The notes under the pieces: model-generated
What the model was told of the DNA's origin: nothing
Seen by the model: only the letters and a program-made list of their open reading frames with translations
Database searches by the model: none
DNA from: Candidatus Micrarchaeota archaeon
GTDB taxonomy: Archaea; Micrarchaeota; Micrarchaeia; Micrarchaeales; CABMGC01
Assembly: GCA_021792095.1 (NCBI GenBank)
Contig: JAJYVH010000001.1
Span: 125,974-189,973 of the forward strand
Direction of reading: 5' to 3'
Length of the DNA stretch: 64,000 bases
Made by a program: the position numbers and the translations under genes
Shown here: one piece after another, positions 1-64,000 of the stretch
Layout of the letters: each line of letters opens with the position of its first letter
Numbering within the stretch: the stretch's first letter is position 1

Positions 1-663
1 CAAGGATATATAACTACCCTAAATGCAGAAAATAACCTTCCGGCTTACACATTAAGCTTCTGGCTCTATCCGACCAGCAGCTCAGAATCCATTTTCCAGA
101 GCTACACTAGCATACCTGGCGCTGCACCTGCCTGTCCTTTTTACTATATAGTAACTAATCCAGTTCATATAGGGTCATGGAACCTGAACTACGCAGGCAA
201 CTGGTACAACTCGTTCACCAGCAACTCAGTAAATTTGAACACTTGGAGCATGCTTACAGTTACGCTTAGCGGGGGCGGACTTGGTACAGGCACCATAACA
301 GTATACATAAACGGTGCGGCTGTGGATACCCTTTCCGCGCAGGAAGTAGCATCGGCAGGATACGGTCCGGATCCGGGTTCAATAATAGGGGTAGGAGGTT
401 CGGGATGCCCTGGCACCGTCGAAGGCGGAGGATTCCAAGGCAACATTGCAAACTTTCAAGCCTACAATACCTCCCTCTCAGCCAACGAAATACAAGCCCT
501 CTACCTTGAGGGCATCGGCGGCGCGCCAATAAAGCTTCAGAATCTTGTTGGATGGTGGCCGCTGAACGGCAACGCCAACGACTACAGCGGCAACGAGAAC
601 AACGGCGTACCCACCAACGTCGTGTACACGAGCAGCTGGACAAATGGTTATACTGCACCTTAA
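1..663 (+). CDS. LamG-like (ConA lectin/glucanase fold) surface protein, 5'-truncated by the window edge; paralog of 34452..35357
   Basis: Frame 1 is open from base 1 (QGYITTLNAENNLPAYTLSFWLYP...). LamG-type motifs TLSFWLY, WSMLTVT, VYING and FQGNIANFQAYNTSLS; C-terminal ALYLEGIGGAP..LQNLVGWWPLNG is shared with the gene at 34452. Confidence 0.85.
   Translation, partial: QGYITTLNAENNLPAYTLSFWLYPTSSSESIFQSYTSIPGAAPACPFYYIVTNPVHIGSWNLNYAGNWYNSFTSNSVNLNTWSMLTVTLSGGGLGTGTITVYINGAAVDTLSAQEVASAGYGPDPGSIIGVGGSGCPGTVEGGGFQGNIANFQAYNTSLSANEIQALYLEGIGGAPIKLQNLVGWWPLNGNANDYSGNENNGVPTNVVYTSSWTNGYTAP
589..633. repeat. 45-bp segment 44/45 identical (inverted orientation) to 34482..34526
   Basis: ggcaacgagaacaacggcgt(a/g)cccaccaacgtcgtgtacacgagc in both LamG gene 3' ends. 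Confidence 0.9.
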
Positions 664-838
664 GGACTGCAGGCCGTGCGCCGGAAGCCTGAACAACGAG
701 GGCTCGCAGGCTGCGAAGCTGGTGGGCAGCGCATTGGCCACTCTGCAACCGTAAGCATTACTTGTATCATGATGCACAATATCTGTGCTTTTTGTGCACT
801 ACGATAATAGTGGCGCTGAGGTTGACTACAGTGCGCGA

Positions 839-1870
839 TTAGAGCATGCCGAGGCCGAAGCCGCCCTCCTGCTCCGGCTCCTTGCCCGTAACCGAGGCGC
901 CTCCGACTCCTGTGAATATGCCTATTATCTCGACCTTGCCCATGTAGTTGGGGTCGAGCCTGGCGCCCCACGTGACGTTGGCGTTGCTTGCTATCCTGTC
1001 CGTGAGCTTCGTGGCTATCTCGTTGGCCTCACCAAGCGTGAGGTCTGGGCCGCCTATTATGTGCATGAGCACGCCGCTCGCCTTCGAGTAGTCCACGTCG
1101 AGCAGCTTGTTCCTGAGCGTCGAGTTCACCGCATCGTCCACCTTGTTGGAGCCCTGGCCCGTGCCCACGCTTATCATGGCGAGGCCGCCGGCCTGCATTA
1201 TGTTGCGCACGTCGGCGAAATCCAGGTTTATGAGGCTGGGCTGCGTTATAGTCTCGGTTATGCCGCGCACCGCCTTGGCCGTTATCTCGTCCGCGAGGGC
1301 GAACGTCTTCTCTATCGGCAGGTTGGGGTAGAGCTCGACGAGCCTCTGGTTGTCTATTACCACAACTGTATCCACGTTCTGCTTCAGCCTCTCCAGGCCC
1401 TTCCTCGCAGTGTCGAGCCTGACGCGCTCCAGCGAGAACGGGAGCGTGACTATGCCTATCACTATCGCGCCGGTCTCCTTGGCCACCCTCGCCACCACGG
1501 GCATGGCGCCAGTGCCGGTGCCGCCTCCCATCCCGGCGGTCATGAATATAAGGTTGGCGTCCTTGAGCAGGAACTCTATCTCGTTCCTCGATAGCTCCGC
1601 AGATTTCTCGCCTATCTCGGGGAAGCCGCCCGCACCCAGGCCGTGGGTGAGCTCCTTGCCCAGCATCAGCTTCGTTATCGCCGGGTTCAGGGTGCCCAGC
1701 TGCTTTGCGTCCGTGTTGAAGGCAAGCAGGCCAGCGCCCTTTATGTCCATGGTGCTCAGCCGCTGCACTGTGTTGTTGCCGCTCCCGCCAACGCCCACCA
1801 CCATTATCTTGGGCTTGAAGAATTCAGACTCCTGAGACGCGCCTTCCTGTGAGACCATATCGTCGAACAT
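839..1870 (-). CDS. ftsZ: Cell division protein FtsZ
   Basis: VGVGGSGNN, NTD, GLGAGG, tubulin signature GMGGGTGTG, INLDFADV. Confidence 0.98.
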   Translation of the reverse strand: MFDDMVSQEGASQESEFFKPKIMVVGVGGSGNNTVQRLSTMDIKGAGLLAFNTDAKQLGTLNPAITKLMLGKELTHGLGAGGFPEIGEKSAELSRNEIEFLLKDANLIFMTAGMGGGTGTGAMPVVARVAKETGAIVIGIVTLPFSLERVRLDTARKGLERLKQNVDTVVVIDNQRLVELYPNLPIEKTFALADEITAKAVRGITETITQPSLINLDFADVRNIMQAGGLAMISVGTGQGSNKVDDAVNSTLRNKLLDVDYSKASGVLMHIIGGPDLTLGEANEIATKLTDRIASNANVTWGARLDPNYMGKVEIIGIFTGVGGASVTGKEPEQEGGFGLGML

Positions 1871-2041
1871 GCCATCAGGGATATAGACAGGCGCAAAGAT
1901 AAAAGGTTTGCTAGTCCGCGCTTGTTCTATCCTGCCTTATTGCGAGGCGCCATGCGCTGCTCTGCCCTTTGGCTTCGCGGCCCTCGCGGACCAGGCCGCG
2001 AACCCGGAAGAGTTTAATAAAACAGCACGCCAATCCTGCAT

Positions 2042-3775
2042 GTGATAAACCAGAAGCTCGCCGAGATACTCGGCGAGATCGCGGACATGCTGGAGCTCGA
2101 GGGCGAGAAGTACAGCAGGTTCGAGGTGCTGGCCTACAGGAAGGCGGCGATAACGATAGGTGGGCTGCAGGAGGACGCGGGGGAGATATACAGGAAGGGC
2201 GGCGTAGGGGCGCTGATGGAGCTGCCCGGCATAGGGAAATCGATAGCGGGGCACATCGAGGAGTACGTGAAGACGGGCAGGATAGCCAAGTATGACAGGC
2301 TGAAGAAGAAGTACAAGCTCGACATCGCGGGCCTGACGAAGATACAGGGCATGGGCGCCAAGAAGGCATTCAAGCTGTACGAGAAGCTGGGAATAAGGAA
2401 CGTGCAGGACCTCAAGAAGGCCCTGGCGCAGCACAGGATAAGGGACCTGGAGGGCTTCGGGGAGCAGAGCGAGGCGCAGATACAGAAGGGCATCGACTTC
2501 CTGGAGCAGAGCGGCGGGCGGATGCTGCTCGGCGCAGCGCTGCCCGAGGCCGAATCCATAAGGGACAAGCTGCTCGCTTCGGGGCTCGTTGACAAGGCGA
2601 TGATCTGCGGCTCTACGCGCAGGATGCGCGAGACCGTAGGCGACCTCGACATACTGCTGCAGTCGGACAGGGGCGAGGCGGTGATGGACTACATAACTAG
2701 GATGCAGGAGGTGGAGAGCACAATAGCCAAGGGCCCGACGAAGACCAGCGTCAGGCTCGCCATAGGGCTGAACTGCGACTTCAGGCTGGTCGAGCGCTCC
2801 AGCTTCGGCGCAGCGGTGCAGTACTTCACCGGCAGCAAGGACCACAACGTCAGGCTCAGGGAGATAGCGATACGTAAAGGCTACAAGCTGAACGAGTACG
2901 GACTGTTCGACAGGCGCGGCAGGAATGCTGTCGCAGGGAAGGGCGAGGAGGACATATACGCTGCGCTCGGCATGGACTGCATGGAGCCGGAGATGCGTGA
3001 ATGCAGGGGCGAGATAGAGCTCGCGCAGCGCCACGAGCTGCCCAGGCTGGTGCAGCTCGGCGACGTGGCCGGAGACCTGCACGTGCACAGCAGGAACAGC
3101 GGGGACAGCTCCAACTCCCTTGAGGACATAGCGGCAGGGATGAAGCTGCTCGGGAGGGACTACGCGGGCATAACGGACCACAGCAAGAGCGAGTACATGA
3201 ACGGGGGCCTGGACGAGAAGGGCTACGCGAGGGTGTTCGCTGAGATAGACAGGGCCAACGACAGGCTCGACGGCTTCAGGCTGCTGAAGAGCGGGGAGGT
3301 GGACATACTCAAGGACGGCACGCTCGACATAAGCAGGAAGACCTTCGGCGAGATGGACTACGTGCTCGCCGCGGTGCACAGCGGCCTCAGGGACCCGAAG
3401 GAGAAGATGACCAAACGCATCGTTGACGCGCTGGGCAGCGGCCAGGTTAGCGTGCTCGGGCATCCGACGGGCAGGCTGATAAACGAGAGGGAGCCGCTGC
3501 AGGCCGACATGGACAAGGTCTTCGAGGCGGCGAAGGACAACAACGTGGTCATGGAGATAAACGCCCAGCCGTCCAGGCTCGACCTCAACGACGAGAACGT
3601 GCTGAAGGCCAGGAAGTACGGGCTCAAGTTCGCGATAGACACCGACGCGCACCGCATATCGCACTTCCAGTACATGCGCTACGGCGTGGGGATGGCGAAG
3701 CGGGGCTGGCTCAGCAGGGAGGACATCATAAACACGTACGACGCCAAGCGCGTCCTCAAGCTTTTGGGGAGGTAG
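2042..3775 (+). CDS. polX: DNA polymerase X family with PHP domain
   Basis: HhH motif LPGIGKSIA, GSTRR..ETVGDLDIL (DxD), YFTGSKDHN, PHP motifs DLHVHS, ITDHS, HPTGR, DTDAH. Confidence 0.96.
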   Translation: MINQKLAEILGEIADMLELEGEKYSRFEVLAYRKAAITIGGLQEDAGEIYRKGGVGALMELPGIGKSIAGHIEEYVKTGRIAKYDRLKKKYKLDIAGLTKIQGMGAKKAFKLYEKLGIRNVQDLKKALAQHRIRDLEGFGEQSEAQIQKGIDFLEQSGGRMLLGAALPEAESIRDKLLASGLVDKAMICGSTRRMRETVGDLDILLQSDRGEAVMDYITRMQEVESTIAKGPTKTSVRLAIGLNCDFRLVERSSFGAAVQYFTGSKDHNVRLREIAIRKGYKLNEYGLFDRRGRNAVAGKGEEDIYAALGMDCMEPEMRECRGEIELAQRHELPRLVQLGDVAGDLHVHSRNSGDSSNSLEDIAAGMKLLGRDYAGITDHSKSEYMNGGLDEKGYARVFAEIDRANDRLDGFRLLKSGEVDILKDGTLDISRKTFGEMDYVLAAVHSGLRDPKEKMTKRIVDALGSGQVSVLGHPTGRLINEREPLQADMDKVFEAAKDNNVVMEINAQPSRLDLNDENVLKARKYGLKFAIDTDAHRISHFQYMRYGVGMAKRGWLSREDIINTYDAKRVLKLLGR

Positions 3776-3776
3776 C

Positions 3777-5222
3777 CTAGTGCGCGCCGCGCTGCCGGGC
3801 CTGCCGCCCTGCATGCGTCTGCCTCTGCTCCTTGCCGCGGGCCGCGGAGAGTATGCCTGCGACCACGAGTATCACGAGCGCAACTGCGAACGCCACGTGT
3901 ATGCCGTCCAGGAAGCCGGCCGAAAGCCCGCCTATGAGCTTAGACGTGCCAACGAAAACGCCGAAGGCAGTGCTTCTCGGCACAGCCATGGTGGCCGCTG
4001 TTATGGCTATCACGAAGCTGCCGAGAGTGCCTATGCTTGACATGAACCTCAGCACGCCGGATATGCTGCCGTAGTGCCCGGGCTCCGCATTAGACATCAC
4101 CGCGCTGTTGTTGGCCGGCCAGAACATTGAGCCGCCGAAGCCGGAGAGTATTGACGCGAAAACTATCACGTAGAGCGAGGTAGTTGCGTTTATCGTCAGG
4201 TACACGAGCACAGCCGCGATGAGGAACGCTATGCCAGTTGTGGCGATGACCCTGGCGCCGAACCTGTCGGACAGCCTCCCCATGAAGGGCGACGTGAAGC
4301 TGCTTATCACGTATCCGGGCACAAGGACAAGCGAAGCAGTGAACGGGTCCAGGCCCCTTATGCCCTGCAGGTAGAGTATGACCACGAAGGCCACGGAGAG
4401 GAAGCCTAGCGCCTGGAAGAAGGACGCGAATATGCTCGCGCTCAGGACCCTGTTCGCGAACGCGCGCATGTTAAGCATCGGCGAGCTGGAGCGCTTCTCC
4501 CACGCGATGAATGCGAGCACGAGCAGCGCGCCCGCCACCACGAGCGCGATGTTGAGCGGCGCAGCCCCTTCGGAAGCGAAATCTACGGCGCCGTACGAAA
4601 GCGAGGCGAGCGCCACAGCGAACAGCACCATTCCTGCGAGGTCGAGCCTCGCCTGCACCCTCGGGTTGTCGCGCAGGTACTTCATGCCGAGGAACAGCGC
4701 CACCACGCCTATGGGCACGTTTATGTAGAAGATGTACTGCCAGCCAAGGAAAGTGGTGAGCACCCCGCCGAGCACTATGCCCAGCATGGCTCCCATGTTC
4801 CAGCCCATGCCCGTGTATCCGTAGGCCCTGCCCCGCCTGCCTACCTCGAACGTGTCCGCTATGATGGCGCCCGACGTAGCGGTGAGGAACGCGCCGCCTA
4901 CCGCCTGCACCGCCCTGAAGCCGATGAGCATGCCGGCGCTAGTGGACAGGCCGCAGAGCGCGGAGCCTACTGTGAACACGAGGAAGCCGAAGTTGAACAT
5001 CCTGCTCCTGCCGAAGAGGTCGCCGAGCCTGCCGAACTGCGTGGTCACTACCGTGAGCACCAGCAGATAGATGAGTATGGTCCAGATTGTGGCCGCGAGG
5101 TTGGAGCCGAGCGCCTGCGTTATGTCGGGCAGGGCGAGCAGCACTATAGTGGTGTCTATCGCGCCCATCAGCGTGCCGAGTATTATTATGCCTAGTACGA
5201 TGCGTTCGTGCTCCATGCGCAA
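3777..5222 (-). CDS. MFS transporter, DHA2/EmrB-like (14 TM)
   Basis: DTTIVLLALP motif D, GRLGDLFGR motif A, GFRAVQAVG, INVPIG. Confidence 0.93.
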   Translation of the reverse strand: MRMEHERIVLGIIILGTLMGAIDTTIVLLALPDITQALGSNLAATIWTILIYLLVLTVVTTQFGRLGDLFGRSRMFNFGFLVFTVGSALCGLSTSAGMLIGFRAVQAVGGAFLTATSGAIIADTFEVGRRGRAYGYTGMGWNMGAMLGIVLGGVLTTFLGWQYIFYINVPIGVVALFLGMKYLRDNPRVQARLDLAGMVLFAVALASLSYGAVDFASEGAAPLNIALVVAGALLVLAFIAWEKRSSSPMLNMRAFANRVLSASIFASFFQALGFLSVAFVVILYLQGIRGLDPFTASLVLVPGYVISSFTSPFMGRLSDRFGARVIATTGIAFLIAAVLVYLTINATTSLYVIVFASILSGFGGSMFWPANNSAVMSNAEPGHYGSISGVLRFMSSIGTLGSFVIAITAATMAVPRSTAFGVFVGTSKLIGGLSAGFLDGIHVAFAVALVILVVAGILSAARGKEQRQTHAGRQARQRGAH

Positions 5223-5241
5223 CAGACCGCCATTGCCCTGC

Positions 5242-6507
5242 TCAGTACCAGCCCCTGGCTTTCATCGCGGCAGCGACCCTGCCGACCGCGATCACGTACG
5301 CCGCAGTCCTCGGGCTTATCTTCTTGCCCGAGTTCGCGTACTTCAGCTGCGTAGATACAACGTCAGCGAACGACTTGGACATTATGCTCGACAGCCTGCT
5401 GTACACCTCGTCCTGCGTCCAGTAGTAGCCTGCCTTGTTCTGGACCCACTCGAAGTACGAGACCACAACGCCCCCTGAGTTCACCAGGAAGTCGGGGAGG
5501 TCGGGTATGCCGCGCTCGAGCAGTATGGAGTCGGCCTCCGGGGTCACCGGGCCGTTGGCCAGCTCGAGCACCAGCCTTGCCTTTATCCTGTCCGCATTGC
5601 TGCCCGTTATCTGGTTCTCCAGCGCCGCAGGGATAAGCACGTCTGCGTCCAGCTCCAGCAGCTTCTCGTTCGTGATCTTCTCGCCGCCGGAGTAGTTGGC
5701 AACGCTGCCCGTCTTCTCCTTCGTCTCCTTCAGCCTGGCGAAATCGAGGCCGTTGGGATCGTAGACGCCGCCCCTGGAGTCGCTTATGGCCACCACCTTA
5801 GCCCCGAGCTTCTGCGCCAGCTCGAACGCGTACGAGCCAGCGTTGCCGAAGCCCTGTATCGCTATCCTGGAGCCCTTGATGCTCATCTTGTAGTAGTTGG
5901 CGGCTTCGCGGAGCACGTCCATGCCCCCCTGCGCCGTCGCGTCGAACCTGCCCTCTGAGCCCCACACCTCCAGCGGCTTGCCTGTTATCATGCCGAAGTC
6001 GTCGTTGCTGCCCACCAGCTTCGAATGCTCATCCATCATCCACGCCATTATCTGCGGCGTGGTGTAGACGTCCGGCGCGGGCACATCGAGGTCCACGCCC
6101 ACGAACCTGCCCATCGACCTGATGTAGCTCCTCGAAAGGCTCTCCAGCTCCGACCCGTCCATCGACTTGGTGTCGCAGATCACGCCCCCCTTCGCCCCGC
6201 CGAGCGGTATGTTGGCTAGCGCGGTCTTCCACGTCATCCACGCGGCCAGGGCCTTCACCGTGCTGAGGCTCTCCTGCGGGTGGAACCTTATGCCGCCCTT
6301 GCCGGGCCCGCGGGCGCTGTTGTAGAGCACCCTGAAGCCCGTGAACGCCCTTACCTTACCGTCGCGCATCCTGACAGGGATGTTGGCCTGCACAGTCTGC
6401 ATCGGCTCCCTAAGTATCGCGTGGGCCTGCTCGTCGAGCCCCATCACCTGCGCAGCCGTATCCAGCTGCTCCTGCGCTATACTGAAAGGATCCAGTTCTT
6501 CGCTCAT
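5242..6507 (-). CDS. gdhA: Glutamate dehydrogenase
   Basis: GPGKGGIRF, MTWK, GGAKGG, DVPAPD, QGFGNAG, ELANGP, SYFEWVQN. Confidence 0.97.
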   Translation of the reverse strand: MSEELDPFSIAQEQLDTAAQVMGLDEQAHAILREPMQTVQANIPVRMRDGKVRAFTGFRVLYNSARGPGKGGIRFHPQESLSTVKALAAWMTWKTALANIPLGGAKGGVICDTKSMDGSELESLSRSYIRSMGRFVGVDLDVPAPDVYTTPQIMAWMMDEHSKLVGSNDDFGMITGKPLEVWGSEGRFDATAQGGMDVLREAANYYKMSIKGSRIAIQGFGNAGSYAFELAQKLGAKVVAISDSRGGVYDPNGLDFARLKETKEKTGSVANYSGGEKITNEKLLELDADVLIPAALENQITGSNADRIKARLVLELANGPVTPEADSILLERGIPDLPDFLVNSGGVVVSYFEWVQNKAGYYWTQDEVYSRLSSIMSKSFADVVSTQLKYANSGKKISPRTAAYVIAVGRVAAAMKARGWY

Positions 6508-6520
6508 ACACTCACTAACG

Positions 6521-6838
6521 TTAGAATGCGGGATAGGAAACCAGGCGTTCGCAGAGCTCGTCTATGGCCTTGTCTGTCTGCTGCCTGCTGTAGCCGGACG
6601 CTATGCCCTTGACTATGGAATCGGCGAGCCTGTGCTTGGCTATGTATGCCTTCGCGCTCGCTATCCGCTTCGAGTACCTGCCGCGCAGGTACTTGCTCAC
6701 CGCCACCTGCACCACTCCGAGCTTGGCCGCTATCTCCTCCTGGTTGTAGCCGAAATCTGAGTGCATCGCCTCGGCCACTGATGCCCTTACCGCAGGCAGC
6801 ATCACGCGCACTATGCCCTTGCACTCCAGCGTCTCCAT
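6521..6838 (-). CDS. Archaeal HTH transcriptional regulator
   Basis: CxxxV..LPAVR N-terminus and HTH segment NQEEIAAKLGVVQVAVSKYL; lies directly upstream of gdhA. Confidence 0.85.
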   Translation of the reverse strand: METLECKGIVRVMLPAVRASVAEAMHSDFGYNQEEIAAKLGVVQVAVSKYLRGRYSKRIASAKAYIAKHRLADSIVKGIASGYSRQQTDKAIDELCERLVSYPAF

Positions 6839-6892
6839 GGCTTACACTTGCCCCTCAACATATTTATAACTGGATTCTATAGCTCGGGATGG

Positions 6893-7462
6893 CTACACTA
6901 TGCCCAGATAGTCCTTCAGCTTGCCCACCACTCCGCTGCGCGGCTTCTGCGGCATCTGCGCCTCGCCCTGCTGCTCCCTCTCCTGCCTCTTTGCCTGGCC
7001 GCCCTGCGCGAAAGCCTTCTGCGCCTTCTGGTCCGGGACCGGCTTGACGCTGAGCCTCTCCTGCGCCTTGGGCTGCTGCCTGGCCATGTCCCCTATCCTC
7101 TTGAACACTCCCGAGCCAGATATCGCTATCGACAGTATCTCGTCGAGCTGGCCCCTTTCCATCTCCTTCACGACCACAGCGTTGGCCGCGTTGCGCCTCG
7201 CGAGCTGGGCCTCCTCCGCTGTGTTGCAGACCGCGGCCACCACGCCCTCCTTCTTGTTCAGCGCTATCGAGACGGCCACCGGGTCCTTGGCCACCACCAC
7301 TACCATCGCGTACGAGCCGGACGCGAGCTGGGCCGCAGCCGCTTCCGCGAGCTCCTGCGGAGCCGAAGCCGCTTCCTTGGCAGTGACGCTGTGCTGGCCC
7401 TCCAGCAGGCTGACTATGTCGTCCACACCTCCGGGCACGTTGCTGAGCACAAGCACTTTCAT
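6893..7462 (-). CDS. RpiB/LacAB-like protein, catalytically degenerate, with Q/K-rich tail
   Basis: SIALNK.EGV.AAVC....AQLAR..NAANAV resembles RpiB, but DHAG and CGTGxG are absent; start taken at MKVLVLSN (ATG 7462). Confidence 0.6.
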   Translation of the reverse strand: MKVLVLSNVPGGVDDIVSLLEGQHSVTAKEAASAPQELAEAAAAQLASGSYAMVVVVAKDPVAVSIALNKKEGVVAAVCNTAEEAQLARRNAANAVVVKEMERGQLDEILSIAISGSGVFKRIGDMARQQPKAQERLSVKPVPDQKAQKAFAQGGQAKRQEREQQGEAQMPQKPRSGVVGKLKDYLGIV

Positions 7463-7479
7463 GAGATTCCCGAGCGAAA

Positions 7480-7761
7480 TTGGGTAGCGAAGGTATAAGA
7501 TATTATGCTGGCATAAAAGCATGTGGTGCTAGATTGAGAGGAAGAGAGATAGCAGTTACGTGCGATTCGTGCGGGAGGAAGGTGCCAAGGAACAAGGCAG
7601 TGGTGTACGAGAAGGCCGTGCGGTTCAGCACTGACATGCACACGGCCAACGACGTGAAGTTCTTCGCAAGGAAGAAGATCTATTACTGCATAAGCTGCGC
7701 GAAGCACAGGGGTATATTCGAGAGGAAGCGCGAGGAGGCCGCCAGGGCCCGGCGCTTCTGA
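7480..7761 (+). CDS. rps26e: 30S ribosomal protein S26e (likely start TTG ~7534)
   Basis: RGRE..V.CDSCGRKVPRNKAV...YYCISCAKHRGI zinc-ribbon pattern of eS26. Confidence 0.9.
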   Translation: MGSEGIRYYAGIKACGARLRGREIAVTCDSCGRKVPRNKAVVYEKAVRFSTDMHTANDVKFFARKKIYYCISCAKHRGIFERKREEAARARRF

Positions 7762-7767
7762 GCCGGT

Positions 7768-8604
7768 GTGCGTTTGCCAGTCGACCCCAACGACATACTG
7801 ATTTTCAAGATGCGCGGCGCAAAAGCGCAGAAAAAGCAGCGAGCTCCAGCCCTGGCCGCAAAGGGCTGGGCCGAGCCCGCCGTGCAGGCGGCGAAGGGGC
7901 CGGCGGCGCAGACCGCAAGGCAGGAGAACAGGCCCGTCTTCGCTCCGAGGCCAGAGGCCACCAAACCTTGGGTTGCTGCGCCAGCTCCGGTAGCGGAGCC
8001 TGAACCTGTTCCGGAGCAGGTGCAGATACCGGAGATGCCGGTCCAGCAGGAAACGCCGCTCAGCGAGGACGAGGAGGAGAGGCTGCGCGAGATACAGAAC
8101 CTCGAGGACATGGCGCTGTACGCCGCGCCAGTCGGCGGGCTCCAGACAGGCAGCTTGCGCCCGAACACGCTCATCCAGCTGGCCGGGGCGCTGTTCATAG
8201 CCAACGCAGTGCTCTTCGCCTACTTCATACTGCCCCAGTCGTCGTTCGTGCTCGGCTACGCGTCGAGCATAGGCATGGGCGCATTCCTCGCATCCTTGAA
8301 CTACCAGTACGGCTCCACGCTCGTCAACATCGCCCTAGTGGTCATCAGCGCAGCCAGCGGGGTGCTTATACTGGCTAACCTAAGGAGGAGCCACCTGCTT
8401 GGCGGCACAGCCGGAGCTATGCTGCTGCTGATACTTAGCTACGAATACCTGAACAGCAGCGCGCCGTACCTGCTGCTCGTAACCATATTCTCGTTCGTGA
8501 GCATCGCGGCGCTCGTCTATGCCAGGATGAGCGCTGTTGTGGCGGCCGAGGGCGAAACGCAGGCTGCGGTGCAGATAAACTGGCCAAGGATAGAGACGTT
8601 CTGA
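7768..8604 (+). CDS. Hypothetical membrane protein (P/A/E-rich N-terminus, ~4 C-terminal TM segments)
   Basis: Long ORF with host-like codon usage and hydrophobic C-terminal helices. Confidence 0.75.
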   Translation: MRLPVDPNDILIFKMRGAKAQKKQRAPALAAKGWAEPAVQAAKGPAAQTARQENRPVFAPRPEATKPWVAAPAPVAEPEPVPEQVQIPEMPVQQETPLSEDEEERLREIQNLEDMALYAAPVGGLQTGSLRPNTLIQLAGALFIANAVLFAYFILPQSSFVLGYASSIGMGAFLASLNYQYGSTLVNIALVVISAASGVLILANLRRSHLLGGTAGAMLLLILSYEYLNSSAPYLLLVTIFSFVSIAALVYARMSAVVAAEGETQAAVQINWPRIETF

Positions 8605-8623
8605 AAAGCGTGGGCCCGCGGGC

Positions 8624-8887
8624 TCACTTCCTGCTGCGCTTCTTGCGCTGCATCTTCCTCTTTTGGGCGCGGGGCCCGGGCACGGAGCCCTGCTGCATCC
8701 TTTCGCTCCTTCCCCCTTCGTCGAGCAGCTCGGCCACGTGCGATTCGTCGGTGGGCCTGCTCTCGCCCGCGCTGTCCAGTATGGCCTGGCTCTGCATGCC
8801 GCCCAGCTTCAGCATCTCCCTGAGCCTCTGCATGCGCCTCAGCGCCTCGAGCTTCTTGCTCGCAGACTGCTTAACCTTGCCTGCCAT
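8624..8887 (-). CDS. Small basic hypothetical protein
   Basis: ATG at 8887 (MAGKVKQSASKK...) fills the gap between convergent and divergent neighbours; K/R-rich C-terminus. Confidence 0.6.
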   Translation of the reverse strand: MAGKVKQSASKKLEALRRMQRLREMLKLGGMQSQAILDSAGESRPTDESHVAELLDEGGRSERMQQGSVPGPRAQKRKMQRKKRSRK

Positions 8888-8936
8888 CCTGATCGGGCTT
8901 AAATAGTTGTAGCAGCAATGTTTAAATTCCAACCGC

Positions 8937-11615
8937 ATGGGGGTGTCCTTGACGATACAACGCTGGGAAAAGCCGTTCGGCAGGGAGGAGAGCCTCTCGA
9001 GCCTCAATTTCTACATAAAGGACTGGTTCCTGAAGCACTACAAGGAGCCCACGCCCCCGCAGCTCTACTCCTTCAAGCTGATAAGGGAGCACAGGAACCT
9101 GCTCATCACCGCGCCGACGGGCAGCGGCAAGACGTTCTCGGCGTTCATGAGCATACTGAGCGAGCTCATGGACATGGCGGAGGCGGGCAGTCTCGAGGAC
9201 AAGGTGTACTGCGTGTACATATCGCCGCTCAAGGCGCTGAACAACGACATATACAGGAACCTGAACAAGCCGCTTGATGACATATACTCGAAGCTGGGCG
9301 CGTCCGTGCCCCGGATAAGCGTCGGCATAAGGACCGGGGACACGACGCAGCAGGAGAGGCAGAAGATGCTGAGGAAGCCGCCCAACATACTCGTGACCAC
9401 GCCAGAGAGCCTCGCCATACTGCTGAACTCGGAGAGGTTTATGGAGAACATGAAGAGCGTGAGGTACGTGGTGATAGACGAGATGCACGAGCTGGCGAAC
9501 AACAAGCGCGGCGTCCACCTCTCGCTCTCGCTCGAACGCCTCGGCGCGCTGATAGGCACCGACTTCCTCAGGGTGGGCCTGGGCGCGACGCTGCACCCGC
9601 TCGAGCTCGCCGCCAGGTTCCTAGTGGGCTACAGGAACGGCACCGAGGAGAGGGACTGCTACATAATAGACGCCACGTGGGACAAGAGGATGGAGTACAA
9701 GACGCTCTGCCCCGTGCCCGACATAGTCAACGCCACCGACAGGCGCATAGACACCGCGATCTACGCCACGCTGGACAGGATAATAAAGAGGAACAGGACC
9801 ACGCTCATATTCACGAACACGAGGAGCGGGACGGAGCGGGTGGTGTACAACCTGAGGCGCAGGTTCAAGTACGGAGAGGAGCACATAGCGGCGCACCATG
9901 GCTCGCTCTCGCGGGAGGCCAGGCTGGACGTAGAGGAGCTGCTGAAGAGGGGCAAGCTCAAGTGCGTCGTGTCCTCCACGAGCCTGGAGCTCGGCATAGA
10001 CATAGGCTCGATAGACAACGTGGTGCAGCTCGGCTCCCCGAAGAGCGTGACCAGGGCCATACAGCGCATCGGCAGGAGCGGGCACAGCTTCCAGGACGTG
10101 GCAACAGGCGAGATAGTGGCCATAAACCGCGACGACCTGGTCGAGTGCGCTGTCATGCTGGGCGCGGCCAGGGACAGGAGGCTCGACTCGTTCTCGGTGC
10201 CCACCAACGCGCTCGACGTGCTGGCGCAGCACATCGTTGGCATGGCGCTCACCAAGAAGTGGAAGGTGGACGAGGCCTTCGGCCTCGTGAGGCAGGCCTA
10301 TCCGTACCACAACCTCGACAGGAAGGACTTCGTGATGCTCATAGAGTACCTCTCGGGCAGCTACGTGGGCCTCGAGAGCAGGCGGGTCTACGGCAAGATC
10401 TGGTACGACGCCAACGAGGACGCGTTCGGCAGGCGCGGGAAGCTCACGAAGCTCATCTACTACCTCAACCTCGGCACTATACCGGACGAGGTGTCCGTAG
10501 GCGTCTACGAGCCGAACGGCAGGAGGATAGGCAGCATACAGGAGGAGTTCCTCTCCAGGCTGAAGCCTGGCGACATCTTCGTGCTCGGGGGCAGGCTCTA
10601 CAGGTTCGACCACTCGAGGGAGATGCGGGCATACGTGAACAGGGCGGAGAGCAAGACGCCGACCATACCGCCGTGGTACTCTGAGACGCTGCCGCTGAGC
10701 TACGAACTCGCGCTGGAGATAGGCAGGTTCAGGCGCGAGCTCGCCGACGCGCTGGCGGAGCGCGTGGGCGGCGCCAAGGGAATAGCGAAAACAATAGGCA
10801 AGAAGGCCATAGAGCCCGGAAGCGAGGCGGAGAGGATACTCGACGCGCTGCCTGCCGACGCGAACACGAAGAACTCGATACTGCAGTACTTCGAGGAGCA
10901 GCTGCTCTTCGCGAAGCGGGTGCCGAACGACAGGCTGCTGCTCATAGAGAAGACAGCCGATAAGGAGAAGGAGAGGCTGTACCTAATATTTCACTGCCTC
11001 TACGGCAGGCGCGCCAACGACGTGCTCTCGAGGCTCTTCGCTCTTGAGCTGAGCGACGCATTCAACGCCGACATAGGCATATTCGTCAACGACAACGGCT
11101 TCGTGCTGACCCTGGATTCAGGAATAGGGATAGGGAAGGACGACCTGGAGAAGCTCGTCGCAAGCGTAGCGTCCAGCGACGCGCAGCGCATAATCAGGCG
11201 CAACATAAGGCGCAGCGAGATGATGAAGCGCAGGTTCAGGCACGTGGCCGTCAGGAGCTTCATGGTGCTAAGGAACTACAAGGGCAGGCAGATAAGCATC
11301 AAGAGGCAGCAGATCAACTCGGAGACGCTGCTCAGCGCGGCCGAGGAGATTAGCCCCGATTTCCCTGTGCTGAAGGAAACGTACAGGGAGATAATGGAGG
11401 ACGTGATGGACATGCAGCGCGCCAAGGAGATACTGCGCAAGCTGCGGGAGGGCGAAATAAAACACGACATAATAGAGACGCCGATGCCCTCGCCATTCTC
11501 GCACACCCTGATAACGTTCGGCGAGGCGGACGTGGTGATGATGAAGGACAGGAGGAGGCACCTCAGGGAGCTTCACAAGCACGTGCTGGAGCAGATAAGG
11601 AAGAGGTATGCGTGA
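8937..11615 (+). CDS. lhr: Lhr-family ATP-dependent SF2 helicase
   Basis: APTGSGKT, SPLKALNND, TTPESL, DEMH, HHGSLS, SLELGID, QRIGRSGH. Confidence 0.96.
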   Translation: MGVSLTIQRWEKPFGREESLSSLNFYIKDWFLKHYKEPTPPQLYSFKLIREHRNLLITAPTGSGKTFSAFMSILSELMDMAEAGSLEDKVYCVYISPLKALNNDIYRNLNKPLDDIYSKLGASVPRISVGIRTGDTTQQERQKMLRKPPNILVTTPESLAILLNSERFMENMKSVRYVVIDEMHELANNKRGVHLSLSLERLGALIGTDFLRVGLGATLHPLELAARFLVGYRNGTEERDCYIIDATWDKRMEYKTLCPVPDIVNATDRRIDTAIYATLDRIIKRNRTTLIFTNTRSGTERVVYNLRRRFKYGEEHIAAHHGSLSREARLDVEELLKRGKLKCVVSSTSLELGIDIGSIDNVVQLGSPKSVTRAIQRIGRSGHSFQDVATGEIVAINRDDLVECAVMLGAARDRRLDSFSVPTNALDVLAQHIVGMALTKKWKVDEAFGLVRQAYPYHNLDRKDFVMLIEYLSGSYVGLESRRVYGKIWYDANEDAFGRRGKLTKLIYYLNLGTIPDEVSVGVYEPNGRRIGSIQEEFLSRLKPGDIFVLGGRLYRFDHSREMRAYVNRAESKTPTIPPWYSETLPLSYELALEIGRFRRELADALAERVGGAKGIAKTIGKKAIEPGSEAERILDALPADANTKNSILQYFEEQLLFAKRVPNDRLLLIEKTADKEKERLYLIFHCLYGRRANDVLSRLFALELSDAFNADIGIFVNDNGFVLTLDSGIGIGKDDLEKLVASVASSDAQRIIRRNIRRSEMMKRRFRHVAVRSFMVLRNYKGRQISIKRQQINSETLLSAAEEISPDFPVLKETYREIMEDVMDMQRAKEILRKLREGEIKHDIIETPMPSPFSHTLITFGEADVVMMKDRRRHLRELHKHVLEQIRKRYA

Positions 11616-12358
11616 TGCGCCTGACCGCCGACCTGGAGATCGTCGACGGGCTGCCCGTCATGCACATAAGATCGCTGGGCGCGCTAGCCTGCGCTGACCT
11701 CCACCTGGGCTACGAGGGCGTCATGGCCAGCAGGGGCGGCTTCATACCCAAGATAAACCTGAAGCGGATAAAGGAAACGCTGGGCATCGCCGCGCGCAAG
11801 ACGGGGGCCAGGAGCATCATAGTGGACGGAGACATAAAGAACGAGTTCAGCGAGGTGCACGCTGAGGAATTCAACGAGTTCAGGGAGCTCATGCATTTCC
11901 TGAAGGAGGAACTGCGCATGAAGGGGCTCTTCCTGGTTAAGGGCAACCACGACAACTTCGTGGACAGGCTGAGGCAGGCGCTTGGCTTCGAGCTCTACAG
12001 GCAGGAAGCCGAGATAGGCGACTACGTCTTCTTCCACGGCGAAGAGCTGCCGGAGAGCAAAGCAAAGAAGACATTCGTAATGGGGCACCTGCACCCGGCG
12101 ATAGCTGTCTACAACAAAGTGGGAGTGAAGGAGAAGCTGCCGTGCTTCCTATCTGGCAAGATGAGCGATGGAAGGGAGATAGTGGTGCTGCCCGCCATGA
12201 ACAGCTTCGCAGGAGGGGTGGAGGTGAACCGCGACGACCCGAGCGACATAGCGCCCGTATTCAGCAAGATGCTTGACGTGAACGGGATGCGCGCCTACTG
12301 CTTCGGGGAAGGCGAAACCTACGACTTCGGGAAGGTGGGACAACTAAGGCACGTGTAA
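11612..12358 (+). CDS. Metallophosphoesterase (Lhr-associated, calcineurin-like)
   Basis: ADLHLGYE, GD, GNHD, HG, GHLHP motifs; overlaps the lhr stop (GTGA coupling). Confidence 0.92.
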   Translation: MMRLTADLEIVDGLPVMHIRSLGALACADLHLGYEGVMASRGGFIPKINLKRIKETLGIAARKTGARSIIVDGDIKNEFSEVHAEEFNEFRELMHFLKEELRMKGLFLVKGNHDNFVDRLRQALGFELYRQEAEIGDYVFFHGEELPESKAKKTFVMGHLHPAIAVYNKVGVKEKLPCFLSGKMSDGREIVVLPAMNSFAGGVEVNRDDPSDIAPVFSKMLDVNGMRAYCFGEGETYDFGKVGQLRHV

Positions 12359-12817
12359 TTATATCCGTCCAATCCTTGACTCGTTATACTTTTTCTCGGC
12401 CTCTTGTATTTTTTGGAGCTCGGCCAAGTCTGAATCCGATATAGAACCGTCGCTGACCGCTATCTTCTCTATCGTCTTACGCATATCCGGCAGCAAAATG
12501 TCGCCAATATAGTATGGGCCTACCTGTGTTGGCTGCTTTGTGTGTGAATTGTCTGCGGCTTGGCTCTGTTCGGCCAGGGGCGCATTATGCTTTTTTTCTG
12601 CCCTGTGTATTTCTCGGAGTTGGGATAAGTCTGCCTCAGACATAAGGCCGCTCTCAACCGCCTTCGCCTCTATCGATTCGCGCATCCTTCTAGATAAAGC
12701 CTCACCAGTATAGTATGGGCCTACCTGTGTTGGCTGATCCGAGTGTGGATTGCCTACAACCTTGTAATTCCACGAGTCTGGTTTGGTTTTGGGCATACGG
12801 TCACCTGCTGCTACCAA
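12359..12817 (-). CDS. Hypothetical protein with an internal 67-aa tandem duplication
   Basis: QPTQVGPYY ... DL..L..I..AEKK.N occurs twice; lower GC than neighbours. Confidence 0.65.
   Translation of the reverse strand: MVAAGDRMPKTKPDSWNYKVVGNPHSDQPTQVGPYYTGEALSRRMRESIEAKAVESGLMSEADLSQLREIHRAEKKHNAPLAEQSQAADNSHTKQPTQVGPYYIGDILLPDMRKTIEKIAVSDGSISDSDLAELQKIQEAEKKYNESRIGRI
12508..12736. repeat. Exact 28-bp direct repeat (12508..12535 and 12709..12736), 201-bp period
   Basis: tatagtatgggcctacctgtgttggctg occurs twice. Confidence 0.9.
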
Positions 12818-12878
12818 TTTCCACTAAGTTTGCATCATATATAAATATTGTGTTTAATAGCCAAGAAGGCGGCGCGCA

Positions 12879-13313
12879 ATGAAACTCTTCGCATACACGG
12901 ACGGCGCATCGCGGGGCAATCCCGGAAGGGGAGCCTCGGGCTACCTCATACTCGATGCATCCCACAAGGCGCTCGCACACAACGCCTTTGCAGACGGCGT
13001 GTGCACCAACAACGTGGCCGAGTACAAGGCTATAATCGCCGCCCTGAGGAAGGCGCTGAACCTGGGATGCGACCACATAGTGCTCTCTTCGGACAGCAAG
13101 CTCGCGATAAACCAACTGTCCGGAAACTACAAGGTGAAGGACAAGACGCTGAAGCAGCTCAACTCCGAGGCCAAAACGCTCCTGGCAAGGTTCGCGAAAC
13201 GCGAACTGCTCAACGTGCCAAGGGAGAACAGGCACGTTAGCGAGGTCGACAGGGAGCTCAACGAGCTCTTGGATGCCGAAGAGAAAAAGGCAGCGCTTCA
13301 AACCAAGCTATAA
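12879..13313 (+). CDS. rnhA: Ribonuclease HI
   Basis: YTDGASRGNPG, TNNVAEY, SDSKL, VPRE.N...D. Confidence 0.93.
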   Translation: MKLFAYTDGASRGNPGRGASGYLILDASHKALAHNAFADGVCTNNVAEYKAIIAALRKALNLGCDHIVLSSDSKLAINQLSGNYKVKDKTLKQLNSEAKTLLARFAKRELLNVPRENRHVSEVDRELNELLDAEEKKAALQTKL

Positions 13314-13357
13314 ATATAGAAACCTGACATTCAATACTGTAAGAACAAGGCATACGC

Positions 13358-14845
13358 ATGGCTGCAGGAAAGGGGAAGGCCGACATCAAGCAGGTGAACG
13401 TACCCACGCCTGAGGCGAAGGAGGTCTACGACCAGGCGGGCAAGTTCTTCGAGGAGAACAAGTTCGACGAAGCCATAGAGGCGTACGGCAGGGCCATAGA
13501 TGCGTACGCAGAATACTCGAGCGCATACTTCAACCGTGCGCTGTCTTACGCGCTGATAGGCCAGTACGACAAGGCCACCAATGACGCCATGAAGGTCATG
13601 GAGCTGGAGCCCGATGCCGCTGATGCACCCTACGTGATGGGCATAATAAGCGAATACCAGCACGACTTCGAGGGAGCAAAGGAGTGGTACACGAAGTCGC
13701 TAAAGAACAACCCGGGCTACTCGCAGGCCAAGCAGCGAATGGACGGCCTAGCGGATAAGATGAAGGCCGAGGCGTCGCCCGCAAAGGCGAAGGCTGGCCA
13801 GGCAGCTTCTACAGAGACAGTGATAGAGGAGGGACAGATAAAGCAGGTCAAGATGTTCACTTCCAACACCACGCTCAATGACGTCGTGGGCATGAAGGAT
13901 CAGAAGGAGCTCATCCATGACAACATAATACTCGCGCTAAACAAGCCGGAGCTGCTGAGGGCGTACGGCAAGAAACTGGGGCTCGGTGTGGTCTTTTACG
14001 GCCCGCCTGGATGCGGCAAGACATACATAGTGAAAGCGATAGCAGGGGAGACAAAGGCGCACTTCATACCAATGAACATAAACCAGATAGTGGACATGTG
14101 GTCCGGAAACACTGAGAAGAACATGCACGCTATATTCGAACAGGCGAGGAAGGCAGTGCCTTGCATAGTCTTCGCAGACGAGATCGATGCGCTGGGCAGC
14201 AAGAGAGAAGGGGAGGGCAGCCAGCAGAACACGATGAGGCTTGCTGTCAACCAGTTTCTGCAGGAGCTCGACGGCCTCGAGGAGAGGCCAGAGGGCATAT
14301 TCGTCATAGGCGCAACGAACCAGCCGTGGGACATGGACCCTGCGCTGAAGAGGCCCGGCAGGTTCGGGGACTCCGTATACTTCCCCGCTCCGGATTACGG
14401 CACTAGGATTGCAGCGTTCAAGTACAACACCAAGAAGATGCCGCTCGCAAAGCGCACGAGCTACGGCAGGCTCGCAAGGGCCACGATGGGCTTCTCGCAG
14501 GCCGACATATTCGACATCTGCGACAAGACTGCGCTTAAGGTGGCCGTAGAGGAGGACAAAACAGGCAGGAAGAGGCAGATACGCACTGGCGACTTCATAG
14601 CCATAATAAAGAAGAGGAGCAGCTCGCTCGACGAATGGTACGGCATGATGAAGAAGGAAGTGATAAGCAAGACGGAGACACAGATAGTGGACGGCAAGAA
14701 GACGCAGGTGGAGAAGGAGGGCAAGCTTACACCGGAGGAGAAGCAGCGCTACAAGCCTATGGTAAAGGACATAAAGAGGAACCTGAACCCGTTCAACATG
14801 TTCATGAAGAAGTTCATGCGCGCTTTCGCGCTGTACCTGTTCTGA
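13358..14845 (+). CDS. TPR-repeat AAA+ ATPase
   Basis: N-terminal TPRs (AYFNRALSY), Walker A GPPGCGKT, Walker B FADEID, SRH ATNQPWDMDPALKRPGRF. Confidence 0.92.
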   Translation: MAAGKGKADIKQVNVPTPEAKEVYDQAGKFFEENKFDEAIEAYGRAIDAYAEYSSAYFNRALSYALIGQYDKATNDAMKVMELEPDAADAPYVMGIISEYQHDFEGAKEWYTKSLKNNPGYSQAKQRMDGLADKMKAEASPAKAKAGQAASTETVIEEGQIKQVKMFTSNTTLNDVVGMKDQKELIHDNIILALNKPELLRAYGKKLGLGVVFYGPPGCGKTYIVKAIAGETKAHFIPMNINQIVDMWSGNTEKNMHAIFEQARKAVPCIVFADEIDALGSKREGEGSQQNTMRLAVNQFLQELDGLEERPEGIFVIGATNQPWDMDPALKRPGRFGDSVYFPAPDYGTRIAAFKYNTKKMPLAKRTSYGRLARATMGFSQADIFDICDKTALKVAVEEDKTGRKRQIRTGDFIAIIKKRSSSLDEWYGMMKKEVISKTETQIVDGKKTQVEKEGKLTPEEKQRYKPMVKDIKRNLNPFNMFMKKFMRAFALYLF

Positions 14846-14892
14846 AACAAACACCTCAAAAACATTGCATGACCCACAGTCTTGGTAATGCA

Positions 14893-15141
14893 ATGGCATC
14901 GAAAGAAACGCCTGGAAAGGGCGCAGAGGTTAGGAAAAAGACACTAGGCAACATAGTGGCGCTGGTCACAACAGCGTTCGGGCTGGTGGCCGCACTGGCA
15001 TGGAACACTGCCATACAGACCATCTTCACCACGGCCTTCGGAAAGCAGACGACGATAGTGGCGATGCTGAGCTACGCGTTGATCGTTACAGTGATAGCCG
15101 TTGTGGTAACGACATACCTTTCAAAGCTTGCAGAGAAATAG
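14893..15141 (+). CDS. Small 2-TM membrane protein (DUF5654-like)
   Basis: LVTTAFGLVAALAWNTAIQ...YALIVTVIAV pattern; ATG at 14893. Confidence 0.75.
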   Translation: MASKETPGKGAEVRKKTLGNIVALVTTAFGLVAALAWNTAIQTIFTTAFGKQTTIVAMLSYALIVTVIAVVVTTYLSKLAEK

Positions 15142-15291
15142 TGGCTGCACGCATTTATGGCGTGGCCGAGCGCCTTGTCTGACGCCAGGGGAGGCATTAC
15201 ATCGGGGCATACTACAGTGGTTACATGGTAAACCCGAGAGCACGCATATTATTATTTTGAAGCAGATACACTGGAGAATAAAGGGGTGGAC

Positions 15292-15450
15292 ATGGGAAAA
15301 TACGATAAAGAGTTTCTGGACTACATGGAGACCAAGTACAGAATCACAGTAGAAAGGGCGACAAACGGCAGCGAAAAGGAGAGAATAACGTTCGCAGTCG
15401 CCTGGGACGTGTGGAAGCAGGCGAAGAAAATCTACTCGCGAACAGGATAG
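15292..15450 (+). CDS. Small hypothetical protein (52 aa; absent from the ORF track)
   Basis: MGKYDKEFLDYMETKYRITVERATNGSEKERITFAVAWDVWKQAKKIYSRTG*, preceded by SD-like GGGGTGG. Confidence 0.55.
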   Translation: MGKYDKEFLDYMETKYRITVERATNGSEKERITFAVAWDVWKQAKKIYSRTG

Positions 15451-15468
15451 GCCAAGCAGGGAGCCAGG

Positions 15469-15654
15469 CTACCTTAACGAACGCTCCTTGACCCTAAGGT
15501 AGAGATCCGGATCCTGTTTGGCAGATTTCATTACAGAGTTGATGAGCATGTTCTGCTGTCTCGACCATTTCCTGCTAGGCGCGTTTTTAACATAGTTTGC
15601 CCAAAGTCTGACAAAATCCATTCTCTGCCTTATGGCACGGTTAGACAAGCCCAT
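15469..15654 (-). CDS. Small protein coupled to the nucleotidyltransferase (putative TA partner)
   Basis: 61 aa, R.DFVRLWANYV...WS.QQN.LINS; start overlaps the NTase gene end. Confidence 0.65.
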   Translation of the reverse strand: MGLSNRAIRQRMDFVRLWANYVKNAPSRKWSRQQNMLINSVMKSAKQDPDLYLRVKERSLR

Positions 15655-16243
15655 GTTTAATCATCTTGTTTTCAACTTTTAACCCTTTCGCGATGCTCCG
15701 CATCTTTGCCCTATCCAACTTTTCTTTGAACAGCTCGTACATGTGCACTGCATCCTCTATATCTTTCTCGCTGCCGAGTAGTACTTTGTACGGAATTTGG
15801 ATCTCGATTGGGGATATGGCCAGTTTCCTGCCATTGATTAATGCATTAACCGGATTATCGAATGACATGAAATCAGTCTCCTTCTTGGCGAACTTAACCT
15901 CGAAATTCGGCACGACAGTATCCTTTTTGGCGGCCCTTATCGAGAGGCCTTTTTCCAAGCGGTCGAAAGCATCTTCCAAGGAATCAGAGTCCACGAGCCA
16001 ATAATTGTTCCTCACCAGAAGGTTGTATAACTTCGCAAAGTTTTTGAGTCCTGTCCTGCCGATATAAATGTCAATGTCCTCTGTGGTCCTTGATCGGCCG
16101 AGAAGTATGGCTACATAGCCGCTGACAATCACATACTTGGTGCCCGATTTCTTCAGCAAGCCGATGAAATCGAATACGAGCTTGTCTAAGTCGGATAGCT
16201 CTTTATCGAATTTTAAAACGTGGCCATCATACTTGAAGCGCAT
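15641..16243 (-). CDS. Pol-beta superfamily nucleotidyltransferase (DUF6036/AbiEii-like)
   Basis: YVIVSGYVAILLGRSRTTEDIDI (G.....R.T.DxD) and C-terminal KDIED; low GC. Confidence 0.8.
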   Translation of the reverse strand: MRFKYDGHVLKFDKELSDLDKLVFDFIGLLKKSGTKYVIVSGYVAILLGRSRTTEDIDIYIGRTGLKNFAKLYNLLVRNNYWLVDSDSLEDAFDRLEKGLSIRAAKKDTVVPNFEVKFAKKETDFMSFDNPVNALINGRKLAISPIEIQIPYKVLLGSEKDIEDAVHMYELFKEKLDRAKMRSIAKGLKVENKMIKHGLV

Positions 16244-16271
16244 GCTGAATTATGGCATTCAAGATTAATAA

Positions 16272-16344
16272 GGCCTCGGCCGGGAGTCGGACCCGGTCCT
16301 GAGGATCCACAGTCCTATATGCGAGCCGTTACACCACCGAGGCC
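16272..16344 (-). tRNA. tRNA-His(GTG), encoded G-1
   Basis: G GCCTCGG TG GTGT..GCAT A TAGGA CTGTGGA TCCTC AGGA CCGGG TCCGACT CCCGG CCGAGGC C. Confidence 0.92.
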
Positions 16345-16367
16345 ATGCAGTATATTCTCCCATCCGG

Positions 16368-17027
16368 CTATTTATAATTAGGCTGGTCAGGTATGCCTAT
16401 AGGCACCACGACCATTTCGCCAGTATATTCGCTCCTGTCTTTCGTGCCCGTCTTGGGCCTGTGGAGCGCCACTGTAAGGTCTGCCTTCACGGCCACAGGG
16501 TTTATGCTTCCAGTGAGCGGATCCAGGCCCGAGGGCACATCTATAGCCACTCTTGCCGCGCCGCTCGCGTTTATCATTTCTATCGCTGTTTTGATGGGTT
16601 CCCGCACCTCGCCCCTCGCCCCTGTGCCGAGCAGGCACGCGACAAGTATGTCGCAGCTGCCGAATCCTGCAAACCCGGCTACCCCTTCAGCTGTTTCGAG
16701 ACTGGTCTTCGGGACCCGAAGCGCATCCCAGTTCCTCCTAGCTTCATCCGTCCTTATCCTTTCCGGGGAGCCGGCTAGCAGCACGCTTACAGCGGCTCCT
16801 TTCTCGCTAAGGCGCCTTGCCGCGACAAAACCGTCTCCGCCGTTGTTTCCAATACCAGCCACCACGAGAACCTTTTTGGAATCCAGCGGACCATACCTCT
16901 CCTCAACGACCCTTGCCACCTGCGTGCCCGCGTTCTCCATGAGCTCCAGTACGGACACGCCCCCAGCTACGGCCCTCTTCTCTGCATCGGCCATATCGTC
17001 CGGATCTATGAACTCCATAAGAGCCAT
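16368..17027 (-). CDS. nnrE: NAD(P)H-hydrate epimerase (YjeF N-terminal domain)
   Basis: LMENAG, G.GNNGGDG, LGTG, AIDVPSG. Confidence 0.93.
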   Translation of the reverse strand: MALMEFIDPDDMADAEKRAVAGGVSVLELMENAGTQVARVVEERYGPLDSKKVLVVAGIGNNGGDGFVAARRLSEKGAAVSVLLAGSPERIRTDEARRNWDALRVPKTSLETAEGVAGFAGFGSCDILVACLLGTGARGEVREPIKTAIEMINASGAARVAIDVPSGLDPLTGSINPVAVKADLTVALHRPKTGTKDRSEYTGEMVVVPIGIPDQPNYK

Positions 17028-17100
17028 TTGCGCATCGTTTTATTTATGCGTTAACTGCTTTTCACCAATCTATTTAAAGGGGCGCGGAGGAAGGATGTGA

Positions 17101-17706
17101 ATGATTTCTATGATGCAGCAGGAGATTGCTACGGAGCCGTGGAAACGACACACAGGCAAGGGTCCGTCACGCCTGTTGGAAGATTTGGCCAGGGAAGACG
17201 GCATAAGCTATGACACCATAAATGCGTTCATGCGCGGAGACAGGGTCAGCTTAAGCTCGCCAAGCGGCTACTATAGCGAATTCAAGGGGTTTGTAGGGGA
17301 AATAAAGAGCAGGCTGCGGCAGACGACAGCCGATGTGTTCGGCGCCGAAATCATGATGCTCGAGCCAGAGAGGACCACTTATGTAGTCAAGTGGTTGAAT
17401 GCGCTGATCAGGGGGGACGATGGTAGCCAAGAAGCATATGACGAGCGTTACAGGGATTCGGAACCCGATCATTTTGCCTTCGGTATGGTAGAAACAACAA
17501 ACTTGTTGGGGATAAAGGTGGCCCAAAGGACCGGCAAGGAAGGCCTTTTGCTCGTTGTGGGGTATGAAGGGATTATAAACAAGGCACGTGACACGCTAGG
17601 GTACATAGAGATGGCGAGACGGGTGGACCTGACTGATTGGATAGTTCCAGACAAAGTGGAGGCAAGGATGGAGTTTGGAACTACGGTGCTTGGGAGGGAG
17701 ACTTAA
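17101..17706 (+). CDS. Hypothetical protein
   Basis: 201-aa ORF with upstream TATA-like tatttaaag; no recognisable motif. Confidence 0.6.
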   Translation: MISMMQQEIATEPWKRHTGKGPSRLLEDLAREDGISYDTINAFMRGDRVSLSSPSGYYSEFKGFVGEIKSRLRQTTADVFGAEIMMLEPERTTYVVKWLNALIRGDDGSQEAYDERYRDSEPDHFAFGMVETTNLLGIKVAQRTGKEGLLLVVGYEGIINKARDTLGYIEMARRVDLTDWIVPDKVEARMEFGTTVLGRET

Positions 17707-17733
17707 ATACCCTCTCTTGGAAATAAGCTTGCT

Positions 17734-17852
17734 GGCGGGGTAGCTCAGCCTGGTTAGAGCGCTAGACTCATATGCAAAGCATAATGAGTTGCGAGCTTCG
17801 GCGATGACGCTGAGAGATCTAGAGGTCGAGGGTTCAAATCACTCCCCCGCCA
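17734..17852 (+). tRNA. tRNA-Met(CAT) (elongator Met or Ile2) with a 44-nt intron at position 37/38 (17773..17816)
   Basis: GGCGGGG/CCCCGCC acceptor stem, CTAGA/TCTAG anticodon stem, BHB motif with CTCA/TGAG central helix and TA^T / AG^A bulges, T-loop TTCAAAT. Confidence 0.93.
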
Positions 17853-17863
17853 AATAAAACTGC

Positions 17864-18175
17864 CTAGTCTGGCAGCCTCTCTATTATGCCGCTCATCTCG
17901 GCGTAGTGCTTCTTGATTATGGCCTCTGCCTTCGGGCCTAGCATCTTCTCAGTGTTGACCTTGCACAGTTCCATCGCCGCTCGCAGCCCTTCCTTGCTAG
18001 GGTTGCTGACGTCTACGTTGCACTTCTTGAAAGCGTCGCCCACGAATATCTTCACTCTCGCCCTAAGCTCGCTCTCGGACACCTTCCGGCCCAGCGCCTC
18101 ATTTATCTCTCCGTTAGCGCTTTCGAAGCACGTCACCAGCCTTTCAACTGCAATCTTGGGATCCGTTGCACCCAT
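17864..18175 (-). CDS. Hypothetical helical protein
   Basis: MGATDPK... ORF with host-like codon usage. Confidence 0.65.
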   Translation of the reverse strand: MGATDPKIAVERLVTCFESANGEINEALGRKVSESELRARVKIFVGDAFKKCNVDVSNPSKEGLRAAMELCKVNTEKMLGPKAEAIIKKHYAEMSGIIERLPD

Positions 18176-18256
18176 ACAACACCTCTGCACTATAACCCAG
18201 TTATGGGCATTGGGCGTTTAAAAAGATATTGTGTAATTAGGCATTAAGTTGATTCG

Positions 18257-18871
18257 GTGCCAGATACAGTGCTTGTAACCGGTTTTGGACCCTTCCTTAG
18301 CTACGACTACAATCCTTCTGGTGCGATAGCAAAGAGGCTTGACGGCAAGCGCATAGCTGGCAAAAATGTTGTTGGCAGGGTACTGAAGGTCGGGCATATA
18401 GAGGTAGGGAAGGAACTGGAGGAGCACATCAGAGAGCACAAACCGAGCATCGTCATAGCGCTCGGGCTGAACGCTGCCTCAGGATGCATAAGCCTGGAGA
18501 GAGTGGCGATAAACAGGTACTACTACAAGGACGCTGACGGGGAGATTGACGAGCCTTTGCGCGGTAACGGGCCTGCGGCCTATTTCTCCACGTTGCCGCT
18601 GGCAGCGATAAAGAAGGTGCTGCAGGGCCATGGCATACCGGCAGAGTTCTCGTTCTCTTCTGACACGTACGTTTCGAACGAGACGTTCTACGAACTAATG
18701 CGGCTAGCATATAAGCATAAGATAAAGCGGGCGGGCTTCGTTCATGTGCCGCTTATCCCGAAGCAGGTGGTCGGCATCGACAAGCCGCACTACACAGTGC
18801 GCCAAAGAATACCCAGCATGGACGAGGGCATGATCGAGAAAGCGGTAGGGTGGACTATACAGACATGCTAG
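18257..18871 (+). CDS. pcp: Pyroglutamyl-peptidase I (C15) homolog with catalytic Cys replaced by Ser
   Basis: VLVTGFGPF, NPS, LERVAIN, AYFSTLP, TYVSN (canonical TYVCN), GFVHVP. Confidence 0.88.
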   Translation: MPDTVLVTGFGPFLSYDYNPSGAIAKRLDGKRIAGKNVVGRVLKVGHIEVGKELEEHIREHKPSIVIALGLNAASGCISLERVAINRYYYKDADGEIDEPLRGNGPAAYFSTLPLAAIKKVLQGHGIPAEFSFSSDTYVSNETFYELMRLAYKHKIKRAGFVHVPLIPKQVVGIDKPHYTVRQRIPSMDEGMIEKAVGWTIQTC

Positions 18872-19016
18872 CGGAACCGTAGGCGTGCAGCGCGTGCACA
18901 GCACTTGATGACGCCAGCCACATGCCATTCAGGTAGTTCAGCTCGCCCAGAAAGTAGGCAATGAAGAACACTACAGCGAGCACAAACACAACTAGCACCA
19001 GTCCGTAGAACGACAT
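18855..19016 (-). CDS. Small single-TM protein (53 aa), last gene of the pilin-like cluster; absent from the ORF track
   Basis: MSFYGLVLVVFVLAVVFFIAYFLGELNYLNGMW...; ATG directly follows the stop of 19017..19394. Confidence 0.5.
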   Translation of the reverse strand: MSFYGLVLVVFVLAVVFFIAYFLGELNYLNGMWLASSSAVHALHAYGSASMSV

Positions 19017-19394
19017 TCAGCCACCAACCACCACACAGACGCGCTGTGTTGTATTGACTGCGACGAGGCGTATGTCACCGCACGTGGAGTTCGCGAGCGT
19101 GTTGGCGCTTACGCTCATGCCCCCTACGTGCAGCTCCGCCCCGTAGTCATCTGCAATTGATTGCATGCATTGCGCACTGCTATCTAGCAGATACGCGCCA
19201 AGGCATGCGTTGGCGGTGGCGTTCTCGGCGAAGAGATTGAGCATATCGTATGCTGCCGCGCTGGAACGCAGCTGCCTCGCGCTCGATGCAAACGCTGACG
19301 TTTCGCCGTTCAGCTGCGTGTAGGCGAATGAGACAACCGAGGCTGCCAGCACAAGCGAGATGATGGCCTCTATAGTTGCGAACTGTGCCTTCAT
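19017..19394 (-). CDS. Pilin-like protein with class III signal peptide
   Basis: MKAQ|FATIEAIISLVLA (K-A-Q...E then hydrophobic helix). Confidence 0.75.
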   Translation of the reverse strand: MKAQFATIEAIISLVLAASVVSFAYTQLNGETSAFASSARQLRSSAAAYDMLNLFAENATANACLGAYLLDSSAQCMQSIADDYGAELHVGGMSVSANTLANSTCGDIRLVAVNTTQRVCVVVGG

Positions 19395-19398
19395 GCGC

Positions 19399-20397
19399 TT
19401 ACCCCCTTACGCTTACCTCCGAACCCAAGTAGTAGAGCGTCTCGTTCACCCCAGGGAAGCTAGGCCCCAGGGTGACGTTTATGGCATACAGGAAGGGAGA
19501 GGTGGCGGCGCACGCATACTCTCCGCCCTTGACTTCGCATGCGGCCTGCTGCGTGCTGCCTGCCACGAGCGCCCTCTCTGTGCTGTTGAAGTAGGCCACC
19601 GCCTGCTCTATGCTCGCCTGGGTAGCGGAATCGGCGCTTGTGCCGTTGTAGAACTTCAGCATCGGATAGAGCATGTTCCTGGACTGCTCGTAGGCGGAGT
19701 ACGCGGTCTGGTTAGCCAGCGACTGGGTGGCGTTGCCCCCGAGCACGGTCGCGCTCGCCTGCGCCTCAGTGCTGCTCACCCCCGAGACCTCGGCGCTCCC
19801 CACCGGCGAACCGGCAAGCAGGATTGCGGACACGCTGGCGTTGCTGCTGAGCCGCGCCTGCATCGTGCCGTATGGCGTAGAGAGTTCCAGGGTGAAGCCG
19901 TAGGCGTAGCCCCTGCTCCCGTTCGTCTCGAGCACGTAGTAGCTGGAGTTGTGCGGCACTATGCAGAAGGCGCCGTCCTGCGCCTGGCAGCCGTAGCCCG
20001 AGAAGTAGTACCACGCGTTGCTCGTGCCGCATTGGCCCGAGATGTTGAACGGGTGCCCGAAGAAGCCGAGATACACGCAGTGGCTGAACTGCGTCATGTT
20101 GACCAGATAGGAGGGCGAGCCCAGCCCGTACTTGATATATTCGCTCCTGTTGGAGATCTGCACCGCATACGACTGCTGCGGCGTGGCGTTCGGCTGCTGG
20201 GCTCCCGTCGTGCCGAGCAGGCTGGAGAAGCCGGAGAGGGTGGCATAGTACGAGGTGTTCGCCGTGCTGTCGGCCAGCGATGATATCGCGCCTGCCTGCG
20301 TCAACAGGCTGTGCGAGTAGAAAGTGACAACGAACAGGCACATCGCAGCCACGGCGCTGCCTATCAGCAGGAACTCCAGGCTAGCCTGTGCTCTCAT
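19399..20397 (-). CDS. Pilin-like protein with class III signal peptide (minor pilin/adhesin)
   Basis: MRAQASLEFLLIGSAVA; S/T/Y/C-rich extracellular domain with many NxS/T sequons. Confidence 0.82.
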   Translation of the reverse strand: MRAQASLEFLLIGSAVAAMCLFVVTFYSHSLLTQAGAISSLADSTANTSYYATLSGFSSLLGTTGAQQPNATPQQSYAVQISNRSEYIKYGLGSPSYLVNMTQFSHCVYLGFFGHPFNISGQCGTSNAWYYFSGYGCQAQDGAFCIVPHNSSYYVLETNGSRGYAYGFTLELSTPYGTMQARLSSNASVSAILLAGSPVGSAEVSGVSSTEAQASATVLGGNATQSLANQTAYSAYEQSRNMLYPMLKFYNGTSADSATQASIEQAVAYFNSTERALVAGSTQQAACEVKGGEYACAATSPFLYAINVTLGPSFPGVNETLYYLGSEVSVRG

Positions 20398-20749
20398 TCG
20401 AAACCACCAATAGGTAAGGCACCCCTGAAACTGTTACAAGCCTGCATACCTGCGAGCCGAAGGAGCATGCGCCGTTGCTAGGCGGGTACAGGCCGAAAGC
20501 CAGCCCCGTATTGCCAGCAATCCCGGAAATGATGCTTTCGGCATCTGTGAAGTTGGCGGCACTGCCGTCAACTGCGGCTGCGGCTGTTTGCGAATACTCG
20601 AATGCACCCAGTTGGCCGCGTTGCAGTTCTGCAAGATGCAGGGCGCTGCCCTGGGAGGAGTAGATATTGGAGAAGAGGAGCACGGCGGCCACGCCAAGTA
20701 TAGGCAGCGCCACCATCAGGTCGAGCGATATCAGGAACAGCTTGACCAT
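20381..20749 (-). CDS. Pilin-like membrane-anchored protein
   Basis: N-terminal ISLDLMVAL hydrophobic helix; coupled within the cluster. Confidence 0.65.
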   Translation of the reverse strand: MVKLFLISLDLMVALPILGVAAVLLFSNIYSSQGSALHLAELQRGQLGAFEYSQTAAAAVDGSAANFTDAESIISGIAGNTGLAFGLYPPSNGACSFGSQVCRLVTVSGVPYLLVVSNESTG

Positions 20750-20753
20750 AGTC

Positions 20754-20924
20754 TCATCCTTCCAACGCGGCGATCCCAGATGCCCCGGCCAACTGCCTTA
20801 TCGCAGCATACGTGTGCAGCGTGAACGCGTGCGCGCCGGCGAGCATAGAAACGAGCACCAGGGCCGTGAGGAGAGCGATGACCATCCCCACGAGCATCTC
20901 CGCGCTTATCTGCAGCCTTGCCAT
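20754..20924 (-). CDS. Small pilin-like protein with class III signal peptide
   Basis: MARLQISAEMLVGMVIALL (Q.S.E motif); ATG at 20924. Confidence 0.65.
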   Translation of the reverse strand: MARLQISAEMLVGMVIALLTALVLVSMLAGAHAFTLHTYAAIRQLAGASGIAALEG

Positions 20925-21153
20925 GCGAAAACCGATGTGGGCGGCTTGCGCCGCCCCTGTTTCTGGGTGATTGCCGGTCTTCCCGGCGCCATTATTACGC
21001 ACTAAAAGATTATATACTTTACTATAAGTTTGCACCATACATATAAATACTTTTACTCAGATAAACAAACAGGTAAGAGCGCAGGTCGAAGCGCTATACA
21101 AGCATTGACGTGGCTCATGCCACCGGCTAGAGCCGCTCCTGCTTCTGGGTGAT

Positions 21154-21444
21154 ATGACGAGAGTGAGCGTAGAGCATGGACAGGGAAAAACAGGACCGGA
21201 AAAAGTACACGAACGCGGCGATATGCGGGAACTGATGCGCTGCATCGTGGAACTCGCAAACCTTTGCGCGGAAAGTTCACGCGCAGGAGGCAATGCCTGG
21301 TACGAGCTTACCGTATACGTGCACAAGCACGGCATACAGTACCAGGTGGAGAGGCATGGTTCTGTCGTTGGCGGGGAAACCCGCCACCTGCCCCAGCATA
21401 CGCTCACTCAGTTCAGTTACTCTGGCCCGGTGCCTCCTCCATAA
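21154..21444 (+). CDS. Hypothetical protein
   Basis: 96-aa ORF with GGTGA SD-like motif upstream; no motif. Confidence 0.45.
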   Translation: MTRVSVEHGQGKTGPEKVHERGDMRELMRCIVELANLCAESSRAGGNAWYELTVYVHKHGIQYQVERHGSVVGGETRHLPQHTLTQFSYSGPVPPP

Positions 21445-21636
21445 ATAAGTCTGGCGGCATCTACAAGTCGATCAGGCGCAGCGCGGAACTGTATGCGATA
21501 GACGTGTTTTGCAGTGCCCCTGCTTTCGGGCTCTGGATGACATGAAGAACGCCGTGGTTTTCCAGCCAGGCAAAGATAAATAACTCTGCTCTGGAAAGCC
21601 CACTCTGCCAGAATGGGCTGCGCGAACCATCTCGCA

Positions 21637-22056
21637 CTAGGGAACGTCTTCTATGACGTGCTTGAGCGGGTCGTCTTTCGGCAATGGTCTCCGCAGAATG
21701 ACTAGCGGCACTGCTGCCGCACTGCGCTCCTCCGTTTTGCGGAAAAGTTCGGCCATCTCCCTACCAAGCTCGGTGCGCGAAAACGACCATACATATAAGT
21801 GGGACTGCCAGCCGGAGAGCCCTGAAAAAAATTTAGTGCACGAGGATCGGCGCTTGTATTTCACTGTGATGAGCCCATCCAGATAAAGCCGGCCGACTGC
21901 ATTAAGCGTCTTTGGCCAGACACCGAGGTCGCGGTCAACATCTAGGTTGGAAAGTTCAGCCATTTTCGGTATGGTGAAGTACCTGTTATCGCGCAGCTCA
22001 GCCATAATGCGTTCCTCGTCGCGCAGTGCGTTCACGCGTCTCTCCGCAAACACCAT
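21637..22056 (-). CDS. Hypothetical winged-helix-like protein
   Basis: FTIPKMAE...WPKT...LYLDGLI...FSRTELGR (wHTH wing motif x-T-x-x-G). Confidence 0.6.
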   Translation of the reverse strand: MVFAERRVNALRDEERIMAELRDNRYFTIPKMAELSNLDVDRDLGVWPKTLNAVGRLYLDGLITVKYKRRSSCTKFFSGLSGWQSHLYVWSFSRTELGREMAELFRKTEERSAAAVPLVILRRPLPKDDPLKHVIEDVP

Positions 22057-22129
22057 AAAAACAGCAAGTAAGCATGTATTTCAGCGCTATAAATAGATTG
22101 ACTTTGGGGGGCAGCAAAAGAGAAAATAA
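22054..22129 (-). promoter_or_regulatory. Duplicated ~75-bp promoter/leader element, copy 1
   Basis: Near-identical to 23797..23870; exact 29-bp core gtaagcatgtatttcagcgctataaatag (22068..22096); minus-strand TATA-like TATTTATA; ends at an ATG. Confidence 0.8.
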
Positions 22130-22206
22130 GGCGATCCCTGGAGCAGGCACAGGCTCTGAGACAGGCGAAAGGCCATTGAGGCAACTTGCCTCTTCCGTTT
22201 CCTGAA

Positions 22207-22773
22207 CTACGCTATCTTCAACCTTCTGCCGCGTTCAGCTTCGCGTTTGAGTTCGTTTCCTGGCGTCTCTGGCAGACCGCACTCCGATTCCCAGTGCCTG
22301 AGGCCTAGATCGGTTATCCTAAAATGCACCATACGCCTGTAGTCGCGCGTAGCCGACATGTCGCTGCAATAGCCTTTTGCCACAGAGGCTACAGTCCTCC
22401 ACATTTCCGACTCCCCGTCCCTTAACGCTATGAGCCCCTTACCCTCAAGACGCTCAAGTTCCAGGATCACGAAACGCATGCTGTTTTTCTTGCCAACGAC
22501 ACTTGCGTCGCTACATGCTTTGCGTATCTGGGATATGCTGCGCCATCCCTCTCCAAGATTCTTCGCCCCGAAGCTGTCCGCGTCTACCGTGCCCCTCCCG
22601 TAGTAGAGCACGCCGAGTATGACCGCTCCTTTCATGTTGCCTTCCCGCATGCCCACACGGGCTGCGCCGCGCAACACGCCATCAAAAACGCTCCGTTGTT
22701 CCCCATGCCTCTGCAGGCAGGCAAGCTGCGAAGATTCCGACAGTGCACCCCCGGCATTAATGCTCTCCTGCAC
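22207..22773 (-). CDS. Hypothetical winged-helix-like protein
   Basis: WRSISQIR...LERLEGKGLI...FRITDLGLRH. Confidence 0.6.
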   Translation of the reverse strand: MQESINAGGALSESSQLACLQRHGEQRSVFDGVLRGAARVGMREGNMKGAVILGVLYYGRGTVDADSFGAKNLGEGWRSISQIRKACSDASVVGKKNSMRFVILELERLEGKGLIALRDGESEMWRTVASVAKGYCSDMSATRDYRRMVHFRITDLGLRHWESECGLPETPGNELKREAERGRRLKIA

Positions 22774-22801
22774 TATAAATATTTTCGCTTATAATGCAGC
22801 A

Positions 22802-23665
22802 CTACAGGGCCAAGCTATCGCCAAGGAGCAGTGCTTCCATATTGTCTAGGTGCCTCTTCCCTTCATTTGTTATGCTGAAGCGCGCCATTTGATACAGGCG
22901 TGGTTCGATCTCGTCGCGCATTCCTTTAACACTTTCAGTCCTGAGCCACTTCTCGCAGGCGGCGCCGTACTTCTCGTCCAAGCCTACGAACTTCTGGCTG
23001 TGAAGATAGCCCAGCACCCTCTTGGTCCTGGGCCATTTGGTCTCGCTTCCTATGGCTTCATCGTATTTCAGTTTTATTTCGTACATGGAGAGCCGCTGGT
23101 GCAGCTCTATTATCTTCAGGAAAACCTCTCCTATGCCCTGCGTGTCCAAGACCAGCCTGCGCGCGAGATCGCTGACCGCCTCAGCCTTGCCCTTCTCAGT
23201 GAGCGCGAAAGGCACATAAGCTATTGCTTTTGGAAAATCGGTCCGCGCCCATGACGCGCCGCGCAGCTTGCCGGCTGCGTCACGCACCATGCCCAAATCG
23301 TGCACATACGCCCCTTCCTTTCCCATGCGTTTCGCTTTTTTGCTGTTATCGTTCCTGTATGCAACGTCTACAAGCCCGGCATCGAAGCAGTCGTGGACCA
23401 TGGCGAAACTGAAAGCGCGAAACTTCAGCGTCGAATTGCGTTTGTCCCTAACATATTCCAGCAGCTCTGCGATTGTGCCTGCCGCAGCTTCTCTCTTCGA
23501 CAGTGCATAACGTATCTCCTTTCCTAGCGTTTCGTGCCTGTGCGGAGCCCCCCCATCGTGCCTGAACGCTTCCACGAACGCCCTAGACGCATCTGCGCCA
23601 GCGTAGTATGCGGCGCCACTTGCATCTGCCTCGGCGCCAGCCGTTTTGTGACCATAGCCGCTCAT
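22802..23665 (-). CDS. Hypothetical protein with two winged-helix-like units
   Basis: TIAELL...DAGLVDV...FALTEKGK and LSMYEI...WPRT...FSITNEGKRH. Confidence 0.65.
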   Translation of the reverse strand: MSGYGHKTAGAEADASGAAYYAGADASRAFVEAFRHDGGAPHRHETLGKEIRYALSKREAAAGTIAELLEYVRDKRNSTLKFRAFSFAMVHDCFDAGLVDVAYRNDNSKKAKRMGKEGAYVHDLGMVRDAAGKLRGASWARTDFPKAIAYVPFALTEKGKAEAVSDLARRLVLDTQGIGEVFLKIIELHQRLSMYEIKLKYDEAIGSETKWPRTKRVLGYLHSQKFVGLDEKYGAACEKWLRTESVKGMRDEIEPRLYQMARFSITNEGKRHLDNMEALLLGDSLAL

Positions 23666-23796
23666 ACTCCCGCCCAAACACAGGACCGCATAGGAACTCT
23701 GGAATCTCTGGATTCCGCAAGCCTGCCTACGATCCTATCGGCAGTCCCGGCCGTATCCCTGGGCCACGGCGCATCGCACCGCCTCACCGCATATGC

Positions 23797-23870
23797 CATG
23801 AAAACAGCAGGTAAGCATGTATTTCAGCGCTATAAATAGGTTGCCTTTGGGGCGACAAAAGAGGTAATAA
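23797..23870 (-). promoter_or_regulatory. Duplicated ~75-bp promoter/leader element, copy 2
   Basis: Core 23811..23839 is identical to 22068..22096; precedes ATG 23799 of a 45-aa ORF (23662..23799) that is ATGA-coupled to 22802..23665. Confidence 0.8.
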
Positions 23871-23891
23871 AATGCTGCTCCAAGAGCATGC

Positions 23892-24728
23892 ATGCTCAAG
23901 ATCGGCTACCATATATCCGTCGCCGGAGGCATAAGCCTCGCCTTCGACAGGGCGGAGGGGCTGGGCTGCGGCTGCATGCAGGTGTTCGTGAGCAACCCGA
24001 GGGGCTGGGAGATAAAGAAGCTTGATGAGCGGGACGCCGGCAGCTTCAGGTCGAAGCGGAAGAGCACGGGCATAGAGCCGATAGCCCACATGCCCTACCT
24101 GCCGAACCTGGCATCGCCGAAAGAGGACGTGTACGCCAAGTCCAAGGAGGCGCTGGCCGGGACGCTCGAGCGCTGCAACCTGCTCGGGATCAGGTACCTG
24201 GTCATGCACCTGGGCAGCCACCTTGGCGAAGGAACCGAGAGGGGCAGGGAAAGGGTGGCCGACGCGATAAACGAGGCGGCGGGGCGCAGGGGCGACGTAA
24301 CGATGCTGCTCGAGAACGAGGCAGGGCAGCGCAACAGCGTGGGCTCCATGCTCGAAGAGCTGACGGCAATACACGGCATGGTCGACGGAAAAGGGGTAGG
24401 CTTCTGCCTCGACACGTGCCACGTCTTCGCCGCAGGCTACGACATACGCAGGCGCGATGTCGCCAAGGAGGTGGCCGACACGCTGGGCGCCGACAGGATA
24501 CTCTGCCTGCACCTTAACGACGCGAAGTACCCGCTGGGCTCAAGACTGGACAGGCACGCCGACATAGGGTTCGGGCACATAGGGAGGAAGGGGTTCGAGA
24601 CATTCTTCAGGGCCACAGGATTGGCGGATAAGCCCATGATAATGGAGACGCCGCTGGTCGAGACGCCGAAGGATGCGCGCGGCGAACTGCAGGCAGTAAG
24701 GAAGATGCTGAACGACGCGCTGGGCTAG
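23892..24728 (+). CDS. nfo: Endonuclease IV (AP endonuclease)
   Basis: IGYHISVAGG, QVF..NPR, HMPYLPNL, HLGS, LLEN.AG, CLDTCH, HLND, DRH..IG.G, MET. Confidence 0.96.
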   Translation: MLKIGYHISVAGGISLAFDRAEGLGCGCMQVFVSNPRGWEIKKLDERDAGSFRSKRKSTGIEPIAHMPYLPNLASPKEDVYAKSKEALAGTLERCNLLGIRYLVMHLGSHLGEGTERGRERVADAINEAAGRRGDVTMLLENEAGQRNSVGSMLEELTAIHGMVDGKGVGFCLDTCHVFAAGYDIRRRDVAKEVADTLGADRILCLHLNDAKYPLGSRLDRHADIGFGHIGRKGFETFFRATGLADKPMIMETPLVETPKDARGELQAVRKMLNDALG

Positions 24729-26335
24729 GGCCGTTCCCCGAGCGCAGCCCGCCTGACGAGTTCCACGAACAGGGGCGCCGGCCTCTCTAGCCTGGACTTC
24801 AGCTCCGGGTGCGCCTGCGTCCCTATGCCAAAGGAACCGCGCCACTCTGTGCTCTCCACCAGGGAACCGTCCAACGTAGTGGCACTTATGACGAGGCCCT
24901 TCCTCTGCATAAGGCCCCTGTACCTGTTGTTGAACTCGTACCTGTGCCTGTGCCTCTCGTGCACCACTTCAGTGCCGTACGCATTGCGCACTATCGTGCC
25001 CGGCTTGGTCCTGGCCGCCCAGTCGCCCAGCCTCATCGTGCCGCCCTTCCTCCTTATACCGCGCTGCTCCTCCATGAGCGCTATGACCTTGTGCCTCGCG
25101 CCGGGCTCGAACTCCGACGAGTTTGCGTCCTTCAGCCCGCAGACGTCGCGCGCGTACTCTATCACCATGAGCTGCATGCCCAGGCAGAGCCCGAGGAACG
25201 GGACCCTGTGCTCCCTGGCGTACCTTATGGCGGTTATCATCCCCTCGATGCCCCTCTTGCCGAAGCCGCCTGGCACTATCAGCGCGTCTGCGCCCCCGAG
25301 CAGCTCCTCCGGGCTGTGCTTGCCGCCCTCGAGCTCCTCCGACTCTATCCAGTCCACCTCAAGCCTGACATCGTTCAGGGCGCAGGCGTGCACCAGCGCC
25401 TCCTTGACGCTGACGTAAGAGTCCTTGAGGTACACGTACTTGCCCACTATCGCTACGCGGACCTTCCTCTCCTGCCCGTCTATCCTGGCGACGAGAGAAG
25501 CCCACGCGTCCAGCAGCTTCCTGTCCAGCCTGCCCCGCGGCATGCCGAGCCTGTCGAGCAGCATGGTGTCGAGGTGCTGGTCCATGAAGTGCAGTGGGAG
25601 CGCATACACGGTGTGCTGCGTGGAGTCGTCTATTATGCGCTCCTTGGACATGCCCGCGTAGAGCGCCAGTTTCTGCAGGGTCCGCTCCTCCATCGGCTTC
25701 TCCGACCTGCACACGAGGAAATCTGGCTTAATGCCGAGCTGCATCAGGCCCCTTATGCCGAGCTGCGCTGGCTTCGTCTTCTGCTCGCCCACGGCATCGA
25801 CCACAGGCACGTAAGTGAGGTTGATGAAAGCCATTGTGTGCGTGGCTGCCATCTGCCGCATGGCCTCTATGAAGTAGCCGTTCTCCAGGTCGCCCACGGT
25901 GCCCCCGACCTCTATGACCAGGACGTCGGCCCGCTTCTTCCTCGCCGCCTCCTCCACCATGCCGGCTATCTCGTTCGTCACGTGGGGTATCATCTGCACG
26001 TCCTCGCCCAGGTACTCGCCCCTGCGCTCCTTGTCTATTATGCGCGAGAAGAGCTTGCCGCCAGTTATCGAGGACACGTTGGTGAGGTTCTTGTTCATGA
26101 AGCGCTCGTACATGCCGAAGTCCATGTCGACCTCGCTCTTGTCGTCAAGCACGAAGACCTCGCCGTGCCTGAACGGGTTCATCGTGCCGCAGTCGTAGTT
26201 CAGGTATCCGTCGAACTTCAGGGGCACGGCGTTGTAGCCGTGGAGCTGCAGCATCTTGAGCAGCGAGGCCGTTATCCCGCCCTTGCCCATGCCGCTCATG
26301 AGCGAGCCCATGACCACGACGTACTTCGTTTGCAT
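24725..26335 (-). CDS. pyrG: CTP synthase
   Basis: GMGKG, HGEVFV, EVGGTVGD, KTKP, VPGGFG, GLCLGMQ, RHRHRYE, QAHPE. Confidence 0.98.
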   Translation of the reverse strand: MQTKYVVVMGSLMSGMGKGGITASLLKMLQLHGYNAVPLKFDGYLNYDCGTMNPFRHGEVFVLDDKSEVDMDFGMYERFMNKNLTNVSSITGGKLFSRIIDKERRGEYLGEDVQMIPHVTNEIAGMVEEAARKKRADVLVIEVGGTVGDLENGYFIEAMRQMAATHTMAFINLTYVPVVDAVGEQKTKPAQLGIRGLMQLGIKPDFLVCRSEKPMEERTLQKLALYAGMSKERIIDDSTQHTVYALPLHFMDQHLDTMLLDRLGMPRGRLDRKLLDAWASLVARIDGQERKVRVAIVGKYVYLKDSYVSVKEALVHACALNDVRLEVDWIESEELEGGKHSPEELLGGADALIVPGGFGKRGIEGMITAIRYAREHRVPFLGLCLGMQLMVIEYARDVCGLKDANSSEFEPGARHKVIALMEEQRGIRRKGGTMRLGDWAARTKPGTIVRNAYGTEVVHERHRHRYEFNNRYRGLMQRKGLVISATTLDGSLVESTEWRGSFGIGTQAHPELKSRLERPAPLFVELVRRAALGERP

Positions 26336-26404
26336 ACGCTATTCTGCGCGAACAGATTAAAAATATTTCGCAGGCGGCGCATGCATCTTGGTTCCGGTGA
26401 TGCA

Positions 26405-27967
26405 ATGATTTTTTCCAAAAACAAGAATGCCATAGTGTTAGGGAAAGTCCATCGCGAGTTGCGCTTGCAGAAGCGATTTGGTGTTTTGAGATGGCAATGG
26501 AGAAGGCGCTGGCTGTGCAGCATGCGGCTCGACACTGAAAGGAGCATGAACAGGCACATCATGATAACTGGAGAGAGCGGCGCAGGGAAGAGCAATGCGG
26601 CGAAGCTGATACTGAAACGGCTGTCGGAGCAGGGAGCCAACTTCGTGGTGCTGGACCCCCATTCGGAATACGTGGAATCGGCCAAGGACATGCGCGCCCA
26701 GGCCTACGACGCGAGCATGCACACAATAAACGCGTTCGACCTCGGCGGCCTTACGGAACGGGAGCGCAGCAGCGAGATAACGGCGATGCTGAGGCGTATC
26801 CTCCACCTCGGCGACGTACAGGCCAACGTGCTTTACCGCTGCGTCGAGTATACGTACTGGATCAACGGGGTCAAGGGCACGAGGCCGAGCATGCGCAGCC
26901 TGATCTTCTCCATCAAGAGGTTCAAGGCGAACGCGAGGAACAGGCCGGAGGCCAACACGCTCGAGGCCCTGGAGAAGCGGCTGCTCGCCATGTCCGGGGA
27001 CGATTTCGGCAGGGACGTGCCGATGGACAGGATAATGCACGGGAGGAGCATCTTCTCGCTTGCAGGCCTGCACAGCGCGGAGGCGCAGAGCGTGTACATG
27101 GAGAGCATGCTGCGCAAGATATACCAGAACGCGCTGGTCGAGGGCCCTGGCGGCAGGAAGCGGTTTTTCATCGCGATAGACGAAGCGGGGAAGCTGCAGG
27201 ACAGCCCTGTCGTCGCCAGGCTGGTGGCCGAGGGCAGGAAGTACAACATAGGGCTCATAGCCATATCGCAGCGCGCCAAAGCGCTGGACAGGGAGGTACG
27301 CAGCAACGCGGCCACGATCATAGCCTTCTCCCAGAGGGAGCCGGAGGAGCAGAACTACGTAGCGAACATGATAGCGGGCGGCACAGAGTACAACAGGCTT
27401 GCGGAGGTGCGCATGGCGATGCGGGAGCTGCCGAGGGGGTGGGCGCTGGTACAGGATGCCTGGGACAGGAGGCCAAAGATAGTAAGGTGCTACAGGTTCA
27501 TCGCAAGGACGCGGGACCCGAGCGGCAGGATAATGGAGATGGCGAAAGGGGCCGCCAGCAAGAAGGAGCTCATCGAGGGGCTCGGAAAGGAAGGCTTCTC
27601 CGCGGAAGAGACAGTCAGAGCGATAGCGGAGCTCGTCGGGTCGAGGCGATTGGAGTACCACGTAGTGACAGAACGGCCGTACCAGGGGGCATGGTACATA
27701 AGCATGCCTAGGAACAGCGCAGAGCACGACATAAGCGTGCGCCTCATAAGCAGGTACCTGAGCGAGCACGGGGTGGCGAACAAGGTCTACAACAACTCGT
27801 ACGGGCCTGACGTGATAGCGTACAGCAACGGCAAGCGGATCGCCATAGAGTACGAGACGGGATCGAAGAGCCGAGGGTCGACGGAAAGGATGCTCGCCGA
27901 GCGCAGCAGGAAGTTCGATTCCGTACTGATTTTGGGCAAGAGCGGAAGCTCAGCGGAAAAGGCGTAA
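26405..27967 (+). CDS. HerA/FtsK/VirB4-like (DUF87) ATPase with C-terminal PD-(D/E)xK-like domain
   Basis: NRHIMITGESGAGKS, LDPHSEY, IAIDEA, EGRKY, ISQR, C-terminal GPDVIA...IAIEYETG; GGTGA SD before ATG 26405 (the upstream part of the 24809 ORF is a pyrG shadow). Confidence 0.85.
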   Translation: MIFSKNKNAIVLGKVHRELRLQKRFGVLRWQWRRRWLCSMRLDTERSMNRHIMITGESGAGKSNAAKLILKRLSEQGANFVVLDPHSEYVESAKDMRAQAYDASMHTINAFDLGGLTERERSSEITAMLRRILHLGDVQANVLYRCVEYTYWINGVKGTRPSMRSLIFSIKRFKANARNRPEANTLEALEKRLLAMSGDDFGRDVPMDRIMHGRSIFSLAGLHSAEAQSVYMESMLRKIYQNALVEGPGGRKRFFIAIDEAGKLQDSPVVARLVAEGRKYNIGLIAISQRAKALDREVRSNAATIIAFSQREPEEQNYVANMIAGGTEYNRLAEVRMAMRELPRGWALVQDAWDRRPKIVRCYRFIARTRDPSGRIMEMAKGAASKKELIEGLGKEGFSAEETVRAIAELVGSRRLEYHVVTERPYQGAWYISMPRNSAEHDISVRLISRYLSEHGVANKVYNNSYGPDVIAYSNGKRIAIEYETGSKSRGSTERMLAERSRKFDSVLILGKSGSSAEKA

Positions 27968-28030
27968 ATATATTACCTCCTTATAGAACTTGGTTGTATT
28001 CTCCGTGTCTCGCGCGGAGGACATACGGGT

Positions 28031-29806
28031 GTGTATCTGGGGAATGATGCAAAAAGCAACGGAAGAATGCACGATTTCGTGGTCACTGCCGACGAGTCGT
28101 GCATGCACAACTATAACATGAGCTTCATGGCCGGTTTCGTGGCCTGCGTACCCCGCGACCTGCTCCCGCGGGCGATAAGGAGGAGCGTGGAGCGCAAGTT
28201 CTTCGCCGAGGTGCCGAACAAAGGCGGCATAGCGGAGCTCTCCATACTGGCGCTCAGGAAGATAGAGGCCTACCTCTCGAGCCTAGGCTATGACGTGGCC
28301 GTGGCCACGCCGCAGGGGGTGGGCAAGGTAGACGGCAAAGTGTACTTAGTGTCGACGATGGACCCGCTCGGCTTCGGGCCTGCGACCACCACTATGGTGG
28401 GGCTTACCGGCGGCAAGGAGCCGTACAACAGGTACTTCTTCAGGCGACTGGTGCAGAGCATACGGAGCAGCCACCCGGGCGCGAAAGTGGTCGCTGGCGG
28501 CCCGGGCATATGGGAGATGGACGTGGACGGCACGCAGCAGGACGCCATAGGCATAGACCAGGTTGTGGCGGGCCCAGCCGAGGCGCTCGACAGGGACTAC
28601 TGGGACGGACTGCTCGACGGAAAGGCATTGGCCAGGAAGGTGGAGACGCCGAGCAGCAGGATGAGGCCGGACCCGAAGCCAATAATGGGCCCTAGCTTCT
28701 GGGGCATGGTGGAGATAAGCAGGGGCTGCGGGCGCGGCTGCCAGTTCTGCGACCCCGAGCTCATGTCGGGCTTCAAGTGGATACCGAAGGAGCTGATACT
28801 CAAGGAGGCGGAGCTGAACTCCAAATCGCTCTACGTCGACACGATCACGCTCCTTTCCGAGGACACGCTGCGTTACGGCACCAAGCCGGGCGAATGGCGC
28901 ATAAACGACAGCATAGTGGAGCTCGTCAGGGACATCGCCAGGTTCGGCAAGCCGCTGTCGTTCACGCACAGCACTTTCGCGAGCGCGCTTAGCAACCCGC
29001 GCGTCACCGAGGACTTCGCCTACTACGCGGGGCTGAACGAGCGCAACCTCTCCGGATTCCAGACAGGCATAGAGTCGGGCTCTCCGAGGATAATGCAGAA
29101 GTACATGATAGGCAAGGTGAAACCGTGGAAGCCGGAGGACTGGCCGGAGGTGGTAGAGCAGGGGATGGGCATAATGGTCGACAACTACATAATACCGCAC
29201 TGCACGCTGGTCATGGGCCTGCCCGAGGAGACGCCGGACGACACCATAAAGACGACCGAGCTCGTCAGCAGGCTGCGCAGCTATCCCTCGCTCATACTCC
29301 CGCTCTTCTTCGTGCCCCTCAGCATGATAAAGGGCGGCTTCTTCATCTCGGACATGATGACGCAAGAGCAGAAGGAACTGCTCGGCGCGGCCGCCGAGCA
29401 CACGGCCCACTGGGCCAAGAGGCTGCCCAACTGGTCCGGCAAGCTGGGCATGACGGACAGGCTTCTCTTCCAGGCGGGCGCGGACTACAGCTTCATGTAC
29501 CTCAGCGACCTCACCGCGGGCAGGGACAACGGGGGCGCAGGCGTGGTGCTCAACATGACCAAGGCGCTGCTGAAGGCATCGGCGAGCATAGTGTTCAACA
29601 GGAAGCAGGAGCTCGACTACTGGAAGAACACGAGGCGCGACTACAGCGTGCTGCAGAAGCTGGACTCCAAATACCTCGACGGCCTGGAGGCGCCGAAGCT
29701 GGGCAACATAGGCAAGCCTCCCGGCTCTGGCTGCGGATGCGGGATAGGCGGGATGGCTAACATAGTCGCAGGCGCGGGCAAGGAGGAGGGAAAGAAGGCG
29801 GGCTAG
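28031..29806 (+). CDS. B12-binding-type radical SAM protein, Grs/Gms-like archaeal family
   Basis: VEISRGCGRGCQFC (CxxxCxxC), LRKIEA, STMDPLG.GP, GIESGS, GLPEET, PLFFVP. Confidence 0.88.
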   Translation: MYLGNDAKSNGRMHDFVVTADESCMHNYNMSFMAGFVACVPRDLLPRAIRRSVERKFFAEVPNKGGIAELSILALRKIEAYLSSLGYDVAVATPQGVGKVDGKVYLVSTMDPLGFGPATTTMVGLTGGKEPYNRYFFRRLVQSIRSSHPGAKVVAGGPGIWEMDVDGTQQDAIGIDQVVAGPAEALDRDYWDGLLDGKALARKVETPSSRMRPDPKPIMGPSFWGMVEISRGCGRGCQFCDPELMSGFKWIPKELILKEAELNSKSLYVDTITLLSEDTLRYGTKPGEWRINDSIVELVRDIARFGKPLSFTHSTFASALSNPRVTEDFAYYAGLNERNLSGFQTGIESGSPRIMQKYMIGKVKPWKPEDWPEVVEQGMGIMVDNYIIPHCTLVMGLPEETPDDTIKTTELVSRLRSYPSLILPLFFVPLSMIKGGFFISDMMTQEQKELLGAAAEHTAHWAKRLPNWSGKLGMTDRLLFQAGADYSFMYLSDLTAGRDNGGAGVVLNMTKALLKASASIVFNRKQELDYWKNTRRDYSVLQKLDSKYLDGLEAPKLGNIGKPPGSGCGCGIGGMANIVAGAGKEEGKKAG

Positions 29807-30555
29807 GCCACGAAGCCAGCCAGCAGCCTGCATATCTCCCTGGCGTGGGTGAAATGCGGCACGTGCCCGGCTCCCTGGATGAGCTCGAACCTGCCGCCGT
29901 TTATGCCTTCGCTGAGGCGCCTCGCGTAGTCTATGCCTGGAGCGTCGCCTGAGCCCACGAACTCCCTGTCGTCGCTGCCCCATATAACCATCACCGGCAG
30001 GCTGATGCCGTGCAGCATCCGAGCTATCTCGTTAGGCCCGCGGACCGCCGAATGCACCATGCTCCTTACCACGTACTCCCTCGGGTTGAGCTCCAGGGCC
30101 GCCCTGACCAGCCTCTCCTCGTATGCGTCCAGTGCGGCCGAATCCATATCGCGCTCCCCCAGCCCGGCAGGGTCCTCGAGCACCAGGCCCTTCACGTCCG
30201 TAGCGTGCTCATGCGCGAGCGACGCGGCCACGAGCGCCCCGTACGAGTGGCCGAAGACGTAGCAGGGCGCTATGCCCCTCTGCGCTATGAACTCGTGCAC
30301 AGCGCGGAGCTGGGCGTCCAGCGAGTACTCTATGCGCGGCGCGTCTGAGAGCCCGTGGCCCAGCATGTCGAGCAGTATCACGTGCATCGCGTCAGGCAGC
30401 TCAGCCACCAGCCTCTTGAACGAGAGCGTGCTGGCGGCGAGGCCGTGGACGAACAGCACGCACGGGCCAGCCGCATCGTGCTCCTTGAAGTGCAGCCTGC
30501 CGAGGCCGGTCTCAACGTATGCATCGTGCATGTCGTCGTACTGCAAGCTAACCAC
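29803..30555 (-). CDS. Alpha/beta hydrolase
   Basis: FVHGL, DMLGHGLS, GHSYG nucleophile elbow, GAGH. Confidence 0.92.
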   Translation of the reverse strand: MVSLQYDDMHDAYVETGLGRLHFKEHDAAGPCVLFVHGLAASTLSFKRLVAELPDAMHVILLDMLGHGLSDAPRIEYSLDAQLRAVHEFIAQRGIAPCYVFGHSYGALVAASLAHEHATDVKGLVLEDPAGLGERDMDSAALDAYEERLVRAALELNPREYVVRSMVHSAVRGPNEIARMLHGISLPVMVIWGSDDREFVGSGDAPGIDYARRLSEGINGGRFELIQGAGHVPHFTHAREICRLLAGFVA

Positions 30556-31405
30556 CGAACATAGACCTTATCGCGAGCGCCGCATGGCCCCGCTCGCTCA
30601 GCCTCCTCGAGGCGTAATCGAGCCACCTGGCGCCGAAGGGCACGTATATGGACACGCTGTTGTTCGTGGCGGCAAGCCGCTGCGCGTACCCGTTCCTTAT
30701 GCCGTTCAGCATCGCGTAAGTGACGTCGCGCCTGTAGCTCCTGTTCAGCGACAGCGCCTCGCGTATCAGCGAGCCGTCGTGCGTGGCTATGGTGAAAGCG
30801 CTACTGTTCCTGAAGAGGTAGCCCATTATGCGCGAGTAGTTGCGCGTCACCTCGCTCCTCGACGCGAAGCCCAGCCGCTCCGGTTCCCGGTAGGCGCCCT
30901 TGACCAGCCGCACCACGCCCCGCATCCCAACTATCCTCTTCGCGTCATCCAGGCTGCGCCTGAGGCCGGCCTGCAGCGCGATGCCCACCCCTTTCCTGGC
31001 AGCCTGCCTGCTGTAGAGCGCGAAGGTGGCGTCCACCGTGTCGTACGCCTCCATGTCCAGCCACACGAAAACGTTCCTGCCCCTTGCGGCACTTACCACC
31101 TTCGAGTAGTTGCGCTCCGCGAGGCGCCTGCCTATCCTGAGTCCGAGCTGCGTCGGCTTGACTGATATGCTGGCCACCACCCTCTCCCTGGTTATCTTGT
31201 TTACCAGCCTGGTGTACGTTAGCACAGCCTCTTCCACGTCCGCCTTGGCCGTAAACTCTTCGCCCAGGTAGTTCAGTATCGCGCCCATGCCCATAGAGTT
31301 CAGCGCCTCGGCCCGGAGTATTGCATCGTCTATGCCAGCGCCGGCTATCCACCTGCCTGCCAGTGCCTTCTCCAGCCTGCCGTCCAGCGCGCTCCATACG
31401 GACAT
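30548..31405 (-). CDS. Proline dehydrogenase (monofunctional)
   Basis: LGE, SVKPTQLG, WLDME, RLVKGAY, IATHD, YVPFG..W..Y..RRL.ER; start at MSVWSA (31405). Confidence 0.92.
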   Translation of the reverse strand: MSVWSALDGRLEKALAGRWIAGAGIDDAILRAEALNSMGMGAILNYLGEEFTAKADVEEAVLTYTRLVNKITRERVVASISVKPTQLGLRIGRRLAERNYSKVVSAARGRNVFVWLDMEAYDTVDATFALYSRQAARKGVGIALQAGLRRSLDDAKRIVGMRGVVRLVKGAYREPERLGFASRSEVTRNYSRIMGYLFRNSSAFTIATHDGSLIREALSLNRSYRRDVTYAMLNGIRNGYAQRLAATNNSVSIYVPFGARWLDYASRRLSERGHAALAIRSMFGG

Positions 31406-31543
31406 ATGGGTTGCCCGCACCAATTCCGCAGCGCAGGCATAAAAAACGTTCAGAGCGAACCTGCCAGCACGAATAGTGGAAGTGTACTGGCGAACCACCG
31501 ATCCTTTATATTACTTCCACGGCCCATCTGTAACGGGGGCAAA

Positions 31544-33631
31544 GTGGAAGGCATTGATGCGCCAGGCCAAGCGGGCGGCGGTCTAGAGGACAGGTTCGTG
31601 GAGTTCTACAACTCCTACTACATGGACGCGATAAACGAGATGCTGGTAGCGTACCCGCAGAAGCGGTCCCTCGCCGTGGACATAAAGGACCTCGAGAAGT
31701 TCGACAGCGAGCTCGCCAACGAGCTCATAGCCAACCCAGACGCGATCATACCGAGCGCCAACTCGGCGCTGCTCAGGCTCAGCCCGAACCCGGAGAGCAT
31801 GGAGAAGCAGCTCTACGCGAGGTTCTTCGGCATAGACCAGGCGCTCATGCCGCTGGTCCAGGACGTCGGCAGCGACGACATAGGCAGGCTGCTCACGCTC
31901 GACGCGCTCGTCGTGAAGAAATCGGAGATAATACCCAAGGTGCACGTCGGCGTGTTCAAGTGCCAGCTCTGCGGCGCGGTCACCAAGGTGGAGATAGACA
32001 GGGAGAACGTGCCCGAGGTGTGCCCGCAGTGCAAGAGGCGGGCGCTCAAGCAGGTGGACGAGGAATCGAAGTTCATCAACCTGCAGCGGATAGCCATACA
32101 GGACCCGCTGGAGAGGCTGAAGGGCAACACGCCTACCTGGCAGCTTGAGGTATGGCTGCAGGACGACATTGTCAACAAGACACAGCCTGGCGACAGGGCG
32201 AACATAACAGGCGTGCTCCGCATAAGGCCGAGGAGGAACATCAAGGGCAAGCAGGAGAAGGCCCAGTTCACCATGTTCGTGGACGCCGTTTCGCTGATGC
32301 CCAAGCAGAAGGAGTTCACTGAGCTCGAGATAAGCCAGGAGGAGGAGAAGGAGATAAGGGAGCTCGGCAAGGACCCGCTGATATTCGACAAGATAGCGGA
32401 ATCGATAGCGCCCTCGATCTACGACTATGCCGAAATAAAGAAGGCGCTGGCGCTTCAGCTGCTCGGCGGCACCCCGGACAAGACGCTTGTCGACGGGAGC
32501 CTGGTGAGGAGCGACATACACGTGCTGCTCATCGGGGACCCGGGGTCGGCAAAGACCAGGCTGCTGCAGTCGGTGGCCGGCATAGTGCCGAAGGGCATAT
32601 ACGTGAGCGGCAAATCCACGTCGTCGGCGGGCCTCACCGCAGCCGCAGAGCGCGACGAGTTCTCGGAGGGAGGCTGGACGCTCAAGGCGGGCGCGCTCGT
32701 GCTCGGTTCCGGCGGCACCGTATGCATAGACGAGTTCAGCCAGATCACTGACGACGACAAGTCGGCGATGCTGGAGGCCATGGAGTCGCAGACTATAAGC
32801 ATAGCCAAGGCTGGCATAGTGGCGAAGTTCAACGCGCGCACGTCCATACTCGCCGCCGCGAACCCGAAGTACGGGAGGTTCGACGTCAACGTGCTCCCCG
32901 CGGAGCAGTTCGACATACCGCCCACTCTGCTGAGCAGGTTCGACCTGATATTCCCAATAAGGGACATGATGGACGAGGAGCGCGACAGGAACATAGCCAG
33001 GCACATACTCATGCAGCACGCGGCCGCTGGCGCGCAGATAGCGGACATAAAGGAGTACGAGCAGGTGCAGAAGCCGCCCATAGACATAGAGATGCTAAGG
33101 AAATACGTAGCGTACGCGAGGCGCGCAGTCAGGCCCAGGCTCATGGAGGAGGCGAGCGACAGGATACAGGGTTACTACCTCGAGCTCAGGAAGCTGGGCA
33201 TGAGGTCCGGGGCCACGCCCATGACGCCTAGGCAGATAGAGGGCCTGGTGAGGCTGGCCGAGGCCTCGGCCAAGGCGAGGCTGTCGGACAAGGTGGAGCT
33301 GAAGGACGCCGAGGTCGCGATAGGGCTCCTGAACTACATGCTGCAGACGCTTGCGGTCGACAGGAGCGGCAGGGTCGACATAGACATACTCACCACAGGC
33401 TACTCCAGGGAGAAGGTGGACAGGATAAACCTCATCTTCGGCATAGTGAAGAAGCTGGAGCAGGAGTCCAAGGACACGTTCGCCAAGTACGAGAGCGTGA
33501 TAGACGAGGCGGAGAAGGCGGGGGTAGACAGGAACAGCGCTAAGAAATACATAGACGACCTGGTCAAGAACGGCGACGTGTACACGCCGCGCGCCGGATT
33601 CCTCAAGCTGGTGAGGCACGAGGCCGAGTGA
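31544..33631 (+). CDS. mcm: Replicative helicase MCM
   Basis: Zn finger CQLC..CPQC, Walker A GDPGSAKT, SAGLTA, IDEF, AAANP, LSRFD arginine finger; likely GTG start at 31544. Confidence 0.97.
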   Translation: MEGIDAPGQAGGGLEDRFVEFYNSYYMDAINEMLVAYPQKRSLAVDIKDLEKFDSELANELIANPDAIIPSANSALLRLSPNPESMEKQLYARFFGIDQALMPLVQDVGSDDIGRLLTLDALVVKKSEIIPKVHVGVFKCQLCGAVTKVEIDRENVPEVCPQCKRRALKQVDEESKFINLQRIAIQDPLERLKGNTPTWQLEVWLQDDIVNKTQPGDRANITGVLRIRPRRNIKGKQEKAQFTMFVDAVSLMPKQKEFTELEISQEEEKEIRELGKDPLIFDKIAESIAPSIYDYAEIKKALALQLLGGTPDKTLVDGSLVRSDIHVLLIGDPGSAKTRLLQSVAGIVPKGIYVSGKSTSSAGLTAAAERDEFSEGGWTLKAGALVLGSGGTVCIDEFSQITDDDKSAMLEAMESQTISIAKAGIVAKFNARTSILAAANPKYGRFDVNVLPAEQFDIPPTLLSRFDLIFPIRDMMDEERDRNIARHILMQHAAAGAQIADIKEYEQVQKPPIDIEMLRKYVAYARRAVRPRLMEEASDRIQGYYLELRKLGMRSGATPMTPRQIEGLVRLAEASAKARLSDKVELKDAEVAIGLLNYMLQTLAVDRSGRVDIDILTTGYSREKVDRINLIFGIVKKLEQESKDTFAKYESVIDEAEKAGVDRNSAKKYIDDLVKNGDVYTPRAGFLKLVRHEAE

Positions 33632-33695
33632 GCGCGGCGCTGAAAACAACAAGAAGCTTAAAAATCTTTAACTGCAAGTTCATAGAGGCGGCATT

Positions 33696-34109
33696 ATGAA
33701 GATACTAGACCTTTTTGGCAAGAAGGACGTGACGCAGGAAGTGGGCAAGACGCTGCCCTACAGGGTATACGCGGAGTTCATACCTTTCAAGCTCTACGCC
33801 AACAGGAAGAGCTCATCGATGCTGCTGCTCAAGGTCAAAAACCTAACCACTGAGCCCGTGCTGGGCTCCGTGGTGGTGTCCGTGCCAAAGGGCATAAGCC
33901 TGGACGAGACTGGCCTGTCCGCAGAGAAGGAGCTCAAGCTGGGCACGCTCTCAGCGAACGAGGAGAAGGAGGCTAGGGCGTACATATATGGCGATTCGGG
34001 CACGGACAAGGGCGACTACACGCTCAGCATAACTGCGTTCATACACTACAGGGATTACGGGCACGTGCTGAACGCGGTGAGGAAGAAGGCAATACTGGAA
34101 GTGGTCTAG
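33696..34109 (+). CDS. Hypothetical protein (beta-sandwich-like)
   Basis: 137-aa ORF with alternating beta-strand pattern and host-like codon usage. Confidence 0.7.
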   Translation: MKILDLFGKKDVTQEVGKTLPYRVYAEFIPFKLYANRKSSSMLLLKVKNLTTEPVLGSVVVSVPKGISLDETGLSAEKELKLGTLSANEEKEARAYIYGDSGTDKGDYTLSITAFIHYRDYGHVLNAVRKKAILEVV

Positions 34110-34176
34110 CCGGGCCTGCGTTTCTTTCCACACTATTTTATAAACATTCATCTATAATTAATCTCGAGGCGAGAGA

Positions 34177-34428
34177 ATGGTTAAGTATGTAATTGCGGAG
34201 CAGCTGATCGGCAAGGAAGTAGTCACTTCTGACGGGATAGACCTTGGTCGTTTCCTTGATGCTGAAATAAACGAGGTCACGGGCAAGCTTGTCGGCCTGC
34301 TGGTGGAGCCTAACGCAAGCAGCGACTTCGTGAAGAAGCTCGACGTGAAGGAAGGCATGCTCAAGCTGCCGTACGAGAGCGTTCTGGCTGTGAACGACTA
34401 CATAGTAGTAGACAGGAAGGGAGTGTAG
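34177..34428 (+). CDS. PRC-barrel domain protein (CdpB-like)
   Basis: LIGKEVVTSDG..LG...D...N..TGKL..L.V...LPYESV.AV.DYIVV. Confidence 0.88.
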   Translation: MVKYVIAEQLIGKEVVTSDGIDLGRFLDAEINEVTGKLVGLLVEPNASSDFVKKLDVKEGMLKLPYESVLAVNDYIVVDRKGV

Positions 34429-34451
34429 CGGCATTCGCCTGATCCTGCATT

Positions 34452-35357
34452 TCAAGGCGTAGTGTAACCGCTGGTCCACGAGCTCGTGTACACGACGTTG
34501 GTGGGCACGCCGTTGTTCTCGTTGCCAGAGTAGTCGTTGGCGTCGCCGTTGAGCGGCCACCAGCCGACGAGGTTCTGCAGGTCTATGGGCGCGCCGCCTA
34601 TGCCCTCGAGGTAGAGTGCATTGACCTCAGGTTGAGAAAGGGAGGCATTGTAGATTTGCACATTGGCTATGTACCCTTTATAATATCTAGTGGCTGGGCC
34701 ACCGAAGCCCACATAAAGATTTGTTCCTGAAGGTGTTGCAAGCGCAGCACTCAAATAACCAGATGCACTTTGGTTATTTTCATATCCTCCTATTGTGTTA
34801 GATACACCTCCACTATATGTAACAGCAACAAAATTCCATGTATTATTTGTAACTATCAGCCCTGAATTCCAATCATTCCATCCCTCAAAATAAACATTGT
34901 TAGAATCAGGGTAAATTATTAGGCCAACCCCTTCATCTGTTGTGGACTGTCCGTAAAACACTACTTGTTGGTTACCGTTGGCGTTGTTATTGCCACCGAG
35001 TGGATAAACCCAAGCTACTATCGTGCGTGGAGAATCCCCTATGGGTAGCTGTGTAGGTGCAATCACATTGACTGCTCCATTTGCATTAAAAGACGCCACA
35101 TACTCCGGCAGCTCGCCGTTGCAGACGCCCTCGAGGTTCAGATCGAAAGCGGTGCTAGGCCCGTTTGGCCTGAAGACCTGGCAGGCGCCTGGCGGCGCCT
35201 TTGGTGCGAATGTGGCGCCGTTGAACACGCCCAGCTGGAACAGCGCGCCCAGCACCACCGCTATTATCAGTATTGCCCAGCCGTAGGTCATGAGGTACTC
35301 CATCGCCGACTGCGCTTTAGGTGAAGGCTTCTGGCGCTCCGTCGCTGACTGCAGCAT
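34452..35357 (-). CDS. Pilin-like LamG-domain surface protein with class III signal peptide
   Basis: KAQSAMEYLMTYGWAILIIAVV; LamG motifs TIVAWV, WNFVAVTY, GYIANVQIYNASLS; C-terminus shared with 1..663. Confidence 0.88.
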   Translation of the reverse strand: MLQSATERQKPSPKAQSAMEYLMTYGWAILIIAVVLGALFQLGVFNGATFAPKAPPGACQVFRPNGPSTAFDLNLEGVCNGELPEYVASFNANGAVNVIAPTQLPIGDSPRTIVAWVYPLGGNNNANGNQQVVFYGQSTTDEGVGLIIYPDSNNVYFEGWNDWNSGLIVTNNTWNFVAVTYSGGVSNTIGGYENNQSASGYLSAALATPSGTNLYVGFGGPATRYYKGYIANVQIYNASLSQPEVNALYLEGIGGAPIDLQNLVGWWPLNGDANDYSGNENNGVPTNVVYTSSWTSGYTTP

Positions 35358-35473
35358 TCTGTTGACGCGACCACCCCACATTTACTCCATACCCATACGA
35401 GGAAAAGTTAGATAAAACACATCGTCCTGGGAAGTGTTTTAAGGCTTAACAGAGCATTGCGAACGGCCATTCC

Positions 35474-36175
35474 ATGATAATAGGCGGGGGAGACGAGGCG
35501 GGGAGGGGGGCCGTGATCGGCCCGCTGGTGGTGAGCCTCGTATGCGTCGGCAAAGGCAAGGAGAAGAAGCTGGCCGACATAGGGGTAAGGGACTCTAAGC
35601 TGCTCACAAGGCGGAAGCGCGAGTTCCTGTTCGACGAGATAAAAGGCATATGCGAGGAGATAAAGACGTACGTGATAGGGAACGAGGAGATAAACCAGGC
35701 GATGAAGAACGGCATCTCGCTGAACCAGCTCGAGGCCATGCGCTTCGCGCAGCTCGTGGACAGCCTCGAGAGTGATGTGAGCCGCGTATACCTGGACTCG
35801 CCGGACGTCAAACCGGAGAGGTTCGGGGTGCGGGTGTCGCTCTCATCAAACAAGCCGATGCGCGTGGTGGGTGCGAAGGGCAGCGGCAGGAGGGGCGGCA
35901 TAAGCATAATAGCCGAGCACAAGGCGGACTCCAGGTACCCGGTGGTGTCGGGCGCGAGCATAATAGCCAAGGTGACGCGCGACAGGGAGATGGAGCGCAT
36001 AGAGAGCGCGAGCGGCATAGAGATAGGCTCGGGCTATCCCAGCGACAACAACACCATAGAGGCGATAAAGGCCAACCTCTCAACAAGGCGGCTCAACCCG
36101 TACATAAGGGAGTACTGGAAGACGCTCGACAGGATAAAGCAGAGGAAGATGAAGGAATTCGAGGACTTAGTATAG
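35474..36175 (+). CDS. rnhB: Ribonuclease HII
   Basis: GDEAGRG..IGPL, DSKLL, EHKAD, ASIIAKV.RD, GSGYPSD. Confidence 0.97.
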   Translation: MIIGGGDEAGRGAVIGPLVVSLVCVGKGKEKKLADIGVRDSKLLTRRKREFLFDEIKGICEEIKTYVIGNEEINQAMKNGISLNQLEAMRFAQLVDSLESDVSRVYLDSPDVKPERFGVRVSLSSNKPMRVVGAKGSGRRGGISIIAEHKADSRYPVVSGASIIAKVTRDREMERIESASGIEIGSGYPSDNNTIEAIKANLSTRRLNPYIREYWKTLDRIKQRKMKEFEDLV

Positions 36176-36317
36176 CGTATACATAGGTAAAACAAAATTT
36201 ACCGGACTTCCATTTCGCACTCCAGCTGTTAATTTTCCTTTAAGCAGGGTTAAAAAGGCGTATGGCAAATTAGATTCCGCACACCCTGCGCAAAGGCGGG
36301 GCGTTTTTTGGGGCGTT

Positions 36318-39300
36318 GTGGTGGCGGACAAGGAAGAAGCTTTAGATGAAAGTATCTCTGTTGGGAAGGAGCACAGGGAAGAGGTGGGCCTGCCAAAGGA
36401 GACCCTGGACTTCTTCGAAGGCGACGAGATAAGGGCCAGGGTATTCTACGAGAAGTACGCGCTCAAGGCGGAGGACGGCAGCACGCTCGAGAAGCTGCCT
36501 AGCGAGATGTGGAGCAGGATCGCCAGGGAGATTGCGACCGTGGAGGCCGACGACGCGAAGAGGAGCGAGTGGCGCGACAAGTTCGTGTGGCTCATGGACA
36601 ACTTCAGGTTCGTGCCAGGGGGCAGGATAATGTTCGGCGCCGGCGCCATGAGGAGGGCGACTCTGCTTAACTGTTACGTCATCCCGGTCAAGGAGGACTC
36701 GCTGGAGGCCATATTCGACTGGTGCAAGGAGGCCGCGAGGACGTACAGCCTCGGCGGGGGCGTGGGCACAGACATAAGCGTGCTCAGGCCGAGGCACGCG
36801 CCTGTGAACAACAGCGCACTCTTCTCGAGCGGCGCTGTCTCGTTCATGGAGATAATGAGCGAGACGACGCACACCATAGGCCAGAACGGCAGGCGCGGCG
36901 CTCTGATGATAACGATGAGCGTCGACCATCCCGACATACTGGAGTTCATCAGAGTGAAGCAGAACAGGGACAAGGTCAGGTACGCCAACATTAGCGTCAG
37001 GATAACAGACGAGTTCATGCGGGCCGTGGAGAACGACACCGACTTCACGCTCAGGTACGAGAGCAAGAAGGCGGGCAGGATAGAGAAGGTGGTCAGGGCG
37101 AGGCAGCTCTGGAACGAGCTGATACAGGCGGCGAGGGACTGGGCCGAGCCGGGCCTCATCTTCTGGGACACCATGAAGAAATACTCGCCGAGCGAGTACA
37201 ACGGCATGGAGGTCATAACGACAAATCCGTGCACAACTGGAGACACGCTGGTGCAGACCCCTGACGGCTGGAAGAGGGTAGACACGCTGAAAGCGGGAGA
37301 TGAGGTGGTCACCGCGTACGGCACATCAAGGCCTATATCCGAGATATACGTCCACGAGGACCAGGACGTCTACAGCGTTAAGTTCACTGACGGGGGCGAG
37401 GTCAAGGCGACGAAGGGCCACATCTTCCACACGAGACAGGGCAGGGCCGGCAAGGACAGGTACTGGAACAAGTTCTGGAACGCTGAAAAGCGCCTCTCCG
37501 ACCTTAAGGCAGGGGACATGGTGAGGGTCCAGAGGAGCGTCTCGGTGCCGAACAACCCGGTCGAGACGCACGGAGTGCCCGATAGGGAATACGGGTTCAT
37601 GCTGGGCACGCTTCTGGGCGACGGATGCTACACGCCGAAAATAGTCGCCAGGGGCCATGCGAAGATAGCCTCGGACTACAGGGAGAAAGAGTGGAATGAC
37701 ACGATAATGAGGACCTTCGGGCACTACGCATCGGACAACATAAGCGTCACGAACTCGAGCGGCAACGGCTACTACATACTGCTGCAGAAGCAGGGAACGC
37801 AATTCATACTCGACAAGACGCTCCTGCAACCCGCCAAATCCTTCGAGAAGAGGATACCGATGGAGTACATAAACAGCAACGCCGAGCTGCACAAGGGCCT
37901 GATAGACGGCCTGGTTTCGACTGACGGCAACGTGAACATGAATCCGACGAACCCTGCGCTGAGGATATCCTCAACCAGCATAGGCCTGCTTAACGACGTT
38001 AAGCTGATACTCGCATTCCACGGAATTCACGCGAGAATATACAGGACAAGGCGCATTTCGCACAGGTTAGGGGGCAGGACCATAGAGACGAAACACGAGA
38101 GTACAGTCCTGCACATATACGGGAACGACCTTGCGAGGTTCGCATCCATATTCCCGATAAGCCACCCGGAGAAGCAGGAGCGCCTCTATAGGCTGCGCGA
38201 CATGTCCATAGGCACGTCATCCGACTTCTCGAAGATAAAGTCAATAGACTACCTGGGCAAGGAGACGGTCTACGACATCTACGAAAAGGAAACAGACACA
38301 TGGGTAACGAACGGCTATGTGAGCAGGGGCTGCAGCGAGCAGCCGCTACAGGCATACGGGGCATGCGACTTGGGTAGCCTCAACCTTGCTGCTTTCGTGC
38401 TCGACATGTTCACGGACAACGCGAGGCTGGACTGGGCAAGCCTGGAGAAGGCGACGAGGTATGCGACGCGTTTCCTGGACAACGTGCTGGATTACAATAT
38501 TGGCAAGCACCCGCTCAAGGACCAGGAGGAGTCGGTGAGCAAGAGCAGGCGTATTGGCATAGGCGTTACAGGCCTCGCCGACATGCTGGCTATGCTCAAG
38601 ATAAAGTACGACTCCGACGACGCGCTGGCGTTCGTTGACAAGCTCTTCGAGAAGCTGAAGGAAACTGCATACGACGAGAGCACCGAGATAGCAAAGGAGA
38701 AGGGCCCCTTCGCCCTCTTCGACGCGCAGAAGCACCTCTCGATGCCATTCATACAGAACCTGAACAAGGATCTGCGGAAGAAGATAGAGGACAACGGGCT
38801 CCGCAACGTGGCGATACTCACGATACCGCCGGTGGGCAGCGGTTCGGTGCTAGCCGGGACGAGCAGCGGCATAGAGCCCATTTTCGCTTTCAGCTACACG
38901 CGAAGGAGCGAGTCGCTGAGCAAGGAGTACTTCAAGGTGTACCACCCGCTGGTGATGAAGTACATGAGCATGACGTCGCTAAAGGACGACGCCGAACTGC
39001 CCGATTTCTTCGTGCCCGCGCATAAGATAAACGCAGAGTTCAGGGTGCGCATGCAGTCGGTCATGCAGAAGCACGTGGACAGCGCGATCTCGTCCACGGT
39101 CAACCTGCCGGCCAACGCCGCGGTGGAGGACGTGGGCAACATATACATGCTCGCGTGGAAGGGCAAGTGCAAGGGCATAACTGTGTACAGGGAGGGCTCC
39201 AGGGAGGGCGTGCTCATAACAGAGGAGGAGAAGAAGAAAGAGGAGGCTCCGAAGCCGGCGGTGGCGTGGGACAGGGACAAGACCCAGATACTGATAGGCA

Positions 39301-39788
39301 AGACTGTGAAGCTGCACGTGCAGCAGGACTCGCTGTACGTGACCGCCAACATAGACTCGGAGGGCAACGTCCGCGAGGTGTTCATCAACATGGGCAAGAG
39401 CGGCGGCCAGGAGAAGAGCTACACAGAGGCGATAGGCAGGCTGATAAGCAAGTACCTGCAGCTCAACGGCGACGTCAACGGCGTCATATCCAGCCTGAAG
39501 GGCATAAAGTCCAACGACGCGATAGCGTGGGACAGGGGCATAAAGATGTACAGCGTACCCGACGCCATAGCCAAGGCGCTCGAGATAGTGGTGGGCACTG
39601 CGAACTTCAAGGCGTTCCCGCTCAACGCTCAGGACGGGAAGGAGCAGGGCTCCCAGATGGGCGTCCAGCAGCAGGTCGCAGACACCGCCATAAAGCCGGA
39701 GATGTGCCCTGAGTGCAACGAAATGACGCTTGTTCACGAGAGCGGATGCTACACGTGCAAGAACTGCGGCTACACCAAGTGCGCCTGA
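36318..39788 (+). CDS. nrdJ: Class II (AdoCbl-dependent) ribonucleotide reductase containing an intein
   Basis: FVPGGRI, LLNCYV, GGGVG, RRGALM, NISV, EPG, TNP|C...|CSEQPL, CDLGSLNL, IPPVGS, TSSGIEP, KGITVYR, C-terminal CPEC...C..CG. Confidence 0.96.
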   Translation: MVADKEEALDESISVGKEHREEVGLPKETLDFFEGDEIRARVFYEKYALKAEDGSTLEKLPSEMWSRIAREIATVEADDAKRSEWRDKFVWLMDNFRFVPGGRIMFGAGAMRRATLLNCYVIPVKEDSLEAIFDWCKEAARTYSLGGGVGTDISVLRPRHAPVNNSALFSSGAVSFMEIMSETTHTIGQNGRRGALMITMSVDHPDILEFIRVKQNRDKVRYANISVRITDEFMRAVENDTDFTLRYESKKAGRIEKVVRARQLWNELIQAARDWAEPGLIFWDTMKKYSPSEYNGMEVITTNPCTTGDTLVQTPDGWKRVDTLKAGDEVVTAYGTSRPISEIYVHEDQDVYSVKFTDGGEVKATKGHIFHTRQGRAGKDRYWNKFWNAEKRLSDLKAGDMVRVQRSVSVPNNPVETHGVPDREYGFMLGTLLGDGCYTPKIVARGHAKIASDYREKEWNDTIMRTFGHYASDNISVTNSSGNGYYILLQKQGTQFILDKTLLQPAKSFEKRIPMEYINSNAELHKGLIDGLVSTDGNVNMNPTNPALRISSTSIGLLNDVKLILAFHGIHARIYRTRRISHRLGGRTIETKHESTVLHIYGNDLARFASIFPISHPEKQERLYRLRDMSIGTSSDFSKIKSIDYLGKETVYDIYEKETDTWVTNGYVSRGCSEQPLQAYGACDLGSLNLAAFVLDMFTDNARLDWASLEKATRYATRFLDNVLDYNIGKHPLKDQEESVSKSRRIGIGVTGLADMLAMLKIKYDSDDALAFVDKLFEKLKETAYDESTEIAKEKGPFALFDAQKHLSMPFIQNLNKDLRKKIEDNGLRNVAILTIPPVGSGSVLAGTSSGIEPIFAFSYTRRSESLSKEYFKVYHPLVMKYMSMTSLKDDAELPDFFVPAHKINAEFRVRMQSVMQKHVDSAISSTVNLPANAAVEDVGNIYMLAWKGKCKGITVYREGSREGVLITEEEKKKEEAPKPAVAWDRDKTQILIGKTVKLHVQQDSLYVTANIDSEGNVREVFINMGKSGGQEKSYTEAIGRLISKYLQLNGDVNGVISSLKGIKSNDAIAWDRGIKMYSVPDAIAKALEIVVGTANFKAFPLNAQDGKEQGSQMGVQQQVADTAIKPEMCPECNEMTLVHESGCYTCKNCGYTKCA
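37230..38330 (+). mobile_element. Intein (367 aa) with LAGLIDADG endonuclease in NrdJ; atypical C-terminus S-R-G|C
   Basis: Block A CTTGDTLVQTPDG, block B ATKGHIF, LAGLIDADG motifs LGTLLGDG and LIDGLVSTDG, block F ETVYDI, block G WVTNGYVSRG/C; removal restores TTNP-CSEQPL. Confidence 0.92.
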
Positions 39789-39841
39789 CGCCGCTTGCGA
39801 TGGGACGCGCGCCGAGCAGACTGGCTGGCCTATCCGGACGG

Positions 39842-40330
39842 CTACCCGCTTACCCTTGCGGCAAGCTGGCCGACTGCGGTCTGCGAGAAGCCTGTGTACG
39901 TGTTGGTGTAGTTTATCAGCAGGTAGCCCTGGAACTCCTGGCCTGGCGAAGCGGAGTACTGGCTGTTGCCCGCCCAGCATTGCGCGCTGAACGTGTAGTT
40001 GGAGCCTATGAGCATGCTTATCTGGTTGCTAGGCGGATTGCTGGGCACGTACATGTGCGCCGCGCTCGTGTTGGTGTTGCAGCCGTAGGCGGTTATGTTT
40101 ATGGTGGAGAGCGTCGCCTGCTCCAGGTTTATCGTGACCACGCCGGAGCTGGCCAGCTCTATGCTGGTGCAGGAGAAGCCGGCCGGCAACACGCACTCAT
40201 TACCGAGCACGCTGCCCGGGCTGAACACGCCGAGCGCGAAGAGGGCTGCGAGCGCGACTGCTATCACCAGTATGGCCCAGCCGTAGGTCACCAGGTACTC
40301 CATGGCAGACTGCTGCCTGAGCTGTCGCAT
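39842..40330 (-). CDS. Pilin-like protein with class III signal peptide
   Basis: RQQSAMEYLVTYGWAILVIAV, nearly the same N-terminus as 34452..35357 but with a short non-LamG C-domain. Confidence 0.85.
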   Translation of the reverse strand: MRQLRQQSAMEYLVTYGWAILVIAVALAALFALGVFSPGSVLGNECVLPAGFSCTSIELASSGVVTINLEQATLSTINITAYGCNTNTSAAHMYVPSNPPSNQISMLIGSNYTFSAQCWAGNSQYSASPGQEFQGYLLINYTNTYTGFSQTAVGQLAARVSG

Positions 40331-40386
40331 GCTACTTATCCTACCTATGTTTTTTTATTACATTAACCCCAAATGGTCTTGATAGC

Positions 40387-41112
40387 ATGTGGGCGCCCTT
40401 TCTTCTGCAAGCTGCAGGCTCGGTCGTGAACGTGGCTACGTACGTTGCCGCTGGTTCCGTGTACACTGAGAACACAGTAGTTGTGCTCATCACCATGCTC
40501 ACGGTACTGGCGCTGTCGGTGCAGATAGCAAGGGGCTACTTCCTGCGCATACTCAAGAAGTTCACGCTCAGGCTCGGCGCCGACATCTGGTGGCTGGTGT
40601 ACATACTGCTGCGCGACGCCAGCATATTCCTTGTTGTCTTCCTTGGCTTCATGCTCTTCTGGCCCGCGATATACCAGGATTTCCCGATAGCTGTGCCCTT
40701 CATGCCCCTCGCCATAGACTTCTTCGCCATGGCCCTGGTGCTCATGCTGGTGGTGGACACCGACGAGGTGCCCCTCTACAACAGCCTGATGACCATATTA
40801 GTCCTGGTAGGCACAGTGCTCTACATAACTGGAGTGGTGTTCGTCACGGAGGGCGCTACGCAGCTTGCGGTTCTTCCGGCCACCGTGTCGCTGAGCCAGA
40901 GCAACATATGGGGATACTTCAACGCAAACTTCAACTCCATGAACAACCCCAACCTGTCAATGTACACGTTCTACGTCACTTTCGGCATACTCGGCATCTG
41001 CGGGCTTGTGGCCCTGCTCTACTCGTTCAGGGGCGGGATACTCAACAGGCTTATAGAGCCAAAACCCAAGCCTGCCGTCAAGGAGACGATCAACCCGCCA
41101 CAGGCCAAGTGA
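40387..41112 (+). CDS. Hypothetical multi-pass membrane protein
   Basis: About 5 hydrophobic helices; first gene of an apparent operon with a ferredoxin. Confidence 0.8.
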   Translation: MWAPFLLQAAGSVVNVATYVAAGSVYTENTVVVLITMLTVLALSVQIARGYFLRILKKFTLRLGADIWWLVYILLRDASIFLVVFLGFMLFWPAIYQDFPIAVPFMPLAIDFFAMALVLMLVVDTDEVPLYNSLMTILVLVGTVLYITGVVFVTEGATQLAVLPATVSLSQSNIWGYFNANFNSMNNPNLSMYTFYVTFGILGICGLVALLYSFRGGILNRLIEPKPKPAVKETINPPQAK

Positions 41113-41118
41113 GCGCCG

Positions 41119-41574
41119 ATGCCGTTCAAGTACACGTTCGACGACAACAAGTGCATACAGTGCGGCATATGCGGCGACGTGTGCCCTGTCAACGCGCTGG
41201 ATTTCACCAGGCCGAGGCACAAGAACATAGAGGACGCGAGGGGCCAGCCGCCGTCCACTGAAGACATGACCGAGTATCCGATACAGGTAGACAGGTGCAT
41301 AGGCTGCATGATCTGCCCCACCGAGTGCCCGGTGTCGTGCATAGAGATAGTGCAGGTGCCGAGGGAGCCGAGGTATGCGCCCAAGCAGGGACCGATGCTC
41401 ACCGAGGAGCCAACGAAGGACGAATTCTCGCTTTCCAAGTACACCAAGGTTAGGCCCGCCAAGGCGAAGGTCAAGGACCCGTGGGGCAACGAATGGCATT
41501 ACATACCGCACACCGGCCCGAGAGCCACGAAAAGGCCTTCCGAAGTGTGGGAGAAGCACGAGGAGATGGATTGA
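41119..41574 (+). CDS. 2[4Fe-4S] dicluster ferredoxin-like protein
   Basis: CIQCGICGDVCP and CIGCMICPTECP. Confidence 0.92.
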   Translation: MPFKYTFDDNKCIQCGICGDVCPVNALDFTRPRHKNIEDARGQPPSTEDMTEYPIQVDRCIGCMICPTECPVSCIEIVQVPREPRYAPKQGPMLTEEPTKDEFSLSKYTKVRPAKAKVKDPWGNEWHYIPHTGPRATKRPSEVWEKHEEMD

Positions 41575-42167
41575 CGAGGAGAGTGGTGATCGTGCACGGG
41601 TGGGGCTCCGATTCTGAGAGCGACTGGATCCCGTGGCTCGCCGGCGAGATCAGGCAGAGAGGCATAGAGGCGAGCGCTCCGGACATGCCCGATACCGAGA
41701 ACCCGAAAATAACGGAATGGGTGCGTTTCCTCTCAGAGCAGATAAACGGGGCTGACAGTAGCCTGTTCCTGGTGGGCCACAGCATAGGCTGCCAGACGAT
41801 ACTAAGGTATCTGGAGGCGCTGCCCGAGGGCAGCAAGATAGGCGGCGCCGTGTTTGTGGCCGGATGGACCTCCCTCACAGGCCTCAGCGATAGCGAGAAG
41901 GCGGTATCGGCCCCGTGGGAGAACACGCCGATAGACTGGCGGAAGGCATCCGCGAGCGCGGGCTCGTTCGTGTGCATATACTCTGACAACGATCCCTACG
42001 TGACCGAGGCGGATGCGCAGCTCCTTGGCAGGAACCTGGGCGCCAAGATGGTGCTGGACGCAGGGCGCGGGCACTTCACAGAAGAGGACGACGTGACGCA
42101 GCTGCCCGCCGTGCTCGACGAACTGCTGGCCATGATGGGCCTGCCCGCAGACACCGCTGTCATTTAG
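41571..42167 (+). CDS. RBBP9/YdeN-family serine hydrolase
   Basis: IVHGW......WIPWL, VGHSIG, SDNDPYV, GHF; TTG start at 41571 overlaps the ferredoxin stop. Confidence 0.9.
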   Translation: MTRRVVIVHGWGSDSESDWIPWLAGEIRQRGIEASAPDMPDTENPKITEWVRFLSEQINGADSSLFLVGHSIGCQTILRYLEALPEGSKIGGAVFVAGWTSLTGLSDSEKAVSAPWENTPIDWRKASASAGSFVCIYSDNDPYVTEADAQLLGRNLGAKMVLDAGRGHFTEEDDVTQLPAVLDELLAMMGLPADTAVI

Positions 42168-43062
42168 TGACCACAGCGCACGAGTCCTTCTCCACTATTG
42201 CCTCCTTCTCGGCCTGGGCCACAATCCCATGGCCGCGCTCCACGAGCGCGGGGAACGACTGCAGGACGCCAAGCCCGGAGAGCTCGTTCAGTCCCTTCCT
42301 TATGCCGAACTCCGAAGCAAACTCCTTCGCAAGCCACCTTATCGCGAACGGGTACGTCTTGTGCTCCCTTTCCACAATCTCCGCCAGCTTCCTCGCCTCG
42401 GGGCTCCTTGCGGCAACGGGACCGTTCAGCTGGAATATCTGCACCACGTCGCTGTCTACCACAAAGCCATCGCCTGTAGTCAGGAAGGGCTCCAGCGCTA
42501 TCACCTGGCCCTCCTCCAGCCTCGTCGTGTCGCCGTTGTCGTAGTTGGGTATGAATATGGAGGCATGGAGCTCTCCGTACTCCACGGCGTGGCCGCCGAG
42601 GTTCCTTATGGGCTTGAAACCGCGCTTCTCTGCCACCCTGGCGATCTCCCTGCCTATGTCGTTGAGCCTGGCGCCCGCCCTCACGCCCGCGAGGCCTGCC
42701 TCCAGCGCCTCGCCTGCGGCCTCGACCATCTTCGCATTATCGCCGGACAGGTCGACTGTCACTGCGCAGTCGCCCAGCACGTCCCCTTGCCTTGCGCCGA
42801 CATCCACCTTCACCACGTCGCGGTCCCCGAAGACGCTGGCGTCTGAGGTGGTTGCCGTGTAGTGCGCTGCGCGCTCGTTGGCCGATATGTTGGCCGGGAA
42901 AGCGAGCTGCATACCTTTGCCCCTTATGAAAGCCTCTATCTTCTCGCACGCGTCGAGCACGCTTGCGCCGGGCTTCACCAGGCTCTTGCCGTACTGCGCG
43001 GCCTCCCATGAAACTCTGCCAACTTCCTTCAGCTTCTCGTAGTCGTATTCTTGCCCTTGCAT
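42160..43062 (-). CDS. map: Methionine aminopeptidase type II
   Basis: AFPAN, AAHYT, KVDVG, GDCA, NLGGH, LH, LEPF; last ligand region QAEKE (canonical Q.EHT). Confidence 0.95.
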   Translation of the reverse strand: MQGQEYDYEKLKEVGRVSWEAAQYGKSLVKPGASVLDACEKIEAFIRGKGMQLAFPANISANERAAHYTATTSDASVFGDRDVVKVDVGARQGDVLGDCAVTVDLSGDNAKMVEAAGEALEAGLAGVRAGARLNDIGREIARVAEKRGFKPIRNLGGHAVEYGELHASIFIPNYDNGDTTRLEEGQVIALEPFLTTGDGFVVDSDVVQIFQLNGPVAARSPEARKLAEIVEREHKTYPFAIRWLAKEFASEFGIRKGLNELSGLGVLQSFPALVERGHGIVAQAEKEAIVEKDSCAVVTK

Positions 43063-43063
43063 A

Positions 43064-45481
43064 TCAAAGCCTCTTCTGCGAGCCTGAGCCCGTCAGCTCC
43101 TCCTCGGTCACCCCCAGTTCCTTGAGTATCTTCAGCGTAGCGGGTATGACCTGGTGGTTTATGTAGTAGTCAGGATCATAGTCCTTCGCGGTCTCCTCCA
43201 CCTCCGCCTTCTCGCTTATGCTGTTCCCGTGCTTCGTTATCACATAGCCTATGGCCGCGCCGTCCAGGTCCTCGCTCGTCTTGACTCCCTGCCTTATCGC
43301 CTTCTGCGCTGCGTAAAGCTCCGGCGACCTGACGTCGTAGTTGCCTATGCCCTTCCTGAGCTGCGTGTGTATGACGAACTCCTGCATGTCCATGCTGCCG
43401 GAGCGTATCCGCGCCACGACGTCGCGCACTATGGACACGGCCTTCTCCTTGCTGCCCTCCTTCAGTATCGCGTCGAGCACCGCGTGCTGCGTGTCGCGCG
43501 CCACCTTGGACCAGTCCCTGCGTACAAGCTCGAAGCCCTTTATCTTTATCCTGCCTGACTGCGACAGGAGGGCATACTTCTTCTTCGCTCCCGTCTCCGC
43601 GCCGCGCTTGCCCACGAAGACACCGCGCGTGTATGTGTCCTCGAACTCGAGCTCCATGGCGCCGGGCAGGGAGCCGTTGAGGCGCTTCTGGAACTCCACG
43701 ACGTCCTCGTCGCTCTTGCTGCCCCTCAGCAGGAAGGTGCTGTCCGTGTCGCTGTAGATGACCTTGAAGCCTGCCTTCTCCGCCTCCTCGATCGTCCTAA
43801 GTATGAACTGCCTCGCGAACGCAGTTATGCTGGACGCGCATTCCCTGGAGTACCACCTGGAGCGCGCGTAGCCCAGGTAGCCGTAGAACGAGTTGGCTAG
43901 TATCTTGAGCGCCGTGCTCCTAGCGCCCAGCAGCTTGTTGTCGGGATCTTTTTTGAACGCCTTCTTGACCGATGCGCGCTCGTCTATCAGCATCTTCAGC
44001 AGCAGGGGCATTATGCCAACGCGGTCCTTCCTGAACCTTATGCCGGTGGGCGACTCGTAATAGTCGCCACAATCCTTGCATATAGTTGAGGGGTCTATGT
44101 TGTGCGCTATTATGATAGATGGATACAGGCCACGGAAGTCGAGCACGGATATGTTCTCGTAGATGCCTGCATCCGGCGTCTTCACGTAAGCGCCTTCGTA
44201 CGGGTTCGCCATCCTCGCGGCGATCTCCGCAGGGTTTGGTTTGTTGGGCACCACTTCCCCGTGCTCGTGTGCCAGGCACATGAGCATGTGCTCAGCCAGC
44301 TGGCTGGTGGTGGATATGCTCGCCTCCCCGAGCGTGGTGCGGCCCACGTGGGCCATCTCCACCTCTATAGTTATGAAGAACTCGAAAAGCTCGTCCACAG
44401 CGAGCGAGTCGGCCAGCGAATAGTCGGCCAGCTCCTCCACCCGACTGCCTCCGGCGTCCCACTGCTCCCAGATGTTCGCCCTGTCGACCATCTTCTTCCT
44501 CTTGCCGGTCACAGCAGCGTACACCTCCACTAGCTTGAAGTTGTTGACCTTGATCACCTGCTCCGATGCGCCCACCACGGAAACGAACTTCGCAACGTTG
44601 TACAGGTCCAGGTTCACCCTGCCTGGTATGCGAACAGCCTCGAGCAGGCCGTGGTGCTCTGTCTTCGCGTTGCCGCCCTCGTACCTGCCTAACTTCAGGT
44701 CGACTCCGAGCGCCGCCGCCCTTTCCATCAGGTACGGGATGTCGAAGGCCGAAGAGTTGTAACCCACGATGACATCAGGGTCTATGCGCTGCACCGCGGC
44801 GCTGAAGGCCTGCAGCATCTCCTTCTCGCCGCTGAAGCCGGAGACGAAGTCCCTGGCTATCTCCTTGGTAGCCAGCACCCTCTTCTCGCTCCCGTCCGTG
44901 TAGCTTATCATGATCACCGGATCGCGCTTGGGGTTGGGCACGCCGCGCGGATTGTACGTCTCTATGTCGAAGCTGAGGCGGCTGAGCTTGATATCAGGCT
45001 GCCCGTCGCCTGCGCGTATGTCGTCTATGAGCAGGTCGCCGCCATCCTCGTGGGCCTTCACGACGGCGATGGACATGGGCGAGAGCCCCTTGTCTATCAG
45101 GTACCTCTTCCAGAACACTATGTCCTTCTCGTAGCACGTGCCCAGCTCTCCCATGACCTCGCTGACCCCGGGCACGTGCCTCGGGTTCCTTAGCACTATC
45201 TTGAATACTTTCCGCTTCTCCGTCCCCACCAGCAGCTCCTCCTCGCCAACATCCTCTATGCCTGCCTGCTCGCCTTCTCTTGTGACCACCTTCATTCCCT
45301 TGAGCTGCTCCGCGCTGACCTTGGAGTTGCCGGGCACAAGATAGAAGTAGGGATAGAAGGACGGGTCGAGGAGGTTGTACACTCTGCTCGCGGTCTTGAG
45401 GCTTACCCTGACCACCCCGCGGTCGTTGCGAGTGACGTAACTCGCGTCGAGTATTATGCCTTTGAGATCCAAGTCCCCCAT
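43064..45481 (-). CDS. polB: Family B DNA polymerase
   Basis: Exo FDIET, YNSSAFD, YSLAD; Pol DFRGLYPSII, KILANSFYGY, YSDTDS, KKKYA. Confidence 0.97.
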   Translation of the reverse strand: MGDLDLKGIILDASYVTRNDRGVVRVSLKTASRVYNLLDPSFYPYFYLVPGNSKVSAEQLKGMKVVTREGEQAGIEDVGEEELLVGTEKRKVFKIVLRNPRHVPGVSEVMGELGTCYEKDIVFWKRYLIDKGLSPMSIAVVKAHEDGGDLLIDDIRAGDGQPDIKLSRLSFDIETYNPRGVPNPKRDPVIMISYTDGSEKRVLATKEIARDFVSGFSGEKEMLQAFSAAVQRIDPDVIVGYNSSAFDIPYLMERAAALGVDLKLGRYEGGNAKTEHHGLLEAVRIPGRVNLDLYNVAKFVSVVGASEQVIKVNNFKLVEVYAAVTGKRKKMVDRANIWEQWDAGGSRVEELADYSLADSLAVDELFEFFITIEVEMAHVGRTTLGEASISTTSQLAEHMLMCLAHEHGEVVPNKPNPAEIAARMANPYEGAYVKTPDAGIYENISVLDFRGLYPSIIIAHNIDPSTICKDCGDYYESPTGIRFRKDRVGIMPLLLKMLIDERASVKKAFKKDPDNKLLGARSTALKILANSFYGYLGYARSRWYSRECASSITAFARQFILRTIEEAEKAGFKVIYSDTDSTFLLRGSKSDEDVVEFQKRLNGSLPGAMELEFEDTYTRGVFVGKRGAETGAKKKYALLSQSGRIKIKGFELVRRDWSKVARDTQHAVLDAILKEGSKEKAVSIVRDVVARIRSGSMDMQEFVIHTQLRKGIGNYDVRSPELYAAQKAIRQGVKTSEDLDGAAIGYVITKHGNSISEKAEVEETAKDYDPDYYINHQVIPATLKILKELGVTEEELTGSGSQKRL

Positions 45482-45595
45482 GTTATCGAAAGAGTGAATA
45501 TTGATGGCATTTCAAGGATAAAAAGCGTTGCTATAGGCAGCTTTCGCATAGCCTCAGCTGTGGGTTGCTTTCAAAGGACAAAAGCTTTCCTCTTA

Positions 45596-46009
45596 CTACT
45601 TCGGCTGCGTCGTCTCCTCCAGCTTGGCCTTAGTCAGCGGAAGCGGAGCGATCAGGCCTATGGAGCCGGCGAGATACGTGCCCCTTGCAGCGCACTCAAA
45701 ATTCAGCAGGTTTATCAGGTCCTCCGCGAACTTGACTGGCAGCGTCTTCTTCTTGCCCCAGGCGTCGTTTATCTGGCTTATTGTTTCTGCAGTCTCCTTG
45801 GCAGACACTATGCCCTTAATCTTCAGCTCGCCTACCGATTTGTCGCCCTTGGCGCCGCCCTCGTAGTTCGCCGAGAAAGTATAGGTGATCTCTACGCTCT
45901 CCCCCTTGACCTTCACATCATCGAAGTTTATGTTGAACTTCATGCCAGTTATGGGGTCTGCTGCCGGCCTGTCCGCCTCAACGTGGTTTATTCCTATGCC
46001 TGTTATCAT
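45596..46009 (-). CDS. Conserved-looking archaeal hypothetical protein
   Basis: MITGIGINHVEA...F.ANYE...G.L.IKG...LIAPLP; ATG at 46009. Confidence 0.7.
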   Translation of the reverse strand: MITGIGINHVEADRPAADPITGMKFNINFDDVKVKGESVEITYTFSANYEGGAKGDKSVGELKIKGIVSAKETAETISQINDAWGKKKTLPVKFAEDLINLLNFECAARGTYLAGSIGLIAPLPLTKAKLEETTQPK

Positions 46010-46146
46010 GCGATCAACTTGCAAAATATTATCTTGCTTGGGTATTATATACATTACCGATGGCGCCATGCCACGCTCTGCATTCGCACATTTTTTGAGA
46101 AAACGCTGTATATTAATAGTTTTATTACCCATTAGCACCGAAATAC

Positions 46147-46563
46147 ATGCCAAATAGAACTGTATTGAACAAATACGGCCTATTTGTGTCGCAAGTACAC
46201 AAGGTGCTCAAGAAGAAGGAACTTGACAGCTCGGACATGCACATTGTGGAGATGGCCAAGCTCGTTGCGATGCTCTCCTCACGCTCGTGGCGCACCTTCA
46301 AGTACCTCCACAACGGGGACGACTTCAACAAGGATGCCATAAAGGTGGAGATAGAAGCTGCCTGCAAGGGGGGCTGGAAGGAAATAAACGAGAACGACAT
46401 AAAGGAGGTGCTCACGCTTCCCGTGGGCGAGCACTCTTTCTCCATGCTGCTCACTTGCTTCCCGGAGAAGATTGAGCGGAGGACGCTGAAGGAGATGTTC
46501 TCTGAGCTCGAGAGCGACTTCGTTGACGGCATAGAGCCCCTGGAGAGCAGGGAGATGGAATAG
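46147..46563 (+). CDS. Hypothetical protein
   Basis: ORF with host-like codon usage in its 3' part; start uncertain. Confidence 0.6.
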   Translation: MPNRTVLNKYGLFVSQVHKVLKKKELDSSDMHIVEMAKLVAMLSSRSWRTFKYLHNGDDFNKDAIKVEIEAACKGGWKEINENDIKEVLTLPVGEHSFSMLLTCFPEKIERRTLKEMFSELESDFVDGIEPLESREME

Positions 46564-46613
46564 GCGTTCGGCAAGCGCTCAGCCTAATATTACTTGCAGA
46601 TGAAGCAATAGCA

Positions 46614-46688
46614 GGGCATGTGGCGCAACTTGGATAGCGCACCTGGCTTCGGACCAGGGGGTTGCGGGTCCAAATCCCGTCATGCCCG
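46614..46688 (+). tRNA. tRNA-Arg(TCG)
   Basis: GGGCATG TG GCGC..GCGC A CCTGG CTTCGGA CCAGG GGGTT GCGGG TCCAAAT CCCGT CATGCCC G. Confidence 0.92.
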
Positions 46689-46728
46689 CTTTTATTTTAT
46701 CACTGCAATGTTTGGGCCTCCGCCCGCA

Positions 46729-47274
46729 TCAGTTCCTCTTTGCGCTTGCCACTGCCCTTTCGCTGCCTCTGGCTGCGGTACCATCCATCGCTACACGGTA
46801 GTAGCCCTCCCTGAATTCCTCTATGCCCAGCTTGCGCGCGTCTCCGGAACCGATCTCCAGGTGCACACGTTCGTGCTGCTCAAAGAACTCGGTGTTGAAA
46901 AGCAGAGTAGCCCCTATCAGTTTCTTGTTCAACCTCATTGCTGCCTTTTGGCCCTCCAACAGCGTACTCACCTCTGCAGGCATCCTTCTCTTCTCCGCAA
47001 GGAAGGTCGGATTCCCGGACTCGCCAGGCACCACCACCTTGAAGACGGTCTCCCTGCCAGGATACACGCTCACGAGTATCTCGTATGCGTCCACGAATAC
47101 GTACAGGGGTTGCGTGCTGCCGTCTTTCATCGCGGAATTAAGCACGGCTGCGGCATCCTTGGAAAGGTAGAACAGCTGCCTGTACGACATTCCCTGCGGC
47201 AGCTCGCTCCTATCGTCCACCCTGACAAGCGATCGCGTGTCTGGCTCTGCGTTCCTGGTGGCCTTAATCCTCAT
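46729..47274 (-). CDS. Hypothetical protein
   Basis: 181-aa ORF convergent on the tRNA-Arg 3' end; no motif. Confidence 0.6.
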   Translation of the reverse strand: MRIKATRNAEPDTRSLVRVDDRSELPQGMSYRQLFYLSKDAAAVLNSAMKDGSTQPLYVFVDAYEILVSVYPGRETVFKVVVPGESGNPTFLAEKRRMPAEVSTLLEGQKAAMRLNKKLIGATLLFNTEFFEQHERVHLEIGSGDARKLGIEEFREGYYRVAMDGTAARGSERAVASAKRN

Positions 47275-47417
47275 CTGCCCACACCCCGATACATGCGCCG
47301 AACCCCTTAATTAACATTGATTTTGTGCACAGGAGAAGGGCCCCATGAGCCGCCCTCCGGCACCCGAAACGCTTATCTAGGCGCAAGGGCGAATCGTCTA
47401 ATCGTCGGGTAGCGGAC

Positions 47418-48473
47418 ATGAGATCGATAGAGTACAGGCAGCTTGCGAGCATACTGGGCTTCTTCCTCATAGTGCAGCTCGCCGGCGTGCTCATCGCCTT
47501 CGGCCTGATAACGCCTGGCGTGGTGCAGCCAGCTGCCGCGGCCGGCGGCGGCCTCTCGGGCCAGGTGTTCATCTACTTCGCGTACCTCGTTGCGGCCGCG
47601 GTGGTGCTGGTGCTCCTGTTCCGCTCCAGGCACGGGCCGGTGCTCTTCAAGGGCATGGAGGCGATAGTGGTCGGCATCGCCTCGTTCTACCTGTTCCTGA
47701 TCGTGCTCTCCTTCGCGTTCCCGGGCAGCGTTGCGCTGCCGGTGGGCATCGCCGCTCTTGGCGCGGTCGCGCTGGTCGCTGGCAAAAACAAGTGGCCGTG
47801 GCTCAGGAACACCGCTGCCATAATATCCAGCATAGGCGTGGGCCTCGTGCTCGGCCTCTTCTTCAGCTTCATAGCAGCGTTCGTGCTGATGGCGCTCGTG
47901 GCAGCCTACGACTACATAGCCGTCTTCGTCACGAGGCACATGCTCACCCTCGCCAAGGCCAGCATACAGGGCAACACGGCGCTCATGGTCGGAAGCTATG
48001 AGGTGGAGCTCGTGCCAAGGGGCTCCGTCAGGAAGGCCGAGGCGTCCAGGATGCTGAGCCTCTTCAAGGGCACGAAGAACGAGGAGCTCAGGAAGCTCGT
48101 GAAACGCGGCGGCATACCGCTGCCCTCGCTCTCCGCCCTCGGGGCCGGGGACCTTGCGATACCGCTCATGCTCGCGGTCAGCGCATACATGACATACTTC
48201 AGCTACTTCTTCAGCGTCGTGCTCGTCGCCTCTACTTGCTTTGGCCTGGTCTTCGCCATGTACGTGTCTAAGCGATGGGGCACCGCCCTGCCGGCCATAC
48301 CCCCGCTCTTCTCGGCCGCGTGCGTGGGCCTGGGCGCATATACGCTCTCCACGAGCGCCCCGGATTGGCAGCTCGCAGCGCTGCTCTTCGTTGCCGCTGC
48401 TGCGATACTTGCGCTGATGCTCGTCACCGTGATACGCAGGAGCAGGAAGGGGCTGAGCGCAAGGATAGAGTGA
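47418..48473 (+). CDS. Presenilin/signal-peptide-peptidase family intramembrane aspartyl protease (A22)
   Basis: YDYIAVF (YD), LGAGDL (GxGD), LPAIP (PAL-like), many TM segments. Confidence 0.92.
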   Translation: MRSIEYRQLASILGFFLIVQLAGVLIAFGLITPGVVQPAAAAGGGLSGQVFIYFAYLVAAAVVLVLLFRSRHGPVLFKGMEAIVVGIASFYLFLIVLSFAFPGSVALPVGIAALGAVALVAGKNKWPWLRNTAAIISSIGVGLVLGLFFSFIAAFVLMALVAAYDYIAVFVTRHMLTLAKASIQGNTALMVGSYEVELVPRGSVRKAEASRMLSLFKGTKNEELRKLVKRGGIPLPSLSALGAGDLAIPLMLAVSAYMTYFSYFFSVVLVASTCFGLVFAMYVSKRWGTALPAIPPLFSAACVGLGAYTLSTSAPDWQLAALLFVAAAAILALMLVTVIRRSRKGLSARIE

Positions 48474-49172
48474 TCACTCCTCCCTGTCGACGCGCACCCT
48501 GAACTTCTCCTTCACAAGGACCTGGCCCCTGCCCTTGCAGACGTGGCACACCTTCTCGTGCACCACGCCCGCGCCTCCGCACCTGGCGCACGGGCCCGTC
48601 ATCATGAAGAAAGAGGGAAAGCCGAAGGCAGAGTTGGAGCCGCCCCTGTGGACCATCCCTGTGCCGTTGCACTCCGGGCACTTCATGTCCTTGTAGCCAG
48701 GCTCCCCGCCCCTGCCCTTGCAGTTGTCGCAGCGCTTGTAGTACTGCACCACTATGGTCTTGTTGACGCCTTTCTCTAGATCCGCCAGGGGTATGTTGAG
48801 GTTCAGCTGTTGCTGCCTGTAAGCGTCGGCTCGCTGCTGCTGGCCGCCGAACATCTGCTCGAAGCCGCCTATATCGGACATGTTCATGCCGAAGCTGCGC
48901 AGTATGCTCTCGAAGTCGAAGTTGCGGAATATGTCGTCCTCGCTGAACCTCTGGTTGAATGCCCCTGGGCCCATCATGTCGTACTGCTGCCTCTTCTGCG
49001 GGTCGCCCAGCACAGCGTACGCCTCGTTTATCTCGCGCATGCGCACCTGCGCCTTGGGGTCCGGGTTCCTGTCAGGATGAAAACGGAGCACCAGACTCCT
49101 GTAGGCGTCCTTTATCTGGGCCTCGCTCGCGTTTTTTGGGACCCCCAACGTACTATAGTAATCTGCTGTCAT
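48474..49172 (-). CDS. dnaJ: DnaJ chaperone, short form
   Basis: DYY..LGV, HPD, EINEAY.VL.D, four CxxCxGxG repeats; ends shortly after the zinc finger. Confidence 0.92.
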   Translation of the reverse strand: MTADYYSTLGVPKNASEAQIKDAYRSLVLRFHPDRNPDPKAQVRMREINEAYAVLGDPQKRQQYDMMGPGAFNQRFSEDDIFRNFDFESILRSFGMNMSDIGGFEQMFGGQQQRADAYRQQQLNLNIPLADLEKGVNKTIVVQYYKRCDNCKGRGGEPGYKDMKCPECNGTGMVHRGGSNSAFGFPSFFMMTGPCARCGGAGVVHEKVCHVCKGRGQVLVKEKFRVRVDREE

Positions 49173-49193
49173 CGTTCACCGCTTGCTTCGCAT

Positions 49194-51056
49194 TCAGCCC
49201 CTGAAGTTCGCGTCCGCGCTGTCACCTGCGCCGCCCTGCCCCTCGGGCCCGGGACCCTGGTCCGGACCAGGCTCAGGCCCCTGCCCTCCCTGCCCCTGCT
49301 GGCCGTTGCCGTAGACGCTGGAGCCTATCTGTTGGAGCACGCTCTTGAGATTGTCTAGCTTCTCCTTTATGGCGTCGCTGTCGTCCTTGCCCAGGGCGTC
49401 GTTGAGCTCGTTCTTCGCCTGCTCCACTCGCTCCGCCACGTCCTTGGGTATCTTGCCCGCGTTGTCCTTCAGCGTCTTCTCGGTGGTGTAGACCATCGAC
49501 TCGGCCTCGTTCCTCGACTGCACGCGCTCCAGCGCTTCCTTGTCCTGCGCGGCGTACTCCTCGGCCTCCTTGACCTTCTTGTCTATGTCGTCCCTGCCCA
49601 TCTTGTTGGGCGCAACCACCTGCATGCCCTGCTCCTTGCCAGTCTTCTGGTCCTTGGCGCTCACGTGCAGTATGCCGTTGGCGTCTATGTCGAAGGTGAC
49701 GTCTATCTGCGGAACGCCCCTCGGCGCGGGCAGTATGCCAGTAAGGCTGAACTTGCCGAGGCTGACGTTGTCCTTGGCCATCGGCCTCTCGCCCTGGAGT
49801 ATGTTTATGTCCACAGCGGGCTGGCTGTCCGCGGCAGTGCTGAACACCTGGGATTTCCTTATGGGCACGGTGGTGTTCCTCGGGATGAGCACTGTGGACA
49901 CGCCGCCCAGCGTCTCTATGCCAAGAGAGAGCGGGGTCACATCGAGAAGCACCAGGTCCTTGACCTCGCCAGTGAGCACGCCTGCCTGCACCGCGGCCCC
50001 GAAAGCCACGGCCTCCATCGGGTCCACGCCACGCTCTATCTTCTTGCCGTAGAGCTGCTCCACATAGCGCTGCACTATGGGCATGCGCGTGGGGCCTCCG
50101 ACGAGTATAACCTTGTCTATGCTGCTTGGCTCCAGCTTCGCGTCCTTGAGCGCCTGCTGCATCGGTTTCAGGGTGCGCTCCACTATCGGTATTACGAGTT
50201 CCTCGAGTTTTGCCCTAGTAAGCGAGTAGCTGAAGTTCACCGGCTTACCGTCCACCATGCCCAGGAAGGGCAGGCTTATTTCGCTCGTGAGCGTGGTGGA
50301 CAGCTCTATCTTGGCCCGCTCTGCCGCTTCGCGGACTCTCTGCAGCGCCTGGGCATCCCTGCTTATATCAAGATTGTGCTTCTTCCTTATCTCAGCCTTA
50401 AGGAAGTCGACTAGCGTGTTGTCCATGTCTGTTCCTCCGAGCTGCGTGTCACCGCTGGTTGACTTGACCTCGAATACACCATCCCCGAACTCCATTATGG
50501 TCACGTCAAGGGTTCCGCCCCCAAAGTCATAGACCATTATCTTCTGCTCCTTGCCTGCCTTGTCAAGTCCGTAGGCAAGGCACGCGGCCGTGGGCTCGTT
50601 GACCAGCCTTATCACCTTGAGCCCGGCTATCTCTCCGGCGTCTTTTGTCGCCTGGCGCTGGTTGTCATTGAAGTAGGCGGGTACCGTTATCACAATCTCG
50701 TTAATCTCCTCACCAAGAAACGCCTCTGCATCGTGCTTTATCTTCTGAAGCAGGATTGCAGACAGTTCCTGCGGTGTGTACTCCTTCCCGAACATCTTAT
50801 ACTTGAAAGTAGTCCCCATCTTCCTCTTGAAAGCCGCGGCGGTTCCTTCCGGGTTCGCGACCGCCTGCCTTCTTGCCGGCTCGCCAACTATGCGCTGCCC
50901 ATCTTTTGTGAAAGCGACGTAGCTAGGAAAAGACTTGCCATATAACGAGGTGCCTTCGGCACTAGGTATGAGCACTGGTCTACCTCCTTGCAGTATCGCT
51001 GCTGCAGAGTTCGAAGTTCCCAAATCCACGCCCAAAACTTTTTTATTTGTCATCAT
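49194..51056 (-). CDS. dnaK: Chaperone DnaK (Hsp70)
   Basis: [39 protein letters not shown]. Confidence 0.98.
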
Positions 51057-51984
51057 TCTCAACCCTTGTTTTACTCATGATTTCCATCACAGCATCTCTC
51101 TTTTTAGAGTGGTGCATGTGCGTCCCTATTAGTTTAACCCATACGCCCCACGATTGTTTATGAATATTTATTCTCAGTAAAGTTTTAGTTGATTTGATTA
51201 CGCGCCCGTTAAGAAGATAGGGGTTATCTCTAGTTGGTCGCTCAAGTGTTGAAAATTTGATATTATTTCTATTTAAGAAATCAGAGATACGTTCCATCAA
51301 GCGTTTGTTTGTATTGCACAGATAAATATGGTAATAATTGCCTTGTTTCCTTACTGTCCCTTCTGCGTCCCAAAACGCAGCGATAAATTCTTTTGCCAAT
51401 TTTTCATGTTTGAAGATATAATCGAGAGTTGCTTCGTTGGGTTCTTTGTTTTTCTTTATCAAATTTGCAATTGCAACACTCGATAGTCGTAATCTCCATA
51501 GGCCATTGGGGCGTCTGTCTTCCGTTACCACTCCGTGATTTTTCAGTATTTTATTCAGGTTTTGATATAGCTTAGAATCTTTATTGAAGACCTCTACCAT
51601 GTAAGTTTGTACTGCTCCATCGCCTAAAGCGAACCCTATCAAATAAGCCAAATCTGGAGAAATCCGCACAGTTACTTGTTTTGCCAGAATTTTCCCATTT
51701 TTAACAATACGTTCGCTGTGCCTATCCCCCGCCCTCGCATAAATTTTAACGTGCCAACGCATGTCAGACGGTACGTTGAAAGATTCAAACCAACGCGCCA
51801 ACGTTGAATCTGGGACGCCAATCATCGCTTCTATTTCTTTTATAGTGTATTTTGGATAAAGAGCGAGCAGAAGTCTTTGAAGGCGTTTCGCACCAAACTC
51901 ATTCTTAATTGTCTGGAAATTGCCATGTTGCCTGACTCCATTCATTTCTGCAAGAGATTGGATTGCATTTTTTTCAGAAATCAT
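51043..51984 (-). mobile_element. Free-standing LAGLIDADG homing endonuclease gene (N-terminal HTH-like segment) between grpE and dnaK
   Basis: LAYLIGFALGDG and FIAAFWDAEG motifs; TIKEIEAMIGVPDSTLARWF HTH; strongly AT-rich (16/60 GC at 51241..51300). Confidence 0.88.
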
Positions 51985-52520
51985 TTAATCTCACCTTCCT
52001 TCTTTTCCTCTTTTGAAGTGTTACTCTTTGAGACTATCACGGCACTAGGCCTGAGCAGCATGTTATTGAAGGTATAACCCTTGCGCACAACCTCTATTAC
52101 GGTTCCTTCGGGCTCCCTGCTTTCCCTGGTCATCACCACCTCGTGCCTGTACGGGTCGTACTTGCCCTTGGCATCTATCTCCTTCATGCCGGCGCCCTTC
52201 AGCGCGCCAAGTATGTTGGAGAAGACAAGCTCTATGCCCTTTATGTGATCCTCCTTCTCTGATGCGTTGAAGGCGGAGAGCGCGAGCTCGAACTCGTCCA
52301 GGGCCGGGAGCAGCGCCTTCGCCAGCTCTGCCTTGCCGAGGCCCTTAGCGTTGCTTACCTCCTCCAGGGAGCGTTTCTTGTAGTTGTCGAACTCAGCGGC
52401 CAGCCTTAGCAGGCGGTCCTTCAGCTCGTCGGCCTCGTCCCGCTTGACTTCCTGGGGCTGCTTGGTCTCGCCTTCCTGCCGCTTGTCCTGGCCCTCCTTC
52501 TTCTCATCTTCCTCTGCCAT
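51981..52520 (-). CDS. grpE: Nucleotide exchange factor GrpE
   Basis: LRLAAEFDNYKKR, LLPALD, YDPYRHE, KGY.....LRP..V.V. Confidence 0.97.
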   Translation of the reverse strand: MAEEDEKKEGQDKRQEGETKQPQEVKRDEADELKDRLLRLAAEFDNYKKRSLEEVSNAKGLGKAELAKALLPALDEFELALSAFNASEKEDHIKGIELVFSNILGALKGAGMKEIDAKGKYDPYRHEVVMTRESREPEGTVIEVVRKGYTFNNMLLRPSAVIVSKSNTSKEEKKEGEIK

Positions 52521-52923
52521 AAATCTCATCCTCTATAAGCTCGTCGAGCTTGCTCGCGAACTGCATCATGCGGTTGAACTCGGCCAACATCTCAGCCTGG
52601 AGCTCCTGGATAGTGCTCTCGAAGTCGCTCGCTCGCAGGAAGTACTCCCTGCCCTTCCTCACCACCAGCCCGCAGTCTATGAACTTGTTCAGGTTGTAGA
52701 TCACAGTGCTGAGCGGCACCTTCAGCGACCTGCTTATGCTTTTGCTGCTCGTTCCAGCGCCCTTGAGGCTGTTGCTCACTATCAGCTGGAACATCTTCCG
52801 CTCCGGCCCGTCTCCCTTGCCCGCCAGGCCGAAGGTGTCGAAGAACCAGTCTGTCAGCGCCGGCGCGCTCTCCACGCTGGGCTTCGTGACAGTCTTCACC
52901 ACTATCTTCTCTGCCTTTGGCAT
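52504..52923 (-). CDS. Winged-helix transcriptional regulator heading the grpE-dnaK-dnaJ operon
   Basis: SSKSISRSLKVPLSTVIYNLNKFIDCGLVVRKGREYFL; overlaps the grpE start. Confidence 0.85.
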   Translation of the reverse strand: MPKAEKIVVKTVTKPSVESAPALTDWFFDTFGLAGKGDGPERKMFQLIVSNSLKGAGTSSKSISRSLKVPLSTVIYNLNKFIDCGLVVRKGREYFLRASDFESTIQELQAEMLAEFNRMMQFASKLDELIEDEIYGRGR

Positions 52924-52934
52924 ATTTTAAGATA

Positions 52935-53001
52935 TAGTTAGAACTAATATAAAAATATTTGCTTCATTTCAACAAATTGTTAGAAATAACAAGTCTGTTA
53001 G
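52935..53001. promoter_or_regulatory. Cluster of TAAC/GTTAG palindromes, putative heat-shock repressor operator
   Basis: TAGTT-ag-AACTA (52935..52946), tcAAC-N5-GTTAG (52969..52983), TTGTTA-gaaa-TAACAA (52977..52992), TAACA-agtc-TGTTA (52987..53000). Confidence 0.6.
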
Positions 53002-53098
53002 GTACTGCCGCCTTTATAATACGGGCGCGTGTGCGCACGCAGCCAAGCAATAATGCCAAGTTATATTAATAGCCCAAGAAAAGCAGTACTGTGAGGAT

Positions 53099-53986
53099 AT
53101 GGCATCGGAAAGCGTCAGGAACGCTGGTGTCGGTGAACAGGGGCGCATAACAATCCTGCCATACAGTGCACTTCCGAGCGAGGCCAAAATAATCGCCCGC
53201 CACGAAGGCGGAAGCGTGCCGACTATTTCGCAGTACCTTTTCGCCTGGTGCAATCAGGAAGTGTTCGAGCACGACGCCCTCGGCCACATTTTTCCCGCCC
53301 AAGACAAGAGGGGCCAAGGCTTTAGCGGAAAGGGCGTGGTGCAGGACTACAACGTTGTAAAATACAGAGGCGACTGGGATTCGGTGCCTAACAAGTACAA
53401 AGTAAACGTGGATTCCTCCGTGGGGAACCAGGTGTCCATAGGCTTCTTCGAAGACATGGTGCGGATAGAAGTAAGCTTCGGCATCTTTGAGACGCTGCAA
53501 AGCGTTGCCGTGATAAAGCATGACGACGCAGGATACGAGACCTCGAGCATAAACAGGGTAAACGCGATTTTGCGCAGCATGCGCTGGAGGGAGACAGAAG
53601 CATGGCTCTATGACGGCCTGGCGCTGCCGATCGAGCACCTGTGGAACAAGAGCGCGAAAACAAAAGAGGAAAGGGACAACGTTCTAAGGATAGGCAAGGA
53701 GGAGCTCTACAAAGAGTTCAAGAACATGAAACGGGAGGATGCGTTTGCCTGGCTGGTCTCCCTGCTGCCTTACCCCGAAAACAGCATAGAAAAGTATTTT
53801 GGCGTGGACGTCAGCGGCCTAACCTCAAAGGTGTTCGAGGCGAAGATACTGCCCAACATCCAGGCGGCCGGTGGTTACACTCCAGGTCTGGCGTTCATAG
53901 ACGCCAAAATCCCTGTGGACAACGACGAGGGCAAGGACGCTGCAAAGGAAGTTGTAGAAAGGATAGCTGAGGTTTTGAGGGAATAA
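53099..53986 (+). CDS. Hypothetical protein
   Basis: 295-aa ORF; no recognisable motif. Confidence 0.7.
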   Translation: MASESVRNAGVGEQGRITILPYSALPSEAKIIARHEGGSVPTISQYLFAWCNQEVFEHDALGHIFPAQDKRGQGFSGKGVVQDYNVVKYRGDWDSVPNKYKVNVDSSVGNQVSIGFFEDMVRIEVSFGIFETLQSVAVIKHDDAGYETSSINRVNAILRSMRWRETEAWLYDGLALPIEHLWNKSAKTKEERDNVLRIGKEELYKEFKNMKREDAFAWLVSLLPYPENSIEKYFGVDVSGLTSKVFEAKILPNIQAAGGYTPGLAFIDAKIPVDNDEGKDAAKEVVERIAEVLRE

Positions 53987-54066
53987 AGGGAGCAGGCAAA
54001 AGCGCACAGCACGCCGAAACACAAACATCGTGAGAGCCTAACAGCAAAAACAACGAAAACAATAGC

Positions 54067-54591
54067 CTACGGACTCGCCAGGTTACGATCATTATCGGCC
54101 ACTTCTAAGCCTTTCAGCACCTTTCTAGTGTTACCGACTATGCTTATAAGCCCTCGGTTGCCGGCTTTTTTGAACCCGAGCGATCTGTACCATTTGAGCG
54201 GGTAGTCCCAACTGAACACAAAAGGCTCCCAAACAATTGCATTATGTTTTTTAATGCTGCGCGCGAGCACCCGTTCCATTAGCATTGAGCCTATCCCGCG
54301 TTTCTGGTAGCCTGGATGCACGAATATCTCTCCCTCGATAAGATGGTTCCCGTCCCAGTACGGCTTGAGCACCACAAAGAAGCCTCCGACAATCTTGCCT
54401 TTGTATTCGGCAAGATACGCCAAATCGGGCGTGCTTTTCAGGTACCACCCGAGCATCTTCTGCGCAGCCGGCGCGCTCCAGCGTTCGCCAACATCATGCT
54501 TCCTGTATATTTGGGCATAAACCCTACTAAGCTCCAGGAGGTCGCGTTTGCGCACTTTTCGTATCTTCAGCCCTTCCACAAAATCAGTCAT
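54067..54591 (-). CDS. GNAT-family N-acetyltransferase
   Basis: EIFVHPGYQKRGIGS (motif A), WYRSLGF; ATG at 54591. Confidence 0.9.
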   Translation of the reverse strand: MTDFVEGLKIRKVRKRDLLELSRVYAQIYRKHDVGERWSAPAAQKMLGWYLKSTPDLAYLAEYKGKIVGGFFVVLKPYWDGNHLIEGEIFVHPGYQKRGIGSMLMERVLARSIKKHNAIVWEPFVFSWDYPLKWYRSLGFKKAGNRGLISIVGNTRKVLKGLEVADNDRNLASP

Positions 54592-54594
54592 TCG

Positions 54595-54666
54595 TGGACT
54601 CTGCGGGATTCGAACCCGCAACCTCCTGCATGCCATGCAGGCGCGCTACCGTTGCGCCAAGAGCCC
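54595..54666 (-). tRNA. tRNA-Ala(GGC)
   Basis: GGGCTCT...CCTGC ATGGCAT GCAGG...GCGGG TTCGAAT CCCGC AGAGTCC A, with the G3:U70 identity pair. Confidence 0.95.
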
Positions 54667-54711
54667 AACGGTAAAACTAGCCGCTCTAGGTTTAAATGCT
54701 CTTCTGAAATG

Positions 54712-54939
54712 CTACACCGGGCTCACGAAGAGTATGTTTCCGCCCCTGAGCAGTATGGTGCCGAGCTTGGACCTCGGAGCGCCGTCGTCCCCGAGCTCCT
54801 CGGCCTCGTCGAGCACTATGTTCATGTGCGCGTCGAACGAGGAGACGGTGCCCCTTATGCCGTCGCCGCTCTTCAGCCTTATCAGTACCTTCTTCCCTAT
54901 CGTCTTGTTCAGCAGGTCGAAAGGCCTCTCTTGCTGCAT
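54712..54939 (-). CDS. Sm-like (Lsm/SmAP) protein
   Basis: RPFDLL, G...SFDAHMNIVL, LLRGGNI. Confidence 0.95.
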   Translation of the reverse strand: MQQERPFDLLNKTIGKKVLIRLKSGDGIRGTVSSFDAHMNIVLDEAEELGDDGAPRSKLGTILLRGGNILFVSPV

Positions 54940-54965
54940 CAAACCAACCAATAAAAACGCAAACG

Positions 54966-56021
54966 CTATTCCTTCTCCTTCCTGCCCTTGGCGTGCTCCT
55001 GCGTGTTCTTTATCGTGAGCTTCACCACGCCTGTGCCGAGCGGTATCTGCTTGCCTATCAGTATGTTCTCTGTGACGCCGCGCATGTAGTCCGACTGGCC
55101 GAACGCCGCCGCGTTTATGAGGTGCTTGACCGTCTCCTCGAAAGCGGCCTTGGCGAAAACGGACTCCTTGCTGCCGACCAGGCCGTGCCTGCCTATGCTC
55201 TTTATGGTGCCGCTCGCCGTCATCGCGTCGGCTACGAGCGTTATGTGCCTGTCGCTTACCGTTATGTCCTGGTCCTTGAGCGTCTTCGCTACCTCGGACG
55301 CAAGCACGTTCCTCGCTGCCTCTATGCCGAAGACCCTGTACGCAGCGAACGCGTCGTTGGTGTACACCCTCGTGGGATCTACGCCCTCAACGTCCAGCAC
55401 TGCATCTATGCCGTTGCCAGTGGCGTCTATATAGAACTCGCCAGTCTTCTCATCCTGCGACACCATCGCCCTGCCTGCGCCCTCTATGCCGTTTATCAGC
55501 GTCTTTGCCGCCCTGACCGCAATGGCCCTGACCTCCTTCAGGTTCTTGATGTGCGTGTGCAGTATCACGTTCCCGTGCTCGCCCACCCTCGCCTCCACGC
55601 CCAGCTGCTTGGCGAGCTTCGCGGACACCTGCCCCGGCGTGAGCTCTGCTATCTGCATGGCCTGCTGGTTGAGGATCACGAGTATCCTGCCCTTGGCGAA
55701 GTTCTCCACCATGCGCCTCATTATGTCCCTGAGCCGTATCTCGCTTATCCTCTTCGCCGTTTCCTCGGCCTTCGGGAAGCTCTTCGCGTAGCTCTCCTTG
55801 AGCATTATGCGCATCAGCGGCGAGGACGGCGCCTTCTTCGCGTCCAGCAGCTCTATTATCCTCGGAAGCCCCGACGTGGCTATCGCGGCATAGGACGCTA
55901 TGCCTGCGAAGTGGAACGTGCCTAGCACCATCTGCGTGCCTGGTTCTCCCAGCGACTGCGCGGCCACCATGCCGACCGGCTCGCCGGGCTGCACTTCAAG
56001 GTTGACTCTCTTGTTCTGCAT
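54966..56021 (-). CDS. rpoA2: RNA polymerase subunit A'' (Rpo1C)
   Basis: GEPVG.VAAQSLGEPGTQM..TFHFAG, GLPR, GIEAAR, AAFE, GVTENI. Confidence 0.97.
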   Translation of the reverse strand: MQNKRVNLEVQPGEPVGMVAAQSLGEPGTQMVLGTFHFAGIASYAAIATSGLPRIIELLDAKKAPSSPLMRIMLKESYAKSFPKAEETAKRISEIRLRDIMRRMVENFAKGRILVILNQQAMQIAELTPGQVSAKLAKQLGVEARVGEHGNVILHTHIKNLKEVRAIAVRAAKTLINGIEGAGRAMVSQDEKTGEFYIDATGNGIDAVLDVEGVDPTRVYTNDAFAAYRVFGIEAARNVLASEVAKTLKDQDITVSDRHITLVADAMTASGTIKSIGRHGLVGSKESVFAKAAFEETVKHLINAAAFGQSDYMRGVTENILIGKQIPLGTGVVKLTIKNTQEHAKGRKEKE

Positions 56022-56025
56022 AGCA

Positions 56026-58590
56026 TCACTCCTCCTTCTCCAGCTTGGCCATCTGCACCCTCGTGGGGTCTATGCCGTCTCCGCCGTATATCGTCTGCAC
56101 CATGTTGTTGCCCACGTCCCTCACGCTCTTGTCGCTGGCGACGTAGTAGTCCTGGAGCGCGTTCGCAAGCCTGCGCTGCAGGTAGCCGCTCCTCTGCGTG
56201 ACTAGGCCCTTCTGCATTATGCTGCCCCTTCCGGCTATGGCGTGCATCATAAGCTCCACAGGCGCGAGGCCGTCCACGAAGCCCGACTCTATGAAGCCGT
56301 GCGCGGAGGTGTTGCTATCGCCGGCCTTCAGGTGCGGTATGACGCGCCTGCTGTAGTAGCCGCGCTTGACCCTGCTTCCGTCCCTGGCCGTCTGCTGGCC
56401 GAGGAACATGCTCATCTGCTCCATGTTCAGCACGTTGGCCCTGGCGCCGGAGTTGGCCATGAGCATCGTTATGTTGTCCTTTGGCACCCGCCTGGTGAGC
56501 TCCTGTATGGCCCTGCTCCTTGCCATGTCAAGCTCCACCACTATCATCTGCTCGAGCGACTGCCTGAGCGTAAGCCCGAGGAGCGGTTCCAGCTTCTTGT
56601 CCCTGTACTGCTTTATCAGTTCGGCCACTTTCCTGTGCGTTGCCGCCAGCGTGTCCGCCTTGCTCTTCAGAGTGTCTGCCGTGCCCAGGTACTCCTTGAC
56701 GCCGAGCGAGACGCCGATCGTGGTCGCGTAGGCGTAGGAAAGCTTCGATGACTTGGCTATGAACTCGCGCAGCGTGTCGAAGCCGTACTGCATCGCTATC
56801 GTTGCGAAGAGCCTGTTGCTGGCCCCGCCTCCGTACACCTTCTTGTCTATGATACCTTCCAGCAGCTGCCCCTTCCTTATGGACACGCGCCTGTCCCCGG
56901 ACCCGTACTCGAGCGTAAGGTCCTCGGGAAGAAGCATGGAGAATATCGACTTGCCAGAGTACGTGCCGTCGCGCTCTGGCTTCGGAAGGCCCCTTATCTG
57001 TGCGGTGCTCAGCAGGTAGCTCGCGTCCTCCTTGCTCAGCCTGGTGCCGTCCTGGGTCAGCAGGAAGAGCGCTATTATGCTGTCCTCGCCGTTGGCCATT
57101 ATCACTATGCCGTCCCTAGGCGAGAAGATCTGGTACTGCGCCTCCATCAGGTACTTCGCCTCGGCCTGCGACTCCAGCGTCTGGGGTATGTGCAGGTTCA
57201 TCTCGTCTCCGTCGAAGTCTGCGTTGTACGGGAATGTGGCGGGGTATGATATCCTGAACGTCTTGCCTGGCAGCACCCTGACCCTGTGGGCCATTATGCT
57301 TATCCTGTGCAGCGAAGGCTGCCTGTTGAACAGCGCCATGTCTCCGTCCTGCAGCTGCCGCTCAAGGACGTAGCCGGGCCTAACCTCCTTCGCCAGCTCC
57401 TCCTTGTTCGCCTCTAGCACCCTCTTGCGCTTGCCGTCGGGCGCTATGATGTTGAGCACCATCGGGTACTCGTTCCTGGCCAGGAGCGCCTTCGCGGCGT
57501 CGAAGTTCCACTCCGTGACGTAGAAGGGCACGGTCATGACCTCGGCTATCGCCCGGGGCACGCCCACCTCGTCCATGTCTATGGCTGGCTCGACGCTGAT
57601 CACTGTCCTAGCAGAGTAGTTGACACGCTTGCCGGAAAGGTTATACCTGAAACGCCCCTCCTTGCCCTTGAGCCTCTGCGCGAGCGTCTTCAGCGCCCTC
57701 CCGCTCCTGTGCCTTGCGGGCGGTATGCCCGACGTCTCGTTGTTGAAATAGGTTGTTATGTGGTACTGCAGCAGCTCCCAGAGGTCGTCTATGATTATCT
57801 GCGGCGCCCCGGCGTTTATGTTCTGCTCGAGCCTCTGGTTGATCCTCATTATGTCCACGAGCTTGTGCGTCAGGTCGTCCTCGCTCCTCTCGCCTGTCTC
57901 CAGCGTTATGCTGGGCCTGGTGGTCACCGGCGGCACCAGCAGCGTGGTGAGCACGAATCTCTCCGGCCTGCTCACCTTGGGGTCTACGCCGAGCACTGCG
58001 AGGTCGCTGTCGCTCACCTTGACGAGCATGTCCTTGAGCTCGTCGGGCTTCAGCCTGCGCTCGCCTAGGTAGAAGTACGTGGGCATCGAGAACTTGAGCT
58101 TCTCCTGGACCGTGCCGCAGTGCGGGCACTTCTTTACGCCCTTGAGCTTCCTTAGCATCGCCTGCTCGGCGTGCTTGTCTCCCGGCTCGGCGCTCTCGGG
58201 CAGGGGCTCGTCGCTCTCCAGCTCCTTGCCTGTCTCCTTCTTGAAAGTGGCTAGCTGCTCGTTGTTCAGCAGTATCCTGTGGCACTTCTGGCACGTCGCC
58301 TGTAGCACCATGTATATTATCTTCGCGAACTCGGCGTGCACCACAGGCCTCACCATCTCTACGTGGCCGAAGTGGCCGGGGCAGACCTTCGCCCTGCCGC
58401 CGCACGTCTTGCACACCAGGCCCGGGTCTACGACGCCGAGGCGCTGGTCGAGCAGACCGCCGTCGATGGGGTAGCCATCCTCGTTGTACGTGTCGGGCAC
58501 TGTGAGCTTGGCCACGCTCATGCGCTTTATCTGCTCCTCTGAGAACACGCCGAACTTTATCTCCTTTATTACCTCTGCTTGCAGCGTCAT
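56026..58590 (-). CDS. rpoA1: RNA polymerase subunit A' (Rpo1N)
   Basis: CPGHFGH, GKRVNYSAR, NRQPSLH, catalytic YNADFDGDEMN, SGYLQRRL; start MTLQAEVIK at 58590. Confidence 0.98.
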   Translation of the reverse strand: MTLQAEVIKEIKFGVFSEEQIKRMSVAKLTVPDTYNEDGYPIDGGLLDQRLGVVDPGLVCKTCGGRAKVCPGHFGHVEMVRPVVHAEFAKIIYMVLQATCQKCHRILLNNEQLATFKKETGKELESDEPLPESAEPGDKHAEQAMLRKLKGVKKCPHCGTVQEKLKFSMPTYFYLGERRLKPDELKDMLVKVSDSDLAVLGVDPKVSRPERFVLTTLLVPPVTTRPSITLETGERSEDDLTHKLVDIMRINQRLEQNINAGAPQIIIDDLWELLQYHITTYFNNETSGIPPARHRSGRALKTLAQRLKGKEGRFRYNLSGKRVNYSARTVISVEPAIDMDEVGVPRAIAEVMTVPFYVTEWNFDAAKALLARNEYPMVLNIIAPDGKRKRVLEANKEELAKEVRPGYVLERQLQDGDMALFNRQPSLHRISIMAHRVRVLPGKTFRISYPATFPYNADFDGDEMNLHIPQTLESQAEAKYLMEAQYQIFSPRDGIVIMANGEDSIIALFLLTQDGTRLSKEDASYLLSTAQIRGLPKPERDGTYSGKSIFSMLLPEDLTLEYGSGDRRVSIRKGQLLEGIIDKKVYGGGASNRLFATIAMQYGFDTLREFIAKSSKLSYAYATTIGVSLGVKEYLGTADTLKSKADTLAATHRKVAELIKQYRDKKLEPLLGLTLRQSLEQMIVVELDMARSRAIQELTRRVPKDNITMLMANSGARANVLNMEQMSMFLGQQTARDGSRVKRGYYSRRVIPHLKAGDSNTSAHGFIESGFVDGLAPVELMMHAIAGRGSIMQKGLVTQRSGYLQRRLANALQDYYVASDKSVRDVGNNMVQTIYGGDGIDPTRVQMAKLEKEE

Positions 58591-60419
58591 TCTTCCACCC
58601 TTATCCTGGGACTTATGTGCAGGCTCCTTATCTCGTCGAGCAGCAGCTTGAAGGCGTAGCTTATCTCCACGTCCACCAGGTTGGTGCTGCCGCAGAGCGG
58701 GCAGACGCTGGCGCGCTTTGCGAAGTCCCTGTAGCCTGTGCTCCCGCAGTCCCTGCATATTAGTATCGGCGCCTTGTCGCTCTGGTCCAGCATCCTCTCC
58801 TTGACCGCCATGCTGGCCCCGTAGCCCACCAGCACGTCGCGCTCCATCTCACCGAACCTGAGCCCTCCGAGCCTGGCCTTGCCCTCCGTGGGCTGGTGCG
58901 TGAGTATCTGCACGGTGCCCCTGCTCCTGACCTGCATCTTGTTGCTGACCATGTGGTGCAGCCTGTTGTAGTAGAGCACGCCTGTGAACAGCTTGGCCCC
59001 GAACACCTTGCCCGTTACGCCGTTGTACAGCGTCTCCTCGCCCGACTTCTCGAACCCGTGCGCCTCCATGACCCTGCCGTACTCCTCTACCCTGCTCCTG
59101 CCCCTCTGAGTGAACGAGGTGCCGTCCTGCCTGACGCCCTTGAGCGCGCCCGCCTTGGCGCCGAAGGCCTCGAGCAGGTAGCCGAACGTCATCCTGCCGG
59201 GTATGGCGTGCGGGTTGAGTATAAGGTCTGGCTTTATGCCCTGCTCCGTGAAAGGCATGTCCTCCTCGGGCACTACGAGCGCGACCACTCCCTTCTGCCC
59301 GTGCCTGCTGCCGAACTTGTCGCCTGTCTCCGGAATCTTTATGCTCCTGACGCGCACCTTGACTATCCTTGTGGCCCCGGGAGACTCGCTGAATATGACG
59401 TCGTCGACTATGCCCTTCTCGCCCGGCTTCAGCGCCACGGAGTCGTCGCGCATCTTCTCCTCCAGGCCGCCGGTGCCTATGCTCTCCTCGAGGAACCTGG
59501 GCGGAGCAACCTTGCCTATCAGCACGTCGCCCTCGCTCACCTCGGTCTCGGGCTCTATGACCCCGTCCTCGCTGAGCTTCGAGTAGGCGTGCTCGCCGAG
59601 GTAGCCCTCGGTGGTCGCGGGAGGTATCTTGAACGTGTCCTTCTGGCCTCCAGGATACCTGCGCTCCTCGTCGGAGTACGTCTTGAAGAACATGCTGCGC
59701 GCCAGCCCCCTGTCCACTGCGCCCTTGTTGATGACGATAGCATCCTGCATGTTGTATCCGTAGTAAGTAGCCACAGCTATGACGAAGTTCTGGCCCGACG
59801 CGTGCTTAGCCATCTTCACAGACTCGTAAGTGGCCGTGGTCATCATCGGCGCCTGCGGGTAGTAGAGTACGTATGCCCTGGACTCGTACCTCAGGTTGAA
59901 GTTGGTCGCGTACAAGCCCTGCGCCTGCTTTATGTAGCTGGCAGACATCAGCTCCCTAGGGGCCGCGTTCGTCTCCGGGAACGGGCTCGTGCTGATCGTG
60001 AACCCGAACACTGCGGCCGGGTCCGCCTCGAGGTGCGTGGACTCCTGCGTTATCTCGCTCTCTTCCATAGCGACGAGCGCATTCTCCTCCTCTTCAGCGT
60101 CGAGGAGCTCCACTATGCCGTTCCTGATCAGGTAGTTGAAGTCTATCTCCTTCTTGTCCAGCTTCTCCAGCAGCTCCTTGGTGAGCTTGCTCTGCCCGTT
60201 CTCCACTATTATGTACGGCTTCCTCACCCTGCCCCTGTCAGCGTTGACGTGCACCTCGTTGAGCTTCTTTATGTAGGCGACGTTGACCTCGCCTGATATA
60301 AGCCCCTTCCTGCGCATCGCCCTTACCTCGCTTATGTATGCCATCGGGTCGGATACAGTGCCTATGCTCCTGCCGTTGAGCAGTACGTAACATTTAGTGC
60401 TAACCTGCGCCTTCGCCAT
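58587..60419 (-). CDS. rpoB1: RNA polymerase subunit B' (Rpo2C)
   Basis: GYNMQDA, GDKFGSRHGQKG, NPHAIPGRMT, GGLRFGEMERD, C-terminal zinc ribbon. Confidence 0.98.
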   Translation of the reverse strand: MAKAQVSTKCYVLLNGRSIGTVSDPMAYISEVRAMRRKGLISGEVNVAYIKKLNEVHVNADRGRVRKPYIIVENGQSKLTKELLEKLDKKEIDFNYLIRNGIVELLDAEEEENALVAMEESEITQESTHLEADPAAVFGFTISTSPFPETNAAPRELMSASYIKQAQGLYATNFNLRYESRAYVLYYPQAPMMTTATYESVKMAKHASGQNFVIAVATYYGYNMQDAIVINKGAVDRGLARSMFFKTYSDEERRYPGGQKDTFKIPPATTEGYLGEHAYSKLSEDGVIEPETEVSEGDVLIGKVAPPRFLEESIGTGGLEEKMRDDSVALKPGEKGIVDDVIFSESPGATRIVKVRVRSIKIPETGDKFGSRHGQKGVVALVVPEEDMPFTEQGIKPDLILNPHAIPGRMTFGYLLEAFGAKAGALKGVRQDGTSFTQRGRSRVEEYGRVMEAHGFEKSGEETLYNGVTGKVFGAKLFTGVLYYNRLHHMVSNKMQVRSRGTVQILTHQPTEGKARLGGLRFGEMERDVLVGYGASMAVKERMLDQSDKAPILICRDCGSTGYRDFAKRASVCPLCGSTNLVDVEISYAFKLLLDEIRSLHISPRIRVEE

Positions 60420-61892
60420 CTAATCCACCAGCCCCTTAACCTCCTTCAGCTTGCCCTCGACCTGATTCTCCTCTGCGCCCACGCTTATCTTGGCCATCAG
60501 CGCCAGGTACTTGGTCAGGCCCACGTCGAGCCCCTCGGGCGTCTCTATCACGCATATCTTGCCCCACTGCGTGCCGTGGACGTCCCTGGCGTTGAAGTGC
60601 GGGTGCCTCTTCGCGAGCGGAGACTTGACTCGCCTCAGGTTCGCCACTGCGCTCGTCAGGTTTGTCCTGTCCAGGACCTGCGATATGCCTGTCTGCCCGG
60701 CCACCCACGTTCCGGTGCCCATTGCATACAGTATCTTCTCTGTCATCGTCTCGGGGCTTATTATCGTGGGTATGCTGAGCTTCCTGCCCCTGGCGCTAGC
60801 GCGCTCTATCTGGTACTTGACGTCCTTGACGAAGAACTTGAAAGCGTAAGCGAAGAGCTCCTCCATCAGCTGGCCTGCGAACTTGACACGCTTGTTGGCG
60901 TAATGGTCCTTGTCGTCAACGCTGGCGAGGTTGTTGGCGGTCATGCTGACCCTGCGAGCCATCTGGATCAGGTACCTGCCCTTGTCCTTCCTGGAATCCG
61001 GCTTCATGCCTATATGCGGCAGCAGGTAGGTGTCGAGCTGCGTCTCCGCCTTCTTGGTCTGGTACTCCTTGGCCTGGCCCGGCGCCGAGAACTTGCCCAG
61101 CTCGAGCAGCGCCTCGCTCGGGCCCATATCCTTGGCCTCGCTCAGCTCTATGTTGAGCAGCATGTCGTTCTTGTAGACGAGCAGGTCGCTGGCGGCCTCT
61201 ATGGCCTCGTTGACCGATATGCCCAGCGCCCTAAGCAGGAGCACGAAGCCCACAGGCTTGTGCAGCGTCGGGAACTCCACGTTCAGCACCCCGTTCTGGT
61301 TCCTGACCACCGATGTCGGCGCCCTGAAGCCTGGCGCGGTGGAGAACACCTTGCCCACCACCTCGGCGTCGCTGCGCTCCTTGCTGACTATGACCCTGTT
61401 GGGCGCTATGTCCTCAAGGCCTATGAGCACGCGCTCTGTGCCCTTGATTATGAAGTAGCCGCCCGGGTCGTCGGGATCCTCGCCGTTCTCCACGAGCTGG
61501 TTCCTTGTCATCGTCCTGAAGTGGCAGAGGTTGCTGCGCACCAGCACCGGCAGCTCCCCTATGAACACCTCGCCGTACGACGCCTCCTTCTCTATGCCCC
61601 TTATCACCGGCACGAACTCCAGGAACATAGGGGCAGAGTAGGTGAGGTTCCTCAACCTTGCCTCGTTCGGCAGTATGTAGCGCCTCGAGCTGTCTGCCTC
61701 TATAACAGAGGGCTTGTCCAGCCTTATCTTCCCGAGCTTCAGCGCGAAGCCCTCGACGCTCGGCTCTATGAGCCCCTGCTGGTCTATTATCTTCTGCAGG
61801 TCGTTAGCCACGAACCTGTTGTAGCTCTCCACCTGGTGCTGCACCAGCGAATTGGACGCAAGGAACGACTCTAGCAAAACATTCTTGGACAT
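60420..61892 (-). CDS. rpoB2: RNA polymerase subunit B'' (Rpo2N)
   Basis: SYNRF, PNEARLRNLTYSAP, DPGGYFII.G.ER, DKDHYANKR, ETPEG. Confidence 0.97.
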   Translation of the reverse strand: MSKNVLLESFLASNSLVQHQVESYNRFVANDLQKIIDQQGLIEPSVEGFALKLGKIRLDKPSVIEADSSRRYILPNEARLRNLTYSAPMFLEFVPVIRGIEKEASYGEVFIGELPVLVRSNLCHFRTMTRNQLVENGEDPDDPGGYFIIKGTERVLIGLEDIAPNRVIVSKERSDAEVVGKVFSTAPGFRAPTSVVRNQNGVLNVEFPTLHKPVGFVLLLRALGISVNEAIEAASDLLVYKNDMLLNIELSEAKDMGPSEALLELGKFSAPGQAKEYQTKKAETQLDTYLLPHIGMKPDSRKDKGRYLIQMARRVSMTANNLASVDDKDHYANKRVKFAGQLMEELFAYAFKFFVKDVKYQIERASARGRKLSIPTIISPETMTEKILYAMGTGTWVAGQTGISQVLDRTNLTSAVANLRRVKSPLAKRHPHFNARDVHGTQWGKICVIETPEGLDVGLTKYLALMAKISVGAEENQVEGKLKEVKGLVD

Positions 61893-61901
61893 AAGCACCA
61901 A

Positions 61902-62138
61902 CTATTCCTCCACGACCTGCCTGTAGTACTTGTACTTCTTCCCGAAATCGTTCCTGTCCATCTCCAGTATGTCGCCAGGCTTGGCGCCCAGCGCGACCGC
62001 CTGCGGGTCCGTGTTCAGCATCTTGGGCAGGTTGTTGGCCGCAAGGCCCAGCCTCTTCAGCAGGGCGCTGGCCTCGCTGGGGCTCAGTATCTTGTGTGGG
62101 GGCACGAGCTCATTCGCAGGCCTATTCAAAAACACCAC
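61902..62138 (-). CDS. rpoH: RNA polymerase subunit H (Rpo5)
   Basis: LVPPHKIL, LPK...DP, GAKPGDI, YYRQV; first gene of the rpo operon. Confidence 0.95.
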   Translation of the reverse strand: MVFLNRPANELVPPHKILSPSEASALLKRLGLAANNLPKMLNTDPQAVALGAKPGDILEMDRNDFGKKYKYYRQVVEE

Positions 62139-62262
62139 TTAACCTGAAAAAAGATTGGGCTAGCTAGACGCAAGGAGCACAGCATACATTTAAGTGTGAA
62201 ACATTTATTAATTAGTAGCCGCGGGCTGAACTTCCACTAAAAAGGGCCGTTTGAGGGGCAGC

Positions 62263-63237
62263 ATGCTTGTGCTTGGCATAGAAAGCAGCGCGCACACGTT
62301 CGGCGCAGGCGTAGTGGAGCGCGGCATGGTTCTGGCCAACGAGAAGCGCATGTACAGGATAGGCACCAAGGGCATGATACCGGCGAGGGTGGCCGAGCTG
62401 CACGCTAAGAATGCGGCTCCGGTGATAAAGGCGGCGCTCGACAGGGCGGGCATAGCCGCAGAGGACATCGGGGGCGTGGGCTACACCAGGGGTCCCGGCA
62501 TGGGGCCGTGCCTGCAGGTAGGCATGCTCGCTGCGAAGACGCTGGCTGACAGGCTCCGCGTCCCCATAGTGCCCGTCAACCACGCCGTGGCTCATGTGGA
62601 GATAGCCAAGAAGGAGGCGGGGCTGAAGAATCCCATAGCGCTCTACGTCAGCGGCGGTAACTCGCAGATACTCAGGCTCGAGGAGAAGCCGAGCAGGCAC
62701 TACACCGTGCTCGGCGAGACCTTCGACATAGGCGTGGGCAACATGCTCGACGCGTTCGCCAGGGGCATAGGGCTCAACCCGGCATGGGGCTCCACCGTGG
62801 CGATGGAGGCGAGGGGAGGCAGGTACATCGCAATGCCCTACACTGTCAAGGGGATGGACTTCTCCTTCACTGGCCTGCTCACCCACGCCTCCGGCTTGGC
62901 CAAGGACAGGAGCAGGAAGGACCTGTGCTACTCGATACAGGAAACTGCCTTTGCCATGCTCTGCGAGGCCACGGAGCGCGCCCTGCTTATGACGAACAGC
63001 AGCGAGCTGTGCGTATGCGGCGGGGTGGCGCAGAGCGAGAGGCTTAAGGAGATGCTAGCTGGCATGTGCAAGGAGCACAGGATAAGGTTCGGCTACGCAG
63101 GCAACGAGTACAACGCAGACAACGGCGCGATGATAGCCTACGCAGCGGAGAGGCTGATCGAGAAAGGGGTACACGCAAGGTTACGGGACTGCGACGTAAA
63201 GCAGCGCTACAGGATAGAGGAGGCTACGGTGCCATAG
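62263..63237 (+). CDS. kae1: tRNA t6A threonylcarbamoyltransferase Kae1 (KEOPS)
   Basis: LGIESSAH, GPGMGP.L, VNHAVAH, YVSGGN, GETFD, DNGAMIA. Confidence 0.97.
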   Translation: MLVLGIESSAHTFGAGVVERGMVLANEKRMYRIGTKGMIPARVAELHAKNAAPVIKAALDRAGIAAEDIGGVGYTRGPGMGPCLQVGMLAAKTLADRLRVPIVPVNHAVAHVEIAKKEAGLKNPIALYVSGGNSQILRLEEKPSRHYTVLGETFDIGVGNMLDAFARGIGLNPAWGSTVAMEARGGRYIAMPYTVKGMDFSFTGLLTHASGLAKDRSRKDLCYSIQETAFAMLCEATERALLMTNSSELCVCGGVAQSERLKEMLAGMCKEHRIRFGYAGNEYNADNGAMIAYAAERLIEKGVHARLRDCDVKQRYRIEEATVP

Positions 63238-63245
63238 GTGTCTGG

Positions 63246-63839
63246 ATGCGCACAAGAAAAACAGGAGAGGGCGCCGAGGCGCAGATCTTCGAGACCGGCA
63301 TGTTCGGCACGCGAGTGATAGCCAAGATAAGGCAGCCCAAGGCATACAGGATAGCTGCGCTCGACAGGGAACTCAGGAGGGGCAGGACCAGGAAGGAGGC
63401 GAGGGCCATGCTCAGGGCAAGGAACAGTGGCGTAAATGTGCCTGCCCTGCTGGCGCTCGGCGAGTACTCGATATACATGGAGAAGGTAGGGGGCAGGCTG
63501 CTGAAGGACACGAAGCCAGGCACCCAAACCTACGCCAAAATCGGGGGCGAGCTCGCGAAGATGCACAGGGCAGACATAGCCCACGGGGACTTCACGCCGG
63601 CGAACATACTGCTCGATAACGGAAATGTTTGCGTCATAGACTTCGGGCTGGCCGAAATAACGAAGAGCGTGGAGGAGAAGGCGCTGGACCTGCTGCTCAT
63701 GAAGCGCGCGGCGGGCAGGGAGGAGTTCGGCGCACTGCTCGGCTCTTACTCTAAAGAGTACGCAGGCTCTAAGCAAGTGCTTGACAGGCTTGCAGAAATA
63801 GAGAGGAGAGGCCGGTACCAGACAAGGACGCTGGCGTAA
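63246..63839 (+). CDS. bud32: KEOPS kinase/ATPase Bud32
   Basis: GAEA, K.R.PKAYR, RTRKEA, HGDFTPANI, IDFGL, IERRGRY. Confidence 0.95.
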   Translation: MRTRKTGEGAEAQIFETGMFGTRVIAKIRQPKAYRIAALDRELRRGRTRKEARAMLRARNSGVNVPALLALGEYSIYMEKVGGRLLKDTKPGTQTYAKIGGELAKMHRADIAHGDFTPANILLDNGNVCVIDFGLAEITKSVEEKALDLLLMKRAAGREEFGALLGSYSKEYAGSKQVLDRLAEIERRGRYQTRTLA

Positions 63840-63897
63840 AGCAGCTTAGGCTAATTTAATAGATACCTATAAATAGCTATAGCGCGATATAATAGAC

Positions 63898-64000
63898 ATG
63901 GAGACTACTACAATACAGATAAAGAGATCTCTGAAGAAGAAGCTTGACGAACTGAAGGCGCATCCTTCCGAGTCCATGAACTCTGTAATAGGTCGGCTGG
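63898..64000 (+). CDS. Ribbon-helix-helix/antitoxin-like small protein, 3'-truncated by the window edge
   Basis: METTTIQIKRSLKKKLDELKAHPSESMNSVIGRL. Confidence 0.65.
   Translation, partial: METTTIQIKRSLKKKLDELKAHPSESMNSVIGRL

Follow-up and report, generated by a model that had tools for sequence, protein, structure and literature searches.

Results

The focal gene and its product

The window analysed here, a 64-kb stretch of a Candidatus Micrarchaeota contig, holds two members of a family of pre-pilin-like LamG proteins (Table 1). The focal gene, paralogue C, is a single frame that stays open through both of its sharp end/core transitions, as the initial annotation had described; one small correction is that an ATG at 35381 is also a possible start, besides that at 35357 given there. 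The part of paralogue B that lies in the window is a 5'-open frame of 220 aa and matches PF13385 (E 2.1e-15).

Table 1. Positions of the family genes and of the parts of the focal gene, in window coordinates
Feature	Position	Strand	Remarks
Paralogue B, 3' part: core, constant C-end and stop	1..663	+	whole gene at genome positions 125386..126633
Paralogue C (focal gene), pre-pilin-like LamG protein	34452..35381	-	open frame, 309 aa + stop
Predicted leader peptide, 23 aa, ahead of conserved Q at +1	35313..35381	-	from sequence
Constant N-end: predicted hydrophobic pilin helix and two-Cys linker, to ELPEYVA	35100..35312	-	
Hypervariable AT-rich LamG core	34686..35099	-	GC3 0.28, low identity among paralogues
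Semi-conserved last LamG strands (G.IANVQIYN.SLS..E)	34620..34685	-	amino acids conserved, synonymous sites saturated
Constant C-end, ALYLEGIGG... to last residue	34455..34619	-	one helix and two strands

The focal protein matches PF13385 (Laminin_G_3) over residues 112-254 (E 1.7e-13; 51.4 bits, cut-off 27.6). An AlphaFold2 model of it (mean pLDDT 78.7) found its best Foldseek matches among LamG and pentraxin jelly rolls (E 5.5e-10 to 1e-7), with a probability of 1.00 to the PAPP-A LamG module, pentraxins and laminin G domains over 210-244 aligned columns. With this jelly-roll fold and an over-cut-off PF13385 match, the protein belongs to the LamG/concanavalin A-like group. In the model the N-end helix covers residues 2-27 of the mature protein, and the constant C-end forms a helix (227-236) and two strands (248-252 and 269-276), which the model places within the same jelly roll as the core. 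Binding of a ligand or carbohydrate by the LamG core is a putative function suggested by this fold.

Archaeal class III signals consist of a short charged leader, cleavage before a conserved residue and then about 20 hydrophobic residues, and in the DUF361 type the conserved residue is Q at +1. The family has this layout, with invariant columns from Q1 to L7, and relatives mostly carry typical short leaders, for example M-K-S or M-R-K-S, ahead of the invariant Q-S-A-M-E-Y-L. Profile searches with the focal protein returned PF13385 alone in Pfam at E <= 0.1, with no class III signal-peptide or pilin family, and no pilin profile in NCBIfam, where just a TafC match fell far below threshold (15.9 bits, cut-off 410). 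The genome encodes a prepilin peptidase (PF01478 at genome positions 240713..241000, 36.4 bits, over cut-off) and gives three over-cut-off PF00437 matches for T2SSE-type ATPases, none of these genes adjoining a family paralogue. We infer that the family proteins assemble into pili.

Within the focal leader, at 35337..35351, the first codons of the constant N-end recur in frame in degenerate form (Q-S-A-T-E); by hand comparison, 13 of the 15 nt of this copy are the same as in the true Q-S-A-M-E codons 39 nt downstream. Judged by its sequence, this copy is likely to be a recombination scar.

Base composition of the ends and the core

Recounting gave exactly the G+C contents first reported, namely 42/60 at 35161..35220, 20/60 at 34801..34860 and 39/60 at 34501..34560 in the focal gene, and 22/60 at 1..60 in paralogue B; 60-nt windows with 20 or fewer G+C make up 1.0% of those in the 64-kb window. 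The 44/45-nt match between the two genes (34482..34526 and 589..633) was likewise reproduced, and their last ~55 aa are indeed nearly identical, 51 of 55 residues agreeing. The compositional contrast exceeds what chance would give. All six intact paralogues of the genome share the layout of GC-rich ends around an AT-rich core.

GC3 in the focal gene falls from 0.82 in the N-end to 0.28 in the core and rises to 0.78 in the C-end. Across the six intact paralogues it is 0.28-0.61 in cores and 0.66-0.90 in ends (0.45 and 0.66 in the core and C-end of paralogue B), with 0.45-0.54 in the semi-conserved last LamG strands and 0.79-0.95 in sliding windows over the C-end. For comparison, ORFs of the genome have a mean GC3 of 0.73 (sd 0.13, 5th percentile 0.44; a crude set, n=655 ORFs). 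Low-GC3 genes of the genome cluster in islands with glycosyltransferases and restriction/defence genes, as read by eye.

Amino-acid composition with an otherwise host-like GC3, which the initial annotation had named as a possible trivial cause of the low core GC, is excluded: under genome-wide codon usage the focal amino acids predict a GC3 of 0.74-0.75, against 0.28 in the core.

Divergence among paralogues

The genome that holds the focal gene (G000) is a single contig, 93% complete. A six-frame motif scan located seven family loci and the 3' piece of a broken gene, paralogue G; the other six of the seven paralogues are intact, and each of the copies comes with a leader and N-end of its own. 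N-ends share 0.9-1.0 of their amino acids and 0.55-0.78 of their third positions (0.55-0.82 for the ends overall). The focal N-end is 0.79-0.90 identical in nucleotides to those of other paralogues over 225 nt, and up to 0.92 over 207 nt; as a whole the ends are 77-93% identical, and one gene of G009 matches these N-ends as closely as they match one another. Some paralogues are joined by exact runs of 56-71 nt, the longest being shared by the C-ends of the focal gene and paralogue D.

Cores, with amino-acid identities of 0.1-0.3, are saturated at synonymous sites (pS 0.69-0.87). Saturation extends into the semi-conserved stretch adjoining the C-end (columns 263-290, gap-free), where pS is 0.67-0.95 in all 15 pairs and pN 0.20-0.42. 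In the C-end pS is 0.25-0.62 overall and 0.25-0.43 in pairs among C, D, E and F, and in the N-end it is 0.24-0.33 in pairs among C, E and F; dS of the ends is 0.28-1.3. Strong GC3 bias of the ends lowers their synonymous saturation level, for which a codon-bias control gave 0.41-0.54 expected against 0.33 observed on average, so the claim that ends are younger than cores is insecure for paralogues A, B and D. After this control we keep it just for the C/E/F/G subgroup.

The focal locus in relatives and the search for a donor

At the focal locus the closest species, G008, carries a family gene with 85.6% nucleotide identity in the N-end and 90.4% in the flank, and with a leader and core that cannot be aligned with those of the focal gene. 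The G008 core has no match in G000, and the leader region of G000 contains 33 nt more than that of G008. Persistence of one core at the orthologous locus in close relatives, which the initial annotation had set against its own proposal, is thus not what G008 displays. The gene is absent from the site in G001, G007, G009 and G002, and no target-site duplication was seen by eye at the focal insertion.

Core diversity is extreme. Among 40 relatives no donor of the focal core was found, the best matches having 46% and 43% aa identity; a search of 5.8 billion proteins returned just the protein itself, and one of 1.84 billion representatives returned nothing at E <= 1e-30 (best E 3.5e-25, 32% identity). 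For three of the six intact paralogues (D, E and F), a search with the core in five congeneric genomes, of which one is 71% complete, gave no match at E <= 1e-8. Since neither a donor of the focal core nor anything closely related to it turned up in the collections searched, no exchange event is demonstrated for the focal gene itself, and the clearest recombinants lie in G032 and G021.

Histories of ends and cores across the family

Matches to the family occur in 41/41 related genomes, with 8-57 per genome. The relatives' genes compared here were taken as best matches or from arrays and are not a random sample. Among 69 such genes, the nearest neighbour of the N-end was in the same genome for 66 and that of the C-end for 51, against a chance expectation of 0.20. 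In pairs with non-identical cores, N-end protein identity is 0.88-0.94 for genes of one genome and 0.63-0.88 for genes of different genomes, and lineage-specific amino-acid variants of the ends are common to paralogues with unrelated cores. Related cores were found in just 8 of 571 within-genome pairs; all 8 were 100% identical and no pair was intermediate. Ends, then, follow the genome lineage and cores do not, and this tracking of lineage by the constant ends indicates their concerted evolution.

Two relatives show where the histories part. In G032 the upstream region, N-end and core of one array gene are 100% identical to its right neighbour, and its C-end and 3' flank are 100% identical to its left neighbour; the gene is a recent chimera within a tandem array, with its breakpoint at the core/C-end border. 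Cores of G021 (family f1) and G032 (family f3) are 79% identical in protein, each standing between the ends of its own lineage: the G021 N-end is 0.85-0.87 identical to f1 genomes and 0.66 to G032.

Could the same pattern arise vertically, by birth and death of genes without recombination, if purifying selection and codon bias kept the ends while diversifying selection and AT-biased mutation drove cores apart in place? Such a history would agree with the modest third-position identity of the ends, with the capacity of GC3 bias to produce much of their apparent youth, with whole-gene tandem duplicates such as four identical copies in G032, and with the missing donor of the focal core. We nonetheless consider it unlikely. 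Against it stand the bimodal core identities, the identity of the G032 chimera to different neighbours on either side of one border, a core common to two taxonomic families with ends that match each host lineage, and end variants shared by paralogues whose cores are unrelated.

Source of the low core GC3

The initial annotation had drawn the cores from a lower-GC gene pool. That source is unproven, and an intrinsic cause fits about as well. On the intrinsic account, which bears on this clause only, cores, having diverged too far to recombine, would be exempt from GC-biased gene conversion or weak selection on GC3 and would drift to an AT-rich mutational equilibrium, with the recombining ends pushed above the genome mean. 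We regard this as a serious contender that falls a little short of an even chance.

Several features speak for it. Of 92 genes sampled in 23 genomes, which differ widely in composition, 81 have a core GC3 lower than either end and just 3 a core GC3 higher than either; the deficit is family-wide and appears even in a genome whose locus has 34% GC. N-end, core and C-end values are, for example, 0.36/0.26/0.38 in G032, 0.49/0.40/0.49 in G020 and 0.83/0.42/0.83 in G000, where end GC3, at 0.8-0.95, also exceeds the genome mean. Against it, mean core GC3 spans a narrow 0.26-0.49 in genomes with at least five sampled genes (0.26-0.71 in all 23), compared with 0.36-0.83 for the ends in genomes with at least five, and a shared pool would give the same result. 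The islands in which this genome's low-GC3 genes lie are, as read by eye, typical of acquired DNA. Moreover, the G021 gene has an AT-rich core between GC-richer ends (GC3 in gene windows: core 0.13-0.47, N-end 0.40-0.80, C-end 0.73-0.88), and the closest relative of that core sits in a 34% GC locus.

Probable mode of exchange

Genes of this family are mosaics, their ends and cores have discordant histories, and relatives carry breakpoints at the borders between the two. We hold it probable, with moderate confidence, that they form a modular pre-pilin adhesin family whose cores are reassorted over evolutionary time by recombination in the constant ends. Each protein would comprise a class III-type signal and hydrophobic assembly helix, a two-Cys linker and a LamG/pentraxin-like jelly roll, hypervariable in its central part and constant in its last helix and two strands, and the family would be spread over an order of Micrarchaeota. 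Its cores would be old, mutually unrelated modules with AT-rich synonymous sites. They would be reassorted among genes, loci and lineages by homologous recombination, gene conversion and unequal crossing-over included, acting in the constant ends, and the same recombination would also duplicate and delete genes. The time scales would reach from exchange across species to recent events inside arrays, and no programmed within-cell switch would be involved.

The initial annotation had cast core exchange between conserved flanks as a candidate cassette system for diversification. Its first half stands, given the differing histories of ends and cores and the border breakpoints in relatives; an active, programmed cassette system does not. 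Border recombinants in relatives and the differing core of G008, combined with the lack of a donor or silent cassette, support exchange as an evolutionary process and not as programmed switching. High-frequency exchange within the cell, in which an expression locus is rewritten from stored copies as in Neisseria pilE/pilS, appears very improbable to us. The constant flanks around a variable block and the exact runs between some paralogues speak for it, and the broken paralogue G could serve as a store. However, the copies all have leaders and N-ends of their own, and the six-frame motif scan revealed no promoterless silent cassettes or arrays of them in the genome; the ends are diverged, at the dS values given above; and the focal core occurs just once in the genome. 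Logan contigs of the D and F cores are also unchanged and identical in runs from two studies (X1 and X7), with depths like those of the flanks (14.1 and 15.6 against 15.4-16.2 in X1; 8.4 and 6.3 against 7.0-9.2 in X7), though these contigs break inside the constant ends and so link no core to unique flanks. Joints and intervening letters at 85% likeness in these comparisons stem from other family members or organisms and were left aside.

Diversity-generating retroelements (DGRs) occur in some DPANN archaea, and hypermutation of the core by one might be imagined on that ground. The chance of this is practically negligible: PF00078 gave 0 matches in the single-contig, 93% complete genome and did match control genomes, and the genome holds no template-like second copy of the core. 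With neither a reverse transcriptase nor a template-like repeat, the reading of the gene as a DGR target is rejected, and the initial view that no DGR is needed holds.

Dinucleotide tracts in the leaders

Five of the seven G000 paralogues carry an (AC)n tract in the translated leader, at genome positions 95716-95737, 382534-382547, about 386708-386716, 395613-395624 and 739713-739734. The genome has five dinucleotide repeats of at least six units, four of them in leaders of this family. Some of the leader frames are on and others off: A (23 nt) and E (9 nt) are on, and D (15 nt), F (11 nt) and G (22 nt) are off, D and F having intact frames downstream of the tract nevertheless. Other assemblies contain 18 loci with tracts of 15-31 nt, of which 6 are on and 12 off. 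These loci have sequence hallmarks of contingency loci: a repeat tract follows the start codon and precedes the functional portion of the ORF, its length differs among copies whose flanks are conserved, and the frame is on or off accordingly. No indels at leader tracts were listed in Logan contigs, of which one, from a possible source run, was shown crossing a tract. A pattern made from the D/E leader, with the tract left variable, had 0 matches in a metagenome scan.

The tracts suggest, by their sequence and position, that expression of some paralogues may be phase variable; the long (AC)n leaders would presumably be translated and cleavable by prepilin peptidase. Fast variation would then probably be separate from core exchange and arise by (AC)n slippage. 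We tentatively put forward a two-tier surface variation, of a type familiar in bacterial pathogens, in which slow core exchange in the LamG-pilin repertoire is joined by fast on/off switching of paralogues, while giving the combined scheme distinctly less than an even chance. Its slow tier may comprise up to dozens of adhesins per genome, judging from the number of family matches, with cores exchanged even between taxonomic families.

Discussion

In Neisseria pilE/pilS, the variable block of the pilin, lying between constant regions, is replaced by homologous recombination (gene conversion). The archaeal family resembles this system in its constant regions flanking a variable block and in recombination through conserved sequence, but it lacks silent cassettes, every copy being a full gene; its ends are 77-93% rather than near-100% identical, exchange takes place between species and within arrays and not within a clone, and the variable block is almost a whole domain.

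PilC of Streptococcus sanguinis offers a likeness in protein architecture, since it joins a class 3 signal peptide and a short pilin moiety to a glycan-binding jelly roll of the ConA/LamG superfamily, and the protein has been modelled at the pilus tip (PMC9934059). As described in the portions of that report available to us, PilC is bacterial, encoded by a single gene and equipped with an extra Ig-like module, without a multigene repertoire or core shuffling. For the archaeal family lectin activity is putative, and the focal protein may sit at the pilus tip and take part in host recognition. We infer, too, that host surface glycans are the ligands of the core and that selection for host recognition maintains its diversity.

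Jelly-roll LamG-like genes are expanded in the Micrarchaeota strain Mia14 and other DPANN. They are abundant in DPANN at large, show partial linkage to type IV pilus loci and to genomic islands, and have been proposed to play a part in host interaction (PMC5498576, PMC7414124). The expansion itself is the likeness to our family. The available sections of those reports make no mention of the shared pre-pilin N-end, the mosaic of constant ends and variable core, the GC3 contrast, border recombination or leader repeat tracts that we observe in this family. Our literature searches returned general mentions only of LamG in DPANN, and no paper on Micrarchaeota pilins.

Simple-sequence-repeat contingency loci of bacterial pathogens have tracts just after the start codon of surface-adhesin genes (PMC11868660). 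To judge from the accessible part of that source, the archaeal leaders are similar in having several loci per genome, tract lengths that vary between copies and mixed on/off frames. They differ in the archaeal host, in the repeat, a dinucleotide (AC)n set within a long leader that is translated and would be cleaved by prepilin peptidase, and in that their length variation is known among copies and assemblies and not within one population. No paper on repeat-mediated phase variation in archaea was found in literature searches. Switching of the (AC)n leaders, if real, would be the first case described in Archaea as far as those searches show, and would bring phase variation to a third domain of life, in an environmental rather than a clinical setting.

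The sharp GC3 step within single genes provides a natural experiment that can help to tell the effects of recombination on archaeal base composition from those of foreign origin. LamG proteins have so far been named as candidates for host recognition in DPANN in general terms only. The LamG-pilin family, with a constant assembly module and a swappable binding module, makes that question concrete and testable, and the recombinants give sequence evidence that binding modules move between lineages. A two-tier system, if it proves true, would give direct access to the question of how DPANN symbionts select and switch their hosts.

Results

Composition and predicted fold of the focal protein

The genome that holds the focal gene is a single contig of 771,545 bp with 56.5% GC, and the window spans its positions 125974-189973. 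The gene's frame is open for 309 aa and runs intact across both compositional transitions, as the initial annotation had stated, and its G+C counts of 42/60 (5' part), 20/60 (core) and 39/60 (3' end) were exact on recount. In a 90-nt profile, GC was 0.60-0.67 at 34460-34639 and 0.61-0.68 at 35090-35269, with a core minimum of 0.32-0.34 at 34760-34909. The contrast is codon-level, not protein-level: GC at codon positions 1 and 2 hardly varies (0.49-0.54), and GC3 is 0.82 in the constant start (N-end), 0.28 in the hypervariable LamG core and 0.78 in the constant end (C-end). Genome-wide codon usage would give these amino acids a GC3 of 0.74-0.75, so the low GC of the core is not due to amino-acid composition. 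The reference, a crude, greedily chosen set of 655 long ORFs of which some are probably spurious, had a mean GC3 of 0.73 (sd 0.13, 5th percentile 0.44).

Pfam matched residues 112-254 to Laminin_G_3 (PF13385, E 1.7e-13) and found no pilin profile; an NCBIfam search gave no match over its cut-offs. The N-terminal sequence can be read as a class III signal peptide: after a leader come Q-S-A-M-E-Y-L and then hydrophobic residues. Relatives mostly have a short, basic leader that ends directly before the invariant Q. An AlphaFold2 model from an alignment of 32 family sequences (mean pLDDT 78.7, pTM 0.78) has a helix at 2-27, a poorly defined two-Cys linker, a beta sandwich at 72-221, a helix at 227-236 and final strands at 248-252 and 269-276. 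Foldseek aligned 210-244 columns of it with the LamG module of PAPP-A, with pentraxins and with laminin G domains (E 5.5e-10 to 1e-7), an aligned length which suggests that the C-end belongs to the jelly roll rather than forming a domain of its own. The genome also encodes a prepilin peptidase (PF01478) and three T2SSE-type ATPases, none adjoining a family paralog. A bacterial parallel is S. sanguinis PilC, a pilin with a ConA-like lectin module (PMC9934059).

A family with constant ends and variable cores

The focal genome (G000) carries seven paralogs, of which six are intact and one is broken (see table); all share the constant-end and variable-core plan that the initial annotation described for the focal gene and paralog B. 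For paralog B, too, the earlier readings were exact on recount (22/60 G+C at window 1..60; a 44/45-nt match to the focal gene), and its last ~55 aa, described as nearly identical to the focal ones, have 51/55 residues in common. Paralogs agree at 0.9-1.0 amino-acid identity in their first ~65 and last ~50 residues and at 0.1-0.3 in the part between, with sharp borders at ELPEY and ALY.EGIGG. A whole-protein query matched the family in 41/41 genomes of the order (8-57 matches each, often in tandem arrays), a tally that includes one unpublished genome, G038, whose sequence enters no other result. Earlier papers state, without going into detail, that LamG-like genes are expanded in Micrarchaeota and other DPANN (PMC5498576, PMC7414124).

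Of the other paralogs, gene G, the broken copy, is nearest to the focal gene (52% over 233 aa); it has an in-frame stop besides its insertion. The latter has 10-bp inverted ends, is flanked by the 8-bp direct repeat CTCTCAGG, and encodes only small membrane-protein-like ORFs, with no transposase recognised by eye. Three further ORFs start with a class III signal peptide, and the one inside the window had no NCBIfam match. The ribonucleotide-reductase-like ORF may, judged by eye, hold an intein.

Features of the family and its surroundings (on/off, leader ATG in/out of frame with the gene body; all tracts lie outside the window)
Feature	Coordinates	Strand	(AC)n tract	Tract position	Remark
Paralog A	genome 95647-96729	+	23 nt, on	L032:5717-5738	
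Paralog B	genome 125386-126633	+			3' part is window 1..663
Paralog C	genome 160428-161354; window 34452..35381	-			focal gene
Paralog D	genome 381600-382547	-	15 nt, off	L031:4035-4048	
Paralog E	genome 385748-386887	-	9 nt, on	L031:8209-8217	
Paralog F	genome 394676-395626	-	11 nt, off	L031:17114-17125	
Paralog G	genome 739709-740224 and 741736-741936	+	22 nt, off	L033:4714-4735	broken, also outside the tract
Stop in G	genome 740225-740227				in frame
Insertion in G	genome 740437-741750; L033:5438-6751				~1.3 kb, 34% GC
Focal leader Q-S-A-T-E copy	window 35337-35351				in frame, degenerate
Signal-peptide ORF	window 39845-40354	-			similar class III start, different non-LamG body
Signal-peptide ORF	genome 73301-74983				class III start
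Signal-peptide ORF	genome 450415-451059				class III start
Ribonucleotide-reductase-like ORF	window 36318-39788	+			1156 aa, unusually long
Low-GC3 island	genome 77906-84707				outside the window
Tandem repeat in G032	G032:C1:583640-590410; L067:641-8411				four identical-core family genes, 1974-nt period

The GC3 step and its possible causes

Among 92 non-identical genes from 23 genomes, a non-random sample made up of the best match per genome and chosen arrays, core GC3 was below both ends in 81, between them in 8 and above both in 3. The step is also found in GC-poor genomes: N-end, core and C-end values were 0.36, 0.26 and 0.38 in the related genome G032, and 0.49, 0.40 and 0.49 in another relative, G020, against 0.83, 0.42 and 0.83 in G000. 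Where at least five genes were sampled per genome, mean core GC3 was 0.26-0.49 vs 0.36-0.83 for the ends; where one to three were sampled, core GC3 went up to 0.71. The observation is real and general, and the step is a property of the family. An AT-rich pool of cores common to several lineages, the lower-GC pool of the initial annotation, fits these values, and is supported by the clustering of the other low-GC3 genes of G000 (69/655) in islands that encode glycosyltransferases, restriction or defence genes (read by eye). An intrinsic origin, in which recombining ends would be driven GC-rich and non-recombining cores would drift AT-rich, fits as well, and both are compatible with the data. 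One low-GC3 island carries mevalonate-pathway-like genes, again read by eye.

Different histories of ends and cores

Among the G000 paralogs, Nei-Gojobori pS ranged from 0.24 to 0.61 in the N-end and from 0.25 to 0.62 in the C-end. The core was saturated, and so were the 28 semi-conserved, gap-free columns that immediately precede the C-end (0.67-0.95). This contrast is weakened in part by a control for GC3 bias, in which 0.41-0.54 of identical-residue codons in the ends would differ at saturation (observed mean 0.33, range 0.17-0.48), and therefore the ends appear clearly young only in the C/E/F/G subgroup. In the same control, the N-end of one gene of the related genome G009 is as near to those of the G000 paralogs as these are to one another. 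The longest exact runs between paralogs are 71 nt (C-D, 3' end), 66 nt (D-E and D-F, leader) and 56 nt (B-D).

Across 69 genes, the nearest neighbour lay within the same genome for 66 N-ends and 51 C-ends (chance 0.20 for each), and for pairs with different cores N-end protein identity was 0.88-0.94 within and 0.63-0.88 between genomes. Related cores occurred in 8/571 within-genome pairs, all in G032 and all 100% identical, with no intermediate pair. Ends track their own genome, and cores do the opposite.

Recombinants in related genomes

Starting 120 nt upstream and continuing to the end of the core, gene 592470-593345 in an array of G032 (family f3) matches its right neighbour at 100%; beyond the core, identity drops to 40-83%. 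Its left neighbour has an unrelated core (27-60%) and matches it at 100% over the last ~240 nt (C-end and 3' flank). Such a chimera is what one would expect from unequal crossing-over inside the constant C-end. The genes of another G032 pair, at 602672 and 603609, are identical between the first N-end codon and the end of the core and differ on both sides. The four-gene repeat beside the chimera is a very recent tandem amplification.

In G021, a genome of family f1 like G000, one gene has a core with 79% protein identity to a core of the G032 array, and its ends are f1-type (N-end 0.85-0.87 to f1 genomes vs 0.66 to G032). Along the aligned sequences, likeness is higher in the core than in the 'conserved' ends. 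Its windowed GC3 was 0.40-0.80 in the N-end, 0.73-0.88 in the C-end and, like G032, low (0.13-0.47) in the core. This single case fits the initial annotation's model of core exchange between conserved flanks, pending independent confirmation.

The focal locus

At the focal site in G001, G007, G009 and G002 there is no family gene, and a small PRC-barrel-like gene adjoins an RNase HII-like gene across a short spacer (names by eye). A family gene occupies this site only in the closest species, G008, where its orientation is that of the focal gene (RNase HII 94% protein identity; flank 90.4% over 949 nt). The N-end of the G008 gene is 85.6% identical to the focal one, and its core differs: the leader and 48 core residues (to the contig end) are unalignable, and have no match in G000. 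Within the focal leader, the Q-S-A-T-E copy lies 39 nt upstream of the real N-end codons (13/15 nt match by hand count), in a region with 33 extra nt relative to G008, and is probably the scar of an imprecise recombination event. The 40 related genomes hold no close relative of the focal core (best 46%), which matched only itself among 5.8 billion proteins and none of 1.84 billion representatives at E <= 1e-30; five same-genus genomes gave no match to the cores of D, E and F at E <= 1e-8.

Repeat tracts in the leaders

In paralogs A, D, E, F and G the leader is long and consists of an ATG, an (AC)n tract and, 40-70 nt on, the cleavage motif; four of the five dinucleotide repeats of at least six units in the genome are family leader tracts. 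Paralog E has an additional in-frame ATG 3' of its tract. In D and F a stop follows 15 codons on, the downstream frame is intact, and no in-frame ATG, GTG or TTG lies between tract and Q. The D and E leaders are identical over 66 nt that run up to the tract and reach into it. When species-representative genomes were scanned for tracts of at least (AC)6 placed 38-68 nt ahead of the signal-peptide codons, six assemblies (five labelled Micrarchaeota, one Marsarchaeota) gave 18 loci, with tracts of 15-31 nt, 6 on and 12 off; one gene of another genus has (AG)7 instead. The tracts are candidates for phase variation by strand slippage. Our literature search turned up no report of repeat-mediated phase variation in Archaea; in a 2025 review, archaea figure solely as a future direction. 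The leader repeats form a lead separate from core exchange, and possibly a more novel one.

Discussion

The initial annotation envisaged exchange of cores between conserved flanks without a diversity-generating retroelement, and no reverse transcriptase was found in G000. As an evolutionary process this exchange is supported by the G032 and G021 recombinants; as a programmed cassette switch it is unlikely, since G000 has neither silent cassettes nor a second copy of the focal core. Public data with G000 DNA comprise nine runs from three studies, all as Logan contigs, of which X1, X6, X7 and X9 were examined. The D and F cores occur as identical 676- and 709-nt contigs in X1, a possible source run, and in X7, from another study, at depths of 14.1 and 15.6 vs 15.4-16.2 for the flanks in X1, and 8.4 and 6.3 vs 7.0-9.2 in X7. 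All contigs end inside the constant ends, and core-to-flank linkage is therefore beyond their reach. These contigs fit stable cores within the population and argue, weakly, against frequent switching. The best reading is that the family constitutes a modular adhesin repertoire, in which recombination in the constant ends reassorts cores over evolutionary time.

What the first reader, a model, noticed from the sequence alone, without database searches (positions are those of the whole stretch)
37230..38333. RNR intein ending in Gly (S-R-G|C), lacking the whole Asn-cyclisation apparatus: possible new protein-splicing chemistry
Seen: a 367-aa in-frame insert sits exactly at the thiyl-radical Cys of NrdJ (TTNP|C...|CSEQPL). 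It has Cys1, block B TxxH (ATKGH), two LAGLIDADG motifs and block F VYD, but ends ...TDTWVTNGYVSRG/C. Established: canonical inteins end (H)N, occasionally Q or D, because terminal Asn/Gln cyclisation, helped by the penultimate His and a block F His, resolves the branched intermediate. Here the usual H-N-F position reads D-T-W, the penultimate residue is Arg (AGG) and the terminal residue is Gly (GGC). These need several base changes across three positions, so one sequencing error cannot explain them, and the ORF is otherwise intact. Inference: NrdJ needs a contiguous N-P-C-x-E active site, so the element either splices by another route or the gene is inactive or conditionally active. One speculative route is an N-S acyl shift at the Gly-Cys+1 bond (Hedgehog-like Gly|Cys), possibly releasing a circular intein; removal at the RNA level is another.
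Basis: partly seen in the sequence, partly recalled or inferred. Interest (0 to 1): 0.87.

Follow-up and report, generated by a model that had tools for sequence, protein, structure and literature searches.

The report
Gly-ending intein family in ribonucleotide reductase
The only ribonucleotide reductase gene of this small archaeon is interrupted at its catalytic cysteine by a self-splicing protein element that ends in glycine instead of the usual asparagine, and this odd ending is strictly conserved in over a hundred bacteria, archaea and viruses, which suggests an undescribed way of finishing protein splicing.

Summary
A 367-aa LAGLIDADG intein (nt 37230-38330) sits at TTNP|C of the class II RNR gene and ends ...TDTWVTNGYVSRG|CSEQPL.

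It is neither an error nor a singleton.
- Contigs of 4 runs from 2 studies show no differences across it.
- All 120 listed homologs end [RQ]G|C.
- In a pooled set, 184 of 231 inteins end in Gly. All 184 have Asp at block F position 13, where canonical inteins at this site have His.
- A DNA pattern scan found at least 117 species genomes in about 20 phyla, plus 16 viral contigs.
- The terminal Gly uses all four codons and the penultimate Arg all six.

The host gene must work.
- Congeneric genomes carry the uninterrupted allele TTNPCSEQPLQ.
- The interrupted gene is the only RNR detected here and in 5 of 5 other hosts checked.

Most likely this is a functional intein clade that resolves the branched intermediate without cyclising its terminal residue. 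I favour a role for the invariant Asp356, which lies cross-strand from Gly367. The mechanism is inferred, not shown. Eight literature searches found no description of it.

The parts
36318..39788 (+). nrdJ precursor ORF: class II, B12-dependent ribonucleotide reductase with TSCPD domain and C-terminal Cys-rich tail. 1156 aa including the intein. The start codon is as listed by the ORF listing and was not verified.
36318..37229 (+). N-extein, ending ...ITTNP
   Evidence: matches residues 1-306 of uninterrupted orthologs
37230..38330 (+). Intein, 367 aa: Hint splicing domain plus LAGLIDADG homing endonuclease, ending S-R-G
37230..37232 (+). Cys1 (TGC), the N-terminal nucleophile. Conserved in 184 of 184 Gly-type inteins.
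37410..37430 (+). Block B: T61-K-G-H64-I-F-H67. T61 and H64 are canonical. H67 is specific to the Gly-type clade (H in 159 of 184; L or Y in Asn-type).
37593..37628 (+). LAGLIDADG motif 1 (GFMLGTLLGDGC). D131 is conserved in 175 of 184.
37887..37931 (+). LAGLIDADG motif 2 (..KGLIDGLVSTDGN). D232 is conserved in 175 of 184.
38268..38276 (+). Block F V347-Y348-D349 (Asp at F:4, canonical). D is conserved in 184 of 184.
38295..38303 (+). D356-T357-W358, in the place of the canonical H-S-F (block F position 13). D is conserved in 184 of 184. Candidate catalytic carboxylate.
38316..38330 (+). Block G Y363-V-S-R366-G367, the non-canonical C-terminus. G is conserved in 184 of 184. Position -2 is R 157, Q 20, V 5, L 2.
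38331..38333 (+). Cys+1 (TGC): the C-extein nucleophile and the thiyl-radical Cys of the RNR N-x-C-x-E motif
   Evidence: The radical role is established knowledge of RNR, not tested here.
38331..39788 (+). C-extein (CSEQPLQAYGACDLG...) including the stop codon

Best explanation
This is a functional, horizontally mobile protein-splicing element. It belongs to a large, previously unremarked clade of RNR active-site inteins whose last residue is Gly.

Steps 1 and 2 of splicing are presumably canonical, because every residue they need is conserved: Cys1, block B Thr/His, block F Asp at F:4, and Cys+1. These steps are the N-S acyl shift at Pro|Cys1 and the transfer of the N-extein to the Cys+1 thiol.

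Step 3, release of the intein from Cys+1, cannot go by cyclisation of the terminal residue. I propose it depends on the invariant Asp356 at block F position 13. By the hairpin register of the model, Asp356 lies directly across from Gly367. Its carboxylate can therefore occupy the space that the Asn or Asp side chain fills in other inteins. It would either attack the Gly367 carbonyl, forming a transient anhydride (an in-trans version of terminal-Asp cyclisation), or activate water. Arg366 and the clade-specific His67 would assist.

Shown: the anatomy, conservation, purifying selection, sporadic distribution, vacant alleles and sole-RNR status. Inferred: that it splices, and how.
For: Conservation:
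- All 120 listed homologs end [SNQ][RQ]G|C.
- I pooled 281 sequences, of which 231 yielded an intein with both ends. Of these, 184 end in Gly, 9 in Asp, 36 in Asn and 2 in Gln.
- Within the 184, G(-1) is 184 of 184. D(-12) is 183 of 184 by offset count and 184 of 184 in the alignment. W(-10) is 179-180.

Selection:
- Across 80 species genomes the terminal Gly uses GGA 23, GGC 23, GGG 23 and GGT 11.
- Arg uses all six codons (10-13 each), and Ser uses both TCN and AGC. One of the 80 matches, L064, is a probable chance hit.
- Among Micrarchaeota copies the intein has pN 0.17-0.20 against pS 0.69-0.92.

In IMG/VR, 16 of 17 stretches are true.

Need for splicing:
- The interrupted nrdJ is the only PF02867 hit in this genome, and there is no NrdD or NrdB hit. 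The genome is a 771,545-bp single contig, 93% complete.
- The same holds for PF02867 and NrdD (NrdB not searched) in 5 of 5 other hosts: four Chloroflexota of 4.9-10.4 Mb and one archaeon of 1.0 Mb. In each, the motif lies inside the single RNR gene.

Mobility:
- Three same-genus genomes and one same-family genome have the vacant site TTNPCSEQPLQ.
- An intein-free allele is seen in contigs of 3 of 4 runs laid.
- The LAGLIDADG catalytic Asp residues are kept in 175 of 184.

Fold: AF2 mean pLDDT is 91.5, and the best Foldseek matches are TliVMA, PI-SceI and PI-PfuI inteins.

Asp356 idea:
- The three end types have equal block lengths. Position -12 / -2 / -1 reads H / H / N in Asn-type, L or F / L, F or Y / D in Asp-type, and D / R or Q / G in Gly-type.
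- In a tree built without the last 13 residues, six Asp-type inteins group with the Gly-type on one side of a 100-support split.
- DSSP of the model gives strands T357-T360 and Y363-R366 joined by the N361-G362 turn. That puts D356 opposite G367 (the register is my inference).
- The 2014 JBC review assigns His F:13 the role of acting on the terminal Asn and the tetrahedral intermediate (section read).
Against: - No experiment shows splicing of any member.
- All hosts found are metagenome-assembled or uncultured, so a working RNR is inferred from gene content. DPANN archaea such as this one could in principle scavenge deoxynucleotides.
- The D(-12)/G(-1) pairing may go back to a single origin (the tree needs only 1 change for Gly, branch support 39). 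It shows retention, not repeated co-evolution.
- The tree is unrooted, so the direction Asp-type to Gly-type is not established.
- I could not read model coordinates, so the D356-G367 contact rests on strand register only.
- A carboxylate attacking a backbone amide from another residue is chemically demanding and has little precedent in inteins.
- Arg366 is replaced by Q, V, L, K or M in a minority of sequences, so it cannot be essential.
- Pfam Hint models score below their cut-offs (PF14890 26.0 against 35.8; PF13403 26.0 against 28.4). NCBIfam intein_Cterm is not matched at all.
Confidence: 0.6

Rival explanations
1. The Gly|Cys+1 bond itself undergoes an N-to-S acyl shift, as at Hedgehog Gly|Cys or in Ntn-hydrolase and pyruvoyl-enzyme autoprocessing. 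This frees the Cys+1 amine, which takes the N-extein from the Cys1 thioester. The intein's Gly thioester is then hydrolysed, or captured by Cys1 to give a head-to-tail circular intein. Asp356, His67 and Arg366 would serve this shift as base or oxyanion hole.
For: Gly immediately before the nucleophile is invariant (184 of 184), as at the Hedgehog cleavage site (passage read). The Gly-type clade has its own conserved residues near block B (H67, R99), which could build a second acyl-shift site. Nothing in my data excludes this route.
Against: It does not explain why the neighbouring Asp-terminal inteins carry Leu or Phe at -12 while the Gly-terminal ones carry Asp, which looks like a relocated carboxylate. 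In the canonical order of steps the Cys+1 thiol is already acylated when the C-terminal bond must break. The order of steps would therefore have to change. There is no precedent among inteins.
Confidence: 0.22
2. The C-terminal bond is cut with outside help, by a host protease or a small-molecule nucleophile. The intein would then not be fully autocatalytic.
For: The usual autocatalytic residues are missing.
Against: The same ending occurs in about 20 phyla of Bacteria and Archaea and in viral contigs, with a sporadic, transfer-like distribution. A dedicated host factor would have to be universal. I did not look for a conserved neighbouring gene.
Confidence: 0.07
3. The intein is splicing-dead and the RNR is inactive, or the organism lives on imported deoxynucleotides. 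The conserved ending would serve only the homing endonuclease or folding.
For: No experimental splicing data exist. The host is a reduced DPANN-type archaeon (771 kb).
Against: The 1156-aa frame is intact. The exteins are 73-87% identical to uninterrupted orthologs. The motif is kept under saturated synonymous change in over 100 species. Four Chloroflexota genomes of 4.9-10.4 Mb have this interrupted gene as their only detectable RNR. All step 1 and step 2 residues are invariant, which a dead intein would not need.
Confidence: 0.05
4. Artefact or RNA-level removal: a sequencing or assembly error at the last codons, or an intron removed from the mRNA.
For: None found.
Against: There are no differences in contigs of 4 runs from 2 studies. 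The same ending appears in hundreds of independent assemblies. No Rfam intron family matches in 36000-40000 at E up to 1. The insert is in frame and encodes a confidently folded Hint+LAGLIDADG protein.
Confidence: 0.01

Closest known systems
Canonical class 1 LAGLIDADG inteins at the same RNR thiyl-Cys site, for example those in 17 other genomes of the same phylum (loci L005-L021)
   Same: Same insertion point (TNP|C...|C[GS]E). Same architecture and length class. Same Cys1, T-x-x-H, V-Y-D and N-G turn. The C-terminal block has an identical length.
   Different: They read T-H-S-F...V-H-N|C, whereas this clade reads [ST]-D-T-W...[SNQ]-[RQ]-G|C. They lie on the other side of a 100-support split in the tree.
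Inteins with atypical C-terminal Asp, Gln or Glu (Amitai, Dassa and Pietrokovski 2004, seen only as a citation; Mills, Johnson and Perler 2014 review, sections read). That the Asp-terminal example was an RNR intein called Chy RIR1 is my recollection.
   Same: They lack the terminal Asn yet splice. Asp-terminal inteins occur at this very site (T-L-T-W...S-[LFY]-D|C, 9 found), and six of them group with the Gly-type clade.
   Different: Asp, Gln and Glu can still cyclise onto their own backbone carbonyl. Gly has no side chain, so that mechanism is impossible.
Class 3 inteins (Tori et al. 2010; title and abstract seen, passage)
   Same: They are a precedent for a block F residue taking over a job normally done by a terminal residue (Cys at F:4 replaces the missing N-terminal nucleophile).
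   Different: Here the N-terminal nucleophile is present and F:4 is Asp. The change concerns F:13 and the C-terminal residue.
Hedgehog/Hog Hint autoprocessing at Gly|Cys (passage)
   Same: Hint fold. A Gly-Cys scissile bond and thioester chemistry.
   Different: In Hedgehog the Gly|Cys bond is at the N-terminal edge of the Hint domain and cholesterol resolves the thioester. Here Gly|Cys is the C-terminal junction, the N-terminal junction is Pro|Cys, and the product must be a ligated enzyme.

Membership tests
Intein (class 1) | In-frame insert at a conserved site of a conserved host protein, absent from orthologs | tested here: met
   Uninterrupted TTNPCSEQPLQ in G003, G174, G202 and G041. Intein-free contigs in 3 of 4 runs laid.
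Intein (class 1) | Hint fold, with or without a homing endonuclease domain | tested here: met
   AF2 mean pLDDT 91.5. Foldseek top hits are TliVMA, PI-SceI and PI-PfuI, E 1e-15 to 1e-18. LAGLIDADG_3 scores 36.5 bits against a cut-off of 22.5. The Pfam Hint models are below their cut-offs.
Intein (class 1) | Cys/Ser at position 1, and Cys/Ser/Thr at +1 | tested here: met
   C1 and C+1 are 184 of 184.
Intein (class 1) | Block B T-x-x-H and block F Asp at F:4 | tested here: met
   T61 is T 168 and S 16. H64 is 184 of 184. D349 is 184 of 184.
Intein (class 1) | C-terminal Asn (or Gln/Asp/Glu) that cyclises to cleave the C-terminal junction | tested here: not met
   The terminal residue is Gly (GGC), and Gly in 184 of 184 of the clade.
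Intein (class 1) | Assisting His at G:6 (penultimate) and F:13 | tested here: not met
   G:6 is Arg and F:13 is Asp. The review notes that neither His is obligatory in all inteins.
Intein (class 1) | Demonstrated excision with extein ligation | not testable with these tools
   Inferred only, from sole-RNR status and conservation.
Asp-terminal RNR inteins | Terminal Asp | tested here: not met
   Gly is terminal. The relation is phylogenetic neighbourhood only.
Class 3 inteins | No N-terminal nucleophile, with Cys at F:4 (W-C-T triplet) | tested here: not met
   Cys1 is present and F:4 is Asp.
Hedgehog/Hog Hint domains | Gly|Cys at the N-terminal edge of the Hint domain, with an adduct-recognition region and no extein ligation | tested here: not met
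   The N-terminal junction is Pro|Cys, and Gly|Cys is at the C-terminal edge.
Bacterial intein-like (BIL) domains | Found in variable, often secreted proteins, commonly without a +1 nucleophile (feature recalled, not from a call) | tested here: not met
   The insert is at the RNR catalytic Cys with an invariant Cys+1.
Class II ribonucleotide reductase (NrdJ) | Match to the curated NrdJ model above cut-off, and N-P-C-x-E restored after removal of the insert | tested here: met
   TIGR02504 scores 547.6 bits against a cut-off of 399.95. Orthologs read TNPCSEQPL.

The most novel reading that the evidence does not exclude
These inteins form a new mechanistic class of protein splicing. The branched intermediate is resolved at a Gly|Cys bond without any cyclisable terminal residue. 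Two routes fit the data. In one, a carboxylate relocated to block F (Asp at F:13) attacks or hydrolyses the bond. In the other, a second N-S acyl shift may release a circular intein. Either would be the first intein C-terminal cleavage chemistry not based on Asn/Gln/Asp/Glu cyclisation, and it is already spread over some 20 phyla and viruses.
Probability: 0.55. Interest if true: 0.9.

Novelty: new variant of a known kind. Interest (0 to 1): 0.85.

Why it matters
Every described intein class finishes splicing by cyclising its last residue (Asn, rarely Gln, Asp or Glu). The 2014 JBC review that I read lists only these. A large clade under purifying selection that ends in Gly and sits in an essential enzyme suggests that this step can be done another way.

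Working it out would add a new self-cleavage chemistry at a Gly-Cys bond. Such a bond leaves a native Gly C-terminus, or possibly a cyclic protein, which is attractive for protein engineering.

It would also show how a catalytic group can migrate within a fold. The series His/Asn, Leu/Asp, Asp/Gly at positions -12 and -1 is a ready-made set of natural intermediates.

On the practical side, motif-based intein finders that require a terminal Asn will miss this family. NCBIfam's C-terminal intein model did not match it, and sources name these proteins 'hypothetical' or 'LAGLIDADG endonuclease'.

Tried and rejected
Alternative boundaries. An insert running from V/T2 to the second Cys would give the same product. 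But position 2 is variable (V, L, I, T, C, M) and CxxGDTLV is a standard block A, so Cys1...Gly is the intein.

Cyclisation at Asn361 (T-N-G). Rejected: that position is E 85, N 54, D 28, S 13 in the Gly-type. It is the invariant N-G hairpin turn in all types, and the next residue, Gly, is not a nucleophile.

Thr357 or Ser365 as the cleaving nucleophile. Weakened: T357 is E, S, N or D in 11-12 of 184, and S365 is Q or N in 51 of 184.

PDB sequence search found only weak matches to mini-inteins. The best was gp41-1 at E 3e-4, covering the N-terminal part only.

Named phages: 123 records matched, all below 60% identity. The best were SPbeta-type bnrdE inteins at 26%. None of the 30 rows listed comes near the Gly-type family in identity; their C-terminal ends were not read.

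RNA evidence: no RNA holder was listed among the runs, so expression and RNA splicing could not be examined with reads.

Model coordinates are not exposed by the tools (one search shows no model file). I therefore could not measure the Asp356-Gly367 distance. The second structure job, the complex job and the atlas were left unused because they would not give coordinates either.

Literature. Eight searches found no paper describing an intein that ends in Gly.
- Passages or sections read: PMC4031507, PMC3653736, PMC4760082, PMC3207474, PMC4071816, PMC7765530 and bioRxiv 10.1101/2025.01.02.630785.
- The library omits most subscription journals and InBase.
- Supplements are closed. The supplementary intein tables of PMC4760082 (211 bacterial RNR inteins) may already contain members without comment.

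Rows dropped:
- In one search, 50 of 281 sequences gave no intein with both ends and were left out.
- In one search, 12 of 231 not at the RNR NP|C..E site were dropped, and the remaining 219 were thinned to 105 at under 62% identity for the tree.
- In one search, the last 13 residues were removed from every row, so the trait columns did not shape the tree.
- The pooled set contains the window's own protein (P0002) and some loci that duplicate listed proteins.

The pN/pS script stopped with a division error after 7 of 15 pairs and was not rerun. Its extein figures include untranslated upstream codons and should not be compared closely with the intein figures.
Full report
WHAT IS THERE. The window carries one long open frame, 36318..39788 on the plus strand, of 1156 aa. 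It is a class II, B12-dependent ribonucleotide reductase. It matches Pfam Ribonuc_red_lgC (362 bits), Ribonuc_red_lgN and TSCPD and NCBIfam NrdJ_Z (547.6 bits against a cut-off of 399.95). Residues 305-671 (nt 37230-38330) are an insert that begins CTTGDTLVQT and ends ...ETVYDIYEKETDTWVTNGYVSRG, followed by CSEQPL. The last codons are AGC AGG GGC, then TGC. An AlphaFold2 model of the insert with 13 flanking residues on each side, built on a 66-row alignment, has mean pLDDT 91.5. Its best Foldseek matches in the PDB are endonuclease-bearing inteins: TliVMA, PI-SceI and PI-PfuI, with E 1e-15 to 1e-18. The Pfam Hint models score below their cut-offs. The NCBIfam N-terminal intein model is weak, and the C-terminal one does not match at E up to 1. 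That fits a non-standard C-terminus.

IS IT REAL. I laid Logan contigs of four runs from two studies on 36900-38700. They cover the whole insert with no other letters and no indels, although these samples may include the source. In three of the four runs, other contigs follow the N-extein up to the Cys codon and then continue directly into SEQPLQAYGA. This is an intein-free allele of a related strain in the same communities. Three genomes of the same genus and one of the same family have uninterrupted NrdJ reading TTNPCSEQPLQ. Their extein identity to this gene is 73-87%. So the insert is exactly 367 codons at the catalytic Cys, and its removal restores N-P-C-S-E.

NOT A SINGLETON. I searched 5.8 billion proteins with the intein region. 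This gave 281 hits, of which 120 were listed. All 120 end SRG, NRG, NQG or QQG before C[GS]E. A full HMMER scan of 1.84 billion cluster representatives gave 4522 hits at E up to 1e-3, with 69 at 1e-30 or better. I pooled all fetched proteins and 19 loci, 281 sequences in all. Of these, 231 yielded an intein with both ends: 184 end in Gly, 9 in Asp, 36 in Asn and 2 in Gln.

A degenerate DNA pattern for D-T-W-x3-G-x-V-x2-G-C-x-E was scanned over one genome per prokaryote species. Of these, 117 are true RNR intein ends, from about 20 phyla of both domains:
- Chloroflexota, 56.
- Rokubacteria and Methylomirabilota.
- Patescibacteria groups.
- Pseudomonadota, Acidobacteriota, Nitrospinota, Gemmatimonadota, Poribacteria and Caldisericota.
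- Woesearchaeota, Micrarchaeota, Nanoarchaeota, Aenigmatarchaeota, Halobacteriales, Thermoplasmata and Thaumarchaeota.

All are metagenome-derived records. In IMG/VR, 16 of 17 stretches are true. Within the host's own phylum the distribution is sporadic. Of 301 genomes, 22 have any homolog of this intein, and only 3 of those (including this one) have the Gly-type. The 17 other loci I read all carry canonical T-H-S-F...[HSA]-N|C inteins at the same site.

SELECTION. In the first 80 genome loci (one, L064, is a probable chance hit) the terminal Gly uses GGA 23, GGC 23, GGG 23 and GGT 11. The penultimate position was left free in the pattern. It is Arg in 73 of 80, using all six Arg codons 10-13 times each. 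Ser at -3 uses both TCN and AGC, and Asp at -12 uses GAT 43 and GAC 37. The amino acids are held while the codons have randomised. Among the Micrarchaeota copies the intein has pN 0.17-0.20 against pS 0.69-0.92. The catalytic Asp residues of both LAGLIDADG motifs are kept in 175 of 184, and among the 120 listed hits (lengths 330-376) none has lost the endonuclease domain. This fits an element that still homes.

THE HOST NEEDS IT OUT. This genome is a single 771,545-bp contig, 93% complete. It has one PF02867 gene, this one, and no NrdD or NrdB hit. I checked five other Gly-type hosts with large contigs: four Chloroflexota of 4.9-10.4 Mb and one archaeon of 1.0 Mb. Each has a single PF02867 gene and no NrdD, and in each the Gly-type motif lies inside that gene. 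An insert of 367 residues at the tip of the finger loop that carries the radical Cys is not compatible with a working RNR. That is established knowledge of RNR structure and was not tested here. Removal is therefore required. No Rfam intron family matches the region.

WHAT DISTINGUISHES THE CLADE. The three end types at this site have C-terminal blocks of identical length, so positions can be compared directly:
- Position -12 (block F position 13): His in 21 of 26 Asn/Gln-type, Leu or Phe in 9 of 9 Asp-type, and Asp in 183-184 of 184 Gly-type.
- Positions -11 and -10: S-F, T-W and T-W respectively.
- Position -3: V/I, S, and S/Q/N.
- Position -2: His; L/F/Y; and R 157, Q 20, V 5, L 2.
- Position -1: Asn; Asp; and Gly in 184 of 184.

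Outside this block, the Gly-type has its own conserved His67 (three residues after the block B His; H in 159 of 184, against L or Y in Asn-type and K or R in Asp-type) and Arg99 (164 of 184). All residues needed for the first two splicing steps are invariant: C1, T/S61, H64, D349 and C+1.

I built a tree of 105 representatives with the last 13 residues removed. A branch with 100 support separates {13 Asn, 2 Gln, 3 Asp} from {81 Gly, 6 Asp}. Of the Gly-type, 78 form a clade with support 96. One origin of the Gly end is not excluded, though that branch has support of only 39. The Asp-type thus sits on both sides of the central branch, as an intermediate state would. The tree is unrooted, so direction cannot be read from it.

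HOW IT MOST LIKELY WORKS. Steps 1 and 2 are presumably standard. Step 3 cannot be cyclisation of the last residue. The 2014 review assigns His F:13 the roles of deprotonating the terminal Asn and stabilising the tetrahedral intermediate, so F:13 sits next to the scissile bond. In the model, DSSP gives strands T357-T360 and Y363-R366 joined by the N361-G362 turn. In such a two-residue hairpin, 360 pairs with 363, 357 pairs with 366, and by extension D356 pairs with G367.

A Gly at -1 leaves empty the space where the Asn or Asp side chain would be, and the cross-strand Asp356 can fill it. I therefore favour a relocated carboxylate. Asp356 would act on the Gly367 carbonyl as a nucleophile, giving a transient anhydride that parallels terminal-Asp cyclisation in the neighbouring clade. 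Alternatively it would act as a general base for water. Arg366 and His67 would help. I put about 0.85 on 'it splices autocatalytically by a non-cyclisation step 3'.

Gly before the nucleophile is the rule at Hedgehog sites and, from my own knowledge, at Ntn-hydrolase and pyruvoyl autoprocessing sites. That route predicts a circular intein. Help from a host factor, a dead intein, and an artefact are much less likely, for the reasons given above.

COMPARISON AND NOVELTY. This element is an intein by architecture, site, fold and five of the defining residues. It fails the defining feature 'cyclisable C-terminal residue' and lacks both assisting His residues. The closest known systems are the canonical inteins at the same site and the Asp- or Gln-terminal inteins shown to splice (cited). 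Class 3 inteins offer the nearest conceptual precedent, since a block F residue there takes over a terminal residue's job.

Eight full-text searches and seven papers read in part gave no description of a Gly-terminal intein. The review lists only Asn, Gln, Asp and Glu. The library lacks most subscription journals and InBase, and supplements were closed, so prior mention cannot be excluded. I rate this a new variant of a known kind, with high interest.

Noticed in passing
window 34452..35381 (-) and 39842..40330 (-): Two ORFs flanking nrdJ begin with ...AMEYL[MV]TYGWAILIIAV. This looks like the class III signal peptide of archaeal type IV pilin-like proteins (recalled motif, not scanned against any library).
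   Followed up: no
window 35474..36175 (+): A 233-aa ORF starting MIIGGGDEAGRGAVIGPLVV resembles RNase HII (recalled motif, not tested).
   Followed up: no
window 41119..41574 (+): A 151-aa ORF with two CxxCxxCxxxCP motifs, which looks like a 2x[4Fe-4S] ferredoxin-type protein (not tested).
   Followed up: no
window 37189..37232 and 38336..38369 (runs X3, X5, X7): Contigs from the same metagenomes carry an intein-free nrdJ allele (4 differences in 44 nt). Its depth equals or exceeds that of the intein-bearing allele in some runs (for example 40 against 7.9 in X5). Occupied and vacant homing sites therefore coexist in the community.
   Followed up: partly
proteins P0011, P0012, P0052, P0112, P0123, P0164 and others: Many RNRs with the Gly-type intein are 1400-2400 aa long and carry further intein-type domains. 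The Gly-type thus coexists with other inteins in one gene.
   Followed up: no
proteins P0171, P0184, P0201: A small group reads T-D-E-W-N-V-N-G-Y-[VI]-Q-Q-G|C, or Y-D-E-W-N-A-Q-G-Y-I-S-Q-G|C in P0184. It branches separately from the main Gly clade in an unresolved trichotomy with the Asp-type group. This could be a second origin or an early offshoot of the Gly end.
   Followed up: partly
IMG/VR loci L149 and L154 (contigs of 340,392 and 179,181 bp): Gly-type RNR inteins occur on very large contigs classed as viral. Whether these are true jumbo phages or misclassified cellular DNA was not checked.
   Followed up: no
window 39700..39788 (C-terminus of NrdJ): After the TSCPD domain the protein ends in a CPECN...CYTCKNCGYTKCA tail, which looks like a zinc ribbon. 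The tail is conserved in the alignment consensus.
   Followed up: no
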